This document shows, one piece after another, positions 1 through 64,000 of a stretch of DNA of 64,000 nt (its first letter is position 1; the number at the start of each line of letters is the position of its first letter). The DNA is from Hyphomicrobiales bacterium (GTDB lineage: Bacteria > Pseudomonadota > Alphaproteobacteria > Rhizobiales > NORP267): the NCBI GenBank assembly GCA_030688605.1, contig JAUYJB010000177.1, forward strand, positions 11,525 to 75,524, read 5' to 3'. The notes under the pieces were generated by a model, which was given only the letters and a program-made list of their open reading frames with translations, was not told where the DNA came from and did no database searches. The position numbers and the translations under genes are program-made.

Positions 1-413
1 CTGCCCGCCTTCGTCACCCAGCCGAACAGCTTGGGGTCGGGCAGCACGCGCGCCAGGAAGGCGCGGATGAAACGGTCGAAGAGCGGCCGGCGATAGGTCT
101 TTTCGATATGGGCGCGGGCGTGGTCGACGAGATGCATGTAGTCGACGCTGGCGGGACAGGTGGTCACGCAGGCAAGGCAGGACAGGCAGCGGTCGATATG
201 CTTGACCAAGCCCGCATCGGCCGGCCGGCCTTTCTCCAGCATGTCCTTGATGAGGTAGATGCGCCCGCGCGGGCTATCGAGCTCGTCGCCGAGCAGCACA
301 TAGGTCGGGCAGGTCGCCGTGCAGAAGCCGCAATGGACGCATTTGCGCAGGATTCCGTCGGCCTCGGCGATGCCGGGGTCCTGGAGCTGCTCGTCGGTGA
401 AAAGCGTCTGCAT
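1..413 (-). CDS. glcF: glycolate oxidase iron-sulfur subunit GlcF, N-terminal part (gene runs off the left edge)
   Basis: Hand translation of the reverse strand from ATG at 413 gives MQTLFTDEQLQDPGIAEADGILRKCVHCGFCTATCPTYVLLGDELDSPRGRIYLIKDMLEKGRPADAGLVKHIDRCLSCLACVTTCP. It has two CxxCxxCxxxCP 4Fe-4S motifs and lies directly downstream of glcD-glcE. It is absent from the ORF track because there is no stop codon in the window. Confidence 0.9.
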   Translation of the reverse strand, partial: MQTLFTDEQLQDPGIAEADGILRKCVHCGFCTATCPTYVLLGDELDSPRGRIYLIKDMLEKGRPADAGLVKHIDRCLSCLACVTTCPASVDYMHLVDHARAHIEKTYRRPLFDRFIRAFLARVLPDPKLFGWVTKAG

Positions 414-419
414 GGGCCC

Positions 420-1643
420 TCACACGCCGGCATACATGCGGCCGGGATTGAGGATGCCGGCCGGATCGAAGCTTTCCTTGAGCCGCCGGGTGAGCGCCGC
501 GAGGGACGCTGGCTGCGGTTGGAACACCGGCACGGCGGCGCGCACGGCAGGTTCGGCGCGGATCAGGGTTGCATGGCCGGTGGTCTCGGAGAGCGCGCCG
601 CGCACGACCGGCTCGCAGGCATCCGCGCTGGGCGCAAGCTCGAGCCAGACGAGACCGCCGGCCCAGTCGAACAGGCACTGGCCTTCGGCCTGTTCGAGGA
701 TGCGCGCCGCGACCTTTCCGCCTTCGAGCGGCGGCACCGAAAGCCGCCACAGCGGACGCTTGGGATCGGCGGTGAAGTAATTCACGTCGCGCACCTCGCG
801 CCACAGCCGCCGCGTATCGTCGGCCCCGAGCTGCCCGGCCGCGCCGAACGGCCTGAGCAGTTGCTTCAGCTTCTCGACCCGCGAGGCGACGGACGGGCCG
901 AAGCCTTCCAGGCGCAGGATTGTGAGGGATCGGCCGCCGCCGCGGACGGTCTCGACCGCCGAGCGGGCGGCGACCTCGGCCGGCAGGTGCGCCGCGCCCG
1001 ACACGTCGCAGGCCGACCCCATGGCCGCGCTCATCGCCTTTGCCGCCGCGTCGGCGCCAAGACCGGTAAGGACGACGCCTGCCGCCGTCTCCGCCGCCGG
1101 CAGCACCTTGAGCGTGACATCGGTCATCACCGCGAGCGTGCCCCAGGAGCCGGCGAGCCCCTTGGCGAGATCGTAGCCGGTGACGTTCTTGACCACCCGG
1201 CCGCCGGACTTGAACGTCTCACCGCGCCCGGAGACCGCGGTAAGCCCAAGGAAATGGTCGCGCGCGGCGCCCGCCTTGATGCGCCGCGGGCCGGAGAGGT
1301 TGGCGGCGATGACGCCGCCGATGGTCGCCTTGCCCGGCTCGCCGCCGAACAGCGGCCCGAGATCGCCCGGCTCGAAGGCGAGCTCCTGGCCCTTCTCCCC
1401 GATTGCCGCCTCGATCTCGGCAAGCGGCGTTCCGGCGCGCGCCGAGAGTACCAGCTCCTCCGGCTCGTACAGGGTGATGCCGGTCAGGCCGGAGACGTCG
1501 AGCGTGATCTCGGCCTGTTCGGGACGGCCAATCGCCCGCTTGCTTCCTCCGGCGAGTACGGCGAGCGGGCGCTTCTCGGCCGCCGCCCAGGCCACCGCCT
1601 GCTCGACTTGCCTGGCGTCGCGGGGCTTGAGCCGGTCGGCCAT
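420..1643 (-). CDS. glcE: glycolate oxidase FAD-binding subunit GlcE
   Basis: Part of ORF 420..1781. Internal ATG at 1643 (MADRLKPRDARQVEQAVAWAAAEKRPLAVLAGGSKR) matches the GlcE-type FAD-binding PCMH domain. It sits between glcD and glcF. Confidence 0.9.
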   Translation of the reverse strand: MADRLKPRDARQVEQAVAWAAAEKRPLAVLAGGSKRAIGRPEQAEITLDVSGLTGITLYEPEELVLSARAGTPLAEIEAAIGEKGQELAFEPGDLGPLFGGEPGKATIGGVIAANLSGPRRIKAGAARDHFLGLTAVSGRGETFKSGGRVVKNVTGYDLAKGLAGSWGTLAVMTDVTLKVLPAAETAAGVVLTGLGADAAAKAMSAAMGSACDVSGAAHLPAEVAARSAVETVRGGGRSLTILRLEGFGPSVASRVEKLKQLLRPFGAAGQLGADDTRRLWREVRDVNYFTADPKRPLWRLSVPPLEGGKVAARILEQAEGQCLFDWAGGLVWLELAPSADACEPVVRGALSETTGHATLIRAEPAVRAAVPVFQPQPASLAALTRRLKESFDPAGILNPGRMYAGV

Positions 1644-1651
1644 CGCCCGCC

Positions 1652-3148
1652 TCAGAATCTCGGAATGTCGGGAAAGGGCAGCTTGCCGCCGGAGACGTGC
1701 ATGCGGCCGAGTTCGGCGCAGCGGTGCAGCGTCGGGAACATCTTGCCGGGGTTCAGGAGCTGCTTGTCGTCGAAGGCGCATTTGACACGCTGCTGCTGTT
1801 TGAGATCGTCCTCGGAGAACATCTCGCCCATCAGGTCGCGCTTTTCCACGCCCACCCCATGCTCGCCGGTCAGGACGCCGCCGACCTTGACGCAGAGCTT
1901 CAGAATGTCGGCGCCGAAGGCCTCGGCGCGTTCCAGCTCGCCCGGCTTGTTGGCGTCGTAGAGGATGAGCGGATGCAGATTGCCGTCGCCGGCATGAAAC
2001 ACGTTGGCGACGCGGAGGTCGTATTTCTCCGACATGCCACGCATCGCCGACAGCACCTCGGGGAGCCGGTGGCGCGGGCTGGTGCCGTCCATGCAGTAAT
2101 AGTCGGGCGAGATGCGGCCGACGGCGGGAAAGGCCGCCTTGCGTCCGGCCCAGAATTTGAGCCGCTGCTCCTCGCTGGTCGAGGCCCGCAGAGAACTCGC
2201 CTTGTTGCGCTTGGTGATTTCCTCGACGCGGCTGATGAGATGGTCGACCTCGGCCTCCGGGCCGTCGAGCTCGACGATCAGCAGCGCCTCGACGTCGAGC
2301 GGATAGCCGGCATTGACGAATTCCTCGGCGGCGTGGATCGCCGGGCGGTCCATCATCTCCATGCCGGCGGCGATGATGCCCGCGCCGATCACCTCGGCGA
2401 CGCAGTTCCCCGCGTCCTCGCTGGTCGCAAAGCCGATGAGCAGCGCGCGTGCCGTCTCGGGCGCTTTCAGGATGCGCACCGTGACCTCGGTGATGACGCC
2501 GAGCAGGCCCTCCGAGCCCGTCATCAGGCCGAGCAGATCGTAGCCGTCGCTGTCGAGATGCTTGCCGCCGAGGCGCACGATCTCGCCGGTCATCAGCACC
2601 ATTTCGAGCCCCAGCACATTGTTGGCGGTGAGCCCGTATTTGAGGCAGTGCACGCCGCCGGAATTCTCCGCCACGTTGCCGCCGATGGTGCAGGCGATCT
2701 GGCTCGACGGGTCCGGCGCGTAATAGAAGCCTTGGTGCGCCACCGCGCCGGTCACCGCCAGGTTGGTCACGCCCGGCTGGGCGGTGACGCAGCGATTGGC
2801 GAAATCCACATCCAGGATGCGGTTGAACTTGCCAAGGCCGAGCAGCACCCCGTCGGCGAGCGGCAGGGCGCCGCCGGAAAGCGAGGTCCCGGCGCCCCGC
2901 GGCACGACCTTGATGCCTTCGGTATGGCAGTAGCCGAGAATTTCGGAGACCTGACGTGTGGTCTCAGGCAGCACGACGATGAAGGGAAGCTGCCGGTAGG
3001 CGGTGAGCCCGTCGGATTCATAGACCCGCATCTCGTTTTCCGACGCGATGACCCCCTCGCCGGGAACGATGGCGCTGAGCCGGCGCACGATCTCGTCGCG
3101 GCGGGCGAGAACGCCCGTGTCGGGAGCGGGCATGCTGAGACGGGACAT
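1652..3148 (-). CDS. glcD: glycolate oxidase subunit GlcD (FAD-linked oxidase)
   Basis: Part of ORF 1652..3475, start MSRLSMPAPD at 3148. Contains RGAGTSLSGG and GEHGVGVEKR motifs typical of GlcD / D-lactate dehydrogenase-type FAD oxidases. Confidence 0.93.
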   Translation of the reverse strand: MSRLSMPAPDTGVLARRDEIVRRLSAIVPGEGVIASENEMRVYESDGLTAYRQLPFIVVLPETTRQVSEILGYCHTEGIKVVPRGAGTSLSGGALPLADGVLLGLGKFNRILDVDFANRCVTAQPGVTNLAVTGAVAHQGFYYAPDPSSQIACTIGGNVAENSGGVHCLKYGLTANNVLGLEMVLMTGEIVRLGGKHLDSDGYDLLGLMTGSEGLLGVITEVTVRILKAPETARALLIGFATSEDAGNCVAEVIGAGIIAAGMEMMDRPAIHAAEEFVNAGYPLDVEALLIVELDGPEAEVDHLISRVEEITKRNKASSLRASTSEEQRLKFWAGRKAAFPAVGRISPDYYCMDGTSPRHRLPEVLSAMRGMSEKYDLRVANVFHAGDGNLHPLILYDANKPGELERAEAFGADILKLCVKVGGVLTGEHGVGVEKRDLMGEMFSEDDLKQQQRVKCAFDDKQLLNPGKMFPTLHRCAELGRMHVSGGKLPFPDIPRF

Positions 3149-3252
3149 CAGCGGCAACCTGACGCGGAGAGATATGTCGAAACTGTGGCAAACACGCGCA
3201 TATTTGATAAACTGGGCAATAACATAATCTTTGTTTCCGGCGTAGAAAGAAT

Positions 3253-4185
3253 ATGACTCCGATCCAGGATATGGAGATTTTCGCCCGGGTCGTGACCGCC
3301 GGGAGCATGACGGCGGCGAGCCGCGAACTCGGCATCTCGCCCGCCGTCGTTTCCAAGCGCATCCGTCGCATGGAAGAGCGGCTCGGCTCGCGGCTGTTGC
3401 AGCGCACCACCCGGCGTCTGGCGACGACCGAGACCGGCCAGGGCTATTATGAAAGGGTGGTTGCCATTCTCGCAAGCGTCGAGGAGGCGGAAAATTTCAT
3501 CGCCCGGCGCAACGCCGCCCCCAAGGGGATGCTGAAGGTGACCGCGCCGACCTCGTTCGGGCGCATGCATATCGCGCCCTATATCGGCGAGTTTCTCGCC
3601 GCCAATCCCGAGCTGCAGCTCAGTCTCGATCTTTCCGACCAGCTCGTCGACCTCGTCGGCGAGGGATTCGACGTGGCGATCCGGATCGGCGAATTGGAGG
3701 ATTCGAGCCTGGTCGCAAGGCGCCTTGCGCCGAACAACAGGGTCATCTGCGCCGCGCCGGGTTACCTGCAGCAACACGGCGCGCCGACCACGCTTGCCGA
3801 TCTGCCGCGGCACAATTGCCTGGCCGCCATAAACCAGGATCTGTGGCGCCTGGAAGGGCCGGAGGGGCCGATCAATGTGCGGGTCTCCGGCAACATTCAC
3901 ACCAATTCGAGCGAGGTGGTGCGCGAAGCGGTGCTGACCGGCGTCGGCATCGCGCTGCGCTCGACATGGGACGTCGGTCCGGCGCTCAAGGCGGGAAAGC
4001 TCAAGGTCATTTTGCCGCAATACCGCTCGTCGCGCCGGGTGGCGCTGTTCGCGGTCTATCCGAGCCGCCGTTTCCTGCCGTTGAAGGTCAGGGTGTTCAT
4101 CGACTATCTGGCCGGAATTTATGGGCCGGAGCCCTATTGGGACGCCGGCCTCGGCCTGCCGCGCCTGTCCTGCGTGAGCGGATGA
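3253..4185 (+). CDS. LysR-family transcriptional regulator
   Basis: ORF 3253..4185. N-terminal wHTH MEIFARVVTAGSMTAASRELGISPAVVSKRIRRMEERLGSRLLQRTTR followed by a LysR substrate-binding domain. Divergent from glcD across an AT-richer spacer. Confidence 0.9.
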   Translation: MTPIQDMEIFARVVTAGSMTAASRELGISPAVVSKRIRRMEERLGSRLLQRTTRRLATTETGQGYYERVVAILASVEEAENFIARRNAAPKGMLKVTAPTSFGRMHIAPYIGEFLAANPELQLSLDLSDQLVDLVGEGFDVAIRIGELEDSSLVARRLAPNNRVICAAPGYLQQHGAPTTLADLPRHNCLAAINQDLWRLEGPEGPINVRVSGNIHTNSSEVVREAVLTGVGIALRSTWDVGPALKAGKLKVILPQYRSSRRVALFAVYPSRRFLPLKVRVFIDYLAGIYGPEPYWDAGLGLPRLSCVSG

Positions 4186-4188
4186 GGC

Positions 4189-5508
4189 TCAGGAGCGCTG
4201 GCCATAGCTCCGCCGCACGCGCCGCACCACCCACCACACGGCCAGCACCACCACCGGCACGGAGAGCGCCTCGATCAGGCCTTCGGGCACGGAAATGCCG
4301 GCGCTCTTGATGCCGCCGATCAGATAGCCGATCAGCCCGACCACGTAATCGCTGACGGCGGCCACCGACAGTCCCTCCACCGTGCGCTGCAGGCGCAGCT
4401 GCAGCTTGGCGCGGCGGTTCATCGATTCGAGCAGGCTGCGGTTCTGCTGCTCGAGCTCGATGTCGACCCGGGTACGCAGCAGATTGGCGGCGCGCGACAG
4501 CCGCAGCGACAGCGTGGCGAGCCGCTCCTCGACGAAGCGGCAGGTCTGCAATGCCGGGCCCATGCGCCGGCGCAGGAACGATTCCCAGCTGCGATGGCCG
4601 CTGACCGGCTCGGCGCCGATCGCCCGGATGCGCTGGTCGGCGATGTCGCCATAGGCGCGACTCGCACCGAAGCGGTGCGAGGTTGCCGCCGCCTGCGCCT
4701 CCAGATCGGACGCCAGCATGGTGATGCGGTCGAGCAGGAGCCGGTTGTCCTCGAAGCCGCCGGCATCGCGCATGCGCGCCATGATGTCGGCAAGGTCGGC
4801 TTCCACCCGGCGCACGACCGGCTGCAGCCTGTTCGCCTCCGGAAGCGCCATCAGCGCCAGCAGCCGGTAGGTCTCAAGCTCGATCAGGCGCTGCACCAGA
4901 ACGCCTGAGCGTTGCGCCCCGAGGCCGCCATCCTCGATCAGGATGCGCGTCATGCCGCCGGGGCCGGCGCTGAAATCGGTGGCGATGCGGGCCGTCCCCC
5001 GATCGATGTCGACGACGCATAGGCTCGCCGGATCGAACAGCCGCCCGACGAGTCCGTCCTCCCCGCCGGCGGCAACAAGGGCGACCTGGGTCGCCGCGAT
5101 CAACGGCCCCGGCGCGGCAAGCGCGACGCCGGGCAGAACGTCGGCGAAATCGGCGCGGCCAAACGGCGCGCCGGCATTGACGCCGGTGTCGAAGGTGTAG
5201 CTGGTAAACTCGGTATGCTGCTCCCAGCGCAGCCGCACCGGACCCAGCTCAAGGCACACAAACTTGGCCTGGCGGGGCTCGTCGAGGCCGCGGCCGCGGG
5301 CGAGTTCGGCGATCTGCTTGCGGTCCTCGGCGCCCTGCCGCTCGTCGGTCACGAAGGCGTAGTGGACGATGCGCCGCGGGGTCGCAATGCCGAAGAAGGG
5401 CCGCGCATGCACCTCGCCGATGAGCTGCGCGCGCAGCGGATGGTCGGCGACGCCGCGCCACAGGCCCGTCGCGGGTTTCTCGTCTGAGGTTCGGGTCTTT
5501 CTTGCCAT
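4189..5508 (-). CDS. DUF3422-type membrane-anchored protein of unknown function
   Basis: Part of ORF 4189..5751, ATG at 5508 (MARKTRTSDEKPATGLWRGVADHPLRAQLIGEVHARPF). C-terminal hydrophobic pair (LSVAAVSDYVVGLIGYLIGGI / LSVPVVVLAVWWVV). Family assignment is from memory of the conserved N-terminus. Confidence 0.7.
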   Translation of the reverse strand: MARKTRTSDEKPATGLWRGVADHPLRAQLIGEVHARPFFGIATPRRIVHYAFVTDERQGAEDRKQIAELARGRGLDEPRQAKFVCLELGPVRLRWEQHTEFTSYTFDTGVNAGAPFGRADFADVLPGVALAAPGPLIAATQVALVAAGGEDGLVGRLFDPASLCVVDIDRGTARIATDFSAGPGGMTRILIEDGGLGAQRSGVLVQRLIELETYRLLALMALPEANRLQPVVRRVEADLADIMARMRDAGGFEDNRLLLDRITMLASDLEAQAAATSHRFGASRAYGDIADQRIRAIGAEPVSGHRSWESFLRRRMGPALQTCRFVEERLATLSLRLSRAANLLRTRVDIELEQQNRSLLESMNRRAKLQLRLQRTVEGLSVAAVSDYVVGLIGYLIGGIKSAGISVPEGLIEALSVPVVVLAVWWVVRRVRRSYGQRS

Positions 5509-5641
5509 GATCGCGGATCGCGGGTGGGGCCGCGGGCGCCGGATGAGCGGCGCGGCGGCGGCGACCATATCTGCGGTTGACCGGATATGCCAGAGGTGGT
5601 CGGATGGCGCGCGCTTTCTCGCATGGGTCCAGGTGTTTGTC

Positions 5642-6409
5642 ATGCCGCAATCCCGGCCGCGCGTCGGTCTGTTCGTCACCTGTCTCGTCGATCTGATGCG
5701 GCCGAGCGTCGGCTTCGCCGCGGTCAAGTTGCTGCAGGCGGCGGGCTGCACGGTCGAGGTGCCCCGGCTGCAGACCTGTTGCGGCCAGCCGGCCTACAAT
5801 TCCGGCGACCGCGGGGGCGCCGAGCGCCTGGCCCGGCAGACGATCGAGGCGTTTTCAGGCTTCGATTACGTGGTTGCGCCGTCGGGTTCCTGCGCCGGCA
5901 TGCTCAAGGTGCACTATCCGCGGCTTTTCGACGACGACCCGGCGATGCGCGACAAGGCCGCGGCGCTGGCCGAGAAGGTCCACGAGCTGGTCTCGTTTCT
6001 CGTCGACGTGCGCGGCCTGAAGAAGGTCGCGGCAAGCCACAACGGCACCGTCACCTATCACGATTCCTGCTCGGGGCTGCGCGAGCTCGGCATTTCCGAG
6101 CAGCCGCGGGCCCTCTTGCGCAAGGTCAAGGGGCTGAAGCTTGTCGAGCTTGCCGAGCGCGAAGCCTGTTGCGGCTTCGGCGGCACCTTCTGCGTCAAAT
6201 ATTCCGACATTTCCAACGCCATGGTCGCACGCAAGACCGCCGACATCGCGGCGACCGGCGCCGATCTGGTGCTTGCCGGCGATCTCGGCTGCCTGTTGAA
6301 CATCGCCGGCAAGCTGAAGCGCGAGGCAGGCGTGGCCGAGGCGCGGCACGTCGCCGAGGTGCTGGCCGGCATGACCGATACCCCGCCCATCGGCGCCGAG
6401 CGGCGCTGA
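5642..6409 (+). CDS. lutA: L-lactate utilisation protein LutA ((Fe-S)-binding CCG-domain oxidoreductase)
   Basis: Part of ORF 5369..6409, ATG at 5642 (MPQSRPRVGLFVTCLVD). Two CCG motifs (CCGQPAYNSG, CCGFGGTF). Confidence 0.9.
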   Translation: MPQSRPRVGLFVTCLVDLMRPSVGFAAVKLLQAAGCTVEVPRLQTCCGQPAYNSGDRGGAERLARQTIEAFSGFDYVVAPSGSCAGMLKVHYPRLFDDDPAMRDKAAALAEKVHELVSFLVDVRGLKKVAASHNGTVTYHDSCSGLRELGISEQPRALLRKVKGLKLVELAEREACCGFGGTFCVKYSDISNAMVARKTADIAATGADLVLAGDLGCLLNIAGKLKREAGVAEARHVAEVLAGMTDTPPIGAERR

Positions 6410-6420
6410 CGGATCAGCCC

Positions 6421-7845
6421 ATGCAGCCGCGCTCGGCCGCCTTCAAGGACAACGCCCGCGCCGCCCTCGCCGACGCTGAGCTTCAGCGAGCCTTGCGCGT
6501 CGGCGGCGGCGGCTTCGTCGAGCGCCGCCGCAAGGCGGTCGCCAAACTGCCCGAGTTCGACACGCTGCGCGACGAGGCGCGCGACATCAAGAACCACACG
6601 CTCGACTATCTCGACCTTTATTACGAGCGCTTCGAGGAGAAGGTGCGGGCCAATGGCGGCCAAGTGCATTTCGCGCCGACGGCCGAGGACGCGCGCGATA
6701 TCGTCCTCGACATCTGCCGCCAGGCGAAGGCGCGGACCGTCACCAAGGCCAAGTCAATGATCGCCGAGGAGATCGGCCTCAACGCGCACCTTGAGGCCAA
6801 TGGCATCGAGGCGGTGGAGACCGATCTCGGCGAATATATCATCCAGATCCGCGGCGAGAGCCCGAGCCACATCATCGCGCCGGCCATTCACGTCACCAAG
6901 GAACAGGTGGAAGCGGACTTCCGGCGGGCGCATGCGTGGCTGCCGGCCGACCGCGACCTCAAGGCGCCGGAAACCCTGGTGCGCGAGGCGCGAGCGGTGT
7001 TGCGCGAAAAATTTCTCGCCGCCGATGTCGGCATCACCGGCGCCAACATGCTGATCGCCGAAACCGGCAGCTCAGTCATCGTCACCAACGAGGGAAACGG
7101 CGATCTCACCCAGTCTCTGCCGCGCGTGCACATCGTCGTGGCGAGCCTGGAGAAGATGGTGCCGACGCTCGAGGACGCAACCGTCATCCTGCGGGTGCTG
7201 GCGCGGTCTGCGACCGGCCAGGAGCTGTCGGTCTATACCACTTTTTCCACCGGCGCGCGCCGCGCCGACGACCCGGACGGGCCGGCGGAATATCACGTCG
7301 TGGTGCTCGACAATGGCCGCACGCCGATGATCGGGACGAAGTTTCAGGACATGCTGCGCTGCATCCGCTGCGGCGCCTGCATGGACCATTGCCCGGTCTA
7401 TCAGGCGGTCGGCGGACACGCCTATGGCTGGGTCTATCCGGGACCCATGGGGGCGGTGCTGACGCCGCAACTTATCGGCATCGATCGGGCAGGCCACCTG
7501 CCCAATGCGTCGAGCTTCTGCGGGCGCTGCGAATCCGTCTGCCCGATGCGCATTCCGCTGCCGAACCTGATGCGCCATTGGCGCGAGCGCGAATTCGAGC
7601 GGCATCTCTCGCCGAAAAGCGCGCGCTGGGGCTTGGGCCTGTGGGAATTCGCCGCGACAAGGCCGCGGCTCTACCGCGCCGCGGTCAACATCGCCGTGCC
7701 TTTGCTGGCCATGCTCGCCGGCCGCCGGGGGCGCCTCAAGAGACTGCCGCTTGCCGGCGGCTGGACCCGGCACCGCGACCTGCCGGCGCCCGAGGGGAGC
7801 ACCTTTCAGCAATTGTGGCGCAAGAGAAAGGCGGGCCGGTCATGA
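6421..7845 (+). CDS. lutB: lactate utilisation protein LutB (4Fe-4S cluster protein)
   Basis: C-terminal part of ORF 5587..7845, ATG at 6421 (MQPRSAAFKDNARAAL). Motifs CIRCGACMDHCPVY and CGRCESVCPMRI. Confidence 0.9.
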   Translation: MQPRSAAFKDNARAALADAELQRALRVGGGGFVERRRKAVAKLPEFDTLRDEARDIKNHTLDYLDLYYERFEEKVRANGGQVHFAPTAEDARDIVLDICRQAKARTVTKAKSMIAEEIGLNAHLEANGIEAVETDLGEYIIQIRGESPSHIIAPAIHVTKEQVEADFRRAHAWLPADRDLKAPETLVREARAVLREKFLAADVGITGANMLIAETGSSVIVTNEGNGDLTQSLPRVHIVVASLEKMVPTLEDATVILRVLARSATGQELSVYTTFSTGARRADDPDGPAEYHVVVLDNGRTPMIGTKFQDMLRCIRCGACMDHCPVYQAVGGHAYGWVYPGPMGAVLTPQLIGIDRAGHLPNASSFCGRCESVCPMRIPLPNLMRHWREREFERHLSPKSARWGLGLWEFAATRPRLYRAAVNIAVPLLAMLAGRRGRLKRLPLAGGWTRHRDLPAPEGSTFQQLWRKRKAGRS

Positions 7846-8522
7846 ACGCGGAAAAGCGGCGCCAGGCGGTGCTCGACGGCTTGCGCCGTGCGCTCGGCGT
7901 GCGCGGCGATGAAAATGCGCGCCGGGCCATCGTCAAGGGGCGGATCGAGAACCATCCGCGCGGCACCATCCCGAAGCGCGCGCGGCTTGCCCCCTTCAAG
8001 CGGGTCGAGCTGTTCATCGCCATGGCGGAAGCCGCCGACGCCACAACCGCGCGGGTCGAGGACAAGAGCGGGGTGGTCGCCGCCATCGGCGAATTCCTGC
8101 TGAGCCGCGACCTGCCGGGCGATCTCGTGCATGGCGGCGATCCTTACATCGGAAGCCTTGACTGGCGCGCCCACAGGGAGATCAAAGCGCGCCGTGGCGC
8201 GCCTCGTCCGGAGGATGCGGTGTCGTTCGCGAAGGCGTTTGCCGGCGTCGCCGAGACCGGCACGCTGGTGATGATGTCCGGACCGGAGAACCCGACGACG
8301 CTCAACTTCCTGCCGTTCACCGAAATCGTGCTCCTCGAGGCCAAGGACATCGCCGGCGACTATGAGAGCGTGTGGGACAGACTGCGCGCCGAGCGTGGCG
8401 CCGGCAGCATGCCGCGCGCGCTTGTCTGGGTCACGGGCCCGTCGCGCTCGGCCGATATCGGCCAGGCGCTCCTGCTCGGCGCCCACGGCCCCGGCAATCT
8501 GCACATCATCATCGTCGGATAG
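7842..8522 (+). CDS. lutC: lactate utilisation protein LutC
   Basis: C-terminal part of ORF 6936..8522. ATG at 7842 overlaps the lutB stop (ATGA). LUD-domain-like sequence, third gene of lutABC. Confidence 0.85.
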   Translation: MNAEKRRQAVLDGLRRALGVRGDENARRAIVKGRIENHPRGTIPKRARLAPFKRVELFIAMAEAADATTARVEDKSGVVAAIGEFLLSRDLPGDLVHGGDPYIGSLDWRAHREIKARRGAPRPEDAVSFAKAFAGVAETGTLVMMSGPENPTTLNFLPFTEIVLLEAKDIAGDYESVWDRLRAERGAGSMPRALVWVTGPSRSADIGQALLLGAHGPGNLHIIIVG

Positions 8523-8526
8523 ACGG

Positions 8527-8692
8527 CTAGAGCGGTTCATGGTTATACGAAACCATATGACAGGGATGATTTTGCGCCGTGGCGGTGTTGCGGCTGTTGG
8601 CCGATGCACCGCATCGCCCGGCGAGCCGCGTCTGCTCGGATGAACCGATTTGGCCCATCGAATCGATTCCCTATAACCATGAACCGCTCTAG
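8527..8692. mobile_element. MITE-like element, family 1, copy 1 (166 bp, 21-bp perfect terminal inverted repeats, CTAG at both ends)
   Basis: Starts CTAGAGCGGTTCATGGTTATA and ends TATAACCATGAACCGCTCTAG. Near-identical to 21576..21687 in inverted orientation, apart from an extra internal 54 bp (8579..8632). No plausible ORF of its own. Confidence 0.75.
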
Positions 8693-8901
8693 GCCGCCGG
8701 GCCGCCTTTCCGGGCAGCGGCGAACTCGGCTTCCAGATCCGCCAGCAGCCGCTTGAAATCGTCCGGCACCGGCATGCCGAAGGCGCGCATCTCGCCGAGC
8801 TTTTCGCGCAATTGCAGGTAAAGCTCGTGCTTGTCCTCCGGCTGGTTCTCCATCTGCTTCAGCAGAAGCGAAATTTCCGCTTCGATCTCCTCAAGGGCCA
8901 T
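8689..8901 (-). CDS. small hypothetical protein (70 aa)
   Basis: Part of ORF 8689..9000, ATG at 8901 (MALEEIEAEISLLLKQMENQPEDKHELYLQLREKLGEMRAFGMPVPDDF). Helical and charged. Its TAG stop lies inside the terminal CTAG of the MITE. Confidence 0.5.
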   Translation of the reverse strand: MALEEIEAEISLLLKQMENQPEDKHELYLQLREKLGEMRAFGMPVPDDFKRLLADLEAEFAAARKGGPAA

Positions 8902-9155
8902 ATGCGCGCTCCCTGGTGCCTCGTCCACTGATGCGGACAATAGGATGTACCGGCCGTGCAATCCAGGCCCGGCCGTGGCACGGCAATTGTTCCCGGCCAT
9001 GCATTTCGTTTCCGGAATGAAATTCGATGGCGATAGTCACCAGCTTGTCCACAACTCGTCCAGGCTGTCTTCAGGGGCGGTCCACATGCCTTCGGCTCGG
9101 GCGGCGCGCCATCTGCCGAGGCGAACCTGCCCGGCCCTGAAGCTGGAATGTTTGC

Positions 9156-9743
9156 TCACTTGAGGCGGTGATAGACGCTGGACCCATAGGGGTCGGCGGG
9201 AACGGACGCGGAAAGGAATGCCCGTATCTGCGAGGTCGTGCCGGTGAGGGTGACGGTCGCATCCGGATCGCCGTCCTTGATCTCTCCCTCCAATCGGCCC
9301 GCCTCGATCGCCTCCCGCACGAATGCCGTCTCGGGAATATCGATCCTGAGCGTGTCGGGATCCTCGAGCGCCATCCGTCCGATGAAGCGGTCGATCGGAT
9401 TGGACGCGTCGGGAAATGGGTCCGGGCCCCGCGGCGCCGCCTCGAAATAGATGGCGGCGCCGATCTCGGTCAGGCGCACATCGAACAGCGTGCGGCCCAC
9501 GTCGATGTCGTCATTCCCCGGCTCGACATAGATATATGCAATCTTGCCGAGCGTCGGATCGCCGTCGTCGGGCCGGATCGTCAGCAACCAGACAGAGCCG
9601 TCCTCCGCGCGCGCCCAAGTGCCGGTGATGCTTTCGTCGATCGGCAGCGGATTGTCGATGATGGTGTTCTTTGTCTCGAGCAAACAGGCGGCAAGCGGCA
9701 ACGCGCACAGCATGACGCCGAACAACCGAACAAACGCGCGCAT
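9156..9743 (-). CDS. putative lipoprotein, unknown function
   Basis: Part of ORF 9156..9905, ATG at 9743 (MRAFVRLFGVMLCALPLAAC). Signal peptide plus lipobox L-A-A-C. Confidence 0.65.
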   Translation of the reverse strand: MRAFVRLFGVMLCALPLAACLLETKNTIIDNPLPIDESITGTWARAEDGSVWLLTIRPDDGDPTLGKIAYIYVEPGNDDIDVGRTLFDVRLTEIGAAIYFEAAPRGPDPFPDASNPIDRFIGRMALEDPDTLRIDIPETAFVREAIEAGRLEGEIKDGDPDATVTLTGTTSQIRAFLSASVPADPYGSSVYHRLK

Positions 9744-9916
9744 CGTCTTTCCTCCGGTCGACTGCCGCACTGGCGCGGATCCGCGGCCGATGTTGGCACC
9801 GGCCCGTGCCGCCGGCAAGGGCAATGGCCAATGGATGCCGGCGCAAATTCGTGGCACGGTTGGTTGCCGACGCGCAGCGCGGAGCGCCGGACGCCGTCGG
9901 ATCATGGGGAGGCAAG

Positions 9917-11014
9917 ATGAGCGAGAATTGGCACGACCTCGGCCCGACCGAGGAGTTCAAGACGGCGCCGGTGCACGAGGTGCGCATCGGCCGCACCCGC
10001 ATCGCGATCACCTGGAAGGACGGTCGGTTCGGCGCCATCTCGGGTGTATGCAACCATGTCGCCGGACCGCTCGGACAAGGCCGGCTCGACGGCGACTATG
10101 TGGTCTGCCCGTGGCATTACTGGAAGTTCCACCGCCTCACCGGCGAGGGCGAGCCGGGCTTCGAGGAGGACAAGGTGCCGCGCCACGCGGTCAAGGAGGA
10201 GAATGGCCGCCTCTTGGTCGACCCGGAACCCGCGACCAAGCGCAACCGGGTGCCGCATGCGCCGCATCCGCTCGCCCGGCGCGAGTCGCGGCCCGAGGGG
10301 CCGATCCGCGTCGCCGGCATCTCGACGACCATCATGGACCCGGCCCATCCGCGCAGATCGACCTCGGAGGAACTGCTCGACACGGCGCTCGAACATGCCG
10401 GCGAGAGCCTCGGAGCGGAAACCCGCTTGATCCGCCTCGCACAATTGAAATTCCGCGCCTGCGAAGGTTTCTACTCGAAGAGCGCGCACGCCTGCACCTG
10501 GCCTTGCTCGATTACCGAGATGGACGCCAAGGACGAGATGACGGAGGTCTATGAGGCGCTGGTGCACTGGGCCGACGCGGTGCTGGTGGCGACCCCGATC
10601 CGCTGGGGCGCCGCGAGCGCGCTCTATTTCAAGATGGCCGAGCGGCTCAACTGCGTGCAGAACCAGATCACCATCGCCAACCGGGTGCTGATCCGGAACA
10701 AGGTCGCCGGCTTCATCATCACCGGCGGCCAGGACAATATCCAGGCCGTCGCGGGACAGCTGATGGTGTTCTTTTCGGAGCTCGGGTTCTGCTTCCCCCA
10801 GTTTCCCTTCATCGCCCATTCGCGCGGCTGGTCGGCGGAGGACATGCACAACAATGTGACTCAGGTGTTTGCGAGCAAGCAGTTGCATGACGGCGCCCGC
10901 GGCCTCGCCGCCCGTGCGGTCGAGCTTGCCGGCGATCTCCTGGAGGGGGCGGGCACGCCGGAGCGCACGGTGCGGGGCGGGCGCAAGGCGCAGCGCCTCG
11001 ACAGCGCCCCATAG
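9917..11014 (+). CDS. Rieske [2Fe-2S] domain fused to a flavodoxin-like NAD(P)H-dependent FMN reductase domain
   Basis: Part of ORF 9806..11014. ATG at 9917 preceded by GGGGAGG. Rieske motif CNHVAGPL...CPWHYWKF. C-terminal IRVAGISTT...ADAVLVATPIRWGAASALYFKMAERL...GFIITGGQDN resembles multimeric flavodoxin / FMN reductase. Confidence 0.8.
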   Translation: MSENWHDLGPTEEFKTAPVHEVRIGRTRIAITWKDGRFGAISGVCNHVAGPLGQGRLDGDYVVCPWHYWKFHRLTGEGEPGFEEDKVPRHAVKEENGRLLVDPEPATKRNRVPHAPHPLARRESRPEGPIRVAGISTTIMDPAHPRRSTSEELLDTALEHAGESLGAETRLIRLAQLKFRACEGFYSKSAHACTWPCSITEMDAKDEMTEVYEALVHWADAVLVATPIRWGAASALYFKMAERLNCVQNQITIANRVLIRNKVAGFIITGGQDNIQAVAGQLMVFFSELGFCFPQFPFIAHSRGWSAEDMHNNVTQVFASKQLHDGARGLAARAVELAGDLLEGAGTPERTVRGGRKAQRLDSAP

Positions 11015-11046
11015 AGCGTTACGCGGTCAACAGCACCACGCGCGGA

Positions 11047-11769
11047 TCAATTCGGCTCGTTCCGCGCGGCGGCGCGCCGTTCGGCTGACGATCGCTTGTC
11101 GAGCACCGCCTCCAGCTCATAGCCAACGCATAAGGGATAGGCGCCGCCCACGACGAGCGTAAATGCCAGTTCGCCGACCGGAACGCCGAGGACGAGGCGA
11201 AACCAGGGATGCGCCGGGTTCCAATAGGAGACGAAATCGGGCCACACCCAGAAGCAGAATCGCACCAATGCGAAGTAGAACGCCGTGTGACATACCGCCC
11301 CGGCGGCGGCCAGCGGCCACAGCGAGGGGCGCAAGGCCAAGGCGGCCAGCGATATGATGATCAGCGCCGCCAAGCTCGCCGTCATGATTTCGATCCCGAG
11401 GATCCAAAAGACAAGCACCAGCGCCACCGCCACGCCGGCCAGCGCCGCATAGCGGCGAAGGAACGGCAGGGTCCGCGGGTTCAGCCTGAGCTTGCGGCGA
11501 AAGACCCACACCGACATGAGCCAGGCCATGGCACCGGTCTGGAAAAGGAACATGACATCTTCGATGCCCACCGGCAGGGCGGTCAAGCGCACGGGCGACC
11601 AGTAGGCCTCCTGGTGCAACACCGCCAGCGGCGTGAGGGGAACCAGGCCCAGACCGCCGATGACCATGGCCTGCCTCTGATTCCCGGCGACGATGAAGCC
11701 CGCCAGCACCACCGCCAGCCCGAGCAGGTCGGCAAAGAAATAGGGGTGCGCGTAAAAAAACGTAGCCAA
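11047..11769 (-). CDS. polytopic membrane protein, possibly lycopene-cyclase-domain family
   Basis: Part of ORF 11047..11925. The start is uncertain: I placed it at a TTG at 11769, downstream of the MFS gene stop at 11789. Several hydrophobic segments. Two PxGxE(D/E)xxF-like motifs (LPVGIEDVMFLF, VPVGELAFTLV). Confidence 0.5.
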   Translation of the reverse strand: MATFFYAHPYFFADLLGLAVVLAGFIVAGNQRQAMVIGGLGLVPLTPLAVLHQEAYWSPVRLTALPVGIEDVMFLFQTGAMAWLMSVWVFRRKLRLNPRTLPFLRRYAALAGVAVALVLVFWILGIEIMTASLAALIIISLAALALRPSLWPLAAAGAVCHTAFYFALVRFCFWVWPDFVSYWNPAHPWFRLVLGVPVGELAFTLVVGGAYPLCVGYELEAVLDKRSSAERRAAARNEPN

Positions 11770-11788
11770 GCTTCCATCCGCCGTCGGC

Positions 11789-13003
11789 CTATCGCCGATT
11801 ATCCCTGCCGGCGGACCAAATGCCAAGGACCAGGAACGAAGCCGAGGTCGCGCCGCATCCGACCATGACGGCGACGGTCGCGAAGGCCGTGCCGTCATGC
11901 AGCGCGCTGACGGCGACAGTCGCAAGCGTGCCGGCGCCGACCTGCAGGAAGCCGGTCAGCCCGGCGCCGGCGCCGGCAATGTCCGGACGCACATTGATGG
12001 CGCTCGTGGTGCCGCTCGGCACGATCAGCCCGCCGCCCACGGAGGTGAGCGCCATCGGCAGGAACAGCGTCAGGAGATGGAGCTGATCGAGCATGATCAC
12101 GCCGACCAGCGAGCCCAGCGCGATCAGCGAGACGAGGTTGCCGGCAATATTGATCCGGTTGGCGCCGTAGCGCATGGTGAGCCGGCCGGTGAGGAAATTC
12201 CCCGCCATGTAGCCGATCGAGATAAAGACGAAATAAAGCCCGTAGTCGACCGGCGTCCCGCCGATGATGTCGGTGACGATGAAAGGCGCGCCGGCAAGAA
12301 AGGCAAGATAGGTGGCCGTCGAAAAGGCGACATTGAGGGAGTAGCCGATGAACGCCGGCTTCCGCAAAAGGAAGATGCTGTTGTGCGCCAGCTTGGCAAA
12401 GCCCGCGGACCCGTCGCGCTCGTGGTGGGTCTCGTGCATCTGCGCCAGCGACAGGACGTAGACGAGCGCGCCGAAGGCGGCCACGAATACAAAGCCGGCG
12501 CGCCAGCCGCCGAGCTGGTCGAGAAAGCCGCCGATTCCCGGCGCCACCATCGGGGCGACGACCATGGCCATGGTCACATATCCGAGCTTGCTCGCCGCCT
12601 CGTCGCGGTCATACATGTCGCGGACGACGGCACGGGCGAGCGCGACGCCGGAGCAGCCGCCGGCGGCCTGCAGGATGCGCATGGCGATCAGCTGCTCGAA
12701 TGAGGTGGCGAGCGCACAGCCGAGGCTGGCCAGCACGAACAGCGCCGTGCCCGACAGGAGAACCGGCCGGCGTCCGTACCGGTCGGACAATGGGCCTATG
12801 ATGAGCTGGGCAACGGCGAAGGCTGCGAGATAGATGCTCAGCGTCAGCTGCGCCGTCGCATAGTCGATATTGAGCGAGGCCCGCAGGCCGGGCAGCGAAG
12901 GAACGAAAACGTTAAGCGCCACCGGCGCCAGCGCCGTGGCCGCAACAAGAACGAACAGGCCCGGCCTGCGCGGCGCCGTTGCAGCGGGGATTTGGAGGGA
13001 CAT
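11789..13003 (-). CDS. MFS transporter, Bcr/CflA drug-resistance subfamily
   Basis: ORF 11789..13015, with ATG at 13003 and an alternative TTG at 13015. Motif GPLSDRYGRRPVLL and a 12-TM-like profile. Confidence 0.85.
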   Translation of the reverse strand: MSLQIPAATAPRRPGLFVLVAATALAPVALNVFVPSLPGLRASLNIDYATAQLTLSIYLAAFAVAQLIIGPLSDRYGRRPVLLSGTALFVLASLGCALATSFEQLIAMRILQAAGGCSGVALARAVVRDMYDRDEAASKLGYVTMAMVVAPMVAPGIGGFLDQLGGWRAGFVFVAAFGALVYVLSLAQMHETHHERDGSAGFAKLAHNSIFLLRKPAFIGYSLNVAFSTATYLAFLAGAPFIVTDIIGGTPVDYGLYFVFISIGYMAGNFLTGRLTMRYGANRINIAGNLVSLIALGSLVGVIMLDQLHLLTLFLPMALTSVGGGLIVPSGTTSAINVRPDIAGAGAGLTGFLQVGAGTLATVAVSALHDGTAFATVAVMVGCGATSASFLVLGIWSAGRDNRR

Positions 13004-13118
13004 GGCGGCGATCAATTAACAGAACAACGATCTCATCGCCAGCGCATATGCGACACTCATCCTAACCCCTTAGCGCAGATTGCCCGGCGCCGGAGACGCC
13101 GCCGTCTTTTGGTCTGGT

Positions 13119-13598
13119 CTAAGCGGCCTTGATCTTGATGCTGCGCTCCTTCTTGGCCGCGCCGGGCGGCTTCGGCAGGGTGACCTTGAGCACGCCCTTG
13201 TCGAAACGCGCCTCGACCTTGTCCGGGTCGGCGTCGAAGGGCACGGAGATCGTGCGCCGAACGGCGCCGTAGCTGCGCTCGACCAGATGGTAGGTTTTGT
13301 CCTTGCTCTCCTTTTCCGCCTTCTTTTCGGCCTTGATGGTCAGGAGGTTGTTGCTCAGCGTGACGTCGATGTCCTTTTCCTCGACGCCCGGAAGCTCCGC
13401 GGTCAACTCCAGTGACTGATCGGTCTCGCTGACGTCGATGCTCGGCGTAAGCGCACCCTCGCCTGCAAACGGCCAGCCCAATGCGGGCATGCCGCGCGAA
13501 AACTCGCCAAACAGGCGGTCGACCTCGCGCTGCAATTGTGAAAATGGATCGCTTCTTGCCATTTCGCGCGATCCAAACGAGGGAATAATAGTACCCAT
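13119..13598 (-). CDS. Hsp20/alpha-crystallin family small heat-shock protein
   Basis: ORF 13119..13598. Strong RBS GAGAGGAGAAGGA before the ATG. Alpha-crystallin domain (AELPGVEEKDIDVTL ... GVLKVTLPK). Confidence 0.92.
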   Translation of the reverse strand: MGTIIPSFGSREMARSDPFSQLQREVDRLFGEFSRGMPALGWPFAGEGALTPSIDVSETDQSLELTAELPGVEEKDIDVTLSNNLLTIKAEKKAEKESKDKTYHLVERSYGAVRRTISVPFDADPDKVEARFDKGVLKVTLPKPPGAAKKERSIKIKAA

Positions 13599-13650
13599 TG
13601 TCCTTCTCCTCTCATCGCACGTGACTGCGGCAAAAACCGCAACTGAAGTT

Positions 13651-13680
13651 CATGTAGTTTCGCTCTTCGCGCCATCAAGA
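13651..13680 (-). promoter_or_regulatory. candidate RpoH (sigma32)-type promoter for hsp20
   Basis: The minus strand reads CTTGAT-N-aCTAcAT (CTTG, 17 nt, ACTACAT), against the alphaproteobacterial consensus CTTG-N17-CYTATNT. It lies about 50 nt upstream of the ATG. Imperfect match. Confidence 0.25.
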
Positions 13681-13713
13681 CCAGCGACCCTGTCTATGGC
13701 GTCGCACCCACGC

Positions 13714-14958
13714 TCAGACGAGCAGCCGGGCTGCCTCGAACAGGAAAACCAGGCTGCTGAGGGCCGCGCCCGCGACCGGCACCCACAGGGGAACCGCAAA
13801 GGGGGGCGGCACGTCTGCCCGCAGCTTGATGCGGATCAGGGCCAGATTGACGATGGTGAAGATCAGCAGAATAACCGCCGAGGTGGCCCGGGCAAGGTCG
13901 CCGATCGGCAACAGGACGGCAAGCAAGGCGACGATGGCGACCACCAGGAAGGTGGCCGGCAAAGGCGTGCGGGTCACCGGGCTGACGGTGCCGAGCCAGG
14001 CCGGTAGCGCCTTCTCGCGCGCCAGCCCATAGAGAACCCGTGAGGCCATCAGCATTTGGATCAGCACCGTGTTCAGGGTCGCGCCGACGGCGATGGCGCT
14101 GATCGGCGCCGGGTCGCGGCCGGTCGCCACGGCATAGACGCGGGCGAGCGGTGCTTCCTGTCCGGCAAGCTCCGCGGGAGCCACGACCGCGACGGCGACG
14201 AAGATGACGGAAAGATATAGCCCGGTGGTCATGAACAAAGTGAGCGCGATGGCCCTCGGCATGGTGCGCTCCGGCGCCTTCACCTCCTCGGCCATGTTGA
14301 CGATGTCCTCGAAGCCGACAAAGGCGAAGACGGCAAACAGCATGGCGGATCCGACGCCGACCCATTGCACCGCTCCACCCTGCGGCCAGATCGCCACAAT
14401 GTGAGCGAGGGGATCGGAAACGGCGGGGGCGCCGACGATGACGATCCAGATCAGCGCCCCGACCTCGAACAGGCTGATGGCCACGGCAACCGCCATCGAT
14501 TGCACCACGCCCCAGGCGGCGACGGCGCCAAGAACGACGATCAGCGCGAAGGCTGTCGCGGCGCGCGGCACGGCGACGAATTCGCGCAAGTAGCCGGCCG
14601 CCCCGATGGCCACCGCAGCCGCCGATACGATCCCCACGGCGGCCACGAACAGACCGATCAGCCGGGCGAGATTTACGGAGCGGAAGGCTTCCCCGACGTA
14701 GACCGCCTCGCCGGCGCTCCTGGGCAGGCGCGATGAAAGTTCGCCGAAACTGAACGCCGTCGGCGCGACGACGAGCGCGGCGAGGATGAAGGAGAGCGGC
14801 GCGGCGGCACCCGCCACCCGCGCGGCCTCGCCGACCAGCACATAGATGCCGGCGCCGACGGTCACGCCGACGCCGTAAAGCGCCAGCGGAATGAGCGTGA
14901 TGCTGCGCCTGAGGGCGGCCGGTGGCTGCGGCTCCATCGGCCTTGTCGGCTCGGACAT
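13714..14958 (-). CDS. APC-family amino acid permease
   Basis: Part of ORF 13714..14997. ATG at 14958 preceded by GGAGGAG. N-terminal LIPLALYGVGVTVGAGIYVLVGE is typical of the APC superfamily. Confidence 0.85.
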   Translation of the reverse strand: MSEPTRPMEPQPPAALRRSITLIPLALYGVGVTVGAGIYVLVGEAARVAGAAAPLSFILAALVVAPTAFSFGELSSRLPRSAGEAVYVGEAFRSVNLARLIGLFVAAVGIVSAAAVAIGAAGYLREFVAVPRAATAFALIVVLGAVAAWGVVQSMAVAVAISLFEVGALIWIVIVGAPAVSDPLAHIVAIWPQGGAVQWVGVGSAMLFAVFAFVGFEDIVNMAEEVKAPERTMPRAIALTLFMTTGLYLSVIFVAVAVVAPAELAGQEAPLARVYAVATGRDPAPISAIAVGATLNTVLIQMLMASRVLYGLAREKALPAWLGTVSPVTRTPLPATFLVVAIVALLAVLLPIGDLARATSAVILLIFTIVNLALIRIKLRADVPPPFAVPLWVPVAGAALSSLVFLFEAARLLV

Positions 14959-15199
14959 CTTGCTCCTCCAGCCGCGATAGGATCGGCCCTCCCTCACATC
15001 GGGTCGCCGCCGCCGCCGCGCAAGCGCGGCAATGGGCGATGGCCCGCAACAGGTCGGTAAACCTGATCGTGATCATCAACCGGGTTGAAACCAATGCATG
15101 ATTGGTACAGCATTGGTTACAAAGCGCGCCAAGATGCTCAACTGCTCGAAGGTCCGCGTCCGGGCCGGGCAAACCATAATTCGTTCAAGGGAGAGATTT

Positions 15200-16210
15200 A
15201 TGACCGGCTTCAAGACCACACGACGCCACTTTCTGGCCGGCACCGCCGCCATCTCCGGCGCGGCCATGCTGGCCGGCAGAGGACTGCCCGCATTCGCCCA
15301 GTCCTTTCCGTCACGCAATATCGACGTCGTCATCCCCACCCGGGAAGGCGGCGGCGCGGACCGGCTCTACCGTTCCTTCACCAGCATCTGGAAGAATTAT
15401 CTGAAGACCGACTTCGAGGTGGGCTTCTTCCCCGGCGCGTCGGGACGGGCCGGATACGACACCTATGTCAGCAAGCGCGACCCGGACGCGCACAATCTGT
15501 TATTCGGCAATATGGGGCCGGAGCTGGCGGTGATGGTGGTGCAGGACACGCCGTACGGCTTCCCCGAGGACTTCCAGTATTTCTGTCGGCTGGACGTCGA
15601 TCCGAGCGTCCTGTTCGTCAGGGCGGACAGCCCCTTCAAGACGGCCGACGACGTGATCGCCGAGGGCAAGAAACGCACCCTGTCGGTGGCCACCAGCCGG
15701 TTGCCGCACCCGGCCTCCATCGGCATGCTGCTGCTCGCCGAGCACACTGGCGCCCAGGTCAATCTGATCCCGCTGTCGGGCGGCCGCAACACGATTGCCG
15801 GCGTGGTGACCGGCGAGACGGATCTCGGCGTACTGCCGTCGGGCTCCACGGCCGGGGCCGGCGAGGCGGTTCGGTCGCTGGCGGTCTGGGGCGACAAGAA
15901 CCCAATCCCGGACCAGCTCAACAACGCACCGACTGTGAACGCGCATTTCGGTACGAGCTTCCCGGAGTTGGTGTCGGCCCGCGCTTTCGCCATTCACACC
16001 AAGGCGATCGAGGCCTATCCCGACCGATTCGAGATTCTGAACAGCACCTCCAAGACGGCGTTTGACGATGCAGCCTGGCCGGACGCCGCCAAGCAGGCCG
16101 GCCAGCCGCTGGAGTTGCTGAGCTACGGCGATCGGGAAGCCTGCGCCAAGATGGCCGGCGGCATGACCGAGCTTGCGAAGCGGTATAAGGGCCTCTTGTC
16201 CGGCAAGTGA
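15200..16210 (+). CDS. tctC: tripartite tricarboxylate transporter (TTT) substrate-binding protein (TctC/Bug family), Tat signal
   Basis: Part of ORF 15098..16210. ATG at 15200 after AAGGGAGAG. Twin-arginine signal TRRHFLAGTAAISGAAMLA. Followed by tctB and tctA. Confidence 0.85.
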   Translation: MTGFKTTRRHFLAGTAAISGAAMLAGRGLPAFAQSFPSRNIDVVIPTREGGGADRLYRSFTSIWKNYLKTDFEVGFFPGASGRAGYDTYVSKRDPDAHNLLFGNMGPELAVMVVQDTPYGFPEDFQYFCRLDVDPSVLFVRADSPFKTADDVIAEGKKRTLSVATSRLPHPASIGMLLLAEHTGAQVNLIPLSGGRNTIAGVVTGETDLGVLPSGSTAGAGEAVRSLAVWGDKNPIPDQLNNAPTVNAHFGTSFPELVSARAFAIHTKAIEAYPDRFEILNSTSKTAFDDAAWPDAAKQAGQPLELLSYGDREACAKMAGGMTELAKRYKGLLSGK

Positions 16211-16300
16211 GAGAGCCCGGCTGGCCGTACCTCCCATATGGGTCGCCCAGCCGCCGGTTGGCGGCTGGGCGCCTCAAATTGTGAAAATTGGGATTGACGA

Positions 16301-16810
16301 ATGTCCAAGCGTCCTAGGAGCGAAGGCGGCCGCACCGTCATCGGCGGCGAGCTGATCCTCCCCGTCGCCGGTCTCATTTTCACCCTCTACTATTTCTCGA
16401 CCATCCTCGACTCGCCTTGGGAGGCGCAGGTCGCCGCCTTCTTCGTCGGTTCGATCCTGATCGCGTTGATCTTCATCTTCCTGGTCAAGACCGGATTGGC
16501 GCTAGCCCGCGGCGAGGCGCGGTTCGATCTAAAACCGCTGGTTGCGCCGCTCAGGATCAATCTCAAGCGGCTGGCCCTGTTCGGGCTGACGCTCGGCTAT
16601 GTGCTGCTGATCCCCTATCTCGGTTTCACCATCACGACCTTCGTGTTCATGGCGTCCGCCATGTTTTTGCTGCAGCAGAAGAAGCGGCTGCTTTTCGCCA
16701 TCGTCCTGTCGGCGGTCATTTCGCTTTTGGGTTATCTGCTCTTTATCGTGGCGTTCGAGACGCGCTTCCCGCGCGGGCCATTCGAGGAGCTGATGCGGGG
16801 GATCTTCTGA
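16301..16810 (+). CDS. tctB: TTT small membrane subunit TctB
   Basis: ORF 16301..16810. Four hydrophobic segments. Positioned between tctC and tctA. Confidence 0.8.
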   Translation: MSKRPRSEGGRTVIGGELILPVAGLIFTLYYFSTILDSPWEAQVAAFFVGSILIALIFIFLVKTGLALARGEARFDLKPLVAPLRINLKRLALFGLTLGYVLLIPYLGFTITTFVFMASAMFLLQQKKRLLFAIVLSAVISLLGYLLFIVAFETRFPRGPFEELMRGIF

Positions 16811-16811
16811 G

Positions 16812-18368
16812 ATGGTTTTCGACTGGAGCCTGTTCTGGCCGCTGTTCGTCGACATGCTGTCGATGTGGTGGGTGATCATACCGGCCATTTTCCTGGGCCT
16901 CATCGTCGGCGCCATACCCGGCTTCTCCGCCGCCAACACCATCATCATCCTTTTGCCGCTGACGCTCGCCGTCGATGTCAAGACCGGCATTGTCTTCATG
17001 GTCGCGCTCTATGCCTCCTCGCGCATGGGCGCCGGGGCGCCGGCCATTCTGGTCAACATTCCCGGCACGGCGGGGGCGGCCGCGACGCCGCTTGACGGCT
17101 ATCCGATGGCCAAGGCCGGCCGGGCGCCGCAAGCGCTCGCCATGTCCTTCACCGCGTCCACGCTGGGCGGGTTGCTGACGACGGCCATTTCGCTTCTGGC
17201 GCTGCCCTATCTGGCGCGGGTCGGCTATGTCATGCATTCGGTGGAGATGATCGTGGTGATGCTGTTCGGCATCTCGCTGATCGCCTCAATCGCCTCCAGC
17301 GATCCGCTCAAGGGCCTGATCGCCGGCTTTTTCGGCCTGATGGTGGGCGCCATCGGCGCCGACCATGTCTATGCGACGCCGCGCGGCACCTTCGGATTCC
17401 TTGAGCTTTTCGACGGCGTCCCGCTGATCCCGGCCCTGGTCGGCCTGTTCGCCGTCTCCGAGGCGTTCATCTTCATCGAGGCAGAATCGATTCTGACAAG
17501 CCGCGGCCGGCAGTTGATGAAGACCGCCGACTGGAGCGCAACGGTGGAAGGCGTGCGCATGACATTCCAGCGCTGGTGGCACGTCACCTGGACGGCGCTC
17601 ATCGGGCTGGCGATCGGCGTCATCCCCGGTGCCGGCGCGTCGATCGCCTCCTTCGTCGCCTATCAGCAGTCGAAAACCTTCTCGAAAACCCCGGAGCTTT
17701 ACGGCACCGGCCATCCGGAAGGGCTGATCGCGCCGGAAAGCGCCAACAACGGCGTCACCGCCGGCACGCTCATCCCGTTGCTCGTGCTCGGCATCCCCGG
17801 CGGCGCCACCGCGGCGATCATGATCGTCGTCATGCAGTTCCACGGCGTGCAGATGGGCCCGCGGCTGTTCATGGTGCAGGCGGAGCTCGCCTACGGCATG
17901 CTGATGGCGATGTTCGTCACCTATCTGTTCATGATCTTCACCATCCTGCCGCTCAGCCGCTACATGTCGAAGGTGACGATGGTCTCCACCAGCTACATGG
18001 CGCCCCTGGTCATCGCCTTCACTTTGGTCGGCTCCTTCGTGCCGCGCGCATACATGTTCGACATGTATGTCGGCCTCGCCTTCGGCGTCATCGGCTATGT
18101 CGCCCGCAAGACCGGCTATCACGTCGCCGCCATCCTGATCGGCGTCATCCTCGGGCCCCTCCTGGAAATGTATTTCCTCAGGGCGGTCAGGATCGCCCAG
18201 GGCGACCTGATGGTGCTGTTCTCCTCCACCATCGGCAATGTGCTGTGGGTGCTGCTGGCGATCACGATCGCCCTGCCCTATTACATGGATTGGCGGCGCA
18301 AGCGGCGCGGCATCCGCGGGGAGCACCTGGAGGAAGAGGCGACGCCGGCATTGACCGAAGGAAGTTGA
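16812..18368 (+). CDS. tctA: TTT large permease subunit TctA
   Basis: ORF 16812..18368. GAIPGFSAANTIIILLPLT and IGVIPGAGASIASFVAY repeats typical of TctA. Confidence 0.92.
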   Translation: MVFDWSLFWPLFVDMLSMWWVIIPAIFLGLIVGAIPGFSAANTIIILLPLTLAVDVKTGIVFMVALYASSRMGAGAPAILVNIPGTAGAAATPLDGYPMAKAGRAPQALAMSFTASTLGGLLTTAISLLALPYLARVGYVMHSVEMIVVMLFGISLIASIASSDPLKGLIAGFFGLMVGAIGADHVYATPRGTFGFLELFDGVPLIPALVGLFAVSEAFIFIEAESILTSRGRQLMKTADWSATVEGVRMTFQRWWHVTWTALIGLAIGVIPGAGASIASFVAYQQSKTFSKTPELYGTGHPEGLIAPESANNGVTAGTLIPLLVLGIPGGATAAIMIVVMQFHGVQMGPRLFMVQAELAYGMLMAMFVTYLFMIFTILPLSRYMSKVTMVSTSYMAPLVIAFTLVGSFVPRAYMFDMYVGLAFGVIGYVARKTGYHVAAILIGVILGPLLEMYFLRAVRIAQGDLMVLFSSTIGNVLWVLLAITIALPYYMDWRRKRRGIRGEHLEEEATPALTEGS

Positions 18369-18370
18369 TC

Positions 18371-19657
18371 ATGGGCTATGTGGAAACCGGCAAGCTTGCT
18401 CACCGCATGAAGCGCATCGGCCATCTCGATATCCCCGGCGGCGGTCAGGTGGTGGTCAGCAATGGCCACGCCTTCGTCGGCCACATGAAGCCGCCGCACG
18501 GCACCTCGATCATCGATGTTTCCGATCCCGCCAGGCCGCGCCTGACAGCCCAGATCGAGCCGGAAACCGCCTATTCGCACACCCACAAGGTGCGGGTTGC
18601 CGGCGACATCATGATCACCAATGTGGAGCAGGACCGCCGTCATTTCCTGCGCAAGGGAGAAAAGCTGCCGCAACTGCGACAAAAGCTCGCCGCCGAACTG
18701 GGCCGGCCGGCAAGCGACGAGGAGCTTGCCGGAGGGCTCGCCGTTAGTGCCTCCGAAATCGCCGATCTCGAGGCGGCCCGCGCCCGCGGCTACCGCGAGG
18801 GCGGATTTCGGATCTGGGACGTGAGCCGCCCGGCAGCGCCGAAACTGCTGCATACCGAGCGCACCTTCGGCTTCGGCGTGCACCGCTTCGACATGGACAC
18901 CGGCCATGCCTTCATCTCCACCGAGATGGAGGGGTACGTCGGCAACATCCTGGTCATCTACGATCTCGCCGACCCGGCGCGCCCGCGCGAGGTCTCGCGC
19001 TGGTGGATGCCGGGCCAGCACATCGCCGGCGGCGAGACGCCGACCTGGGAGGGCTACGGCATCCGCCTGCACCACGCCATGCGGGTCGGCGACGAGCTGT
19101 GGGCCTCGGTGTGGCACGCCGGCTTCCGGGTCGTCGATATCAAGGACATGACGGCGCCGAAAACGGTCGCCGCCCACACCTATCATCCCTGGGTGAAGGA
19201 ACCGACGCACACGGTGCTGCCGGCGCAAAAGCGGTGCGGCGGCCGGCGCATCGCCGCCGTCGCCGACGAGGAGCATGAACATGTACACGGCCAGCCGCAT
19301 GCCGGACTGTGGCTGTTCGACGTGACGGACCTCGAAAACATCGAGCCGTTGTCGACCTTTCATGTGAGCGAAATGGATTCGCCCTTCAGCCGCGCGCCGG
19401 GGCGGTTCGGCATGCATCAGTTCCAGGAGCATATCGAGGGCGACCTGTTGTTCTGCGCCTGGTTCGGCGGCGGTCTGCGGGTCGTCGACATTTCCGATCC
19501 CGTGTTGCCGACCGAGGTCGGTCACTACATTCCCGAGCCCGTCGGCGGCAATCCGAGCCCGCAGAGCAACGACGTCGATGTCGACGGGCGCGGGCTTGTC
19601 TATCTCATCGACCGCAACCGCGGCTTCGACATTCTGGAATTTCAGGACCGAAAGTGA
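18371..19657 (+). CDS. LVIVD-repeat beta-propeller protein, no signal peptide, function unknown
   Basis: C-terminal part of ORF 17576..19657. ATG at 18371, 2 nt after the tctA stop. Repeats of the LVIVD type: [60 protein letters not shown]. Confidence 0.75.
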
Positions 19658-19668
19658 GAGAGGAGACC

Positions 19669-20652
19669 ATGCAACACCGAAATCTGACCGCCAACGGCCC
19701 CACCGTCTCGGCCATCGGGCTCGGCTGCATGGGCATGACCCCACTTTATGGCAAGCCCGACCCGGAGGAGGCGGTGCGCACGGTCCATGAAGCGATCGAC
19801 GCCGGCGTGACGCTGCTCGACACCGCCGACATGTATGCCGGCGGCAAAAACGAGGAGCTGGTCGGCCGCGCCATCGCCGGCCGCCGCGACAAGATCGTGC
19901 TGGCGACCAAGTTCGGCAATATCCGCAATCCCGACGGCACCGCCTCGATCAACGGCAAGGCCGAATATGTGGCCGAGGCCTGCGAGGCCTCGCTGAAACG
20001 TCTTGGCGTCGAGACCATCGACCTTTTCTACGTGCACCGGATCGATCCGACCGTGCCGATCGAGGAGACGGTCGGCGCCATGGCCAAGCTCGTCGAGGCC
20101 GGCAAGGTACGCTGGATCGGCCTTTCGGAAGCCGGCGTGGAGACGATCGCGCGCGCCCATGCGACCCATCCCCTGACCGCGCTGCAGACCGAATATTCGC
20201 TTGCCACGCGGGACGTGGAGCAGGCAATCCTGCCCAAATGCCGGGGGCTCGGCATCGGATTCGTCGCCTATTGCCCGCTCGGGCGCGGCCTTCTTACCGG
20301 AAAGTTCCGCTCCCTCGACGCACTGACGGAGAATGACCGCCGCCGCGCGATGCCGCGCTTCCAGGGCGACAATCTCGCCCACAATCTGGCACTCGTCGAC
20401 ACGATCACAGAGATTGCCGAGGCGCACGGCGTCTCGGCCTCGGTGGTTGCCCTGGCGTGGGTGCTCGCACAGGGTGACGACATCGTGCCCATACCAGGAT
20501 GCTCGCGCCGCGTAAGCTTGCGCGACACTCTTTCCGCCCTCGAACTGAAACTTTCCGCCGACGAGCTTGAGCGCCTGTCGTCGACCTTCGCGCCCGGCGC
20601 TGTCGTCGGTACCCGCTACCCGGAAAAACAGATGAGCCGCCTCGGCCTCTAA
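19669..20652 (+). CDS. aldo/keto reductase
   Basis: Part of ORF 19309..20652. ATG at 19669 after [25 protein letters not shown] and [10 protein letters not shown] motifs. Confidence 0.92.
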
Positions 20653-20685
20653 GATAGGGCCGGAGCGAAAAGGGGGGCCTTGCGG

Positions 20686-21579
20686 ATGTGGAGCGGCGAA
20701 TATTGGGCGAAGAAGGGCGACGTCGACCTGTTTATGTGGCGCAAGAGACTGGACGATCCGGCCTCGGGCAAAGAGCGCCCGGTCTTCTTCCTCGTCCACG
20801 GCTCCTCCTTTTCCGGCCCGTCCGGCTTCGACATGCAGATTGCGGGTCGCGACTATTCCCTCATGGACAAGTTCGCCGAGCTCGGTTTCGACGTCTGGAC
20901 GCTCGATCATGAGGGCTATGGCCGCTCGACGCGCACCGATTCGAACTCCGATATCGCTTCGGGCGCCGAAGACCTCGACGCCGGCATGAAGGTGGTCCAG
21001 CGGGAGACTGGGCAACAGCGCTCTGCGTTTTACGGACAGTCGTCGGGCGCCCTGCGCGCGGCACTGTTTGCGCAAAAATATCCGCGCTGGGTCGAGCGGC
21101 TGGTGCTCGACGCCTTCGTGTGGACCGGCAAGGGCTCGCCGACGCTCGCCAAACGGCGGGAGAACCTGCCCCAGTTCCGCGCCTCCAACACGCGGCCGTC
21201 CGACCGCGCCTTCTTCCACTCGATCTTCAACCGCGACAAGCCGGGATTGTCCGAGACGATGGTCGCCGACAGGCTCGCCGACCTGGAGCTTGCCATGGGC
21301 GACACGATTCCGACCGGCACCTATCTCGACATGTGCGCCAACCTGCCGGTGGTCGACCCGGAGAGGATCGCCTGCCCGGTGCTGATCGTCCGCGGCGAGT
21401 TCGACGGCATCGCCACCGAGGAGGATCTGATCGAATTCTGGAAACGCCTGCCCAACAAGGACAAGCATTTCTCGATCCTCACCGGCCAGGCCCATGTGGC
21501 GCCGCTGGGCATCAACCGGCACCGCTTCTGGCACGTGGCGCACGGCTTTCTCACCATGCCGCCGCGCCGCGACGTCTAG
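20686..21579 (+). CDS. alpha/beta-fold hydrolase
   Basis: ORF 20680..21579, with ATG at 20686 after a G-rich RBS. Oxyanion HGSSFSG and nucleophile elbow GQSSG. Its TAG stop lies inside the terminal CTAG of MITE copy 2. Confidence 0.85.
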   Translation: MWSGEYWAKKGDVDLFMWRKRLDDPASGKERPVFFLVHGSSFSGPSGFDMQIAGRDYSLMDKFAELGFDVWTLDHEGYGRSTRTDSNSDIASGAEDLDAGMKVVQRETGQQRSAFYGQSSGALRAALFAQKYPRWVERLVLDAFVWTGKGSPTLAKRRENLPQFRASNTRPSDRAFFHSIFNRDKPGLSETMVADRLADLELAMGDTIPTGTYLDMCANLPVVDPERIACPVLIVRGEFDGIATEEDLIEFWKRLPNKDKHFSILTGQAHVAPLGINRHRFWHVAHGFLTMPPRRDV

Positions 21580-21687
21580 AGCGGTTCATGGTTATAGGGG
21601 ATCGATTCGATGGGCCAAATCGGTTCATCCGGGCAGGCGCAAAATCATCCCGGTCAAACGGTTCCCTATAACCATGAACCGCTCTAG
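21576..21687. mobile_element. MITE-like element, family 1, copy 2 (112 bp, 24-bp perfect terminal inverted repeats, CTAG at both ends)
   Basis: Runs CTAGAGCGGTTCATGGTTATAGGG ... CCCTATAACCATGAACCGCTCTAG. Its reverse complement aligns with copy 1 minus the 54-bp internal block. It fills the gap between the convergent hydrolase and tauE stops. Confidence 0.75.
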
Positions 21688-21689
21688 CC

Positions 21690-22448
21690 TCAAAATCCGA
21701 GAAGCGTCGCCGCTCCGCTCCAGATCAGGCGCAGCGCCGCCAGGCACAGGATGATGTCGAGCCCGACCCGGAAATAATAGTGCCCGAAGCGGGTCAGCAC
21801 CTGCTTGCCGAGTACCGTTCCGATCAGCCCGCTGACGATCATGCCCAGGATCAGCGGCAGATAGGGCGCAAACGCAAAGCCGAGCAGCCCGAACACGGCG
21901 ATCTTGATGACGTGCTGCATGCTCATGAAGGCGGCGTGGGTCGCGACCACCCCCAGCGGCTCAAGGCCCAGAGACTTGGCGATGGTGACGACGAAGGGGC
22001 CGGTTGCACCGAAGAACATGGTGAGGAAGCTGGAAACGATGCCGCCGGTGAATACGGCATGACGGCCAAAGGTGGGGACGCGCCCGAACACCGACCAGAG
22101 GATGAACAGGCCGACGGCAAGCTCGACGGCTTGCGGCGGAAAGCGGATGACGATGAGACCGCCCAGCGGCGCACCGAGGAGGCTGCCGAGGGAAAACGGT
22201 ATGACGGCTGCGGCGGCGACATGCGTCAGGTTGACGACGACGCGGCCGGCGTTCGATCCGACCTGAACCGCGCCGTGAACGGGAATAAGTGCTGCGGGTG
22301 GCAGCAGCACCGCCATGAACGCCAACAGTGCAACCCCGCCGCCGAGGCCGAGGGCGGCGGAAATGAACGAGGTCACGAGGCTGACCGCGACGAGCGCCAG
22401 CCCGACCGTGGCCGACAGGCCTTCGGGCATGAACGCTTCAATGGTCAC
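21690..22448 (-). CDS. TauE/SafE family sulfite-exporter-like membrane protein
   Basis: ORF 21690..22448, with a GTG start at 22448 and an alternative ATG at 22430. Glycine-rich TM repeats (AALGLGGGVALLAF) typical of the family. Confidence 0.8.
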   Translation of the reverse strand: MTIEAFMPEGLSATVGLALVAVSLVTSFISAALGLGGGVALLAFMAVLLPPAALIPVHGAVQVGSNAGRVVVNLTHVAAAAVIPFSLGSLLGAPLGGLIVIRFPPQAVELAVGLFILWSVFGRVPTFGRHAVFTGGIVSSFLTMFFGATGPFVVTIAKSLGLEPLGVVATHAAFMSMQHVIKIAVFGLLGFAFAPYLPLILGMIVSGLIGTVLGKQVLTRFGHYYFRVGLDIILCLAALRLIWSGAATLLGF

Positions 22449-22532
22449 GGATGATCGTCTCCGGCAAGCCTGTCCTCGGGCTCGCCAAAGGCGAGACCCG
22501 GGGAGCGCGCCGCTGGTGCCGGTCCGCGATCC

Positions 22533-23264
22533 TCAGCCTCTGGCCGCCAGCCGGCGCAGGAAATAGCTCCAGTGGCTTTCGATGAGCGGCACGTCGAAGA
22601 CCTGGGCGCGCTTGGCGGCGAGTTCTTCCGACGAGGTCGCGGTATAGGGCACACCGGCGGCCATCAGCATCAGCTGCACCCGGCATGCCTTCTCGATGAA
22701 GATGCCCATCATGGCGGCGACCGGGATCGACGCGCCGACAAAGGCGACGCCGTGGTTGCGCATCAGAACCGTCGAGGCCCCGCCAAGCGCCTCGGCGAGA
22801 TCCTGCCCGAGCCGCGGGGTATCGATGAGTCCCGTGGTGCCGTCATAGCGGCTCGGCGGCCCGCCGAGATAGGTCGCCTCGTGGGTGACCGCCTTGAGCT
22901 CCTCGTTGGTTGCGGAGAAGGCGCAGGCATGCAGCGGATGGGTATGGCCGACGACGTTCATGTCGGGCCGGGCTTCCAGGATCTCGGTGTGGATCGGCCA
23001 TTCCTTGTGGACGCGCCCCGAGCCGGCGAGCTTGTGGCCGTCGAAATCGATCAGCGTGAAATCGTCCGCGCCGGTGACCTCGCCGAGGCTGATGCCGGCG
23101 CGCTTCAGCCAGACGCCGCGTCCGGCCGGGTCGCGCAGCGACATGTGCCCCAGCGTCATGTCCGAATGGCCTTCCATTTCGAGGACCCGACAGGCCTGCG
23201 CCAGCCCGTCGAGGCTGGCCTTGAGGGCGTTGTCGATGTTCGTCAACGGCTCAACTGTCGCCAT
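22533..23264 (-). CDS. class II aldolase/adducin-domain protein
   Basis: Part of ORF 22533..23387, ATG at 23264. Metal-ligand histidine context VVGHTHPLHACAF and LMRNHGVAFVG. Confidence 0.88.
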   Translation of the reverse strand: MATVEPLTNIDNALKASLDGLAQACRVLEMEGHSDMTLGHMSLRDPAGRGVWLKRAGISLGEVTGADDFTLIDFDGHKLAGSGRVHKEWPIHTEILEARPDMNVVGHTHPLHACAFSATNEELKAVTHEATYLGGPPSRYDGTTGLIDTPRLGQDLAEALGGASTVLMRNHGVAFVGASIPVAAMMGIFIEKACRVQLMLMAAGVPYTATSSEELAAKRAQVFDVPLIESHWSYFLRRLAARG

Positions 23265-23441
23265 GGCAGATCCCCTTGCTTTGCCGCCGTTCGGCGCGTC
23301 GGCGGCTCCAAGCCGTCCTGGGCAGCCGGTTTCGAGGCAGAGTTCTAGAGCATTATCGGGTCCTTTGGAACCATTCGACCGGCCCATGCTCCATTGCCGA
23401 ACGCCCGTTGGTCCACCCGCCCGCGCCGGCGCAATTCGGCG

Positions 23442-25424
23442 TTAGGTCGAGTATTTCAATCGGCTGCGCTGCCAGGTAAAGGCGATCCACACCGCCAGAG
23501 CGACGGTTAGCGCGGCGAACACCTCCAACTGGCTGCCCGGGGTCACGACTACCGCGGTGCCCAGCAGGACGCCGATCAGGCGCTGGAGATTGGATAGCGG
23601 CGCGAACAGGAATCCCTCGAACGACGCGGCCAGCGCCAGCACGCCGAGGCAGGACGCCAGCGCATTGGGCAGGACGTCGGTAGCCGTGCCCTGCATCAGC
23701 AGGGTCGGCGCATAGACGAAGCCAAAGGGGACGACAAAGGCCGCAATCCCGAAGCGCACCGCCGTGGCGGCGATGGCCACGGGATTTCCGCCGGCGATGG
23801 CGGCCGCCGCGTAGGCGGCGACGGCAACCGGCGGGGTGATGGCCGAAAGCACGGCAAAGTACAAGAGGAACATGTGCGCTTCGAGCAGCCCGAAGTCCAT
23901 TTTCAGCAGCGCCGGGGCGACAAGGATCGCGGCTAGGATATAAGCGCTGGGCGTCGGCATTCCCATGCCGAGAATGATGGTCACGCAGGCCGCCAGGATC
24001 AGCGTCAACAGGGCGCTGTCGCCGGCGATGAGCAATATCAGATTGGACAGCTTCATCGACAGTCCGGTCATGCTCAAGCCGCCGATCACCAGGCCCGCCG
24101 CGGCACAGGCGGCAACGACGGGAATCGTCCGGCGCGCCGTTTCCGCCAGCATCTCGATGCTCTTGACCAGCCCTTCCATTACCAGTCTGGCCAGCTCCCT
24201 GACATCCCCGGTTCTCACCAGCACCTTGATACTCTTGACCAGCCCGCGGCGCGTGCGCTCCGTGAACAGGGCGACGACAAAGACCGCTCCGGTCCCGTAT
24301 CCGGCGACGAATGAGGGCCCATAGCCCATCCACAGGGTGACCAGGATGATGGCGAGCGGGATGATGAATATCCATCCCAGCCGCATGGCTTCGCCCAGGG
24401 ATTCGAACGGCACCTCTCCGGCGCCGAGATTTCCCCGGCGCGCCAGGGCGTGCACCTGGGTGTAAACCCCGAGATAGTAAAGCAGAGCCGGGATGATCGC
24501 GGCGATGACGATCTCGCGATATTCGATGCCGGTGAACTCGGCCATGATGAAGGCGGCGGAGCCCATGACCGGGGGCATCAGGCTACCGCCGGTCGAAGCC
24601 GTCACTTCGATCGCCGCCGCGCGTTTGGCCGAGATGCCGATCCGCTTCATCATCGGGATGGTCATGCTGCCCGTGGTCACGACGTCGGAGGTCGGGCTGC
24701 CGGAAAACATGCCGTAAAGGCCGGAGGAGACCACCGCGACCTTGGCCGGCCCGCCGGGGCTGCGGCCGGTCGCGGCCGAGGCCAGGGCGAGAAAGAAATC
24801 TCCGCCGCCGACGGCGTTCAGCACCGTTCCGAACAGAACGAACAGATAGGCATAGGTCAGCGCCACCCGCACCGGCACGCCGAAGATGCCGTCGGTGGTG
24901 TAAAACATCATGTCGAGGGCGTGCTGTATGGTGATGCGGCCATGGCCGAGCACGCCCGGCAGCAGGTCTCCAAACAGGTTGTAGAGGACGAACAGGCCGA
25001 CGATCGCGGTGAGGCCGAGGCCGACGGTGCGCCGCGTCGCTTCGAACGTCAAAACGACGAGAAGGATACCGAACACCTGCTGCCACAGCGTCAACGGATC
25101 GAACAGGGAGATCCGGATCATGATCGTGTCGGCTGTGAAGGAAAAGTAAAGGCCGCAGGCAAAGCCGAGGCCGGAAAGAACGAGGTCTATGGGTCCGGGA
25201 GGGCCGGCATCGGCCCGCGCGGTCGGCGCCACCAGCAGAAACACCAGGCCGAGCACGACGGAGAGCAGGATGATCGTGGCGACATACATGTCGACCAGAA
25301 CGATCAGATTGACCCAGATCACCGCCAGCGACAGGCCGGCGCCGATGATCTTGACGAGCCAGCCATAGAACCCGTCAAGGGAGCGTATGGTTCCTGTATC
25401 GAACAGGAGATGGATGATCGACAT
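23442..25424 (-). CDS. TRAP transporter fused 4TM/12TM permease (TAXI type)
   Basis: Part of ORF 23442..25484, ATG at 25424. About 660 aa, polytopic. SSGLYGMFSGSPTSDVVTTGSMTIPMMKR motif. Adjacent to the TAXI binding protein. Confidence 0.9.
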   Translation of the reverse strand: MSIIHLLFDTGTIRSLDGFYGWLVKIIGAGLSLAVIWVNLIVLVDMYVATIILLSVVLGLVFLLVAPTARADAGPPGPIDLVLSGLGFACGLYFSFTADTIMIRISLFDPLTLWQQVFGILLVVLTFEATRRTVGLGLTAIVGLFVLYNLFGDLLPGVLGHGRITIQHALDMMFYTTDGIFGVPVRVALTYAYLFVLFGTVLNAVGGGDFFLALASAATGRSPGGPAKVAVVSSGLYGMFSGSPTSDVVTTGSMTIPMMKRIGISAKRAAAIEVTASTGGSLMPPVMGSAAFIMAEFTGIEYREIVIAAIIPALLYYLGVYTQVHALARRGNLGAGEVPFESLGEAMRLGWIFIIPLAIILVTLWMGYGPSFVAGYGTGAVFVVALFTERTRRGLVKSIKVLVRTGDVRELARLVMEGLVKSIEMLAETARRTIPVVAACAAAGLVIGGLSMTGLSMKLSNLILLIAGDSALLTLILAACVTIILGMGMPTPSAYILAAILVAPALLKMDFGLLEAHMFLLYFAVLSAITPPVAVAAYAAAAIAGGNPVAIAATAVRFGIAAFVVPFGFVYAPTLLMQGTATDVLPNALASCLGVLALAASFEGFLFAPLSNLQRLIGVLLGTAVVVTPGSQLEVFAALTVALAVWIAFTWQRSRLKYST

Positions 25425-25518
25425 GGGCCTGGCCGTTGCGTGCCGCCATGCGGAATAAGGTGCCGCGGGCGGGTCCGGACGCACGGTCCGGACCCGCCCG
25501 CAATGGCAGCGTCAAAGG

Positions 25519-26508
25519 CTAGTTCGTCTTCAGCAGGCCCGCCTCCTTGAGGTAGCGGACGGCGCCCGGATGATAGGGCACCACGGTCATCGAGGCCATC
25601 AGCTCCTTGTTCAGGGCCTTCATCGACCCATGCACGGCCTGGATCTTGTCGATATTCTCGTAGAGCGCCTTGCTCAGAGTGTATGCATCGTCATCGCTCA
25701 TATTCTCGTTGACGACGAGACCGGCGCTCAGTGTGATCGTCTCGACCGGCTCCTTCTGATTCTTGTAGGAGTCCGCGGGGATGGTGAACGGCTCGGTGCT
25801 CATCTTGGCGTTGACGGCGTCGGCGATGTCCTTCGGCACGCTGAGCATGACGACGTCGAGGCTCTCGTCGATCTTGCGCACCGAGCTGTGGCCGACGAAC
25901 AGCGAATTGTCGACCATGTCGATGCGCCGGTTGAGCAGCAGATCGGACTGTTCGCCCGAGGCCGCATAGACGATCTTGCCGCCCCAGGATTCGAGGTCCT
26001 GCTCGGTGATGCCGGCCGCCTCCAACATGGCAACGGAGACGTCGCCGGCGATATTGCCGCGCTTGTTGATGGCGATGCGCGCCGGCGCCTTCTTGGCCTT
26101 GATGTCGGCCAGCGACTTCAGGCCATATTTATCGGCGAAGTCCTTCGTAACGATGAGGTGCATGGGCGCCCAGGTGTAAAGGTAGGCGATCGCCCGCATG
26201 CTCTTCACCGGCGCCTTGAACGGCTCGACGCCGTCGAGCGCCATCTTCAGCTCCTGGGCGTGGGCGAGGCCCATCTGCGCTTCGCCACGGTCGACGATGA
26301 CGATGTTGGCGATGCCGCCGCCCGACGTCTGATAGGTCACGACGGAGCCCGGATAGGCGGCGCGAACGGCACCGTCGACGCCAGCACCGAGCAGCGACCA
26401 CAGGCCGCCCGGACTGGCGCCGGACAGGGTCAGGTTGTAGGTCTGCGCATACGCCGGGGCGGCGGCCGCCAGGACGAATGCCAGCAATGTGGCAATGATG
26501 CGTGTCAT
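25519..26508 (-). CDS. TAXI-family TRAP transporter solute-binding protein
   Basis: ORF 25519..26508. RBS AGGGAGGAAAG. Signal peptide MTRIIATLLAFVLAAAAPAYAQ. C-terminal HPGAVRYLKEAGL is typical of TAXI proteins. Confidence 0.9.
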   Translation of the reverse strand: MTRIIATLLAFVLAAAAPAYAQTYNLTLSGASPGGLWSLLGAGVDGAVRAAYPGSVVTYQTSGGGIANIVIVDRGEAQMGLAHAQELKMALDGVEPFKAPVKSMRAIAYLYTWAPMHLIVTKDFADKYGLKSLADIKAKKAPARIAINKRGNIAGDVSVAMLEAAGITEQDLESWGGKIVYAASGEQSDLLLNRRIDMVDNSLFVGHSSVRKIDESLDVVMLSVPKDIADAVNAKMSTEPFTIPADSYKNQKEPVETITLSAGLVVNENMSDDDAYTLSKALYENIDKIQAVHGSMKALNKELMASMTVVPYHPGAVRYLKEAGLLKTN

Positions 26509-26586
26509 GCTTTCCTCCCTTTAGGAAATGCGCTCGAGAACGGGGTTTCTTATCTCTCAAGCCCGATCGATCACTTAAACAGCATT

Positions 26587-26602
26587 TTGCATTGCGATGC
26601 AA
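26587..26602. promoter_or_regulatory. perfect palindrome TTGCAT-TGCG-ATGCAA upstream of the TRAP-TAXI operon (candidate operator)
   Basis: Read directly from the sequence, about 80 bp upstream of the TAXI gene start. No regulator gene is adjacent. Confidence 0.3.
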
Positions 26603-26710
26603 TTTGCCGTGCGCGTTGACGTGCGCGGTCGCCGCGTCAGATTGGGCGGGTCGAAGCAAGGCAGGAGGGCGCGGGCGGCGCGAGACTCCGATTTGATTTG
26701 GTATGAGGAT

Positions 26711-26787
26711 TGGTACAGCTGGCTGGATTCGAACCAGCGACCTCCTGATCCACAGTCAGGCGCTCTAACCAACTGAGCTACAGCTGC
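26711..26787 (-). tRNA. tRNA-His (anticodon GTG), encoded CCA, no encoded G-1
   Basis: The reverse complement folds by hand into a cloverleaf: GCAGCTG-TA-GCTC-AGTTGGTTA-GAGC-G-CCTGA-CTGTGGA-TCAGG-AGGTC-GCTGG-TTCGAAT-CCAGC-CAGCTGT-A-CCA. Position -1 is T, the first pair is G1:U72, and the discriminator is A73. Confidence 0.95.
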
Positions 26788-26950
26788 ACATGGGCCGCGG
26801 CACAAGGTGCCGGCAACCTATGCGCTCACCTGTTGGTTGGCAAGGGCGGAAGGGGGGGCGAACGCATGACGGCCCGGCCAATGGCCGGGCCGAGCAACGG
26901 CACGCAACTTGACGATGGCTACAGTCTGAACCGAGAAAATACGGCGTGCT

Positions 26951-27460
26951 TCAGGCTGCCGGCGTCAACGCCCGGATCGTTCTGAGCACACTCTCGCGCA
27001 CCGGCTCCGTCGTTTCCCCGGCGACGCGGTTGACGAGCTTGGCTAGAGCCGCACTGCGCGCTTGCGCCGCCTCGATGCGCGCGTTCAGGAACTTGCCCTG
27101 AAGTTCGAAGGCCTGGGCCGGCGTTTCGATCCGGGCAAGATCGCGCACCAGGTCGAACTGGGCGCGCGTATCGGCCTTGAACGCCGCCATGACCTGCTCG
27201 TTGAAATCGCTGGCGCCTCGCATAGCCGCCGCGAACGTCTCTTCAAGCGCTTCGGTGGCCTCCTCGGCGCTGGCCTTGACACGGTCGTAGCTCTGCTTGG
27301 CCTGAGTCACGCCCGTTTCCACCGCCTCGCGCACGGATTCGGGCACCATGGCGCCGGCATCCGCGGCGCGTGCCGCCACCTTCGGCTGCCTTTCAGCACG
27401 CTTTTCAACGGGCCTTGGCTCGGCAGCGGCTTCCTCTGTCTCGATTTGCACGTCTGACAT
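26951..27460 (-). CDS. phasin-family (PHA granule-associated) protein
   Basis: Part of ORF 26951..27493. ATG at 27460 after AAGGAGAA. Alanine/glutamate-rich helical sequence with FNEQVMAAFKADTRAQFDLVRDLARIETPAQAFELQGKFL, typical of alphaproteobacterial phasins. Confidence 0.75.
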   Translation of the reverse strand: MSDVQIETEEAAAEPRPVEKRAERQPKVAARAADAGAMVPESVREAVETGVTQAKQSYDRVKASAEEATEALEETFAAAMRGASDFNEQVMAAFKADTRAQFDLVRDLARIETPAQAFELQGKFLNARIEAAQARSAALAKLVNRVAGETTEPVRESVLRTIRALTPAA

Positions 27461-27559
27461 TTCGCAATTCTCCTTCATTATGCGAACGGGCACCGAATGC
27501 CCCGTTCATCCTCGCGACGACGCTACGTTAATCCCCCGTTCGGTATATAGGATGATTCA

Positions 27560-27590
27560 TTGTGCAATGCAAAATTTTGTGCGCCGCACA
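27560..27590. promoter_or_regulatory. two TGC-N3-GCA palindromes upstream of the phasin gene (candidate PhaR-type operators)
   Basis: TGCAATGCA at 27563..27571, and TGTGCG-C-CGCACA at 27578..27590 (core TGCGCCGCA). They lie about 100-130 bp upstream of the phasin start in an AT-richer spacer. Confidence 0.3.
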
Positions 27591-27801
27591 TGTTACATTA
27601 GGAATCCCTCACGGGCGTTCGCAACGCGACCGATTAGGGGCGCGGAAATGAAGTTTGTGCCGACCCTCGGTTTCTGGACGTTGCCGACGATTGCCTGTAT
27701 GTCAATCCATGGTAGATCATAGCGTTCCACGGTGAGAGCGGCCGGTTCGTATGGCGCCGCGGTGCCGGGGTGAATCAGGGTAACTCGGGGGCAACCGACA
27801 T

Positions 27802-30546
27802 TTGGTTCGTGAACGCGATTTGAATGTCGACTGGCTTTTGGCAGCGTATCCGGACCTGGCGCGCATGACGGGCAATCGCAAGGCACTATTCGATCTCGTG
27901 ACGGGCCCGGAGCTGGGGAAAGGACGCTTTTCTGCGACCCCGCTATGGTTGTGGGACCCGGCAAGTGGACGCCCGGTGTGGGCGAACGGCGCGGCACTTC
28001 GATTGTGGCGGGCGCAGGATTTCGCTGAATTCGTGGAACGCGCCGATCCGGCCCGGCAACCGGGTCTTTCCCAACTTTGCAAGACCGCCCAAAGCCTGGC
28101 TTTCGCAAGCCGCCGGGTGGAGCGAATCAGGCTGTATGAGACCGGCCAATCCGTGAATCTGACCTGCGGCTGCGCATGGCTGCGGGCTGGTCCGGCGGAT
28201 TATCTTTCGGTGACCGTGCTCGACCGGGCCGCGGCGGCGGCACCGCCGCAGGAGGACGATCCGAGCGATCTGCCGCGGCGCCTGCTTGCCGGGCTTGACG
28301 CTCCGGCATTCGCGCTTGGCGAAGACGGCAAGGTCCTGTTCGCCAATTCGACGGCCGGAGACATGTTCTTCAAGAACGACGGGGACGGCGAGGAGGCCGC
28401 GGTTCCGTCCGGCCTGGCCGAGCTCGCGCAACACGCCTTGGCCGAGGGCCGATGTCGCGGCCGGGTCGATCATGGCGACACGGGGGTAACCGTCACCGCG
28501 GTGCGGGTCGACCCGGAGGGATTCGGCGCGCCTTTTGTCGCGGTGCAACCGCGCGATCCGGCGGAAGCGGACGAACGCGACGCGGCAGCCGATGCCGAGC
28601 CTGATCCGGCCCGGAGCCGGGGTTCGGGCCCCGCGCCGCGGCCGGCGGCCGACGAGCCGGGCGACGAGGCCGCCTTTACCGAGGTCATCTTCAAACCGGA
28701 CTGGGACCAGCATTCGCCGGCTCGGGAGAAAGCCTCCGGTCCTGCAATAGCGGCAAGCGAGAAGGCCGTCGAAAGCCTTGATAAACAGGACAATATTCTG
28801 CCGTTCCACATGGCGTTTTCGCTCGGCATGTCGCCGCCGAACCCGGCGCAAAGGTCGGGGCTGGAAATCCATGAACGCGACGCCTTCAAGGCCCTTGCAA
28901 GGGCGCTCGGCGCGCGCATGGAGGGCGAGGAAGAGAATGAAGCCGAGCCCAATCTCGCGCCGGCTTCCGCCACCGGCTCGTCTGCCACGTCGGTCGGCTC
29001 CGATCCCGACACCGTTTCCGATCGCCCGCCGGCCTCGTTCGGCGAGCAGGAAGTCGAAGCCGTGCTCGCGCACCTGCCGGTCGGGCTTCTCATCTATCGC
29101 CACGCCGTGCCGCTTTACGCCAACCGCGCCTTTCTCAACCTGTTCGGCTGCGCCAATTTCGCCGAGCTGGAAAATCTGGGCGATGTCATGGACTTGCTGC
29201 CCAAGATCAAGAGCGAGCCCGGCGGCACCGAATTGCGCCCCGACGGTGACGGCGAACAGCCCCTGACGACGCTGGTTGCCTATGACCGCGCGGGGCACGC
29301 GATCGCGGTGATGGCTCGATTGCAGGCGGTGCGTTGGGCCGGCGAGCCGGCGATCCTGCTGAGCGTCCGGCCGGCGCAAGCGGCAGACGAGTCGCAGCCG
29401 GCGCTTCCGGCGCCGGCGGAAGGCCTGTTCACGCCTTTGGAGCTTGCAAACATCGTCAATCTATCGAGCGATGGTATCGTCATCATCGGCGAGGATGGCT
29501 GCATCGCCGCTCTCAGTGACCGGGCCGGCGCGCTGCTGCGCGGGCGTGCCCTGGACGTCGTGGGCAGGCCCTTCGACAGCTTGTTCACCGGCGACAGCCG
29601 CACCGTCGTTGCCGACTATCTCGACGGCTTGAGATATCACGGCATTGCCGGCGTACTCGGCGACGGCCGCAAGGTGCAGGCCAAGCTTCCGAATGGTGCC
29701 GAGTTGCCGCTTTATCTGACCATGGGCGAGTTGGGCGCGGACGGCGCGCGCCGCTTCTGTGCGCTGCTGCGCGACCTCAGCCAATGGACGCGCGCGGAAA
29801 CCGAGCTTGTTCGCGCCCGCATCGCGGCGGAAACGGCAACGGCCCACAAATCCGACCTGCTCGCCCGCATCAGCCACGAAATGCGCACGCCACTCAACTC
29901 TATCATCGGTTTCTCCGAGGTCATGTTGGAAGGCCGGCTCGACAATATGGGCAGCGCCCGCTATCGCGACTATGTGCGCGACATCCATACCAGCGGCACC
30001 TATCTGCTCGGGCTCGTCAACGATCTTCTGGACCTTTCCAAGGTCGAGGCCGGCAAGCTCGAGCTGAACTTCACCCGGCTTGACGTCAACGAGTTGGCGC
30101 TGCAATGCGTGCGGCTCATGCTGCCGGAGGCGAACCAGGGCCGGGTCATCGTGCGCTCGAGTCTGGCCCGTAGTCTGCCGGCGGTGGTCGCCGACCACCG
30201 CAGCCTGCGCCAGATCCTCCTCAACCTGCTGTCGAACGCCGTCAAGTTCACCCTTCCCGGCGGCCAGGTGGTGCTGTCGACCTCGCTCAGTAATGAGGGC
30301 GAGGTGCAGATCCGGGTTCGCGACACCGGCGTGGGTATGGAAGAAAAGGATATCGCGCTGGCCCTGGAGCCGTTTCGCCAAGTCGCCCCCCCGGCCGATC
30401 CGCGCAAGGCCGGAACCGGGCTCGGCCTGCCGCTGACCAAGGCACTGGCGGAGGTCAACCGCGCGCGTTTCCGCATCGAGAGCGCCATCGGCGAAGGCAC
30501 GCTGACCGAAATCACCTTTCCCTCCCAGCGCGTGCTGGCGGAGTAG
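27802..30546 (+). CDS. large soluble PAS-domain sensor histidine kinase, PleC/DivJ/PdhS-like transmitter
   Basis: ORF 27802..30546, with a TTG start in the track (the true start is uncertain). H-box SHEMRTPLNSIIGFSEVM, N-box LLNLLSNAVKF, G1 DTGVGM, G2 GTGLGLPL. No hydrophobic TM segment visible. Long acidic and proline-rich linkers. Confidence 0.85.
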   Translation: MVRERDLNVDWLLAAYPDLARMTGNRKALFDLVTGPELGKGRFSATPLWLWDPASGRPVWANGAALRLWRAQDFAEFVERADPARQPGLSQLCKTAQSLAFASRRVERIRLYETGQSVNLTCGCAWLRAGPADYLSVTVLDRAAAAAPPQEDDPSDLPRRLLAGLDAPAFALGEDGKVLFANSTAGDMFFKNDGDGEEAAVPSGLAELAQHALAEGRCRGRVDHGDTGVTVTAVRVDPEGFGAPFVAVQPRDPAEADERDAAADAEPDPARSRGSGPAPRPAADEPGDEAAFTEVIFKPDWDQHSPAREKASGPAIAASEKAVESLDKQDNILPFHMAFSLGMSPPNPAQRSGLEIHERDAFKALARALGARMEGEEENEAEPNLAPASATGSSATSVGSDPDTVSDRPPASFGEQEVEAVLAHLPVGLLIYRHAVPLYANRAFLNLFGCANFAELENLGDVMDLLPKIKSEPGGTELRPDGDGEQPLTTLVAYDRAGHAIAVMARLQAVRWAGEPAILLSVRPAQAADESQPALPAPAEGLFTPLELANIVNLSSDGIVIIGEDGCIAALSDRAGALLRGRALDVVGRPFDSLFTGDSRTVVADYLDGLRYHGIAGVLGDGRKVQAKLPNGAELPLYLTMGELGADGARRFCALLRDLSQWTRAETELVRARIAAETATAHKSDLLARISHEMRTPLNSIIGFSEVMLEGRLDNMGSARYRDYVRDIHTSGTYLLGLVNDLLDLSKVEAGKLELNFTRLDVNELALQCVRLMLPEANQGRVIVRSSLARSLPAVVADHRSLRQILLNLLSNAVKFTLPGGQVVLSTSLSNEGEVQIRVRDTGVGMEEKDIALALEPFRQVAPPADPRKAGTGLGLPLTKALAEVNRARFRIESAIGEGTLTEITFPSQRVLAE

Positions 30547-30558
30547 GGCCCTGTCCGC

Positions 30559-31305
30559 CTAAGCCAACTCCAAGATCAGACTGCGTAGCCCTTCCGGCGT
30601 TGCGGCCGAGGGCGCGGCGGGCTTTTCCGGCCGCTCGATCATGATCACCGGCAGGTGCAATTCGCGCGTGGCGGCGAGCTTGGCTTTGGTCGCGTCGCCG
30701 CCGGAGTTCCTGCACACCAGCACATTTGTGCCGTGCTCTCGAAATAGCGCCAGCTCCGCATCGAGGCTGAAGGGCGGCCGGGCCAAGAGAAGATCCACAT
30801 GGGGCGGGAGGGGTATCTGCGGAGGCTCGATCATGCGGGCGAGGATGCGCGTATCGGCGCGCGCAAAGAAGGCCGCAATGTCCCGCTGCCCGACGGTCAC
30901 CAGTGCCCGCGCGCGGGCAGGAATGGCGGCGGCGGCCGCGGCAACGGATTCGACCGGCCGCCAGCGGTCGCCACGGGCACGCCGCCAGGCCGGGCGTTCC
31001 AGGCGCACATAGGCAATGCCCACCTGCCGGCAGGCTTCCGCAGCGTTGCGCGACATGGTGGCGGCGAAGGGATGGGTTGCGTCGGCGACAAGGCTGATCG
31101 CTTCGGCCATGAGATAGGTGGCAAGCCCCTCAGCGCCGCCGAAGCCGCCGCTGCGCCACTCGCCCGCCGGCAGCTCGGGCGCGCTGGTGCGGCCGGCAAG
31201 CGACGTGATGACCTTCAGGTTCTTCTCGACATGCAGCAGCCCGGCGAGCAGCCGCCCCTCGCCGGTGCCGCCGAGGATCAGAATCTTCCTATCCGGCCCG
31301 GCCAA
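30559..31305 (-). CDS. cobK: precorrin-6A / cobalt-precorrin-6A reductase
   Basis: Part of ORF 30559..31497. Proposed TTG start at 31305 preceded by GGGAGGG, overlapping the cbiD end by 17 nt. N-terminal KILILGGTGEGR. Confidence 0.85.
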   Translation of the reverse strand: MAGPDRKILILGGTGEGRLLAGLLHVEKNLKVITSLAGRTSAPELPAGEWRSGGFGGAEGLATYLMAEAISLVADATHPFAATMSRNAAEACRQVGIAYVRLERPAWRRARGDRWRPVESVAAAAAAIPARARALVTVGQRDIAAFFARADTRILARMIEPPQIPLPPHVDLLLARPPFSLDAELALFREHGTNVLVCRNSGGDATKAKLAATRELHLPVIMIERPEKPAAPSAATPEGLRSLILELA

Positions 31306-32383
31306 TGATCGTTCCCTCCCGGTCGACCACGAGGATATCGACGGCAACCGGCGCATTGCCGAGCGCCTTTTTTGCTGTCGCAAGGGCGCGCGCCGCGACC
31401 CGGCCGGCAAGGTCGATATTGGCTGTCGCAGCAAGGGACAGGGTCTCGGCTGCGCTATTTGCCCCGCGAACCGCGCCCACCAGCTCACCTGAACCACCGC
31501 CGTCCGCGACGCGATTCGCCAGCCAATCGAAAGACACTTCGCCGCGGCGCGAATGCAGATCGAGCAGACCCTGGCCGAGCTTGCTCATCTTGGCAAAGCC
31601 TCCAGCGACGGTGACGCGGGCCACGGGATGGGCGCGGACATATTTCAACATGCCGCCGACGAAATCGCCCATGTCGATCAGGGCCGTGTCGTCGAGATGG
31701 TAAAGCCGTCGCACCGCGGCCTCCGAGGTCGACCCGGTGGCCCCCGCGATATGGGTCACGCCGCAGGCGCGGGCCACGTCGATGCCATTGCGGATGGCGT
31801 GGATCCAGGCCGAACAGGAATAGGGATGGACGACGCCGGTGGTGCCGAGGATCGAGATGCCGCCGACGATGCCGAGGCGCGGGTTCCAGGTCTTTTCGGC
31901 GATGCGGGCGCCATCGGGAACGGAAATCTCGATCTCGACATCCAAGCCCGCCCCGTGCGCCGCCGCGACATTGGCGATGACTTCGCGCATCATCCGCCGC
32001 GGCACCGGGTTGATCGCAGGCTCCCCCGGCGGCACCGGCAGACCCGGCTTGGTCACGGTTCCGACGCCCTCTCCGGCGCGAAAGGTGATGCCCGAGCCCG
32101 GCGGGCCGCGCCGCACCAATGCGACGATCAGCGCGCCATGGGTGACGTCCGGGTCGTCGCCGGCGTCCTTGACGATGCCGGCGCGGGCAAAGCCTTCGCC
32201 GCGCTCCTCACAGGCCAGCGCGAAGGCCGGCATTTCGCCCTTTGGCAGACGAATTTGCACCGGGTCCGGGAAACTGCCGGTGATAAGCGCCGTGAAGGCG
32301 GCCTTGGCGGCAGCCGTGGCGCACGCGCCGGTGGTCCAGCCGCGGCGCAGATTATTCGTGCTCTCGTCTCTGGCGGTCCCCAT
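31289..32383 (-). CDS. cbiD: cobalt-precorrin-5B (C1)-methyltransferase CbiD
   Basis: ORF 31289..32383. LRRGWTTGACATAAAKAA N-terminus and GIVGGISILGTTGVVHPYS motif. Confidence 0.92.
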   Translation of the reverse strand: MGTARDESTNNLRRGWTTGACATAAAKAAFTALITGSFPDPVQIRLPKGEMPAFALACEERGEGFARAGIVKDAGDDPDVTHGALIVALVRRGPPGSGITFRAGEGVGTVTKPGLPVPPGEPAINPVPRRMMREVIANVAAAHGAGLDVEIEISVPDGARIAEKTWNPRLGIVGGISILGTTGVVHPYSCSAWIHAIRNGIDVARACGVTHIAGATGSTSEAAVRRLYHLDDTALIDMGDFVGGMLKYVRAHPVARVTVAGGFAKMSKLGQGLLDLHSRRGEVSFDWLANRVADGGGSGELVGAVRGANSAAETLSLAATANIDLAGRVAARALATAKKALGNAPVAVDILVVDREGTIIGRAG

Positions 32384-32436
32384 AATCGGCCTCTATACAT
32401 CGGCCACGGGGACGGCAACAGAAAGCGTGCAGGAGC

Positions 32437-33297
32437 ATGGCCGCGAAAAAACCCAAGCGCAAAGCCGAGAAAGATGCGCCGGCGCACGGTTTTGCCCGTC
32501 TCGATGCGGCCGGATTCCCCGAATTTACGCCGGGCTCAGTGTGGCTCGTCGGCGCGGGACCGGGCGCTCCCGCGCTGATGACCCTGCTCGGCTATTACGC
32601 GCTGCAACGCGCCGACGCCGTCGTTTACGACGCCCTGGTGAACGATGCGATCCTGAATTGGGCGCAGCCAGAGGCGAAAATCGAATATGCCGGCAAACGC
32701 GGCGGCCGGCCATCGGCGAAACAGCGAGACATCTCCTTGCGCCTGATCGAGCTCGCCCAGGACGGCTGCCGCGTGGTTAGGCTGAAAGGCGGGGACCCGC
32801 TGATCTTCGGCCGCGGCGGCGAGGAGTGCCAGATGCTCAGCCAAGCCGGCGTGCCGTTCCGCATCGTTCCGGGCATCACCGCGGGCATCGGCGGGCTGGG
32901 CTATGCCGGCGTCCCCCTGACCCACCGCGAAGTCAACCAGAGCGTCCTGTTCCTGACCGGGCACGACCAGGCAGGCGCCATGCCGAGCCGGGTCGACTGG
33001 CGGGCCGTGGCCACCGCCGCCCCCGTCATCGTCATGTACATGGCGGTCAGGAACATCGCCGCCATCGCCGAACGTCTGATCGGCTTTGGCCGCGCGCGGT
33101 CCGATCCCGTCGCCATCGTATCCAATGCCACGCTGCCGCACCAATCGGTGTTGGAAACCACGCTCGGCGCCATCGGCGAGGGGTCCGAGGTGGCGGACCT
33201 GCCGACGCCGGCCCTTGTCGTCGTCGGCCGGGTCGTGAGCTTGCGGAACACGCTCGATTGGTACGCCGCCGCGCTGCGGGAGAACAACCTTGGCTGA
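32437..33297 (+). CDS. cobA: uroporphyrinogen-III C-methyltransferase (SUMT)
   Basis: ORF 32437..33297. VWLVGAGPGAPALMTL and VRLKGGDPLIFGRGGEE motifs. Confidence 0.92.
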   Translation: MAAKKPKRKAEKDAPAHGFARLDAAGFPEFTPGSVWLVGAGPGAPALMTLLGYYALQRADAVVYDALVNDAILNWAQPEAKIEYAGKRGGRPSAKQRDISLRLIELAQDGCRVVRLKGGDPLIFGRGGEECQMLSQAGVPFRIVPGITAGIGGLGYAGVPLTHREVNQSVLFLTGHDQAGAMPSRVDWRAVATAAPVIVMYMAVRNIAAIAERLIGFGRARSDPVAIVSNATLPHQSVLETTLGAIGEGSEVADLPTPALVVVGRVVSLRNTLDWYAAALRENNLG

Positions 33298-34600
33298 GCC
33301 GCGGGGGGTGATCATCGCAGCGCCCGCCTCCGGCGCGGGAAAGACCCTGGTGACCCTTGCCCTTATCGGCGCTCTGCGCGCGGGCGGCCACCGGGTTGCC
33401 TCGGCCAAGGTCGGGCCGGACTATATCGATCCGCGCTTTCACGCCGCGGCCACGGGTCGGGATTGCGTCAATCTCGACCCTTGGGCGATGCGGCCGGGGC
33501 TCGTCCGGGCGCTTGCCCTGAACGCCGCCACCGCCGCCGATCTCTTGGTCGTCGAGGGGGTGATGGGTCTCTTCGACGGCGCCGAGGATGGGTCCGGCTC
33601 GACGGCCGACCTCGCCTGCCTGCTCGGCCTTCCCGTGCTCCTTACCGTCGATGCCAGGCGCCAGGCGCACTCGGTCGCCGCCCTGGTCAAGGGCTTTGCC
33701 GAATTTCGCGCCGATTGCCGCGTCGCGGGCGTCATCCTCAATCGCGTCGCCAGCGTCCGTCATCGCGCCATATTGGAAACCGCCCTCGACCTGATCGGCG
33801 TTCCCGTCGTCGGCGCCCTCATGGAGGACGCCGGGATGGTGATGCCGTCGCGGCATCTCGGCCTCGTTCAAGCCGAGGAGCACGGGAATCTGGGCGCGCT
33901 CCTTGGCCGCGCTGCAGCCAGCGCGACCGAAGGCATCGATCTTGACCGCTTCGCCGCCCTCGCCGCGCCGCTTCGACTGACGCAAAAGCCCGTTGAACGG
34001 CTTGCGCCTCTTGGCGGGCGCATCGCGATTGCGTCCGACCGCGCCTTTGGCTTTGCCTATCCGCATCTGCTCGATGGCTGGAATGCGGCGGGCGCGGAAC
34101 TTCGAGCCTTCTCGCCGCTCGCCGACGAGGCGCCGGACGCGGATGCCGACGCGGTGTTCCTTCCCGGCGGCTATCCGGAGCTGCATGCAGGACGCATCGC
34201 CCAGAACAAGACCTTTCTCGGCGGCCTACGCAAGGCAGCCGAGCGCGGCGCGCTGATCTATGGCGAGTGCGGCGGCTTCATGGTGCTTGGCGAGGCGCTG
34301 GTCGACGCGGAAGGCGCCGCCCACGCCATGGCCGGGCTGTTGCCCATCGAGACGAGCTTTGCCAGGCGCAAGCTGCATCTCGGCTACCGGCATCTGGAGC
34401 ATGACGGCGCGCTTCTCTGGCCGCGACGGCTTGCCGGCCATGAGTTCCACTATTCGACCATTGCCCGCGAAGAGGCAGCCGAGCCGCTATTCTCCGCCCG
34501 CGACTCCGCCGGCCGCCAGATCGGCACGCTCGGGCTGAAGCGCGGCAGGGTCATGGGGTCCTATGCCCATATCATCGACGCCGCGGAGGAGACGGCATGA
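33290..34600 (+). CDS. cobB: cobyrinate a,c-diamide synthase
   Basis: ORF 33290..34600, with a TTG start overlapping the cobA stop and an alternative GVIIA GTG a few codons later. [11 protein letters not shown]-loop and C-terminal glutaminase CGGFMVLG. Confidence 0.92.
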
Positions 34601-36078
34601 CGCTTGCTCTGATGCTGCAGGGGACCGGGTCGCACGTCGGCAAGTCGCTGATCGCCGCCGGCCTGTGCCGCGCCTATACGCGGCGGGGTCTGGCCGTGCG
34701 CCCGTTCAAGCCGCAGAACATGTCCAACAATGCTGCTGTCACCGTCGAGGGCGGCGAGATCGGCCGCGCCCAGGCGCTGCAGGCGCGGGCCTGCCGGGTT
34801 GCGCCAAGCGTCGACATGAACCCGGTGCTGCTCAAGCCGGAGACCGACCGCGGCGCCCAGGTGATCGTTCGCGGCGAGCGCGTTGCGACCCTTCAAGCGC
34901 GGCGCTACATGGCCGAGCGTCTGGAATTCCTGCCTGCCGTGCTGAACAGCTTCGCGGCGCTCAGCGCCAAGGCCGACCTGATCATCGTGGAAGGCGCCGG
35001 AAGCCCGGCGGAGATCAATCTGCGCTCACGCGACATCGCCAATATGGGCTTTGCAGCCGCAGCCGGCGTGCCCGTCGTGTTGATTGCCGACATTCATCGC
35101 GGCGGCGTCATCGCCTCGATCGTCGGAACCTTCGAGGTGCTGTCGCCCGACGACCGCATGCGGATCGCCGCCTTCCTCGTCAATAACTTTCACGGCGATC
35201 CGGCATTGTTTGCCGAGGGCATCGATTTTCTCGTCGAGCGGACCGGCTGTCCCTGCGCCGGTGTGGTCCCCCATTTTCCGGCCGCCCGGCAGCTGCCGGC
35301 GGAAGACGCGGTCGCGCTCGAAGACGCCGGCGGCGACGGCAATGGCGCCTTCCACATCGCCGTGCCGCGCTTATCCCGCATCGCCAATTTCGACGATCTC
35401 GACCCGCTGCGGCTCGAACCGGGGGTGCGGCTCACGATCGTCCAGCCGGGCGCGCCCATTCCGGCCGATGCCGATCTCGTCCTGCTGCCGGGCTCGAAAT
35501 CGACCCTCGGCGATCTGAGATATCTGCGCGAGCAGGGCTGGGACATCGACATCCTCGCCCATGCGCGCCGCGGAGGCGCCGTGCTCGGGCTTTGCGGCGG
35601 CTATCAGATGCTTGGCTGCGCGGTGCACGACCCGGACGGCATCGAGGGCGAGGCCGACAGCGTCGAGGGCTTGGGCCTGCTGGATGTGGAGACGGTCCTG
35701 GAGCCGGCGAAGCGGCTCGCAACCGTGAACGGCGTCCATCGGGAGACCGGCGAAGCGCTCGCTGGCTACGAGATGCATCTGGGGCGGACCGAGGGAAACG
35801 ACCGCGCCCGGCCCTTCGCCGTCGTCGCCGGCCATGAGGAAGGCGCAACGTCGGCAAACGGGCGCATCGCCGGCACCTATCTGCATGGCCTCTTCGCCTC
35901 CGATGCGTTCCGCCACGCCTATTTAATGGCCCTTGGCGCAACGGGCTCCGAAACCGCCTATGAGACGCTGATCGAAGAGACGCTTGATGCGCTCGCAGAC
36001 CATCTCGAACAGCATGTCGATCTCGGCCTGCTGCTCCAGATCGCCGGCGGCGAGGCGCGGGCGAGGACCGGGAGCTGA
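34597..36078 (+). CDS. cobQ: cobyric acid synthase
   Basis: ORF 34597..36078. ATGA overlap with cob[11 protein letters not shown]-loop and [10 protein letters not shown] glutaminase motif. Confidence 0.93.
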
Positions 36079-36082
36079 CGGA

Positions 36083-37105
36083 ATGAGCAGCGGCGATGCC
36101 CCCGCCCATGGCGGCGACCTCGGCGAGGCGGAGGCGCTGCTGGGAGAGGACGCCGGCGCGGAAGCAAGCTGGATCGACCTTTCCACCGGCATCAATCCGA
36201 GGCCCTATCCCCTGCCCGCACTCGATCCGGAGCTTTGGAGCCGGTTGCCGGCACGCCGCGATCTCGAGGCGCTGATCGAAACCGGACGGGCCTATTACGG
36301 CGCACCGGAAGGCGCGGACATCGTCCCGGCGCCGGGTTCCGAAGCGCTGATCCGCATCCTGCCCGACATTCTTCCGGCGGGCCGGGCCGTCATTGTCGGG
36401 CCGACCTATGGCGAGCATGCGCGCGCCTGGGCGCGGCGCGGCGAAGTGCGCATGGTCGATGAGGCCGAAGCGACGAAGACAGGTGACCTCGTTGTCCTCG
36501 TCAATCCCAACAATCCGGATGGGCGCTTGGTTTCGCCCGAAACGCTTGCCCGAATGGCCAACGCGGCGACCGAGCGCGGCGGCTGGCTCGTCATCGATGA
36601 GGCATTCGCCGATGCGGTGCCGGCCTGCAGCGCGGTTGGCCTTGCCGCAGGCCAAAACGTCGTCGTGCTGCGCTCTTTCGGCAAATTTTTCGGGCTCGCC
36701 GGCCTCAGATTGGGCTTTGCCGTGGCGCCGCCGGCCTTGGCCGCGAAATTGCGCATGCGCCTCGGCCCCTGGCCGGTTTCGGGCCCGGCCATCGCCATCG
36801 CCACGCGCGCCCTTGGCGATCGGAAATGGCAGGCGGCAAGCCGCGAACGGTTCAGCCGTGACGCCACCGCGCTCGACCGGCTCTTGACGCGGGCGGGATT
36901 CGAGATTGTCGGCGGCACGCCGCTGTTCCGGCTTGCCGCGCACGAGGCGGCGGAGGCAATCTTTTTCCGCCTGCTCAGGGCCCGCATCTATGTGCGCTGC
37001 TTCGGCGAAAGGTCGAACCGGCTGCGCTTCGGCCTGCCCGAGGGGCCACGGGCCTTCCAACGGCTGCAAGCCGCTCTCCTCGACCAAGACGGCGGTTTCT
37101 CGTGA
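36083..37105 (+). CDS. cobD: L-threonine-O-3-phosphate decarboxylase (CobD in Salmonella naming, CobC in Pseudomonas denitrificans naming)
   Basis: Part of ORF 35984..37105, ATG at 36083. HGGDL N-terminus, NPNNPDG, and the PLP lysine context SFGKFFGLAGLRLG. Confidence 0.85.
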   Translation: MSSGDAPAHGGDLGEAEALLGEDAGAEASWIDLSTGINPRPYPLPALDPELWSRLPARRDLEALIETGRAYYGAPEGADIVPAPGSEALIRILPDILPAGRAVIVGPTYGEHARAWARRGEVRMVDEAEATKTGDLVVLVNPNNPDGRLVSPETLARMANAATERGGWLVIDEAFADAVPACSAVGLAAGQNVVVLRSFGKFFGLAGLRLGFAVAPPALAAKLRMRLGPWPVSGPAIAIATRALGDRKWQAASRERFSRDATALDRLLTRAGFEIVGGTPLFRLAAHEAAEAIFFRLLRARIYVRCFGERSNRLRFGLPEGPRAFQRLQAALLDQDGGFS

Positions 37106-38082
37106 GCGGTCTCGACTTTTTTGCCGGATCGGCGCTCGTCGCTTTGATCGCCCTCATGGTCGAGCGCTTCTTCGGCTATCCGCAAGACCTGTTTCGCGCG
37201 GTCCGTCATCCTGTCATGTGGACAGGGGCCGTGATCGCCGCGCTGGACCGGCAGTTGAACCGACCCGGCAGCCGCGTCGCCCGGCTGCGTGGGGTGACGG
37301 CCGTCTTCCTTCTGCTCGCGATCACCGCGGCGGTCACGGTACCGCTGGTTCTGTTGTTCCGCAGCCTGCCGTTCGGCGTCCTCGCCGAAGGCGTTATGGC
37401 GGCAAGCCTTCTCGCGCAAAAGGACCTCGGCCACCGCGTCGCCGATGTCGCCGCGGCGCTCGGACAGGGATTGCAGCCTGGCCGCGACGCGGTCGGCCAC
37501 ATCGTCGGGCGCGACACCGGCGCGCTCGACGAGGCCGGCATTGCGAGGGCCGCCGTCGAGAGCCTGGCCGAGAACACCTCCGACGGCATCGTCGCGCCGT
37601 TGTTCTGGCTTTTCCTCGCCGGCCTGCCGGGGGCGGCGCTCCATAAGGCGATCAACACCGCCGACAGCATGATCGGCTACAGGAGCGAGAAATACCGCCG
37701 CTTCGGCTGGGCGGCGGCCCGGCTCGACGATCTCGTCAACTGGCCGGCCGCGCGGCTGACCGGCCTGCTCTTCGCCGCCGCGGCGGCGCTCGGCGGCGGT
37801 AGCGGCAAGGCTGCGCTTGCCGCCATGCGCCGCGATGCGCCGCGCCACGCTTCGCCCAATGCCGGATGGCCGGAGGCCGCCCTTGCCGGCGCGCTCGGCT
37901 TTCGCCTCGGCGGACCGCGCAGCTACGAGGGGCGCTTGGTCGACCACCCCGCGATGGGCGCGGGCCGCAGCGATCTGGACCCGGAGGACATAGGCAAAGC
38001 GCTCGCCCTTTACCGCCGGGCGCTCGATATCCTGGCGGGCGTGACCCTTGCTCTGGCGGTTCTTGCTATCTTGGTTGCTTGA
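37102..38082 (+). CDS. cbiB: adenosylcobinamide-phosphate synthase
   Basis: ORF 37102..38082. GTG start overlaps the preceding stop. Membrane protein with ENTSDGIVAPLFW and NTADSMIGY motifs. Confidence 0.9.
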   Translation: MSGLDFFAGSALVALIALMVERFFGYPQDLFRAVRHPVMWTGAVIAALDRQLNRPGSRVARLRGVTAVFLLLAITAAVTVPLVLLFRSLPFGVLAEGVMAASLLAQKDLGHRVADVAAALGQGLQPGRDAVGHIVGRDTGALDEAGIARAAVESLAENTSDGIVAPLFWLFLAGLPGAALHKAINTADSMIGYRSEKYRRFGWAAARLDDLVNWPAARLTGLLFAAAAALGGGSGKAALAAMRRDAPRHASPNAGWPEAALAGALGFRLGGPRSYEGRLVDHPAMGAGRSDLDPEDIGKALALYRRALDILAGVTLALAVLAILVA

Positions 38083-38587
38083 GGACGAGCGGAAGGCCGG
38101 CGGCCATGAACACGACCTCGTCGGCAACCGCGGCGAGGCGCTGATTGGCCCACCCGGCGGCGTCGCGGAACCGCCGCGCCAGGGGGTTGTCGGGAACGAT
38201 GCCCGAGCCGACCTCGTTTGAGACCAGGATCAAGGTCCCGGCCGCCCCGCTTACCGCGTCGATGAGCTCGTCGACGCACGCCGCCACGTCGCGCTCGGCA
38301 AGCAGCACGTTCGACAGCCACAGCGTAACGCAATCGACCATCACATGGGCGTCAGCGGCGCAATGCGCCCGGATCGCGGCGGCAAGGTCGAGCGGCGCCT
38401 CCACCGTCGTCCAGCCGTGGCCGCGGCGGGCGCGGTGAGCGGCGATACGGGCTGCCATTTCCTCATCGCCGGGTTCGCCGGTTGCGACATAGACCTTGGG
38501 TCCGCGCGCCGGCATCAGGCTTTCCCCGTAGGCGCTCTTGCCCGAACGGGCCCCGCCGAGGATAAGGATGCGTCTTAGAGCCGTCAT
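38066..38587 (-). CDS. cobU: bifunctional adenosylcobinamide kinase / adenosylcobinamide-phosphate guanylyltransferase
   Basis: ORF 38066..38587. P-loop GGARSGKS. LVSNEVGSGIVP motif. Its 3' end overlaps the convergent cbiB by 17 bp. Confidence 0.9.
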   Translation of the reverse strand: MTALRRILILGGARSGKSAYGESLMPARGPKVYVATGEPGDEEMAARIAAHRARRGHGWTTVEAPLDLAAAIRAHCAADAHVMVDCVTLWLSNVLLAERDVAACVDELIDAVSGAAGTLILVSNEVGSGIVPDNPLARRFRDAAGWANQRLAAVADEVVFMAAGLPLVLKQPR

Positions 38588-38667
38588 GACATGATTCCAC
38601 TATAGCCGGACCCACTCTAAGGGCCGAAACACATTCATTCACCATCCCCGTCCTGGCCGGAGAGCGC

Positions 38668-39948
38668 CTATAGCAGCCGGTCGCGCAGGGAAAACCAGGT
38701 CATCGCCGCGACCAGGGTCGGCCAGCGCAGGAGCCTGCCGCCGGGAAAGACCGGCACCGGAAGCCGCGCCAGAACATCGAAACGGCCGAGCGTCCCGTCG
38801 ACGGCTTCGGCAAGCACCTGACCGCCGAGGACCGCCATGCCGACGCCTTGGCCGCTGTAACCGGCGGCGACCAGCACATTCGGCGAAAGCCTGGCGAAAT
38901 AGGGCAGCCGGCGCGGCGTGACGGCGAGCGTGCCACCCCAGGCATAGTCGATCCGCACGCCGGCAAGCTGCGGAAATATCGTCAGCATCCGCCGGCGCAC
39001 GAGGCCGGCAATGTCCTTGGGAAAGCGCGACGAATAGGTCTCGCCGCCGCCGAACAGGAGCCGGCGGTCGGCGGAGAGGCGGAAATAGTTGACGACGAAG
39101 CGGGAATCCGCGACCGCCACATCGTCGCGGATCAGCGCCAGGGCGGCCACCTCGCCGAGCGGCTCGGTGGCGATGAGAAAATTGTTGATCGGCATGACCC
39201 GCCGCTCGACCCGCGGCGCCAGCCCCTCGAAATAGCCGTTGCAGGCAAGAAGCAGGAATTGCGCGGAAACCGTGCCGGCGGCGATTTCGACGCGCACCGG
39301 ATCGCCCTCAACGATGCGTATCGCAGGAGATTTCTCGTAGAGCTTGGCGCCGGCGGAGGCGGCGGCGCGGGCAATGCCGAGGGCGAAGTTGAGGGGATGC
39401 AGGTGGGCGCCCCCGCGGTCGAGCCAGCCGCCGTGATAGGCTTGGCTTGCGACCATGGCGCGCATCTCCTCGCCGGAGACAAACTCCGCCTTTTCATAAG
39501 CATGGTCGCGGCGAAGCGTGTCGACATAGGCGCGCGAATGGGCGACGAAGCGGCGTTTATGGTCGGCGTGAAGAAGGCCGAATTTCAGATCGCAGTCAAT
39601 CCCGTGGCGGCGGACCAGGTCGACGACCAGGGCCTTCGCCTCTTCGCCGATGCGCCACAGTTTTCGCGCATCGTCCTTGCCGACCATCGCCGCGAGCGTC
39701 GTCTGGTCGCGGCGCTGGCCGGAATGGAGCTGGCCGCCATTGCGCCCCGATGCGCCCCACCCGAGGCGCCGCGCCTCGATGAGAACGACCTTGAAACCCC
39801 GCTCCGCGAGGTGCAGCGCCGCGGAAAGCCCGGTATAGCCGCCACCGATAATGGCCACATCGCAGCTATGGGCCCCTTCTAGCGCCGGGTACGCGACGAG
39901 CCCTTGGGCCGTCGCCGCGAAATAGGAAGACGGATGCTCGGTGCCCAT
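38668..39948 (-). CDS. FAD-dependent oxidoreductase, gamma-glutamylputrescine oxidase (PuuB/OrdL)-like
   Basis: ORF 38668..39948. Dinucleotide fold DVAIIGGGYTGLSAAL. DAO-family length. Directly downstream of the GS-like gene. Confidence 0.8.
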   Translation of the reverse strand: MGTEHPSSYFAATAQGLVAYPALEGAHSCDVAIIGGGYTGLSAALHLAERGFKVVLIEARRLGWGASGRNGGQLHSGQRRDQTTLAAMVGKDDARKLWRIGEEAKALVVDLVRRHGIDCDLKFGLLHADHKRRFVAHSRAYVDTLRRDHAYEKAEFVSGEEMRAMVASQAYHGGWLDRGGAHLHPLNFALGIARAAASAGAKLYEKSPAIRIVEGDPVRVEIAAGTVSAQFLLLACNGYFEGLAPRVERRVMPINNFLIATEPLGEVAALALIRDDVAVADSRFVVNYFRLSADRRLLFGGGETYSSRFPKDIAGLVRRRMLTIFPQLAGVRIDYAWGGTLAVTPRRLPYFARLSPNVLVAAGYSGQGVGMAVLGGQVLAEAVDGTLGRFDVLARLPVPVFPGGRLLRWPTLVAAMTWFSLRDRLL

Positions 39949-39964
39949 CGCAAGCGGCGGCGTC

Positions 39965-41359
39965 TTACACCGTCAGCAGCAGAAATTCGCGCTCCCAGGG
40001 GCTGATTACCCCCATGAAGGTTTCGAACTCCTCGCGTTTGATGGCGCTATAGACGGACACGAAGGCACTGCCCAGGATCTCCCGCAATTCGTCGCAGGCC
40101 TCGAATTCGGCGACCGCTTCCAACAGGCCGCGCGGCAGATCGTAGGGCAGGCCGTGCGCGCTGCCGCTGATCGGCTTGGTCGGGGTCAGCTCCTGGGTGA
40201 TGCCGAGATAGCCGCAGGCGAGCGACGCGGCGATGGCGAGATAGGGGTTGGCATCGGAAGACGGAACGCGGTTCTCCACCCGCCGTGCCTCAGGCCTTGA
40301 CGGCGGAATACGAATGCCGGTGGTGCGGTTGTCGTGCCCCCACTGGACGTTGATGGCCGATTTCTGGTCCTTGGTCAGCCGCCGGTAGGAATTGACGTAG
40401 GGCGCCAACATGCACATCGCCGCCGGCATGTAGCGCTGCTGGCCGGCGATGAAGGCATAAAACTCGCGCGTCGGCTCGCCTTCCGTGGTGGAAAAGACGT
40501 TGCGGCCCGTTTCCTCGTCGACCAGCGACTGATGGATGTGCATGGCGCTCCCCGGCTCGGCGGCGATCGGCTTGGCCATGAAGGTGGCGTAGATGTCATG
40601 CGCCATCGCCGCCTCGCGAATGGTGCGCTTGAACATGAACACCTGGTCCGCCAGGTCCACCGGATCGCCGTGGCGCAGATTGATCTCCATCTGCGCTGCG
40701 CCCTCCTCATGGATCAGGGTGTCGATCTCCAGGCCCTGGGCCTCGGAATAGTCGTAAATGTCGTCGAACAGGGGATCGAACTCGTTGATGGCGCCGATGG
40801 AGAAGGATTTCCGGCCGCTTTCCGGCCGCCCGGAGCGGCCGACCGGCGGCTCCAGCGGATAGTCCGGATCGGTGTTCGGCTTGACCAGATAGAACTCGAT
40901 TTCCGGCGCGATGATTGATTTCCAGCCGCGCTTCTCGAACAGCTTCAAGACCCGGCGCAGCACGTGCCGCGGCGCGACCTCGACCGGCCGGTTGTCGCGG
41001 TGGTAGGCGTCGTGGATGATCTGCGCCGTCGGGTCCTTTTCCCACGGCACCACGCACAGGGTCGAAAAATCGGGAGCGAAAACGAAATCGCCGTCGGCCG
41101 GATCCATGACCTCGACATCCTCGATTTCCGGATATTCGCCGGAAATCGTCTGGTAGAAGATCGATTGCGGCATGCTCATCACGCGCCCGGCGAAGAATTT
41201 CTGCGCCGGCATCATCTTGCCGCATGCCACGCCGGATTGGTCCGGCACGATGCATTCAATCTCGTCGATGCGCCGCTCGGTCATCCATTCCCGTGCCGCG
41301 TCGATGTCGGCAACGCCGCGTGTGGCGGCAGACTGAAATTCGATCCGTTCGGTCTTCAT
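39965..41359 (-). CDS. glutamine synthetase family protein, gamma-glutamylpolyamine synthetase (PuuA)-like
   Basis: Part of ORF 39965..41401, ATG at 41359. GS catalytic-domain motifs (FMAKPIAAEPGSAMHIHQSL, NRTTGIRIP). Confidence 0.85.
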   Translation of the reverse strand: MKTERIEFQSAATRGVADIDAAREWMTERRIDEIECIVPDQSGVACGKMMPAQKFFAGRVMSMPQSIFYQTISGEYPEIEDVEVMDPADGDFVFAPDFSTLCVVPWEKDPTAQIIHDAYHRDNRPVEVAPRHVLRRVLKLFEKRGWKSIIAPEIEFYLVKPNTDPDYPLEPPVGRSGRPESGRKSFSIGAINEFDPLFDDIYDYSEAQGLEIDTLIHEEGAAQMEINLRHGDPVDLADQVFMFKRTIREAAMAHDIYATFMAKPIAAEPGSAMHIHQSLVDEETGRNVFSTTEGEPTREFYAFIAGQQRYMPAAMCMLAPYVNSYRRLTKDQKSAINVQWGHDNRTTGIRIPPSRPEARRVENRVPSSDANPYLAIAASLACGYLGITQELTPTKPISGSAHGLPYDLPRGLLEAVAEFEACDELREILGSAFVSVYSAIKREEFETFMGVISPWEREFLLLTV

Positions 41360-41555
41360 GGTCGCAACCCGCAGTTTCTCGTGTCGTACCGCCTGCCGCA
41401 TCGACGGCCTCGACGAAACGCGCCGGGTACGCTAGAGCGTTTCACGGCCGGTCGGCGATGCCGAAAGTTGGAGCCGTGGCCCATGACGCATTGTGCTGCA
41501 AACCGGGCGCCGGTCCGTGGCGGCGGGCCGATGGGCGCGAGGACCGAGCAAGACC

Positions 41556-42392
41556 ATGGCTGATGCGCAACCGCGCCGTCCGTTGGTCGGCGTTGTCTCC
41601 GACATACGGGCCATCGACGGCCATTCCTACCATTTGGCTGGCGAGAAGTATATGGCGGCGCTCGCCCATGGCGCAGGCGTCCTGCCTGTGATCCTGCCGC
41701 CGATCTCGGGAATCCGTGCCGAGGAAGAGGCCGGATGTTTTTATGGCGCCGACGAGGCGCTCGAACGCATCGATGGCCTGTTCCTTCCGGGCAGCGCCTC
41801 GAACGTCGAGCCGCGTCGCTATGGCGGCGTATTCGACCCCAGCGACAGTTCCCAGCGCGACCCGCAGCGCGATGAGACAAGCCTCACGCTTATCCCTGCC
41901 GCCATTGAGCGCGGGCTGCCGCTCTTTTGCGTCTGCCGCGGCCTTCAGGAGCTCAATGTCGCGCTCGGCGGCACGCTGCACCAAGAGCTTCACGCGGTGC
42001 CGGAAACGATGCAGCACCTGGCAGATTCAACTGCGCCGCATGAGGTCAAATATGCGCCGGCTCACTCGGTCCGGTTCGCCGAGAACGGCATATTCGCGCG
42101 GCTTGCCGGCGGCGCCACGGCAAAGGTCAATTCCGTGCACGAACAGGGCATCGACCGGCTGGCCGAGCGGCTCATCGCCGAAGGCTGGGCCGCGGACGGC
42201 ATGATCGAGGCGGCCAGCGTTGCCGACGCGACCGGTTTTGCGATCGGCGTGCAGTGGCACCCGGAATGGCGCTTTGCGGAGGATGCTCTGTCGCGGGCCC
42301 TGTTTCGGGCTTTCGGCGAGGCGGTTTGCGCATACGCGGGCCTACGCCCCGAGGCCGTGGCCCCTCACCCGCGCGGCGGGCGGAACAGGTAG
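41556..42392 (+). CDS. gamma-glutamyl-gamma-aminobutyrate hydrolase (PuuD)-like peptidase C26 / class I amidotransferase-like
   Basis: Part of ORF 41493..42392, ATG at 41556. Nucleophile context FCVCRGLQELNV. Histidine context VQWHPEW. Confidence 0.85.
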   Translation: MADAQPRRPLVGVVSDIRAIDGHSYHLAGEKYMAALAHGAGVLPVILPPISGIRAEEEAGCFYGADEALERIDGLFLPGSASNVEPRRYGGVFDPSDSSQRDPQRDETSLTLIPAAIERGLPLFCVCRGLQELNVALGGTLHQELHAVPETMQHLADSTAPHEVKYAPAHSVRFAENGIFARLAGGATAKVNSVHEQGIDRLAERLIAEGWAADGMIEAASVADATGFAIGVQWHPEWRFAEDALSRALFRAFGEAVCAYAGLRPEAVAPHPRGGRNR

Positions 42393-42610
42393 ATGACGAT
42401 CCATACCGGCACCGTCACCACGGCGCCGAGGATCACGTGCGGGGTGGCCCAGCGCACGCTGCCGCCGAGATAGGAGAGAAGTTCATCGGGCGTCAGGCCG
42501 ACATCCCTCAGCACGTCCTCCGGCCTGATGTCGAGAAAGGCGAGCGCCACGCCGACCAGCAGCGAGGCCAGCGTGATCTTGACCAAGGTCGATATGAAGC
42601 GCAGCACCAT
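42365..42610 (-). CDS. small conserved membrane protein (81 aa)
   Basis: ORF 42365..42610. Two hydrophobic helices flank a charged loop. Overlaps the convergent puuD-like 3' end by 28 bp. Confidence 0.5.
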   Translation of the reverse strand: MVLRFISTLVKITLASLLVGVALAFLDIRPEDVLRDVGLTPDELLSYLGGSVRWATPHVILGAVVTVPVWIVIYLFRPPRG

Positions 42611-42685
42611 CTCGCGTCTCCGACAGCCTGCCCCCGCAATTAGAGCGATTCCCGGTCGCAGGTGCGGGCTGCGGGCGAAGCTCCG

Positions 42686-43348
42686 TCAGTCAGCCTGCAT
42701 CGCGCGGGGTTGCGCGGCGGTCGCCGCGCGCGTCCGGATCGCGTAGGCCAGCGGCCACAGCGCCAGGATGCCGGCAAGGCCGTTGACGTAGAACTGGAAC
42801 AGCCCGAGCGGTACGAAGTGCGCGACGGCCATGACGACCAGCGCTCCGGCGACGAGAGCCGTCAGCGGTGGCGTCAGGACGCCGCTGCGTGCGATCGCCA
42901 TGGCAAAACCGAGGATGCCGACGGCGAAGATCACTGCGGCCGAGAGCAGCAGCGGCAGGAACCAGGCGTCGATCGCGGCCTGCGCGGCGGCGACGTCGGC
43001 GCCGATCTCGACGGCGGCGAGTACGGTGAACTCCATCCCGGGCAGGATGGCGTAAAGCGTGGCGCCCATGATGACGAAGGGGATCGCCACGGCGCTGAAG
43101 CGTTCCTCGCCCGCCTCCCGCAACCAGGCGCGGACGGCGAGGAAGGCGAGGGCGAGTAGTCCCGAGCCTACGCCGACCAGCAGATGGGCGACCGCCCAGC
43201 GGAAGGTGTCCTCGCCGGCTGCTGCGGCGACCGCTGCGGTGTCGGTCAGGTTGGCGATGAACGGGTGGTAAACCAAGCCGGCCAGCATCACCGCCGGCGC
43301 GATGGCGACGACGACGGCCCGCAGGCCTGAGATCGTGGTGTCCTTCAT
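42686..43348 (-). CDS. hypothetical polytopic membrane protein
   Basis: Part of ORF 42686..43405. ATG at 43348 after GGAGG. About six hydrophobic segments. Confidence 0.6.
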   Translation of the reverse strand: MKDTTISGLRAVVVAIAPAVMLAGLVYHPFIANLTDTAAVAAAAGEDTFRWAVAHLLVGVGSGLLALAFLAVRAWLREAGEERFSAVAIPFVIMGATLYAILPGMEFTVLAAVEIGADVAAAQAAIDAWFLPLLLSAAVIFAVGILGFAMAIARSGVLTPPLTALVAGALVVMAVAHFVPLGLFQFYVNGLAGILALWPLAYAIRTRAATAAQPRAMQAD

Positions 43349-43594
43349 GGCTTGCCTCCGTTGGATTTGGAAAGCGCACAAGCGCCTCAACCGATTATAG
43401 GGCATTACCCGCGCCAGCGTGAGGAATCAGCCTATCCTATACCGATCGACATGGCGGCCAAAGCATCGCTCCAATATCAGGTAATACCAGGCCGCCGGCC
43501 GTTGCGCGAGGCGCGGGCCGGCCGAAGCGTTAATGGCCCAAGATGACCAAGCCCGATCGAGATGCGGTCCCCGTGTGACGAATGCTTTGTAAAG

Positions 43595-45562
43595 TTATTG
43601 GGGCTTGGGGGCGGGCAGGCTTTCCAGGACGGCTTCGAGGCCGCCTTGGCGGGTGGCGCTCCCAAGCAGACCCGGCTCCCCTTTCTTGCCTGCGTCCTCG
43701 ACTTTCTGGATGGCTTCTTTGACGTGCGGCACGACGCTGTTGAGCTTGAGCGGATCGAGATAGATATTCGGGCTTTCCCACTCGCCGCGCACGATGAGCG
43801 GCAGCGCAACCGCCGTTTGCACCGGGTCGGCAGCGGTTCCCGGCTGCGGGATAAGGCTGGCGGAGACCCGATAGTCGAGCGATCGCGCGGGAAGATCGAC
43901 GTAACCGTCTCCGCCGATCTCGAAGGCGGGGCCTTTGAGCAGAAGATCCTTGTTCTCGGCGATACCGTGATCGACAAGGAACTCAGCCTGCAGGCGGTCG
44001 AACTTGGTGTCCGTGCCGGCCGTGGTTTGCCACCCCTCGAGGCGGCTGCCGCGCAGGGTGTCGAGCAAGCCGGTCACGTCCATACCTTTGATCGCGCCGT
44101 TTGCGGCGGCCAGGGTCAGTTTTCCCGACAGGTCGGCGATCAGGTCGCTCGGGCTGCGGCCGCTTGCCTGCAGCTTGCCGCTGATATCTCCCTTTCCGTC
44201 GATATAGGAAAATCCCGCCATGTCCGTCAGCAGCCGCAACAGGGCCACGCCCTGGGCGCTGAAATTGGTCGACACCTCCGGGGCCTCGTCGCTGCCGTCG
44301 ATGATGAGCGTGCCGTTGATCTGACCGCCATAAGCGTTCAGCTCGGCGACCTGGGCGGTGAGCCGGCCGGCCGTGAGCGCCGCCGTGATGGCGCCGCTGC
44401 CGAGATCATATTCGCGCGCCGTGATCTTGCCGGCCGACAGCCGCAAATCGGCATTGATCAGCCGCAGCGCCGACAGATCGATGGCCTCGGTGCTCCAGCC
44501 GGCAGGGCGCGCCTTCGGCACCTCACCCTTGCTTGGCGCGGCCGTCGCCGGCAGATAGGGGTTGAGGTTGAGCGTCGGCGTCGCCAGGGTTGCCTGAAGC
44601 TGCGGGCGCTCGCCTTCGAGCTTGACGACGATGGCACCTTCGGCGCTATTGCCGTCGAGCACCAAGGCGACCTCGGAGAAGGCAAGCTTGGTGCCGCCGA
44701 GGAGGACTTTCGACACCAATGACAGTTTGTTCAACCCGCTGCTTTCGGGAAGCTCCGTGTCGAACCAGCGCGCCAGGGCGTGCACCGAGGGCACGCTCAG
44801 ATTGATCTGACCGTCGATGGCGAAGTCGACGCTGGTGCTGAACTGCCCCTTGACGTCGACCGTGAACCGGCTCGAGTCGACCATGACCGCGGCCCGGGTC
44901 GTGCCGCCGGAGGCCAAACCAATGGGGTCGTCGGAACTGGTCTTGAAGTTCAGCACCTCGCCGCGCCAGACGAGGTTGCCGGCGGCGGTCATCGGGCTCG
45001 CCAGCGACGGCCAGGACACCGTCGCATTGATGCTGCTCGTGTCGATCGCCGCTCCGGAGCGCTGATTGCGGTACTTGATCTGGCCATCAAGGACCAGGAA
45101 CGTGCCGATCGGTATCGAGCGGGCGGCGGGTGAAAATGCGCCGGCGGCGTCGATCTCCTCGGTCTTCGGCGCGGTGCTGCTCAGCCGCCAGTTCGGCCGG
45201 CCGGTCGCGTTGACGATGAAATTGAAACGCGGCCGCACCAGCACGAAGCGCTCGATCTCGACTTGGCCGCGCAACAGCGGCATGACCCGCACACTGGCGT
45301 TGAGCTCGTCCATGGCAACGAACGCCTCTGACTCCATCCCCTCGGCATTGGCAATGCTGACGCCGCCGATACGCACCATGATGGCGGGAAACATGGAAAG
45401 ACTTGCCGGGCCGGTGATGGCGACCTCGCGCCCGGTCAGGCTTTCCAGTTGCGCGGCAACGGATTCGCGAATGGTTTGCGCCGAAACGATGTAGGGAATC
45501 AGGAAGATTGCCCCCACCGCGGCGATCGCGATGAGCCCGAGAAAGGAGAACAGCCGCTTCAT
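43595..45562 (-). CDS. AsmA-family outer-membrane biogenesis protein
   Basis: ORF 43595..45562. N-terminal anchor MKRLFSFLGLIAIAAVGAIFLIPYIV, followed by a long beta-rich periplasmic region with AsmA-like N- and C-terminal segments. Confidence 0.8.
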   Translation of the reverse strand: MKRLFSFLGLIAIAAVGAIFLIPYIVSAQTIRESVAAQLESLTGREVAITGPASLSMFPAIMVRIGGVSIANAEGMESEAFVAMDELNASVRVMPLLRGQVEIERFVLVRPRFNFIVNATGRPNWRLSSTAPKTEEIDAAGAFSPAARSIPIGTFLVLDGQIKYRNQRSGAAIDTSSINATVSWPSLASPMTAAGNLVWRGEVLNFKTSSDDPIGLASGGTTRAAVMVDSSRFTVDVKGQFSTSVDFAIDGQINLSVPSVHALARWFDTELPESSGLNKLSLVSKVLLGGTKLAFSEVALVLDGNSAEGAIVVKLEGERPQLQATLATPTLNLNPYLPATAAPSKGEVPKARPAGWSTEAIDLSALRLINADLRLSAGKITAREYDLGSGAITAALTAGRLTAQVAELNAYGGQINGTLIIDGSDEAPEVSTNFSAQGVALLRLLTDMAGFSYIDGKGDISGKLQASGRSPSDLIADLSGKLTLAAANGAIKGMDVTGLLDTLRGSRLEGWQTTAGTDTKFDRLQAEFLVDHGIAENKDLLLKGPAFEIGGDGYVDLPARSLDYRVSASLIPQPGTAADPVQTAVALPLIVRGEWESPNIYLDPLKLNSVVPHVKEAIQKVEDAGKKGEPGLLGSATRQGGLEAVLESLPAPKPQ

Positions 45563-45696
45563 GTCGTGAGCGTCGGCGCGTTACGTGTTGACCCTGTACT
45601 CGGCCATCATAGGTCGAGGTCCGGATGGGTCAAATGTTTCGTCGCCCTCTGGTGAACGGTGGTGCCGCGGGGAGATGACGATAAGCCTTTGATACC

Positions 45697-47499
45697 TCAT
45701 GCGACTGCGACGGTCTCGCTCCCGGGCCGCGTCTCGGGGCCGGAGCGGAAGCCGAGCCGCGCGGCGCGGTTGAGCAACACCACCGGCACCAGGCCGACGG
45801 CAACGATGGTCAGCGCCGCGAGCGCCGCATCCTCGAAGCGTTCCAGCGAGGCGAACGAATAGACGTGGGTCGCCAGCGTCTCGAAATTGAACGGGCGCAG
45901 CAGGATCGTCGCCGGCAACTCCTTCATCGAATCGACGAACACCAAGAGGCCCGCGGCGACCAGCGCCGGTCGGATCAGCGGCAGGTGGACCTCGCGCAAG
46001 GCACGGCCCGGCGAGCGGCCAAGCGTGCGCGCGATCATGCCGAGATTTGGGCTCACCTTGCCGAGGCCAGCCTCGATGGCGCCGTGCGAGACGGCGAGAA
46101 ACCGGATCGTATAGGCGAGCACGATGGCGAAGGCCGAGCCCGACAGCAGCAGCCCGGTGGAGACGCCGAAGGCCGAACGCGTCCAGGCGTCGACGGCATT
46201 GTCGAGGCTGGCGAGCGGCACCAGAATGCCGACAGCCAGCACCGTCCCCGGCACCGCGTAGCCGATGACCGCGGTGCGGGTCAGCCCGTGGACGAGGCGC
46301 GAGCGGGTAAGCCGCCTCGCATAGACCAGCACGATGCCGGCCGCCACCGACAGCAAGGCGGCGGCCAGCGACAGCGTCAGGCTGTTGCGCGCCAGCGTCA
46401 GATAGCCGCCGCCGAGCGCGTCCGACAGCCGCGCGGCGGCATAGACGGCGAGCACGAAGGCGGGCACGGCGAAGCCGAGCAGCACCGGAACGGCGCAGGC
46501 GAGCGTCGCCATGAGGGCGCGCGCGCCGGCAAGCTGCGTATGCGGCAGGGGATGGTACTTGCTCGAGGTGTGGTGGAAGCGCTGGCGGCGGCGGCTGTAG
46601 CGCTCGAGCCAGATGAGGAAGAAGACGAAGACGAGCAGCACGGCGGCAAGCTGCGCGGCGCCCGCCAGGCTGCCGCGCCCGAGCCAGGTCGCATAGATCG
46701 TCACCGTCAGGGTCCTGACGCCGAAAAACTCCACCGCGCCGATATCGTTGATGGTCTCCATCAGCGCCAGGGTGACGCCGGCGACCAGCGCCGGCCGCGC
46801 CAACGGCAACGCCACCTCGCGAAAAGTGCTCCAGGCATTGTGGCCCAGCGTGCGGCTGACGTCGAGGACGCACACCGACTGGGCGAGAAACGATGCGCGC
46901 GCCGTCAGATATACGTAGGGATAGAGAACGCTCGACATCACCGCGACGGCGCCGGGAAGCGAGCGGATTTCGGGAAACCAGTATTGGGTCGCATCGTGCC
47001 AGCCGAACAGGGCGCGAAGGGCGCTCTGGACCGGCCCGGCGTAGTCCATGACCTCGACCCAGCAATAGGCGGATATGTAAGTCGGCACGGCGAGCGGCAC
47101 CAGCAGCAGCCACTCGAGGACACCGCGGCCCGGAAACCGGCACATGGTCACCAGCCACGCCGTCCCCGTGCCCAGAATGAGGCTGATGAGCCCGACCCCG
47201 AGCATCAGCCACAGCGTGTCGCGCAGCGCCCCGGGGAGCACGGTGGCGAGGAGATGCGGCCAGATATTGGCCGATGGCCCGAAGGCCATGACGCCAAGCG
47301 CGAACAGCGGCACCAGCGCGATCAGCGACAGCACGAGCACGGCCGCGCCCCAGCGCAGCTCGCTCGGATTGGAGGCGATCCGGCGCCCGGCTCGGGCTGT
47401 TTCCGGGCTCTGCTGTGGCGTGACGCTGGGCAAGGACGTTCTTCGATCCTTCGCAAACGGGGTTGACGCAGCGGATGGGGAGACCCCGCCGGCGCGCAA
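45697..47499 (-). CDS. two-module ABC transporter permease (FbpB / iron(III)-type family)
   Basis: ORF 45697..47499, with a TTG start in the track (the true start is uncertain). Duplicated MetI-like permease modules, each with an EAA-type loop (SRTLGHNAWSTFREVALPLARPAL ; ARTLGRSPGRALREVHLPLIRPAL). Confidence 0.8.
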   Translation of the reverse strand: MRAGGVSPSAASTPFAKDRRTSLPSVTPQQSPETARAGRRIASNPSELRWGAAVLVLSLIALVPLFALGVMAFGPSANIWPHLLATVLPGALRDTLWLMLGVGLISLILGTGTAWLVTMCRFPGRGVLEWLLLVPLAVPTYISAYCWVEVMDYAGPVQSALRALFGWHDATQYWFPEIRSLPGAVAVMSSVLYPYVYLTARASFLAQSVCVLDVSRTLGHNAWSTFREVALPLARPALVAGVTLALMETINDIGAVEFFGVRTLTVTIYATWLGRGSLAGAAQLAAVLLVFVFFLIWLERYSRRRQRFHHTSSKYHPLPHTQLAGARALMATLACAVPVLLGFAVPAFVLAVYAAARLSDALGGGYLTLARNSLTLSLAAALLSVAAGIVLVYARRLTRSRLVHGLTRTAVIGYAVPGTVLAVGILVPLASLDNAVDAWTRSAFGVSTGLLLSGSAFAIVLAYTIRFLAVSHGAIEAGLGKVSPNLGMIARTLGRSPGRALREVHLPLIRPALVAAGLLVFVDSMKELPATILLRPFNFETLATHVYSFASLERFEDAALAALTIVAVGLVPVVLLNRAARLGFRSGPETRPGSETVAVA

Positions 47500-47606
47500 G
47501 CCCCCTCTAACAGGTCGGGGCTCGCCCTGTCGAATCGGTTGGGCGGCGGGACGGTATTGGCAAACTTTGCCATCGCCGCTATTCTCGTCCCGATTTCGAG
47601 GAGAAG

Positions 47607-47888
47607 ATGGGTATGCCGACCCGGAATATCAGTCTGACCGCCGAGCAGGACGCCCTTATCGACAAGATGGTCAAGAGCGGCGAATACCAGAATGCGAGCG
47701 AAGCGCTCCGCGACGCGCTGCGCGCGCTGCAACAGCGGCGGCGGGAGGACGCGTTGAAGCTGAAGGCGCTGCGCCTGCAGATCGGGGGCGGCGTCGAAGC
47801 GCTCGAAGGCGGTGCGTTCACCGATGTCGAGGAGGCGGACCTCGACGCTTATCTTGAAGGATTGCCGCCGGGCACGGCTAAGCGCTGA
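47607..47888 (+). CDS. parD: ParD-family type II antitoxin (ribbon-helix-helix)
   Basis: ORF 47607..47888. RBS GAGGAGAAG. ISLTAEQDALIDKMVKSGEYQNASEALRDALRAL is a typical ParD/COG3609 N-terminus. Confidence 0.85.
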   Translation: MGMPTRNISLTAEQDALIDKMVKSGEYQNASEALRDALRALQQRRREDALKLKALRLQIGGGVEALEGGAFTDVEEADLDAYLEGLPPGTAKR

Positions 47889-47892
47889 TACC

Positions 47893-48249
47893 GTGGCGCG
47901 TTTTCGTCTCTCGGCGCCGGCCGAAGCCGACCTCGCGGGCATCCTCGCCGCCAGCGCGGCGCGGTGGGGGCCTGAAGGCCGCCGCCGCTACGCCGCCCTG
48001 CTGGCCGCGGCGCTGCGCCGGGTCGCGGCCGATCCCGAAGGCCCGGCGACGCGGGACCGCGCCGACCTCACGCCCGGCATTCGCAGCCTCCATATCCGCC
48101 ACGCGCGCGGCGACGATCCGCGGACGGCGGTGAAAAGGCCGGCGCACATCGACTACTACCGTGCGACACGGCCCGGATCGGTCGAGATCGTCCGCGTGCT
48201 GCACGAACGCATGGAGCCGAGCCGGCATGTGGGCATGGGGGGTGATTGA
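47893..48249 (+). CDS. parE: ParE/RelE-family type II toxin
   Basis: Part of ORF 47812..48249. GTG at 47893, 4 nt after the parD stop. RFRLSAPAEADLAGI N-terminus and IVRVLHERME C-terminus are typical of ParE. Confidence 0.8.
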   Translation: MARFRLSAPAEADLAGILAASAARWGPEGRRRYAALLAAALRRVAADPEGPATRDRADLTPGIRSLHIRHARGDDPRTAVKRPAHIDYYRATRPGSVEIVRVLHERMEPSRHVGMGGD

Positions 48250-48287
48250 CGCGGCCACAGCAAAACGCCGGCGGCCCGCCCGTCGTC

Positions 48288-48480
48288 ATCACCGGGCTTC
48301 GACCCGGTGATCCATGCGGCCGGGCCGCGAATTCACAAGGTCCCGAAGGGATTACGGTGATAGTGCACTCAATTATCTATCGTCACCGCGTGCATTCGGT
48401 TAATTGAGTGCACTGTCACCGTAATTATGTCACCGTAATTACGAATCTTACGGGCTATTTAATCAAACGATTGATTAAAT
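48288..48480. repeat. dense inverted/direct repeat block built on TCACCG / CGGTGA
   Basis: Components: a 9-bp stem ATCACCGGG/CCCGGTGAT (48288..48311); 25-bp inverted repeats ATTACGGTGATAGTGCACTCAATTA (48351..48375) and TAATTGAGTGCACTGTCACCGTAAT (48401..48425) with one mismatch; a tandem TGTCACCGTAATTA x2 (48414..48441); and a palindrome ATTTAATCAA-ACGA-TTGATTAAAT (48457..48480). Confidence 0.85.
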
Positions 48481-48556
48481 CAGAATGGCCGGAACAGGGT
48501 TCAGAACAGCCAGAACCGGTATGGTGGAATCGCCCAACCCATGGAATAAACCCACT

Positions 48557-49558
48557 ATGAGTATAACCAAGAGCATAATTGTGCGGGTTTTCGCCAGCGC
48601 GCTCGTCGCCGTATTCTTTGCACTGCAAGTCTGCGCTGCCCAGGCACAGAACAAGATGCGGATCGCCTTCGCGTGGGTCCCAGCAATCGAATCGCTGCAC
48701 TTTCTCGCAGCCATCGAACGCGCCAGGGAGCGCGGCGTCGATATCGAGGTCTCGTTCAAGCACGCCGAGGACCTCGCCTTCCAGGCCGTCGTCAAAGGCG
48801 AGGCGGATATCGGCATTGGCACGCCGTACCTCTTCATCCAGTTGTTTAAGCCGCGGGTCCGCATGTTTGTGCAACTGTCGAGGCTGCGTTTCTTCCCCGT
48901 CGTCAATTCCGAGTTCTACCAGACATGGGAAGACCTAAACGGCCAGGAGGTAGCCGTTCAGGGGCGCGGGACGGACACCGAGACGATCATGAAGATCATG
49001 GCCGAGAAACATGGCATTACGTACAAGTCCTTCATCTACGGCGGGGGATCAAAGGGACGGGTCGACGCGCTGCTGCTTGGCAAGACCAGAGCCTCGATTC
49101 TCAGCGCATTCCAACGTCACACCCTCGAGAAAGAAGCGCCGGGTAAGTTCAAGGTCCTGCCGCTCGGGGACTTTACGGCCACCGACGAGGCCTTGTTCGC
49201 CAATATCGACTACCTTGCCGCCCACGCAGACGACGTCGATATCCTGGTCGAGGAGTTGCTATTGCGCATCCGCGAAATTGCCGATGATCCGTCCGTCGTT
49301 GTCGAGATGCCCAGGCAATTCAAACTCCTGGCCGCAACCCACAGGCTCACGAACGAAGAAATTCTTGCCTATTTCAAGGAGACCGCCGAGGCCGGTGCTC
49401 TGCCCGTCAACGGCGGCGGCACAGACGCGGCCGAACACGATTTCGAGTTCTACAGTGCTGCGGACCAGCTCCGGGGGGAGCCCTCAAGACTGAATGTTGC
49501 CGATTTTTGGGATCTTGGCCCGCTTGAGCGGGTGCTACAGAAGCTTGGAACCCGGTGA
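48557..49558 (+). CDS. orphan periplasmic substrate-binding protein (NMT1/THI5-like, NitT/TauT-type ABC binding-protein fold)
   Basis: Part of ORF 48485..49558. ATG at 48557 gives the signal peptide MSITKSIIVRVFASALVAVFFALQVCAAQA. Visibly lower GC than its neighbours. No permease or ATPase gene is adjacent. Confidence 0.65.
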   Translation: MSITKSIIVRVFASALVAVFFALQVCAAQAQNKMRIAFAWVPAIESLHFLAAIERARERGVDIEVSFKHAEDLAFQAVVKGEADIGIGTPYLFIQLFKPRVRMFVQLSRLRFFPVVNSEFYQTWEDLNGQEVAVQGRGTDTETIMKIMAEKHGITYKSFIYGGGSKGRVDALLLGKTRASILSAFQRHTLEKEAPGKFKVLPLGDFTATDEALFANIDYLAAHADDVDILVEELLLRIREIADDPSVVVEMPRQFKLLAATHRLTNEEILAYFKETAEAGALPVNGGGTDAAEHDFEFYSAADQLRGEPSRLNVADFWDLGPLERVLQKLGTR

Positions 49559-49620
49559 CCTGAAGACCTGATGTCAGGTGAAATCAGCAAGCGTAGCCCG
49601 ATTGAAATCCGGTTTGACGC

Positions 49621-50391
49621 TCAACCCCCCGCCTTCTTCCCCGGCCGCAGCAGGTGGCGGTGGGCGGGGTCGTAGAGCGCCGAATCGCGGAAATCGTGCG
49701 CGGCCAGCACCGGACCGACGAGGATCAGCGCGGTGCGGGTGATCTTCGCCGCCCGCACCTTTTCCGCGATGTCGGCAAGCGTGCCGCGCAGGATTTTCTC
49801 GTCGGGCCAGCTCGCCCGATAGACGACGGCCACCGGGCAGTCCTCGCCGTAATGCGGCGTCAGCGCCTCGCGAACATGACGCAGATTACGCACCGAAAGG
49901 TGGATCGCCAGCGTCGCGCCGGAGCGGCCCAGCAGCTCCAGGCTCTCCCGCGCCGGCATCTCGGAGGCCTTCATCGCGGTGCGGGTGAGGATCAGCGTCT
50001 GGGCGATGCCGGGAAGCGTCAGCTCGGTCTTCAGCGCGGCGGCGGCGGCGGCATAGGCCGGCACACCCGGGGTCACGTCGAAGGGGATGGAAAGCGCCTT
50101 GAGCCGGCGCATCTGCTCGCCGATGGCGCCGTAAAGCGACGGGTCGCCGGAATGCACCCGCGCCACATCCTCGGCCCTCGCGTGCGCCCGCTCCATCTCG
50201 GCGATAATCTCGTCGAGCGTCATCGAGGCCGTGTCGCGTATGAGCGCGCCTTCCGGCGCCGCGGCGACCACCGCCTTCGGCACCAGGGAGCCCGCATAAA
50301 GGCACACCGGGCAGCGCTTAATCAGGTCGAGCCCGCGCACGGTGATGAGGTCGGCCGCCCCCGGCCCGGCGCCGATGAAATGCACGCTCAC
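49621..50391 (-). CDS. cobM: precorrin-4 / cobalt-precorrin-4 C11-methyltransferase
   Basis: ORF 49621..50391. GTG start overlaps the upstream stop. [18 protein letters not shown] and [11 protein letters not shown] motifs. Confidence 0.92.
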
Positions 50392-52292
50392 GCCGCGCCC
50401 TCCCGCTTGGCGGCGTAGCCGCGCGGCGCGTAGACCCGCGTCGCCCCGTCGCCGCGGGCAAAACCGCGCGTGGTCGAAGAGCCGACGATGACGAGGGTCG
50501 TCATGTCGACCGCTTCGGCGTCGAACGCGTCGAGGGTCGTGACCGTCACATGCTCCTTTTCCCTGCCGAGATGGGCGGCGACGACGACCGGGGTTTGCGG
50601 CGAACGGTGTTGCCGCAAGATCGCCATGGCCCGGTCGAGCGGGTCGCGCCTGCGCTTGGAGCGCGGATTGTAGAAGCAGACCGCGAAATCGGCCTTCGCG
50701 GCGGCGCGCACGCGGCTTTCGATGACGCCCCAGGGGGTGAGCAGGTCGGAAAGCGAGATCAGACAGAAATCGTGGCCGAGCGGCGCGCCGGCCCGCGCCG
50801 CGGCCGCCTGGAAGGCGGAAATTCCCGGCGCGACGATGATCTCGGCGCGGCGCGCGGCATCGCCGATGCCGCTCTCGGTCATGGGATCGAGCAGCTCGTA
50901 AACCAGCGCCGCCAAGGCGTAGATGCCGGGATCGCCGGAGGAGACCAGCGCCACGTCGCGGCCCTGCCCGGCAAGCTCCAGGGCATGGCGCGCCCGCGCT
51001 TCCTCCTCGCCCAGCGCGAAACGGTGCAGGCGAACGCCCCCGAAACGACCTTCAATCGGGTCGCTCCACCCCCTCACCCTACCCGTAGCTGGGTGAGGGG
51101 GTGATCCAACCTCGACCGATGAGACTCCGGTGAGCCCGGCGGCAAGGTCGAGATAGGCGCCGTAGCCGACCCAAACGTCCGCCGCGCGCAACAGATGCGC
51201 CGCCTCGGGGCTCAGCCATGAGGCCGCTCCGGGGCCGATGCCGACGATCGAAAGCCGGCCTCTGGCGCGCCCGATCTGCACCGGATCGAGCGCCCGTTCC
51301 GCCCGGGCGACGGCGCATGTGGCGCGCTTCGACTTGACCTTTTCGACGACGAGCGTCCCTTGCGGCCCGACGGCGGCGAGCGCTGCGGCCTCGGCGACGC
51401 CGGCGACGCCGACCTCGCGCAGGACGGCCTCGGAAGGGTTGACAAGGCGCGGGGTTTCGGCCTCGAGCGCCTGACCGGCGAAGAACCGCGCCGGCACGCC
51501 AAGATGGGCGGCAAGCGTGTGGATCGCCGGCTCGTCGGCCTTGATGTCGAGCGAGCCGACAAGCGCGACCGCCGCTGCGGCGAGATCGTTGCCGGCCAAG
51601 ACGGTCTCGACGAGAGAGATCAACTCCTCACCGTCGCAGCCGCGTTCGCAGCCGACCCCCAGCGCCAGCACCTTCGGGTGATAGACCAGGCGGTCCGGTC
51701 CCCCGGCCACGCGCCGTTCGGTCGCGATAAGCGTAATCGTCCCGTCGCCGGAAAGCGGCAGGCCGCTCTCGGCAAGCCACGGCGCATTGCCCTCGATCCG
51801 CGCGCTCTGGCCGGCAAGCAGCGCCGCCATGACCGGCTTCGCATCCTGCGGGTTGGCCAGGACCCAGCCCTCGGGCGGATCGTCGAGCGCCAGGCCGAAG
51901 CGCGCATCGCTCGCCGTGGTGATCGCCGGGGCAATGCCGAGCGCTGCGCCGATGCGGCCGGCAAGTTCGTTGGCCCCCCTGTGGCCACCGAGCAGCGGCA
52001 CGACCGCCTTGCCGTTCTCGGCAACCGCCACCACCGGCGGCTCGGCGCGCTTGTCCAAAAGCAGACGGGCAAGAGCGCGGATGAGGATGCCGGCGGCGCA
52101 CAGGCCGACGATCGGCGAACGATCGGCAAACAGGCCGGCAAGATGCGTCATGGTGTCGTCGAAGTGAGCGTCAACGCCGTCGACTCGGCCGCTTGCCCCA
52201 TGGATCTCGCCTTCCCCGAGCGCTTCGCGCAATCTGCGCGCGGTGGCCGCCCCGCCAGGGGAAAGCACAACAAAAACAGGCGCTTTCACCAT
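50388..52292 (-). CDS. cobJ: bifunctional CbiG (cobalt-precorrin-5A hydrolase)-like / precorrin-3B C17-methyltransferase (CobJ/CbiH) fusion
   Basis: Part of ORF 50388..52700. ATG at 52292 overlaps the cobI stop. The N-terminal approximately 330 aa are CbiG-like ([25 protein letters not shown] ... [10 protein letters not shown]). The C-terminal half is a TP-methylase (LSIVGIGPG ... [12 protein letters not shown] ... [11 protein letters not shown]). Confidence 0.9.
51052..51122. repeat. intragenic palindromic element inside the cobJ domain
   Basis: 13-bp perfect stem CACCCCCTCACCC (51067..51079) / GGGTGAGGGGGTG (51091..51103) with an 11-nt loop. Flanked by imperfect outer arms TCAATCGGGTCG / CGACCGATGA. 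Translated in frame as [25 protein letters not shown]. Confidence 0.6.
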
Positions 52293-52993
52293 GACGGGCT
52301 CCCGGAATAGATCAGGATCATCGAAAAATAAGGCCGTGCGCCTTCGGGAACCTCGCTCAACGGATAGATGCGTTCTTCGGCCAGCGTCGCGCTCTCGACG
52401 ACGGACGCCTTTTCGTCGAGCCCGAGGACGCGCAACAGCGCCCGCAGCCGGTCGAAATGCCGGCCGACCTTGATGATGGCAACGGATTTTGCCCGCCCCA
52501 GCTCCGCCCGCAACTGCTCGTCGTCGAGGGTCCCCGGCAGCACCTTGATCACGTCGTCGCGGGCGGCGAGCGGCTGACGCAGGCGGGCGGCCGCCGCGGT
52601 GAGCGATGTCACGCCGGGGATAACCTCGATTCTGTGCCGCCGCGCCAGCCTGGCGAAGACGTAAATGAAACTGCCATAGAAGAACGGGTCGCCGGCGCAC
52701 AGAAAGACCACGTCGTCGCCCTTGTCGAGCCGCGCGGAAATGGCGGAAATCGCCGCTTCATAGGCGTCCAGCGCCGCGCCCTCGCTGCCGCGCTTGAAGA
52801 TCGGCACCGGCAGCTCCTCGGCGCCTTGGGGGATGTACGGGGCGGCGATCTTGCGCGCCAGGGCGGCGCCTTCCTTGTCGATGGGAAAGGCGATCAGATT
52901 CGCCTCGGAAATCAGCCGCGCCCCCTTGACGGTCAGAAGCTCCGGGTCGCCCGGCCCGACCCCCACGCCGTAAAGAACTCCCTTCTCGATCAT
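52286..52993 (-). CDS. cobI: precorrin-2 / cobalt-factor-II C20-methyltransferase
   Basis: ORF 52286..52993. LYGVGVGPGDPELLTVKG and CAGDPFFYGS motifs. Confidence 0.92.
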   Translation of the reverse strand: MIEKGVLYGVGVGPGDPELLTVKGARLISEANLIAFPIDKEGAALARKIAAPYIPQGAEELPVPIFKRGSEGAALDAYEAAISAISARLDKGDDVVFLCAGDPFFYGSFIYVFARLARRHRIEVIPGVTSLTAAAARLRQPLAARDDVIKVLPGTLDDEQLRAELGRAKSVAIIKVGRHFDRLRALLRVLGLDEKASVVESATLAEERIYPLSEVPEGARPYFSMILIYSGSPSW

Positions 52994-52997
52994 AGGC

Positions 52998-54203
52998 TTA
53001 ACCCTTCACCGCGCGCCATTGCATGACGCTCATGCGAGGCTTCAGGCCGCGCTTGCCGCCGACCGGGGCGAGAGGAGCGATGTCGATGCGGACGAGATCG
53101 CCGCCATATCGCCCCTGGCGGGCGATCAGCGCCGCTTCCCCTTCCAGCGTCACGGAATTGGCGACCAATCGCCCGCCTTGCGGCAAAGCCGACCAGCAGG
53201 CCTCGAACACCGCCTCGTCGGCCACCGCCCCGCCGTGGAATAGGACGTCCGGATGGGCCCTGCCTTGCAACGTCTCCGGCACCTTACCCGCCACGATTTC
53301 TAGATCCGGCACGCCGAGTGAACGCGCGTTCTCTCCGATCAGGGAAACGCGGTTCTGGTCGCGCTCGAAAGCGGTTGCGCGGGCGCCCCTTGCTGCGCGC
53401 ATCCATTCGACGGCGACCGAACCGCAGCCGGCGCCGACGTCCCAAAGCAGCGCGCCCGGCAGGGGCCCCAGGGCCGCCAGGGTCACCGCGCGCACCTCGC
53501 GCTTGGTGATCTGGCCGTCATGGCGGAAGGCTTCATCGGGCAATCCCGGCACCCGCGGCAATAGGACGGCTTCGGGCCCGGCGACACATTCGATCGCCAA
53601 CAGGTTGAATTCGGCGAAGGGTTGCCCGGAAACCTCTTCGGCGCTCAGCGCGACGCTGCGCTCGGCCGCCCCTCCCATATGCTCCAGCACATGCAGGCGG
53701 CTCTTCCCATAGCCCCGGCGCCGCAACAGATCGGCGACCTCGCACACCGTCCCGGCACCGCCGGTCAGCGCCAGGATGCGGGCGCCGGGCGCGATCAGAG
53801 GCGCGATCAGTGCCGCCGGCCGGCCGTGCAGCGACAGGCATTCGACCTCCTGCAGCGGCCAGCCGAGGCGCGCCGCCGCCAGGGCGAAGGCCGACGGCGC
53901 CGGCACGACGCGCATTTCCTCAAGCGGGATATGGCGCAAGAGCGTGCAGCCGACGCCGAAATGCATCGGATCGCCGCTCGCCAGCACCGCGACGGCGCGG
54001 CCGCGCCAGCCGGCGATGCGTGCAATCGTTTGCGACAGCGGCGAGGACCACACATGCAATTCCCGGCCCTCGGGGACAAGCCCCGCAAGCAGGCGTTCCG
54101 CGCCGACGACGATCTCCGCCGCATCGACAAGCGCCTTTGCCGCCGGGGGCAGGCCGGAAACGCCGTCGTCGCCGACGCCGATGACGCTGAGCCACGGTCT
54201 CAT
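52998..54203 (-). CDS. cobL: precorrin-6Y C5,15-methyltransferase (decarboxylating), CbiE/CbiT fusion type
   Basis: ORF 52998..54203. N-terminal TP-methylase (LSVIGVGDDG ... ASGDPMHFG). C-terminal SAM-methyltransferase motif (LWDVGAGCGSVAVE). Confidence 0.92.
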   Translation of the reverse strand: MRPWLSVIGVGDDGVSGLPPAAKALVDAAEIVVGAERLLAGLVPEGRELHVWSSPLSQTIARIAGWRGRAVAVLASGDPMHFGVGCTLLRHIPLEEMRVVPAPSAFALAAARLGWPLQEVECLSLHGRPAALIAPLIAPGARILALTGGAGTVCEVADLLRRRGYGKSRLHVLEHMGGAAERSVALSAEEVSGQPFAEFNLLAIECVAGPEAVLLPRVPGLPDEAFRHDGQITKREVRAVTLAALGPLPGALLWDVGAGCGSVAVEWMRAARGARATAFERDQNRVSLIGENARSLGVPDLEIVAGKVPETLQGRAHPDVLFHGGAVADEAVFEACWSALPQGGRLVANSVTLEGEAALIARQGRYGGDLVRIDIAPLAPVGGKRGLKPRMSVMQWRAVKG

Positions 54204-54826
54204 GCGGCCTCTCCCGCGCTAAGCGCGTTGACCGCGGCGCCGGCCAGCGCCGAGCCGCCGCGCCGGCCGAGAAGCGTCAGGAAGTGCACGCCGCGCGGAT
54301 TTTTCGCAAGCTCGGCCTTGGATTCGGCGGCGCCGATAAAGCCGACCGGAAAGGCGAGGATCGCCGCGGGCTGAGGCGCCCCGGCATCGAGCGCTTCCAA
54401 GAGCGCGAACAGCGCCGTCGGCGCGTTGCCGATGGCGACGACGGCGCCTTCAAGCCGCGCCCGCCACAAGCAGACCGCCGCCGCCGAGCGGGTGGTGCCC
54501 TGCCTTGCGGCCAGATCGGGGACCGAGGGGTCGTTGAGCGTGCAAATCACTTCGTTTGCGGCCGGCAAGCGGGAGCGGATGATCGCTCTTGCCGTCATTT
54601 CGGTGTCGGCCAGGACCGGAACGCCGGCAGAAAGTGCTTGTCTTGCCGCCGCCACGACGCCGGCGTCGAAGCGCAGATCGGAAACAAGGTCGGTCATGCC
54701 GCAGGCATGGATCAGGCGCACGACTACCGGGTCGAGCGCCGCCGGCAGGCCGGAAAGATCGGCTTCGGCCCGGATCGCGGCGAAGGAGCGGGCGTAGATT
54801 TCAGCCGGATCCCGTAGATAATCCAT
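54200..54826 (-). CDS. cobH: precorrin-8X methylmutase
   Basis: ORF 54200..54826. ATGA overlap with cobL. VVRLIHACGM and AIGNAPTAL motifs. Confidence 0.92.
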   Translation of the reverse strand: MDYLRDPAEIYARSFAAIRAEADLSGLPAALDPVVVRLIHACGMTDLVSDLRFDAGVVAAARQALSAGVPVLADTEMTARAIIRSRLPAANEVICTLNDPSVPDLAARQGTTRSAAAVCLWRARLEGAVVAIGNAPTALFALLEALDAGAPQPAAILAFPVGFIGAAESKAELAKNPRGVHFLTLLGRRGGSALAGAAVNALSAGEAA

Positions 54827-54851
54827 CGGCCGGTCCTCTCAGATCCCGCGC

Positions 54852-55850
54852 TCAACCCTCCTTGGCCTTCAGGGTCCTGGGTCCAAGTGGGTGGTCGGCA
54901 TGGGGATAGGGATGACGGTGCGCATGCGCATGGTGGCGATGCGCCCCGGCGGCAAGGCCTTCGACATGATGGTGGTGGCTCTGCTGCGGCAGGCCGACCT
55001 CGGCCTCGAAGCCGGGAAGCGCGTCGCGATATTTGCACAGCGCGCAATTCATCGCCGTGTCGCCGTTCAAGGTCTCGTGCACCCGCTCGATGAAGGTTTC
55101 GACGACAAGCTCGTGGTCGCCGAGATAGGGCGCCTTGACGAATTCGATCTTCGGATGGAGGGCGGCGACCTCGTCGGTATGGGCGTAGATGCGGTTCACC
55201 AAAACGCCGATGAACAGAAAATAGGGAAAGACGACGATGCGTTTGAAGCCGAGCCTTGCCGCGCGCTCCAGTGCCGGGCGAACGAGCGGGAAGGTGACGC
55301 CGGAATAGGCAGTCTCGCCCCAGCCGAAGCCCAGGCCCTCCCACAGCATGCGCATTACCTTGGCGACGTTGGAGTTGGCGTCGGGGTCGGACGCGCCGCG
55401 CCCGACCACGAGCAGCAGCGTCTCGGGCACCGGCACCGCATCCCCTGCCCGCGCCAGCGCCTCCTGGATACGCGCGGCGGCCGCGCCCAGCATCTTGGCG
55501 TCGATGCCGAGCTCGCGGCCATAGTCGATGCGCAGGCCGGGATGGCGGGCGGCATAGTCGTTGAGGAGCGCCGGAATGTCGTTCTTGGCATGGCCGGCGG
55601 CAAACAGCATTCCGGGCACGGCAAGGATGCGCGTGACGCCCCCGTCGCGCAGCCTGTCGAGGCCGTCGCCGATAATCGGCGTTGCGAACTCCAGATAGCC
55701 GTGGGCGAGGGGAACTTGCGCAAGGCGGGTCTTCAGGGCGCCGACCAGCGCCGCGAACTCGGCGACCGCATCGGAATCGCGGCTGCCATGGCCGCAGACC
55801 AAAACCCCGAGGTTTCCGGCTTCGGCGTCGAATTGGGCTGTCGATGTCAT
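54852..55850 (-). CDS. cbiX: long-form sirohydrochlorin cobaltochelatase CbiX-like protein with C-terminal Fe-S motif and His-rich tail
   Basis: ORF 54852..55850. Duplicated CbiX domains (GVLVCGHGSRD ; LLVVGRGASDPDANS). MxCxxC motif (AMNCALCKY). Tail QQSHHHHVEGLAAGAHRHHAHAHRHPYPHADHP. Confidence 0.85.
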   Translation of the reverse strand: MTSTAQFDAEAGNLGVLVCGHGSRDSDAVAEFAALVGALKTRLAQVPLAHGYLEFATPIIGDGLDRLRDGGVTRILAVPGMLFAAGHAKNDIPALLNDYAARHPGLRIDYGRELGIDAKMLGAAAARIQEALARAGDAVPVPETLLLVVGRGASDPDANSNVAKVMRMLWEGLGFGWGETAYSGVTFPLVRPALERAARLGFKRIVVFPYFLFIGVLVNRIYAHTDEVAALHPKIEFVKAPYLGDHELVVETFIERVHETLNGDTAMNCALCKYRDALPGFEAEVGLPQQSHHHHVEGLAAGAHRHHAHAHRHPYPHADHPLGPRTLKAKEG

Positions 55851-56012
55851 AGTCGCCTCCTCGTGCGGAACGCGCGGGAGGCAGAATTCGCATGTGAGGA
55901 GGCCCGCCGGCGGCGGCGGGCTTTTCTTGAAACGCAGCTCCGGACTTGGCCCCCTGATTGGGTCGGCCGCACCGGACTAGCTTTCAGTTCCTCAACGGAA
56001 CGCTGCCTGGCC
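55851..56012 (-). promoter_or_regulatory. structured 5' leader of the cbiX operon with SD-sequestering helices (unclassified; no canonical cobalamin riboswitch recognised)
   Basis: The minus-strand RNA shows three layers. First, a closing stem GCAGC/GCUGC around hairpin GUUCC-GUUGA-GGAAC and an irregular hairpin AGCU..CCGG..GGCC..GGCC..CCGG..AGCU. Second, a GC hairpin GCCCGCCG-CCGC-CGGCGGGC. Third, two anti-SD copies (GCCUCCUC, GCCUCC) complementary to the SD GAGGAGGC that lies 5 nt before the AUG. Confidence 0.4.
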
Positions 56013-56130
56013 CTAGAGCGCATTTCGTGAAACCGGAGTCACTCAAAGCGCTCTAACTTTTTTATTTTACGCGCATTTTTGTCCGAAAACCGGTTCCCAC
56101 TTTTCGGAATGCGCTTTAGAGCGGTTCTAG
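56013..56130. mobile_element. MITE-like element, family 2 (118 bp, CTAG at both ends, imperfect terminal inverted repeats)
   Basis: Left end CTAGAGCGCATTTCGTGAAACCGG. The right end reads, as reverse complement, CTAGAACCGCTCTAAAGCGCATTCCGAAAAGTGGGAACCGG. AT-rich centre. It shares TAGAGCGGTTC with the family 1 termini. Confidence 0.6.
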
Positions 56131-56142
56131 AACACGATCCGC

Positions 56143-56430
56143 TCAGCCGCCGGACATCGCCGTCAGCACGTAGACCGTCGCGCCGTCGGGCAGTGGAGTC
56201 TTGAGGGTCGCCCGCCGTCCTTCGACGAAGACGTTGATGTTGCGCCGGATTTGCGGCGTCGAATCGCGCAGACGGTCGCGCATGCCCGGCCAGCGGGAGT
56301 CCAGCGCGTCGAGCATATGGCCGACCGTCGAAGCGGCAAGCTCCACCTCTCCCACGGAACCCGGAAACAGGCTCACCAGGGCGCCGGGAAGCACGACCGT
56401 GACGGTCGGCGCTGCGGTGTCGTCCGGCAT
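56143..56430 (-). CDS. MoaD/ThiS-family ubiquitin-fold protein ending in Gly-Gly
   Basis: Part of ORF 56143..56451. ATG at 56430 after AGGAGAGG. 95 aa. INVFVEGRRATLKTPLPDGATVYVLTAMSGG matches the MoaD/ThiS C-terminal pattern. Confidence 0.7.
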   Translation of the reverse strand: MPDDTAAPTVTVVLPGALVSLFPGSVGEVELAASTVGHMLDALDSRWPGMRDRLRDSTPQIRRNINVFVEGRRATLKTPLPDGATVYVLTAMSGG

Positions 56431-56456
56431 TGGGCAAACCTCTCCTGCCACGCACT

Positions 56457-57539
56457 CTACGCGTCGACAACCAGCGTCTCAATCGAGGTGATGATGGGCA
56501 TATGCTCGGCGATGCACCGCCAGCTGTCGCCCTCGTCGATGCTGGCGAACAACGAGCCTGAATTGGTGCCGAAATAGATCCCTGCCGGCTCGAGCGGGTC
56601 GGTCGCCATGGCCTGGCGCAACACGGCGCAAAAGGCGTTCTTCTGGGGCAGCCCCCGGCGAAGGGCCTCCCAGCTCGCGCCGCCGTCGCGCGTGCGCCAC
56701 ACCGCCGCCTTGCCGTCGGGCACGTAGCGGCCGAGCACGTCGCCGTTGAGCGGGATGAGGTAGAGGGTCTCGGGGTCGCGGGGATGGACCGCGGACGGAA
56801 AGCCGAAAGTGGAGGGCAGGCCCGCCTCGATGCTTTCCCACTTCTTGCCGCCGTCCGCGCTGCGATACATGCCGCAATGGTTCTGCTGATAGAGACGGTC
56901 GGGCATGCCCGGCGCCATGACGATCGAGTGCACGCACTGGCCATGCTCGGCATAGCGCTGACCCTCGGGAAGATAGTCGTTGCGCGTGCCCCGGTTGCGC
57001 GCCTCCCAGCTCGCGCCGCCGTCGCCCGAATGGAAGACGCCGCCGGCGGAGACCGCGACCCAGAGCTGCTTCTCGTCTTCGGGATGACGAAGGATCGAAT
57101 GCAGGATGAGGCCGCCGCCGCCCGGCGTCCAGTCGGAGCGGGAGGGGTGCTTCTGCAATCCGTCGATGTGCCGCCAGGTCAGGCCCGCATCGTTGCTGCC
57201 GAACAGGCCGGCCGGCTCGACGCCGGCATGGAGCCTTTCCCCGTTCGGCGCCACGCACCAGACCGATCTGATCGGAACTTCCCCTTCGGCATAGGCGAGA
57301 CCCTCGCTCGAATGCGACCAGCTGTTGCCGAGGTCGGTGGATTTCCAGACCGCCGGGCCGAACCATTCGTTGCCGCCGCCGGCATAGATGGTGCCGGTCG
57401 CAGCCTCGGCGATGACGTGATTGATCGGCCAGGCTTCGCAATACGGCCCGCCGAGCTCCCAGGAACGCCGTCTCGGATTGCCTTCGAGGATAAAGGCGCC
57501 CTTCCTCGTTCCTACCAGAATGAGGACCTTCTTCGCCAT
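56457..57539 (-). CDS. BNR/Asp-box repeat beta-propeller protein (sialidase-fold, no signal peptide)
   Basis: Part of ORF 56457..57605. ATG at 57539 after AGGGAGG. Six Asp-boxes: STDLGNSW, SNDAGLTW, SGDGGASW, SADGGKKW, TRDGGASW, SIDEGDSW. Confidence 0.8.
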   Translation of the reverse strand: MAKKVLILVGTRKGAFILEGNPRRRSWELGGPYCEAWPINHVIAEAATGTIYAGGGNEWFGPAVWKSTDLGNSWSHSSEGLAYAEGEVPIRSVWCVAPNGERLHAGVEPAGLFGSNDAGLTWRHIDGLQKHPSRSDWTPGGGGLILHSILRHPEDEKQLWVAVSAGGVFHSGDGGASWEARNRGTRNDYLPEGQRYAEHGQCVHSIVMAPGMPDRLYQQNHCGMYRSADGGKKWESIEAGLPSTFGFPSAVHPRDPETLYLIPLNGDVLGRYVPDGKAAVWRTRDGGASWEALRRGLPQKNAFCAVLRQAMATDPLEPAGIYFGTNSGSLFASIDEGDSWRCIAEHMPIITSIETLVVDA

Positions 57540-57816
57540 TTTCCGCCTCCCTTGCGCACCGAACGGCCGCTGCGCGGGCTTTGTCCGTCTATGGCCTTGG
57601 AGCATCCGACCGCCGCCAGACGGTAGTTTGTCCGGGCCAATATCTGCAAGCGACGATTGCGTGATCGCTTCGGCGTTGACGCGGTCACGGCCCCGATCTT
57701 GTCGCCAACGACGATGGCGGAAAATGGGCCTGAGCGGGGCATTTCACGTCTTGCCCTGAGCAGGGAGGCAGGCCATGCTTCCCATTCGCGATCTCGCGCA
57801 AAAAGGGAGGACCACG

Positions 57817-58254
57817 ATGAAACGCCACGCATCCGCCGTCTGGAAGGGAGACATCAAGCAGGGGAAGGGGCGCGTTTCCGTCCAGTCCGGCGCCCTCAGG
57901 GACCAGCCCTACTCGGCCCACAGCCGGTTCGAGGACGAGGAGGGACGCTCCGGCACCAACCCGGACGAGCTGATCGCCGCCGCCCATGCGAGCTGTTTCG
58001 CCATGCAGCTTTCCGCCTTTCTCTCCCGTGAGGGCCATCCGCCCGACGAGCTCAGTGCCAAAGCGGTGGTTGAGATCATCCCAGGCGAGGGGATCAAGAG
58101 CAGCCGTCTGACGCTCGACGCCAAGGTGCCGGGGATAACGGCGGAAAAATTCAAGGAGCTGGCGAACAAGGCCAAGGCCGAGTGCCCGGTCTCCAAGGCG
58201 CTCGGCGCCATCGAGGTCGCCCTGGAAGCGAGGCTCTTGGGCCAGAGCGGTTAA
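57817..58254 (+). CDS. osmC: OsmC-family peroxiredoxin
   Basis: Part of ORF 57775..58254. ATG at 57817 after AGGGAGG. Conserved cysteines in HASCFAM and AECPVSKAL. Confidence 0.9.
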   Translation: MKRHASAVWKGDIKQGKGRVSVQSGALRDQPYSAHSRFEDEEGRSGTNPDELIAAAHASCFAMQLSAFLSREGHPPDELSAKAVVEIIPGEGIKSSRLTLDAKVPGITAEKFKELANKAKAECPVSKALGAIEVALEARLLGQSG

Positions 58255-59000
58255 TCTTCTTCTTCGAGCAGCCGTTGTTCGACGGCCGCGAGCCGGCGTA
58301 CCCGTTCCAGATCCTCCAGCGTGTCGACGCCGAGCGCCTTGTGCTCGGTCAGGCCGACATAATATTTCAGTCCCAGCTCCAGCCCGCGAAGCTGCTCCAG
58401 ATCCTCGGCGATCTCGAGCGCCGTCGGCGGCGAGAGGACGAACTTTTCCAGGGCTTCGTAGCGGTAGGCGTAAAAGCCGAAATGGTGCTTGACGGTCTTG
58501 GCCCGGTAGGGGATCGGCGCGCGGCAGAAATAAAGCGCCTGGCCCTTGGCGTCGGTGACCGCCTTGACGCAATTGGGGCTGGCGATGATTTGCGGGTCCT
58601 CGGTCACATGGCAGAAGGTGACGATGTCCGGCCAGCCGAGCTCGAAGGCCTTGGCCGCCTCGACGATCAGATCGGGGGGAAAGAACGGCTCGTCGCCCTG
58701 CACGTTCATGACGATGTCGGGTTTTTTCGTGCCTTTTTTCATCAGCTTCTGCAGCGCCTGCCAGACCCTGTCCGATCCGCGCGGCAGCTGCGGGTCGGTC
58801 AGCACGGCCTTGCCGCCGGCGGCCTTGACGGCCTCGACGATTTCGGCGTCGCCGCAGGCCACCGTCACCGGGCCGAGGTCGGCCTTGCAGGCCTGTTCCC
58901 AGGCGCGGACGATCATCGGCTTGCCGCCGATGTCCATCAGCGCCTTGCCCGGCAACCGGGTGCTTTGCAGGCGGCTCGGAATGAGCGTGTGAATGCGCAT
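58251..59000 (-). CDS. kdsB: 3-deoxy-manno-octulosonate cytidylyltransferase (CMP-KDO synthetase)
   Basis: ORF 58251..59012, with ATG at 59000. IPSRLQSTRLPGKAL and NVQGDEPF motifs. Confidence 0.9.
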   Translation of the reverse strand: MRIHTLIPSRLQSTRLPGKALMDIGGKPMIVRAWEQACKADLGPVTVACGDAEIVEAVKAAGGKAVLTDPQLPRGSDRVWQALQKLMKKGTKKPDIVMNVQGDEPFFPPDLIVEAAKAFELGWPDIVTFCHVTEDPQIIASPNCVKAVTDAKGQALYFCRAPIPYRAKTVKHHFGFYAYRYEALEKFVLSPPTALEIAEDLEQLRGLELGLKYYVGLTEHKALGVDTLEDLERVRRLAAVEQRLLEEED

Positions 59001-59040
59001 GGGTGTTTCCAAAAGCCCCCGTCGATAGGATCCGTTCCGT

Positions 59041-59343
59041 TCACGTCGCGCTCAGCAGCAGCATGCCGAGCAGGGTTACGATCCGTGCCAGATCCGCCCA
59101 TTTCCGCGGCCCCTGATAGCGGGCGGCGCTGCGCCAGACGGCAACGATCATTAAGACGTTATAGGGAACGGGCAAGAGAAAAACCGGGATGAACAGCCAC
59201 GGGCTCATCTCGATCGCGGCCAGCATCGCAAAGGCGAACGTCGCCACGATATTCGCCAGCAATCCGTAAAAGACGGCATATTGCCAGAACGCCACCGGCA
59301 AAGGGACCTCGCCGGCCCACAGTGCTTTGATCTTTTCCGCCAT
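59041..59343 (-). CDS. small hypothetical membrane protein (100 aa)
   Basis: Part of ORF 59041..59469, ATG at 59343. Three hydrophobic segments. Confidence 0.5.
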   Translation of the reverse strand: MAEKIKALWAGEVPLPVAFWQYAVFYGLLANIVATFAFAMLAAIEMSPWLFIPVFLLPVPYNVLMIVAVWRSAARYQGPRKWADLARIVTLLGMLLLSAT

Positions 59344-59359
59344 AGCCGGATTGTCCGTA

Positions 59360-60292
59360 TCACACCTTCCCTTCGACATAGGCGCGGACCAGATGGTGCG
59401 CGATGGCGAAGGAGAACGGCGTGAACAACCCGTCGGAATGGCTCTGGGCCAGCATTGCGCCGGCCTCATCGCGGGTGAACCAGCGGGCGTCCTCCAGCTC
59501 GGTCTCGTCGACGGTTATGTCATCGCTCAGCCCCCGCGCGTGGCAGCCGATCATCAGGGCGGACGGAAACGGCCAGGGCTGGCTCGAATGGTAGCGAACC
59601 TCGCCGACCCTGATGCCGGCCTCCTCCAGGACCTCGCGGCGCACGGACTCTTCCAGCGATTCGCCGGGCTCGATGAAGCCGGCGAGTGCCGAATACAAAT
59701 TGCGGGTGAAATGGCGCTGGCGGGCGAGCAGGCATTTCTCGCCGCGGTGGACGAGCATGATGGCGACCGGGTCGACGCGGGGAAAATGCCAGCGATCGCA
59801 GGAAGGGCAGATGCGTTTGGCGCCGCCGTCGGCGACCTCCGTCGCGGTGCCGCAATTGGCGCAGAAGGCGTGGTGGCGGTGCCACTCCAGGAGCGACTTG
59901 GCAAGGCCGATGCGGGCGAGCGGCTCGGGCGCGATCCGCGCTTGAATGCCGAGGACGCGCACATCCTCGAATGCCCCATCGCCGCAGACGACGGCGTCGT
60001 CGGGCAGCGCGTGGGCGAAGAGCGGCGTGCCGGCGGCATCGAGGCCGAGAAACAGCGCCTTGGCCGCGGCGCCGGGCCCGATCCGGTCGAGCGCCTCGGC
60101 GCTCAGGAAAACCGGCTGGGTGACGCCGCCGCCGGTGTCGAGATGAACCAGCGGGCGGGTCTTCTGGAACACCAGGAAGCGCGCTTCCGGCTGCGCCCGC
60201 AGTGCCTCGATCCAGGCCTGATCGGTGCGCCTGTCGGTTGCCCGGTCAAGCCCGTGGCCGGTGAAGATGTGCCGGTGGTCGCTCATGGACAC
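59360..60292 (-). CDS. nudC: NAD+ diphosphatase (NADH pyrophosphatase) NudC
   Basis: ORF 59360..60292, with a GTG at 60292 or an ATG at 60286. Zinc ribbon CANCG...CPSC. Nudix box GFIEPGESLEESVRREVLEEAGI. Confidence 0.88.
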   Translation of the reverse strand: MSMSDHRHIFTGHGLDRATDRRTDQAWIEALRAQPEARFLVFQKTRPLVHLDTGGGVTQPVFLSAEALDRIGPGAAAKALFLGLDAAGTPLFAHALPDDAVVCGDGAFEDVRVLGIQARIAPEPLARIGLAKSLLEWHRHHAFCANCGTATEVADGGAKRICPSCDRWHFPRVDPVAIMLVHRGEKCLLARQRHFTRNLYSALAGFIEPGESLEESVRREVLEEAGIRVGEVRYHSSQPWPFPSALMIGCHARGLSDDITVDETELEDARWFTRDEAGAMLAQSHSDGLFTPFSFAIAHHLVRAYVEGKV

Positions 60293-60378
60293 CCTGTCAT
60301 AGCCCGGCCATGGCCAGGCTTGAAGCGGGAAATGGTCACACGCTTGCGCTTCACCCCGCGATGGCCGATATAGGGCGC

Positions 60379-60475
60379 GGGAGGTTGGCGGCGGACGAGC
60401 CGCTCGCCAACCGGGTCAGGTCCGGAAGGAAGCAGCCCCAACGAGACCGGCACGGGTTGTCGTCCAGCCTCCCAC
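60379..60475 (+). ncRNA. ffs: signal recognition particle RNA (4.5S/SRP RNA, ffs)
   Basis: Contains the universally conserved domain IV sequence GGGUCAGGUCCGGAAGGAAGCAGCC. The 5' GGGAGGUUGG pairs with the 3' CCAGCCUCCC. It sits in the classic position immediately upstream of dnaX. Ends are approximate. Confidence 0.85.
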
Positions 60476-60511
60476 CGGGGCGCCGAAAAGGTCCGGGGCC
60501 GGGGAGGCCGA

Positions 60512-62320
60512 ATGACCGACGTACCATCGACCGGCGAGACCCGCGCGGCGGGCACGCCCTATCGCGTGCTGGCGCGCAAGTACCGGCCGCAGACCTTCGA
60601 CGAGCTGATCGGCCAGGACGCCATGGTGCGGACGCTGACCAACGCCTTCGACACCGGCCGCATCGCCCAGGCCTACATGCTGACCGGCGTGCGCGGCGTC
60701 GGCAAGACGACGACGGCGCGGATCATCGCCCGCGCCCTCAACTATTCGCTGCCCGGAAAGGCGGACGCGCCGACCGTCCACATGGACGAGCCCGGCGAGC
60801 ATTGCCAGGCGATCATGGAATCGCGCCATGTCGACGTGGTCGAGCTCGATGCCGCCTCCCATACCGGCATCGACGACATCCGCGAGATCATCGAGAGCGC
60901 CCGCTACCGGCCGGTCTCGGCGCGCACCAAGGTCTATATCATCGACGAGGTGCACATGCTCTCCAAGCAGGCCTTCAACGGCCTGCTGAAAACGCTGGAA
61001 GAGCCGCCCGAGCACGTCAAGTTCATCTTCGCCACCACCGAGATCCGAAAAGTGCCGATCACCGTTCTGTCGCGCTGCCAGCGCTTCGATCTGCGCCGCA
61101 TCGACTCTGGCGTGCTGGCGGCCTTCCTCAGGGACATCCTCGCCAAGGAGAAGGTCGAGGCCGACGAAGAGGCGCTGGCGCTGATCGCCCGGGCGGCGGA
61201 GGGCTCGGCCCGCGACGCGCTGTCGATCCTCGACCAGGCGATCGCCCATGCTGCGGGCAGGGTCGCGGCGGAAGAGGTGCGCGACATGCTGGGGCTCGCC
61301 GACCGGGCCCGCGTCATCGAGCTGTTCACGGCGGTGATGGCAGGCGACGTGGCTGGGGCGCTCAAGGAGCTGAAGGCGCAATACGATGCCGGCGCCGACC
61401 CGGCCGTGGTGCTTTCCGACCTCGCGGCGCTGACCCATTTCATTACCCGCGTCAAATATGTGCCGGAGGCGGCCGGCGACCCGAGCCTTGCCGAGGGCGA
61501 GCGCCGCGCGGCGCAGGACTTCGCCGAAAAGCTCGACGCCCGGGTTTTGGCGCGCAGCTGGCAGATGCTGCTCAAGGGGCTCGGCGAATGCCAGACCGCT
61601 CCCCGCCCGCTTGCCGCCGCCGAGATGGTGCTGGTCAGGCTTGCCCATGCGGCGGGCCTGCCGACCCCGGACGAGCTGATCCGGGCGCTCGGCGACGGCG
61701 GGGACGGGACGCAGGCCGCCCGCCCGGCCACGCCGGCACGGCAACCCGCCGGCGCCACGGCCAAGGCGCGCAACGCGCCTCCTTTGTCGAGAGGCCCTGG
61801 GGGCGGCGCGCGCATGGGTGGCGGCGACGTGCGCCCCGTCATGGCGGCGCGGCCGGACAGCGATGCGCTGCCCGAGGAAGGAACGCCCATCGCCTGCCTT
61901 GCCGACATCGTTGCGCTGGCGGCGGCCGAGCGCGACCTGCCGCTCAAGATCGCGCTCGAAGAGAGGGTGCGGCTCGTGCGCCTGGAGCCGGGACGGCTCG
62001 AGATCGATATCGACGAAGGCGCCCCGGCCGATCTTGCCAACCGTCTGTCGGGTCTCCTGAAACTGTGGACCGGCGCGCGCTGGATGGTGGTGGTGGCGAG
62101 CGGGCGCGGCGGGCCGACGCTGGCCGAAGAGGCGCGCGCCAAACGCGAGGCCCGCTTTGCGGAAGCTGCCGCCGATCCCGTCGTGCGCCGCCTGCTCGAC
62201 CGCTTCCCCGGCGCCGAGATCGTCGATGTGCGCGACAAGCCGGTTGCCGGAGACGGCGCGCCGGGAGACTTTGCCGATGAACCCGATGAACCCGATGAAC
62301 CCGATGACTTCGATGACTAG
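60512..62320 (+). CDS. dnaX: DNA polymerase III subunits gamma/tau
   Basis: ORF 60512..62320. YRVLARKYRPQTFDELIGQ. P-loop GVRGVGKTT. Acidic C-terminal tail. Confidence 0.95.
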   Translation: MTDVPSTGETRAAGTPYRVLARKYRPQTFDELIGQDAMVRTLTNAFDTGRIAQAYMLTGVRGVGKTTTARIIARALNYSLPGKADAPTVHMDEPGEHCQAIMESRHVDVVELDAASHTGIDDIREIIESARYRPVSARTKVYIIDEVHMLSKQAFNGLLKTLEEPPEHVKFIFATTEIRKVPITVLSRCQRFDLRRIDSGVLAAFLRDILAKEKVEADEEALALIARAAEGSARDALSILDQAIAHAAGRVAAEEVRDMLGLADRARVIELFTAVMAGDVAGALKELKAQYDAGADPAVVLSDLAALTHFITRVKYVPEAAGDPSLAEGERRAAQDFAEKLDARVLARSWQMLLKGLGECQTAPRPLAAAEMVLVRLAHAAGLPTPDELIRALGDGGDGTQAARPATPARQPAGATAKARNAPPLSRGPGGGARMGGGDVRPVMAARPDSDALPEEGTPIACLADIVALAAAERDLPLKIALEERVRLVRLEPGRLEIDIDEGAPADLANRLSGLLKLWTGARWMVVVASGRGGPTLAEEARAKREARFAEAAADPVVRRLLDRFPGAEIVDVRDKPVAGDGAPGDFADEPDEPDEPDDFDD

Positions 62321-62352
62321 CGCATGATGATTTTAAGTCGACGCGCAACCAT

Positions 62353-62537
62353 CCCTCCTCCCTTGCGGGGGAGGACGAAAAATCAATGCGTTGGCGGCGC
62401 GTCAGCGGCGCCAAGCGCTGGATTTTTCAGGAGGGGGGGACATGCCGCCGATCCCCCTCCTGCAAAATTCAAGGGTTAGCCTCGCGAAGCTCGGCTAACA
62501 CCTTAATTTTGCTTTCTCCCCCGCAAGGGGGGAGAAG
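62353..62537. repeat. cluster of five GC-rich REP-like hairpins in the dnaX-ybaB spacer
   Basis: The five hairpins are: CCCTCCTCCC-TTGC-GGGGGAGG (62353..62374); a long imperfect hairpin GAAAAATC...GATTTTTC (62377..62428); CAGGAGGGGG/CCCCCTCCTG (62428..62462); GTTAGCC/GGCTAAC (62475..62499); and TTCTCCCCC-GCAA-GGGGGAGAA (62513..62537). Confidence 0.7.
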
Positions 62538-62613
62538 AATATTAGAGAGCGAGGGCGAGGGAAGAAACCGTCGATGACCCGATGGTATGAGCTGTGAAAG
62601 AAAGGCCTGAGCC

Positions 62614-62934
62614 GTGATCAAGAATTTCTCCAGCATGCTCAAACAGGCCCAGGAGCTGCAGGGCCGCATGGCCGAGATGCAGGCCGAGCTCGAGCGCATC
62701 GAGGTCGAGGGCGCGGCCGGCGGCGGGCTCGTGCGCGTCACGCTGTCGGGCAAGGGCGACCTGAAGTCCGTCTCCATCGACCCGAGCCTCGCCAAGCCCG
62801 AGGATGTCGAGATCGTCGAGGACCTGATCGTCGCCGCCCATGGCGAGGCCAAGCGCAAGCTTGAAGCTCAGCTGCGGGAAAGGATGAAGGCGCTGACGGG
62901 CGGCCTGCCGCTGCCGCCGGGTCTCGGCCTTTGA
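62614..62934 (+). CDS. ybaB: YbaB/EbfC-family nucleoid-associated protein
   Basis: ORF 62614..62934, with a GTG start and an alternative ATG 7 codons in. MLKQAQELQGRMAEMQAEL motif. Lies between dnaX and recR. Confidence 0.9.
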   Translation: MIKNFSSMLKQAQELQGRMAEMQAELERIEVEGAAGGGLVRVTLSGKGDLKSVSIDPSLAKPEDVEIVEDLIVAAHGEAKRKLEAQLRERMKALTGGLPLPPGLGL

Positions 62935-62949
62935 GCAGTTTCTCCGTCC

Positions 62950-63555
62950 ATGCCCCGTAGCGCCGCCGGCCCCGAGATCGAGCGTCTGATCCACCTGCTG
63001 GCGCGCCTGCCGGGGCTTGGGCCGCGCTCGGCGCGCCGCGCGGCGCTCTATCTCATCAAGCGCAAGGACGAACTGCTCGAGCCGTTGGCCGCCGCCCTGA
63101 AGCTTGCCGGCGAGCGCATCCTCGTCTGCTCGACCTGCGGCAATATCGACACCGCCGACCCCTGCGCCATCTGCGCCGATCCGCGCCGCGACGCCTCGGT
63201 CATCTGCGTCGTCGAGGACGTCGCCGACCTGTGGGCGCTGGAACGGGCCGCCGCCATCGACGCCCGCTACCACGTGCTCGGCGGCGTCCTGTCGCCGCTC
63301 GACGGCATCGGCCCGGACGAGCTCAACATCGCCGCCCTGATCGCGCGCGCCGGAGCCGATGAGGTCAAGGAGGTGCTGCTCGCCGTCAACGCCACGGTCG
63401 AGGGCCAGACCACGGCGCACTACATCACCGACCTTCTCGCCGGCAGCGGCGTCAAGGTCTCGCGGCTCGCCCACGGCGTGCCGGTCGGCGGCGAGCTCGA
63501 CTATCTCGACGAGGGCACGCTCGCCGCCGCGGTCAGGCAGCGCACCGAATTCTAG
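62950..63555 (+). CDS. recR: recombination protein RecR
   Basis: ORF 62950..63555. HhH N-terminus. C4 zinc finger [16 protein letters not shown]. Toprim domain. Confidence 0.95.
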
Positions 63556-63580
63556 TCTTGTCGACATCGGCCAGGCGATT

Positions 63581-63601
63581 CATGTAAAACCCCTTTACAT
63601 G
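63581..63601. promoter_or_regulatory. palindrome CATGTAAA-ACCCC-TTTACATG overlapping the tetR start codon (candidate autoregulatory operator)
   Basis: 8-bp perfect arms read directly from the sequence. The right arm contains the ATG at 63599. Confidence 0.35.
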
Positions 63602-64000
63602 AAATGGACCGGACATGGCCGCCGGGCGCGGCGCGGATACCACCACGGAAACCTGCCCGAGGCGCTGGTTCAGGCGGCGCTGAAGCTGATCGTGGACAAG
63701 GGGCCGGCCGGCTTCACCTTCGCGGAAGCCGCGCGGTCGGCCGGCGTCAGCCCGGCCGCGCCCTACCGCCACTACCGCGACCGCGACGCGCTGATGGCGG
63801 AAGTCGCGCGGCGCGGCTTCGAGCGCTTCGCGGCGGGGCTGGCGCGCGCCTGGAACGACGGCGACCCCGACCCGCTGACCGCCTTTCACAATGTCGGACG
63901 GGCCTACCTCGCCTTCGCGCGCGCCGAGCCCGCCTATTATTCGGCGATGTTCGAGGCGGGTTTGCCGCCGGACCTGAGCGCCGAGCTCGCCCGCGCCGCG
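63599..64000 (+). CDS. TetR/AcrR-family transcriptional regulator, N-terminal part (runs off the right edge)
   Basis: Hand translation gives MKWTGHGRRARRGYHHGNLPEALVQAALKLIVDKGPAGFTFAEAARSAGVSPAAPYRHYRDRDALMAEV, a typical TetR HTH. It is absent from the ORF track because there is no stop codon in the window. Confidence 0.85.
   Translation, partial: MKWTGHGRRARRGYHHGNLPEALVQAALKLIVDKGPAGFTFAEAARSAGVSPAAPYRHYRDRDALMAEVARRGFERFAAGLARAWNDGDPDPLTAFHNVGRAYLAFARAEPAYYSAMFEAGLPPDLSAELARAA

Follow-up and report, generated by a model that had tools for sequence, protein, structure and literature searches.

The window, by which we mean the whole 64-kb stretch of DNA that was analysed, contains a compact cob operon on the minus strand. 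It is made up of cobL (52998–54203), cobI (52286–52993), a cbiG-cobJ fusion gene (50388–52292), and cobM (49621–50391). At its start, cbiG-cobJ overlaps the end of cobI; at its stop codon, it overlaps the GTG start of cobM. The fusion gene is an intact ORF encoding a protein of 634 amino acids, in which CbiG_N (residues 50–129) and CbiG_C (residues 209–329) precede a TP_methylase domain (residues 347–589). Despite the presence of the cob operon, no cobalamin riboswitch was detected by Rfam anywhere in the 64-kb window. The only two Rfam matches were a bacterial small SRP RNA directly upstream of dnaX (60379–60476, 57.7 bits) and a tRNA gene on the minus strand (26714–26787, 77 bits).

The product of cbiG-cobJ is a member of the CobJ/CbiH family. 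It scores 265.1 bits against TIGR01466 (cobJ_cbiH), which passes the curated cut-off of 246.35, and it also has matches to PF00590, CbiG_N, and CbiG_C, along with the class III tetrapyrrole-methylase fold. The best CobJ homologues are 61–70 per cent identical, and those with names come from Hyphomicrobiales/Rhizobiales (Aurantimonas, Roseibium, Salaquimonas, and Aestuariivirga). The TIGR01466 match is broken into two stretches, however, and the main one begins only past an in-frame segment of 87 bp.

This segment lies at 51042–51128 on the minus strand and comprises 29 codons (codons 389–417 of the 634-residue protein). We aligned the CobJ domain with its 120 best database homologues, all within the 61–70 per cent identity range. 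Exactly 29 residues, a gap of twenty-nine columns, are missing from 120 of 120, and none of these homologues carries an equally long segment at this position. The twenty-nine residues are also absent from PDB entries 2zvb and 3nut, which are both of the solved CobJ/CbiH structures. The HMMER alignments split at the insert, going from query residue 51 to 81 while the 2zvb chain advances from 42 to 45, and from query residue 51 to 85 while the 3nut chain advances from 49 to 53. An earlier note on this DNA had proposed an alignment with CobJ/CbiH orthologues and had estimated that about 30 amino acids (90 bp) were extra; the excess is real, and the homologues together with 2zvb and 3nut set it at exactly 29 amino acids, or 87 bp.

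The same picture is seen at the codon level. Two relatives (L024 and L025) have four codons between a conserved L and the RxHRF motif, compared to 4 + 29 in the window. Their DNA represents a clean empty site: 87 bp were gained, and no ancestral codon was removed. Since CGG is present at both junctions, the boundaries of the insert can be moved by up to 3 nt. We are highly confident that the 87-bp stretch is an insertion relative to the CobJ family. The comparisons show a clean insertion into the cobJ half of cbiG-cobJ and place the event in the lineage of this bacterium.

Most of the insert is taken up by an imperfect palindrome of 71 bp (51052–51122). At its core is a perfect 13-bp stem, with the left arm CACCCCCTCACCC at 51067–51079 and the right arm GGGTGAGGGGGTG at 51091–51103 (both given as plus-strand sequence), each the exact complement of the other. 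The 11-nt loop between them, TACCCGTAGCT, occupies 51080–51090. Together with the adjacent C of the stem, the loop reads CTAC-CC-GTAG, and its TAC/GTA could lengthen the stem. The perfect core is flanked by imperfect outer arms, TCAATCGGGTCG and CGACCGATGA, which pair with each other in the predicted fold. The stem, loop, outer arms, and extent of the 71-bp unit all agree with the earlier note, as does the translation that it quoted across the palindrome.

The predicted structure is unusually stable. A 96-nt RNA across the palindrome folds at −54.3 kcal/mol (z = −4.95), and none of 200 shuffles was as good. Folded as DNA, the 87-nt insert has z-scores of −4.9 and −4.6 for its two strands. About 68 nt of it form one hairpin, and the outermost ends of the insert stay unpaired. 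When folded alone, the two halves of the insert are no better than shuffles (z of −0.44 and −0.35). In a GC-corrected 90-nt folding scan of the window, the cobJ palindrome ranks third in strength (z = −5.1), behind two structures that are both located in spacers. Perfect stems of at least 13 bp with loops of 3–25 nt occur four times in the window, where dinucleotide shuffles lead one to expect 0.1. No terminator-like site or promoter signature was found in 50400–52300, no Rfam family matched the insert near its gathering score, and a tandem-repeat reading of the palindrome was negative.

Several other hairpins are present in the window. The strongest structure in the 90-nt scan (48351–48445, z = −7) is an AT-rich inverted repeat of 25 nt, ATTACGGTGATAGTGCACTCAATTA / TAATTGAGTGCACTGTCACCGTAAT, with 24 of 25 positions complementary and a 25-nt spacer. 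A GC-rich hairpin (48271–48328) lies before it, and after it comes a second direct TCACCGTAATTA motif, shortly upstream of an ORF that starts at 48485 (357 amino acids). This inverted repeat may represent an array of operators or a small unit of the MITE type. At 25465–25501, where two minus-strand ORFs (23442–25511 and 25519–26520) adjoin, there is a perfect GC-rich hairpin of 16 bp with a 5-nt loop (GCGGGCGGGTCCGGAC), which is probably a terminator or attenuator. Finally, lutA has a perfect 13-bp palindrome at 6271–6314, GCTTGCCGGCGAT / ATCGCCGGCAAGC, within the ordinary coding stretch AGDLGCLLNIAGK (encoding ...LAGDLGCLLNIAGK...), and there is no sign of an insertion. Because the lutA palindrome sits in ordinary coding sequence, the occurrence of a palindrome in coding DNA does not by itself prove that an insertion has taken place.

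The composition of the insert sets it apart from the remainder of the gene. Its GC3 is 0.55 (16 of 29 codons) compared to 0.83 on average for the gene (binomial p = 4e-4), which is the lowest GC3 in the gene, and GC1, GC2, and GC3 are about equal within it. We also calculated a codon-adaptation (CAI-like) index built on eleven genes of the window. The insert has an index of 0.265, compared to 0.651 ± 0.113. This is the gene-wide minimum (rank 1 of 605 windows along the gene), and it falls exactly at codon 388, at the start of the insert. Of the six reading frames across the unit, five are interrupted by TGA or TAG, and the sole open frame is the one in use. The frame analysis, the homologue gap, and the codon-level empty sites all support the earlier note in its view that the extra segment coincides with the palindrome and preserves the reading frame. 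On these compositional grounds, the inserted DNA looks like foreign DNA of a non-coding type and unlike the coding DNA of this genome. That its inner stem is still perfect and its codon usage not yet ameliorated suggests a fairly recent arrival in evolutionary terms.

Mapping of the insert onto a CobJ/CbiH structure, as the earlier note had also proposed, was done with an AlphaFold2 model of the methylase domain (built on fifty-one sequences) and with 2zvb and 3nut. The model has a mean pLDDT of 91 and a pTM of 0.85, and it matches CobJ 3nut (TM 0.89) and 2zvb. The insert corresponds to model residues 53–81, with pLDDT values of 60–75, and is the only internal stretch of low confidence. It comes between helix 42–52 (helix B) and strand 84–89 (strand 3), all other secondary-structure elements are present, and part of it forms a beta-hairpin with strand 3. 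In the model, the insert is thereby shown to occupy a loop of the tetrapyrrole-methylase N-domain, between helix B and strand 3. In the known topology of class III methylases, loops that precede strands are on the other side of the fold from the GxGPG/GDPG active-site loops, so the insert should be a tolerated surface excursion. We infer that it is translated as 29 residues, rich in Gly, Ser, Pro, and Arg, that extend from the protein surface. With the predicted fold otherwise intact, the protein should tolerate it.

One alternative to an insertion event is that the segment is an ordinary lineage-specific loop that grew in place, with a palindrome that is either coincidental or selected as mRNA structure. 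The lutA palindrome, which is just as perfect over 13 bp and lies in ordinary coding DNA, is consistent with this explanation, as is the predicted beta-hairpin with strand 3. We nevertheless consider it very improbable, given that the twenty-nine codons are the minimum of the whole gene in both composition and codon usage, that the hairpin (z about −5) spans almost exactly the extra codons, and that 0 of 120 homologues have any extra residue at the site.

We looked for further copies of the insert, beginning with the window itself. A stem search allowing two mismatches, blastn-short, and nhmmer of a 106-bp region returned only self-matches within the 64 kb. There were no matches of at least 12 nt to the insert elsewhere in the window, and an all-against-all blastn of the strong window hairpins gave no sequence link to it. 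Two low-GC3 stretches (6754–9155 and 18369–20652) were considered as possible IS elements and set aside: the recognised one is a LutB-type metabolic ORF (5587–7845), and no other ORF was transposase-like by eye.

Exact-stem scans were run on much larger collections. Among 185,579 species genomes, which appear not to include the source genome or close relatives, there were seven loci, all of them unrelated hairpins sharing only the searched core; the cobJ palindrome of the window was not among them. The JGI metagenomes yielded 0 and then 7 loci, again all unrelated hairpins with different flanks, and the nine loci among IMG/VR viral contigs were likewise unrelated hairpins with only the searched core in common. 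This CACCCCCTCACCC/GGGTGAGGGGGTG core recurs independently in unrelated genomes. Inquilinus ginsengisoli (L001 7240–7295 and L002 7022–7080) has its own small repeat family built on it with different flanks, and so does contig L014 (1949–1977 and 3722–3750). A blastn search of PLSDB plasmids found nothing. The six-frame peptides of the insert had no match at E ≤ 10 among 5.8 billion proteins. For the real-frame peptide, phmmer against 1.84 billion representatives returned a single match, the tandem-repeat protein P0121 (APATGEVLGWND), which we judged to be a chance match to an unrelated repeat protein.

The earlier note had called the palindrome an element, which implies that it belongs to a family of repeated or mobile sequences. 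That claim did not find support, as no second copy was recovered from the window, from the collections of genomes, metagenomes, viruses, and plasmids, or from translated proteins. REP and MITE families are usually confined to one species or genus. Because neither the source genome nor any close relative appears to be in the searched collections, these negative results are weak for the host genome.

A sequence that is palindromic, present as a single copy, and seen only in this assembly could also be an assembly or sequencing artefact, such as a chimeric or hairpin read that entered the consensus. We regard this as extremely unlikely. The length of the insert is a multiple of three, it is placed in the one open frame of six, and its junctions are clean in the codon-level comparison. 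The insert is also not known to resemble PacBio or Illumina adapter sequence, which counts against an artefact as well.

The junctions were examined for a target-site duplication. No direct repeat of at least 6 nt was found at offsets of 60–100, and only the 3-nt CGG is shared by the two junctions. The main rival to a repeat origin is that the insert is an orphan, a one-off insertion and not a transposable repeat, supplied either as filler DNA during double-strand-break repair or by templated or snap-back synthesis. Quasipalindrome correction, in which each arm can serve as template for the other through intrastrand switching, would then have made the central stem perfect or maintained it so. 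The lack of a further copy in the searched collections or the window is consistent with such an origin, as are the absence of a target-site duplication beyond CGG and the combination of imperfect outer arms with a perfect centre. However, neither arm matches other sequence in the 64 kb, which rules out copying from DNA close by. Since the homologues lack both arms, the insert is not a fold-back duplication of local gene sequence either. In addition, clean junctions with all ancestral codons kept are unusual for end-joining. Overall, we consider a one-off insertion rather unlikely.

The insert was also compared to hairpins and palindromic elements of known types. The closest in position are three small C5/G5 hairpins in the dnaX-ybaB spacer (62340–62540): CCTCCTCCC-TTGC-GGGGGAGG, CAGGAGGGGG-15 nt-CCCCCTCCTG, and TTCTCCCCC-GCAA-GGGGGGAGAA. 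Over 19 nt in inverted orientation, the first is 95 per cent like the third, and the two make up a local mini-family whose sequence is unrelated to the cobJ insert. The earlier note had considered the cobJ palindrome to be of the same type as these hairpins. The resemblance is limited to GC-rich arms on C5/G5 runs, with the 7-mer CCCCCTC/GAGGGGG common to the insert and one spacer hairpin, and there is no alignable sequence. The spacer hairpins have stems of 7–10 bp, closed by short loops of the TTGC/GCAA type in two cases and by a loop of 15–17 nt in the remaining one, and none is like the cobJ insert.

A REP unit is a sequence of 20–40 bp that has its own stem-loop and an unpaired GTAG or CGTC tetranucleotide at one end. 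REPs and REPINs occur in many copies per genome, mostly in extragenic regions, and are associated with a RAYT (Y1, IS200-like) transposase. The cobJ insert resembles intragenic REPs and REPINs in being a short GC-rich palindrome wholly within an ORF and in frame, adding twenty-nine residues where REP dimers add 20–30. It folds as one long hairpin, as an inverted REP pair does, and target-site duplication is absent. The CTAC-CC-GTAG at its centre is where a tail-to-tail dimer would place the GTAG tags. The hairpin of about 68 nt also fits the REPIN architecture (two inverted repeats in one hairpin of roughly 60–130 nt), which is a correspondence of architecture alone.

In other respects the insert departs from REPs. 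Its GTAG/CTAC is inside the loop of a single long hairpin, whereas the tag of a REP is unpaired beside a stem-loop of 6–13 bp, and no CGTC was seen by eye. The 13-bp stem has a loop of 11 nt compared to the usual 2–5 nt, no other copies of the insert were found, and no RAYT transposase was noticed among those ORFs of the 64 kb that were looked at. We ruled out a tail-to-tail dimer of GTAG REPs (z of the halves about −0.4): with halves that form no stem-loops of their own, the insert does not consist of two classical REP units.

The Rickettsia palindromic elements (RPE-1 to RPE-10) offer a second comparison. Like them, the cobJ insert is an in-frame palindrome in a housekeeping or metabolic gene of an alphaproteobacterium, probably translated, at a predicted surface-exposed position that preserves the host fold. 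RPEs, by contrast, are multi-copy, about 100–150 bp long, and encode conserved peptides in the reduced genomes of obligate intracellular bacteria. Here there is one copy of 87 bp in a GC-rich, apparently free-living, Hyphomicrobiales-like genome. The position of the insert, in frame and compatible with the fold, is as in RPEs, and its peptides are without similarity in protein databases, an indirect indication that it belongs to no RPE family. The insert might be one copy of an undescribed, coding-compatible palindromic mobile family of a free-living, GC-rich, Hyphomicrobiales-like bacterium, RPE-like and outside obligate intracellular bacteria, that decorates several housekeeping proteins with the same peptide of about twenty-nine residues; we give this only a small chance of being correct. 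A still more remote variant is that ribosomes might bypass the hairpin instead of translating it, in the manner of the ‘byp’ elements known from yeast mitochondria. As the frame through the insert is open, such bypass is not required.

MITEs (ERIC, BOX, Correia/NEMIS, Nezha, and QMITE1) are similar in that they are small, non-autonomous, hairpin-forming inserts able to make in-frame fusions. A MITE is recognised, though, by its terminal inverted repeats, by a target-site duplication, and by a parent IS, and none of the three was found for the insert within the 64-kb window. The ends of the insert are unpaired, and there is only CGG at its junctions.

The earlier note had compared the palindrome with the in-frame insertions of Rickettsia palindromic elements. 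In-frame palindromic insertion is not, in essence, a speciality of Rickettsia, and cases far beyond this genus have been documented (Di Nocera, De Gregorio, and Rocco 2013, PMC3733652; 2024 MITE review, PMC10969869). Many species have REPs located wholly inside ORFs, and Erythrobacter litoralis, Sphingopyxis alaskensis, and R. conorii are alphaproteobacteria among them; more than half of the intragenic REP inserts are dimers or groups encoding 20–30 amino acids (PMC3733652). In-frame fusions by intragenic MITEs have been described as ‘not unusual’ (PMC10969869). The supplementary files of PMC3733652 include no matching consensus and no cobJ case. The cobJ insert is thus a further instance of an already known kind of event, and it fits no named family.

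Taken as a whole, the most likely reading, which we hold to be somewhat better than even, is that of a recent-looking, clean 87-bp insert, translated and tolerated, whose source is a hairpin repeat, REP/REPIN/MITE-like, in the host genome. Hairpin-forming DNA of non-coding composition entered the cobJ half of cbiG-cobJ without the loss of any codon. Under this reading, it would be read through as a surface loop of twenty-nine residues, leaving CobJ and the translationally coupled downstream cobM working. The insert would have persisted because its length is a multiple of three, because it landed in the only stop-free combination of frame and orientation among six, and because we infer the loop to be a permissive one, away from the SAM/tetrapyrrole site. 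The least secure step is the source of the DNA, which by analogy may be a repeat that followed the same route as intragenic REPs and RPEs. The missing target-site duplication fits single-strand insertion of the REP/IS200 type. Against a repeat origin, no further copy was found, the halves have no stem-loops of their own, and there are neither clear terminal inverted repeats nor a MITE-type duplication.

What the insert means depends on its copy number. As a single copy it would be a curiosity, although one that explains split CobJ profile matches during annotation and that could serve as a strain or lineage marker. If the unit proves to be multi-copy, it would be a clean, datable case of non-coding hairpin DNA giving rise to a protein loop in a free-living alphaproteobacterium. 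As the host enzyme has solved relatives, it would then offer a way to test how well a class III methyltransferase tolerates an insert of twenty-nine residues, and also whether a very stable intragenic mRNA hairpin alters expression across the cob operon.

Follow-up and report, generated by a model that had tools for sequence, protein, structure and literature searches.

Few riboswitches are as widespread or as well studied as the cobalamin riboswitches, and the leader analysed here raises the question of what half a riboswitch can sense: it carries a covarying derivative that has no four-way core, yet lies before B12-pathway genes and near canonical copies. The window (the whole stretch of 64,000 nucleotides that was analysed) contains cbiX, the first gene of the series cbiX-cbiC-cobL-cbiL-cbiGH-cbiF. 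On the minus strand, the leader of this gene runs from a 77-nt junction domain through a perfect GC hairpin and two anti-SD copies to the SD sequence and the ATG. A first-pass annotation had described the leader by eye as structured but not recognisable as a cobalamin riboswitch, and had proposed an Rfam search and a covariation analysis of cbiX leaders. Every sequence feature that it named is present on the minus strand. The parts of the locus are listed below.

About 56013-56122, minus strand: MITE-like insertion, directly upstream of the leader and outside the RNA family.
55932-56008, minus strand: conserved three-stem junction domain (aptamer-like), matching the covariance model R1 over its full length.
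56002-56006, minus strand: 5′ strand of P1, GCAGC, partner of GCUGC at 55934-55938.
55987-56001, minus strand: hairpin P2, GUUCC-GUUGA-GGAAC, counterpart of the P2 arm of the Cbl-I riboswitch.
55977-55986, minus strand: junction J2/4, UGAAAGCUAG, with a near-invariant CUGRRAG core.
55979, minus strand: U in J2/4, column 38 of the candidate tertiary pair.
55939-55976, minus strand: P4 arm, UCCGG / UGC / GGCC / GA / CCC-AAUCA-GGG / GGCC / AAGU / CCGGA.
55947-55933, minus strand: AAGUCCGGAGCUGCG, made of the 3′ strands of P4 and P1.
55934-55938, minus strand: 3′ strand of P1, GCUGC, partner of GCAGC at 56002-56006.
55902-55921, minus strand: perfect 8-bp GC hairpin GCCCGCCG-CCGC-CGGCGGGC, between the aptamer and the SD hairpin.
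55903-55896, minus strand: distal anti-SD copy GCCUCCUC, including CCUCCUC at 55896-55902.
55877-55882, minus strand: proximal anti-SD GCCUCC, the predicted partner of the SD.
55855-55862, minus strand: SD GAGGAGGC, 4 nt from the ATG (spacer GACU), with its GGAGG core 5 nt away.
54852-55850, minus strand: cbiX, 332 aa, CbiX-long, with MxCxxC and a His-rich tail (Pfam PF01903 at 1.2e-51).

The 3′ end of the aptamer lies 81 nt from the ATG of cbiX on the same strand, which fits the range of 15-220 nt from the start of cbiX, DUF6732 or cobE seen in the family; the native promoter is missing from the contig of the window. The element upstream had been called a MITE. This is consistent with its being an insertion relative to the related loci L083-L086, where it is absent (it is present in L081 and L082), and with its matches, below threshold, to BASRCI27 and BASRCI408, two families derived from Brucella repeats; the window holds a single copy. 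Two potential coding starts were rejected: that of a 58-aa ORF (56023-55847), which falls inside the MITE-like element, and the ATG at 55893, which opens an out-of-frame ORF and is unconserved (CAUGCG is replaced by AUUGAG in L084).

Folding of the isolated 5′ domain (56008-55932) yielded a minimum free energy structure of -33.4 kcal/mol, in which three stems meet at a junction. These are the same three stems as in R1, and the domain scores 91.5 bits (E 3.8e-22) against the full model. As compared with shuffled sequences, single-sequence folding of the aptamer was only marginally better (z -1.9), and the platform reached a z of -3.4. The argument for a leader structured beyond chance comes therefore from comparative evidence, namely the identity between relatives and the covariation of the stems, rather than from the single-sequence fold. 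The aptamer is 92-95% identical to those of relatives, versus 81-84% for their cbiX coding DNA.

Covariation was evaluated on alignment A2, which comprises 64 distinct copies of the domain. Part of the alignment was collected with a sequence pattern that fixed bases of P4 and left P1, P2 and columns 38-72 free, so that the conservation of P4 is partly imposed. Pairing was found in 92.7% of the cells of A2, against 28-61% in slid controls. Compensatory double changes occurred in 12 of the 23 base pairs, while shuffles gave 3.8 ± 1.2 and none of 500 reached 12; RNAalifold independently recovered the same three stems. The P1 pair at columns 3-84 is formed by GC (50 copies), AU (8) or GU (5), and the stem takes alternative forms such as GACGGC/GCUGUC, GACGGU/ACUGUC and ACAGC/GCUGU. 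P2 is paired in 98.7% of cells, with double changes (UA/CG/UG) in four of its five pairs, and the P4 arm varies between GACC/GGUC, GGUU/GACC and CUU/AAG. In J2/4, columns C22, U23, G24 and A27 are invariant. We also found an isolated pseudoknotted pair at columns 38-72, paired in 75% of copies versus 41 ± 6%, with 26 double changes (0/500 shuffles). The domain of the window shows the hallmarks of the R1 family: the P1-P2-P4 junction, the CUGRRAG junction strand and the GGUGC..CCAA internal loop. The description of a structured leader with a three-way-junction-like 5′ domain is thus strengthened by the three-stem fold, the GC and SD hairpins and the covariation analysis that had been proposed.

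We then turn to the relation of this domain to the cobalamin riboswitch. Rfam at gathering score produced no cobalamin, AdoCbl-variant or NiCo match in the whole window, and at E<=10 no Cobalamin, AdoCbl, AdoCbl-variant or NiCo match between 55700 and 56300; the absence of RF00174 agrees with the judgement made by eye. Permissive matches to the CPEB3 ribozyme and to miRNA and snoRNA families in the leader and early coding sequence were considered noise, as was a c-di-GMP-I match within the coding sequence of cbiX, at 18.8 bits against a gathering score of 35. In 47 other motif-bearing loci, RF00174 (gathering threshold 31.5 bits) did not match at the motif, with the sole exception of L003.

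The four-way junction of the cobalamin riboswitch is the part that binds the corrin. Neither GCCACUG nor a full B12 box with J6/3, of consensus rAGYCMGgAgaCCkGCc, is present in the leader of the window, and a search between P4 and the ATG revealed no P5 or P6 element. Because P5, P6 and the B12 box are absent, the four-way junction is missing: only a three-way junction (P1, P2, P4) is supported, whereas all known cobalamin riboswitches have the four-way junction P3-P6 together with a kissing loop on P5 (PMC7367189). With the corrin-binding core absent, the canonical binding mode is impossible. The string AAGUCCGGAGCUGCG, pointed out previously as the closest approach to a B12 box, does exist; it consists of the 3′ strand of P4 followed by the closing strand GCUGC. 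Regular-expression matches to the B12 box in 5 of 70 instances (the window, L081, L084, L085 and L116) fall in the GC-rich hairpin region and were judged spurious.

The alignment of R1 to the 5′ half of genuine cobalamin riboswitches is nevertheless significant; it spans P2, the junction and P4, including the insertion that P4 has in alphaproteobacteria. Inside RF00174 matches of 47-128 bits, R1 reaches 74 bits for L003 and 40 bits (E about 1e-8) for each of L129 and L145. In the alignment, the P2 of the domain falls on the P2 hairpin of the canonical riboswitches, and a P4 arm with a 21-nt L4 insertion relative to RF00174 is found in L003, the same arm being present in the canonical riboswitches of L129 and L145. 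By this alignment, the arm at 55939-55976 is cobalamin-riboswitch P4, its L4 carrying the inserted hairpin of the alphaproteobacterial form. Sequence comparison thus indicates that the RNA family evolved from a cobalamin riboswitch and kept its 5′ half. Of the earlier suggestion of a degenerate, truncated or unclassified leader, a shortened and unclassified relative of the cobalamin riboswitch is what the alignment of R1 to L003, L129 and L145 supports.

The distribution of the domain was examined at 80 cbiX loci of related genomes, picked by protein homology alone. R1 matched 36 of them, 13 of which were outside its training, and every match lay just upstream of the gene on the same strand. 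More than 50 matches were obtained in metagenomes, and others lie upstream of cobE-cobA-cobB in S. meliloti, S. fredii, E. adhaerens and Mycoplana; no motif was found at cobE of R. leguminosarum. The tabulated genes downstream of R1 matches were only cbiX (57), DUF6732-like ORFs (about 17) or HupE. The domain occurs accordingly in four contexts (cbiX directly, DUF6732-cbiX, HupE-cbiX, and cobE-cobA-cobB in Sinorhizobium and Ensifer), and it heads mRNAs that encode entry steps of the corrin pathway. Canonical cobalamin riboswitches occur elsewhere within the same gene clusters. In the clade of the window, the cbiX operon typically carries the shortened motif and the canonical riboswitch lies several kb upstream, before cbtB-cbtA-cobW-cobN-cobO, which speaks against the premise that the cbiX operon should itself bear a full riboswitch. 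Taken together, the comparative data identify the 77-nt domain as a member of a widespread structured-RNA family absent from Rfam. A literature search returned no description of this variant; Vitreschak 2003 or Nahvi 2004 may mention it.

The 3′ part of the leader, folded alone, adopts as its minimum free energy structure the GC hairpin followed by a GCCUCC:GGAGGC hairpin. The 8-bp GC hairpin is kept in L081-L086 and L116 despite loop changes, indels and a G.U substitution, and a GC-rich middle hairpin is found in all platform types. Both anti-SD copies had been thought able to pair with the SD. For the proximal one, this pairing is predicted in the platform alone and in the leader with the aptamer forced, and is invariant in close relatives; the distal copy, although invariant in seven close relatives, is not paired with the SD in the predicted folds. 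In the window, the loop of the SD hairpin holds a GUUCCG repeat that is unconserved in L084-L086.

The accessibility of the SD was compared between free and aptamer-forced folding. Forcing the aptamer decreased the predicted accessibility in the window (0.27 to 0.11) and increased it in Aestuariivirga-type leaders (about 0.1 to 0.4). For most clades, the predicted fold consists of two independent units, the aptamer and the SD hairpin, and no consistent switching helix was found across clades. Complementarity between the 5′ strand of the aptamer and the platform, measured by a duplex test against dinucleotide shuffles, gave a z of -0.37 in the window; averaged over 68 leaders, z was -0.77. The anti-aptamer switch GGCAGCGUUC..UGAGGA : UCCUCA..GAAUUCUGCC, which the minimum free energy fold of the window uses, is not claimed, its z being near chance. 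The second, distal copy of GCUGC in Aestuariivirga-type leaders was weighed as the actual closing strand or as a pseudoknot; several of these leaders lack it, with GCCGC or no counterpart in its place, and the loop geometry that it requires is poor. By inspection, no conserved match was seen between the P2 loop, the P4 loop or J2/4 and the loop of the SD hairpin that would form an analogue of the kissing loop. The notion of a classic ON/OFF platform is therefore not sustained, since complementarity is no better than in shuffles and SD accessibility shifts in opposite directions between clades.

The GC hairpin had also been viewed as an intrinsic terminator of the plus strand, halting antisense transcription into the leader. 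In the window, the plus strand does read GCCCGCCGGCGGCGGCGGGC followed by TTTTCTTGAAA. However, L081-L083 and L086 lack the T-run and have CACGAG, CACGTG or CAACGG instead, and the A-tract behind the would-be U-run is deleted in L081 (97.6% identical). A terminator scan of both strands flagged no site, and upstream on the plus strand there is only cbiX antisense and no plus-strand gene. We consider this role hardly credible.

These data lead us to propose that the domain is most likely a cis-acting, riboswitch-like regulator of translation initiation derived from a cobalamin riboswitch, a reading to which we give a probability of roughly 0.55. According to the predicted folds, the SD GAGGAGGC would be kept in a hairpin by GCCUCC downstream of the junction domain, and the state of this domain would modulate the sequestration of the SD in response to a signal from the B12 pathway. 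We infer that the domain may bind a ligand; the identity proposed for this ligand and the direction of the response (ON or OFF) would differ with the explanations weighed below.

If the domain binds a ligand, either a new mode of corrinoid binding or a new ligand has to be assumed. The former would make it a riboswitch for AdoCbl or another cobamide, a minimised aptamer mediating end-product repression of the entry genes. The associated genes, all of B12 biosynthesis or cobalt, are in line with this, as are the descent of the motif from a B12 riboswitch, the RF00174-scoring version at the same position in L003, and the slightly stronger sequestration of the SD in the aptamer-forced fold of the window, which fits an OFF logic. 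Such a sensor would, however, have to operate without P5, P6, J6/3 and the B12 box, although the four-way junction and the P5 kissing loop are universal in known classes (PMC7367189), and the Aestuariivirga-type platforms resemble ON switches. Moreover, canonical B12 riboswitches are already present in the same clusters, so that a second, crippled B12 sensor would need justification; we hold this explanation to be rather unlikely. The same coexistence within one cluster would favour a riboswitch of a new class, with a ligand other than cobalamin, such as Co2+ or one of the early tetrapyrroles (uroporphyrinogen III, precorrin-2 or sirohydrochlorin). It would have recycled two peripheral arms of the B12 riboswitch as a compact three-way junction and would control access to the corrin branch (cbiX, cobA) alongside the canonical riboswitches. 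The genes concerned act at the entry point or handle cobalt (the cobaltochelatase CbiX, the His-rich DUF6732, HupE and the SUMT CobA), the near-invariant junction has its own tertiary pair, and variant riboswitches with changed ligands provide a precedent (PMC9295807, PMC10853860). In many leaders the 3′ strand of P1 is contiguous with the anti-SD, so that closure of P1 would free the SD, which fits an ON logic. On the other hand, the domain matches neither NiCo nor another metal riboswitch, the logic of the platform is inconsistent between clades, and the first gene in Sinorhizobium, cobE, is without obvious metal role. This possibility is a tentative one and is itself doubtful.

The domain might also act without binding a small molecule, as a docking site for a protein or sRNA or as an mRNA-stabilising or processing signal, with the SD hairpin setting a low constitutive translation. 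The independence of the aptamer and the SD hairpin in most clades would be expected then, and so would the lack of significant alternative pairing and the loss of the ligand-binding core of the parent. It is more difficult to reconcile with a junction of about 10 nt and internal loops that are near-invariant where CbiX is only 60-70% identical, with the covarying tertiary pair, and with a platform that varies behind a constant aptamer, the usual signature of a riboswitch. We regard such a leader as unlikely. A functionless, decaying deletion remnant of a cobalamin riboswitch is very improbable. The motif does resemble the canonical riboswitch minus its 3′ half, and in canonical copies CUGCC opens P5 and recurs as the last bases of the B12 box, so that loss of the segment between the two repeats could generate it. 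However, the compensatory changes arose inside the shortened family, its conservation exceeds that of the adjacent coding sequence, and it persists in many genera before two different operon types. A riboswitch-like regulator of cbiX translation is the reading that we retain.

Such an element may be an overlooked control point at the entry step of B12 synthesis (SUMT or cobaltochelatase), and cob operons that are riboswitch-free by Rfam may still be regulated by RNA. Sinorhizobium meliloti and Ensifer adhaerens are genetically tractable and are used in industrial B12 production; since the family lies upstream of cobE-cobA-cobB in both, what the domain senses is directly testable.

Among known systems, the NiCo riboswitch (czcD motif), which the first-pass annotation had named in view of the cobalt context, is an RNA sensor of Co2+ that contains a four-way junction and controls efflux genes; the leader of the window shows no sequence or structure match to it. 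Variant riboswitches have been derived from a parent aptamer, with a change from guanine to xanthine, 8-oxoG or 2′-dG (PMC9295807, PMC10556655) or from SAM to spermidine (PMC10853860). Like these classes, the present family has a recognisably related scaffold, copies that the parent model scores too low or misses, and a distinct or narrower gene association. The variant classes keep the architecture of the parent and differ in few bases of the binding site, whereas the present family lacks about half of the parent aptamer, binding core included.

With the Cbl-I riboswitch (RF00174, in its alphaproteobacterial form with the L4 hairpin), the domain has in common a closing strand on the 5′ side, the hairpin arm P2, a junction rich in purines (UGAAAG versus AAAAGGGAA), the P4 arm CCGGUGC-[GGCC GA CCC loop GGG GGCC]-AA-CCGG followed by GCUGC, and a position in the 5′ leaders of genes for B12 biosynthesis and cobalt. 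It differs by having no P5 hairpin with L5, no P6, GCCACUG, B12 box or J6/3; its P4 runs directly into the closing strand, giving a three-way junction of 77 nt as against about 190-215 nt. In the cobalamin riboswitch, a kissing loop joins L5 to L13 of the expression platform; the P5 hairpin is absent here. In Aestuariivirga-type leaders, pairing of GCUGCCUUCC, after P4, with the SD GGAAGGCAG is reminiscent of L5-L13, and the window shows no equivalent of this pairing. The two forms meet in L003 (Fodinicurvata halophila), where an RF00174 match of 47 bits precedes hupE-cbiX. This leader holds the whole motif, including a proximal P1 that can form (GGACGGU/ACUGUUC), with the same placement relative to cbiX, and unlike the window it extends into P5, P6 and a B12 box (AAGUCAGUCAGCCUGCC); as a full-length form, L003 is a plausible evolutionary bridge between the cobalamin riboswitch and the shortened family.

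The leader under study, on the minus strand, is bounded by a MITE-like insertion (~56122-56013) and by the cbiX initiation codon (ATG, 55850). Every string quoted from it in the first-pass annotation was found in place. Folded alone, the 77 nucleotides 56008-55932 (hereafter the aptamer, or motif) form a three-stem junction with stems P1, P2 and P4 (-33.4 kcal/mol, z -1.9). The remaining 87 nucleotides, the platform, are predicted to form a GC hairpin and a second hairpin pairing GCCUCC with the SD sequence (z -3.4). At the Rfam gathering thresholds, the 64-kb window contained a tRNA and the SRP RNA only. The features are as follows.

26714-26787, minus strand: tRNA, gathering-level Rfam match (77 bits)
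60379-60476, plus strand: bacterial small SRP RNA, gathering-level Rfam match (57.7 bits)
49621-55850, minus strand: cbiX operon, downstream genes joined by tiny gaps or overlaps
56013-56122: MITE-like element of 110 nt, terminal inverted repeats GCTCTAAAGCGCATT ... AAATGCGCTCTAG

A permissive scan (E<=10) of positions 55700-56300 gave no match to the cobalamin, AdoCbl-variant or NiCo families, in agreement with the earlier statement that the leader contains no recognisable cobalamin riboswitch. The sole sizeable matches were sub-threshold ones between the MITE and two repeat-derived 'Brucella sRNA' families (BASRCI27, 33.5 bits; BASRCI408, 37.7 bits), which for this reason seem to describe a mobile repeat across the Hyphomicrobiales.

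Conservation of the leader was followed in contigs encoding CbiX proteins 99%, 85%, 83% and 80% identical to that of the window. In all these close relatives, the sequence is near-invariant from AGGCAGCG to the ATG and the coding sequence diverges immediately after; identity to the window is 92-95% in the aptamer, 79-89% in the platform and 81-84% in the coding sequence. CbiX homology was used to retrieve 80 genome loci, and in many of them the core string CCGGUGCGGCCGACCC precedes cbiX by ~100 nt. Further copies came from a scan of metagenome contigs with a degenerate pattern, which fixed bases in P4 and P4a and left P1, P2 and the junction free; random coding matches were removed. The resulting alignment of 64 distinct aptamers (A2) shows standard pairs in 92.7% of the cells for the structure P1/P2/P4-P4a-P4b, and two-sided changes in 12 of the 23 pairs versus 3.8 +/- 1.2 for column shuffles (0/500). 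Sliding the 3′ partners reduced pairing to 28-61%, and RNAalifold, unaided, returned the identical three stems. The covariation thus supports the structured leader with a three-way junction proposed in the first-pass annotation. The compensatory changes are listed by helix.

P1: GCAGC/GCUGC, GACGGC/GCUGUC, GACGGU/ACUGUC, ACAGC/GCUGU
P2: GUUCC/GGAAC, GUCCC/GGGAC, GCCCC/GGGGC, GCCUG/CAGGC
P4: UCCGG/CCGGA, CCCGG/CCGGG
P4a: GGCC/GGCC, GACC/GGUC, GGUU/GACC
P4b: CCC/GGG, CUU/AAG

A mutual-information scan of A2 identified columns 38 and 72 as the strongest covarying pair outside the helices, tied at the top with the P2 pair 9-28. They correspond to U55979, in the strand J2/4 joining P2 and P4, and to G55945, in the 3′ internal loop of P4. 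Standard pairs occur in 75% of the sequences versus 41 +/- 6%, with 26 double changes (0/500). Because it crosses P4, this pair would be an isolated tertiary (pseudoknotted) Watson-Crick contact. In canonical B12 riboswitches, a T-loop-like element of L4 docks on L6; the 38-72 pair suggests that in the truncated RNA this element docks on the junction strand.

The covariance model of the family, R1, scores 91.5 bits on the window (55932-56008, minus strand). Of the 80 genome loci selected by protein, 36 have a full-length R1 match immediately before cbiX (13 of these loci were outside the training set), and the metagenome loci gave more than 50 matches. Three kinds of downstream arrangement were counted in the cbiX-homology and metagenome loci.

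Motif, then cbiX directly: 57 distinct leaders
Motif, then an ORF of 57-80 aa (DUF6732), then cbiX: ~17 leaders
Motif, then HupE/UreJ: L204 and L003

The short ORF (L010:2808-3020, L179, L117, L123, L049 and others) encodes a product with a signal peptide, an HPGH..GHGHSHW motif, a single transmembrane helix and a basic tail. This product is similar to the HupE/UreJ N-terminus and has the look of a protein that binds a metal (cobalt?) on the periplasmic side; its Pfam family, DUF6732, carries no function label and is not mentioned in the literature searched.

A blastn search of PLSDB with the aptamer matched chromosome-sized Sinorhizobium records. In S. meliloti, R1 located the motif (63.5 bits) ~75 nt upstream of cobE (CbiG_C)-cobA (SUMT)-cobB, at L207:2493-2570, that is CP090106.1, 2188929-2189006; this 3.7-Mb record, labelled pSymB, is probably the chromosome. 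Rfam at E<=1 returned nothing at this site, and PLSDB lists no gene feature at the motif in S. meliloti, S. fredii or Ensifer adhaerens (L207-L209), its gene table leaving out RNA genes. The motif also precedes cobE-cobA-cobB in S. fredii (61 bits) and E. adhaerens (65 bits), and a more divergent copy occupies the same position in Mycoplana (30.5 bits, E 1.7e-6); the motif-cobE arrangement was not found in R. leguminosarum. The genes following the motif across loci point to a putative regulon comprising the entry steps of the corrin branch and cobalt-related proteins.

In the window, cbiX encodes a CbiX-long protein of 332 aa (PF01903, 1.2e-51), followed in order by cbiC/cobH, cobL, a cbiL/cobI-type methylase, a CbiG_N-CbiG_C-methylase fusion (cbiGH) and a cbiF/cobM-type methylase. 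CbiX-long and the CbiG-CbiH fusion are early-cobalt ('anaerobic-type') markers; the cluster of relatives (L084, L129) also carries cobN, cobW and cbtAB ('aerobic-type' late chelatase), a mixed gene set.

In relatives devoid of the MITE, a conserved promoter, TTGACC-N17/18-TAAGAGT, lies ~35 nt upstream of P1 and is preceded by cobN-cobO. In L081 and L082 (97.6% nucleotide identity to the window), the MITE sits between this promoter and the leader. The match between the window and L081 begins at the left end of the MITE (56013-56160, minus strand, versus L081:1760-1960), which is exactly where the two diverge: upstream, the tail of a ThiS-like gene takes the place, in the window, of the cobN-cobO and promoter seen in L081. 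Neither cobO nor cobN is present within the 64 kb, and the MITE-like element occurs there as a single copy. The divergence reflects either a rearrangement of the locus at the repeat or a mis-joined MAG contig. In both cases the native promoter is missing from the cbiX operon as it stands in the window; if the junction is real, the operon lost it. At 56143-57605 (minus strand), a ThiS/MoaD-like gene of 102 aa directly follows the gene of a 382-aa BNR/Sortilin-Vps10-repeat protein, and the two genes now stand directly next to the cbiX leader. The intrinsic terminator previously suggested on the plus strand was not supported: it needs an A-tract that is missing in L081-L083 and L086, and a terminator scan did not flag the site.

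A predicted GC-rich hairpin and then a predicted anti-SD:SD hairpin come after the aptamer in all clades. The platform sequences vary between clades while the aptamer is constant, and a variable platform behind a constant aptamer is the usual pattern of translational riboswitches. Forcing the aptamer lowered the predicted SD accessibility from 0.27 to 0.11 in the window lineage, whereas it raised it from ~0.1 to 0.4 in the Aestuariivirga-type leaders. In the latter, the P1 3′ strand GCUGC is contiguous with the anti-SD CUUCC, so that P1 and the 9-bp SD helix are predicted to compete. Forcing the aptamer left SD accessibility unchanged in about half of the leaders, and pairing of the aptamer 5′ strand with GAAUUCUGCC/UCCUCA was no better than in shuffled controls. 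No consistent switch emerged from these comparisons, and the 'classic ON/OFF platform' of the first-pass annotation is not supported. Judging from the family-level signatures, we favour a mechanism in which the RNA would act in cis and control translation initiation in response to a ligand. We consider it a real, functional, riboswitch-derived structured RNA (probability about 0.9). That the aptamer senses a small molecule or ion has about an even chance, in which a corrinoid and another ligand, either a metal or an early tetrapyrrole, have roughly equal shares. The family is well supported, its tie to a famous riboswitch is clear and unusual, and S. meliloti offers a system in which to test it.

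This tie came from the related loci. Among the first 20, only L003 matched the Rfam Cobalamin riboswitch, RF00174 (47 bits), and R1 scores 74 bits on the same element. L003 shares with the window motif the P2 hairpin, the UGAAAGG junction and the P4 arm, but continues into P5, P6 and the B12 box before hupE-cbiX; in its Rfam alignment, the GGCC-GA-CCC hairpin is a 21-nt insertion in L4. Second, weaker R1 matches (23-41 bits) on L129, L145, L164 and L066 fall inside strong RF00174 matches (76-128 bits). Alphaproteobacterial B12 riboswitches thus normally carry the P4 insertion, and their 5′ half is homologous to the window motif. L145, L164 and L066 carry a canonical riboswitch and the truncated motif on one contig, and L129 has, in order, an RF00174 riboswitch (128 bits), cbtB-cbtA-cobW-cobN-cobO, the truncated motif and cbiX; the truncated RNA is therefore no stand-in for an absent B12 sensor.

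RF00174 misses the motif in the window and in 47 other motif-bearing loci, and neither Rfam 15 nor the literature searched, which excludes some key early comparative work, yielded a description of the variant. Of the earlier proposal of a degenerate, truncated or unclassified ligand-sensing (B12 or cobalt) leader, 'truncated' and 'unclassified' stand, given the R1 homology to the riboswitch 5′ half and the absent Rfam match. According to PMC7367189, every cobalamin riboswitch has the four-way junction formed by P3-P6 and, on P5, a kissing loop. Since the window motif lacks everything that the canonical riboswitch has between P4 and the 3′ closing strand (P5/L5, P6, GCCACUG and the B12 box), it falls outside that class as defined by these features. 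At L204:1060-1300, the motif is followed by ~150 nt with GGGAAG and GCCAGUG-like strings in non-canonical order, then HupE; RF00174 scores below threshold there, and this element may represent a further intermediate linking the full-length and truncated RNAs. Canonical copies carry CUGCC twice, once where P5 begins and once where the B12 box ends. We infer that the motif may have arisen from a canonical riboswitch by deletion between these repeats, which would give exactly P4 followed by the closing strand.
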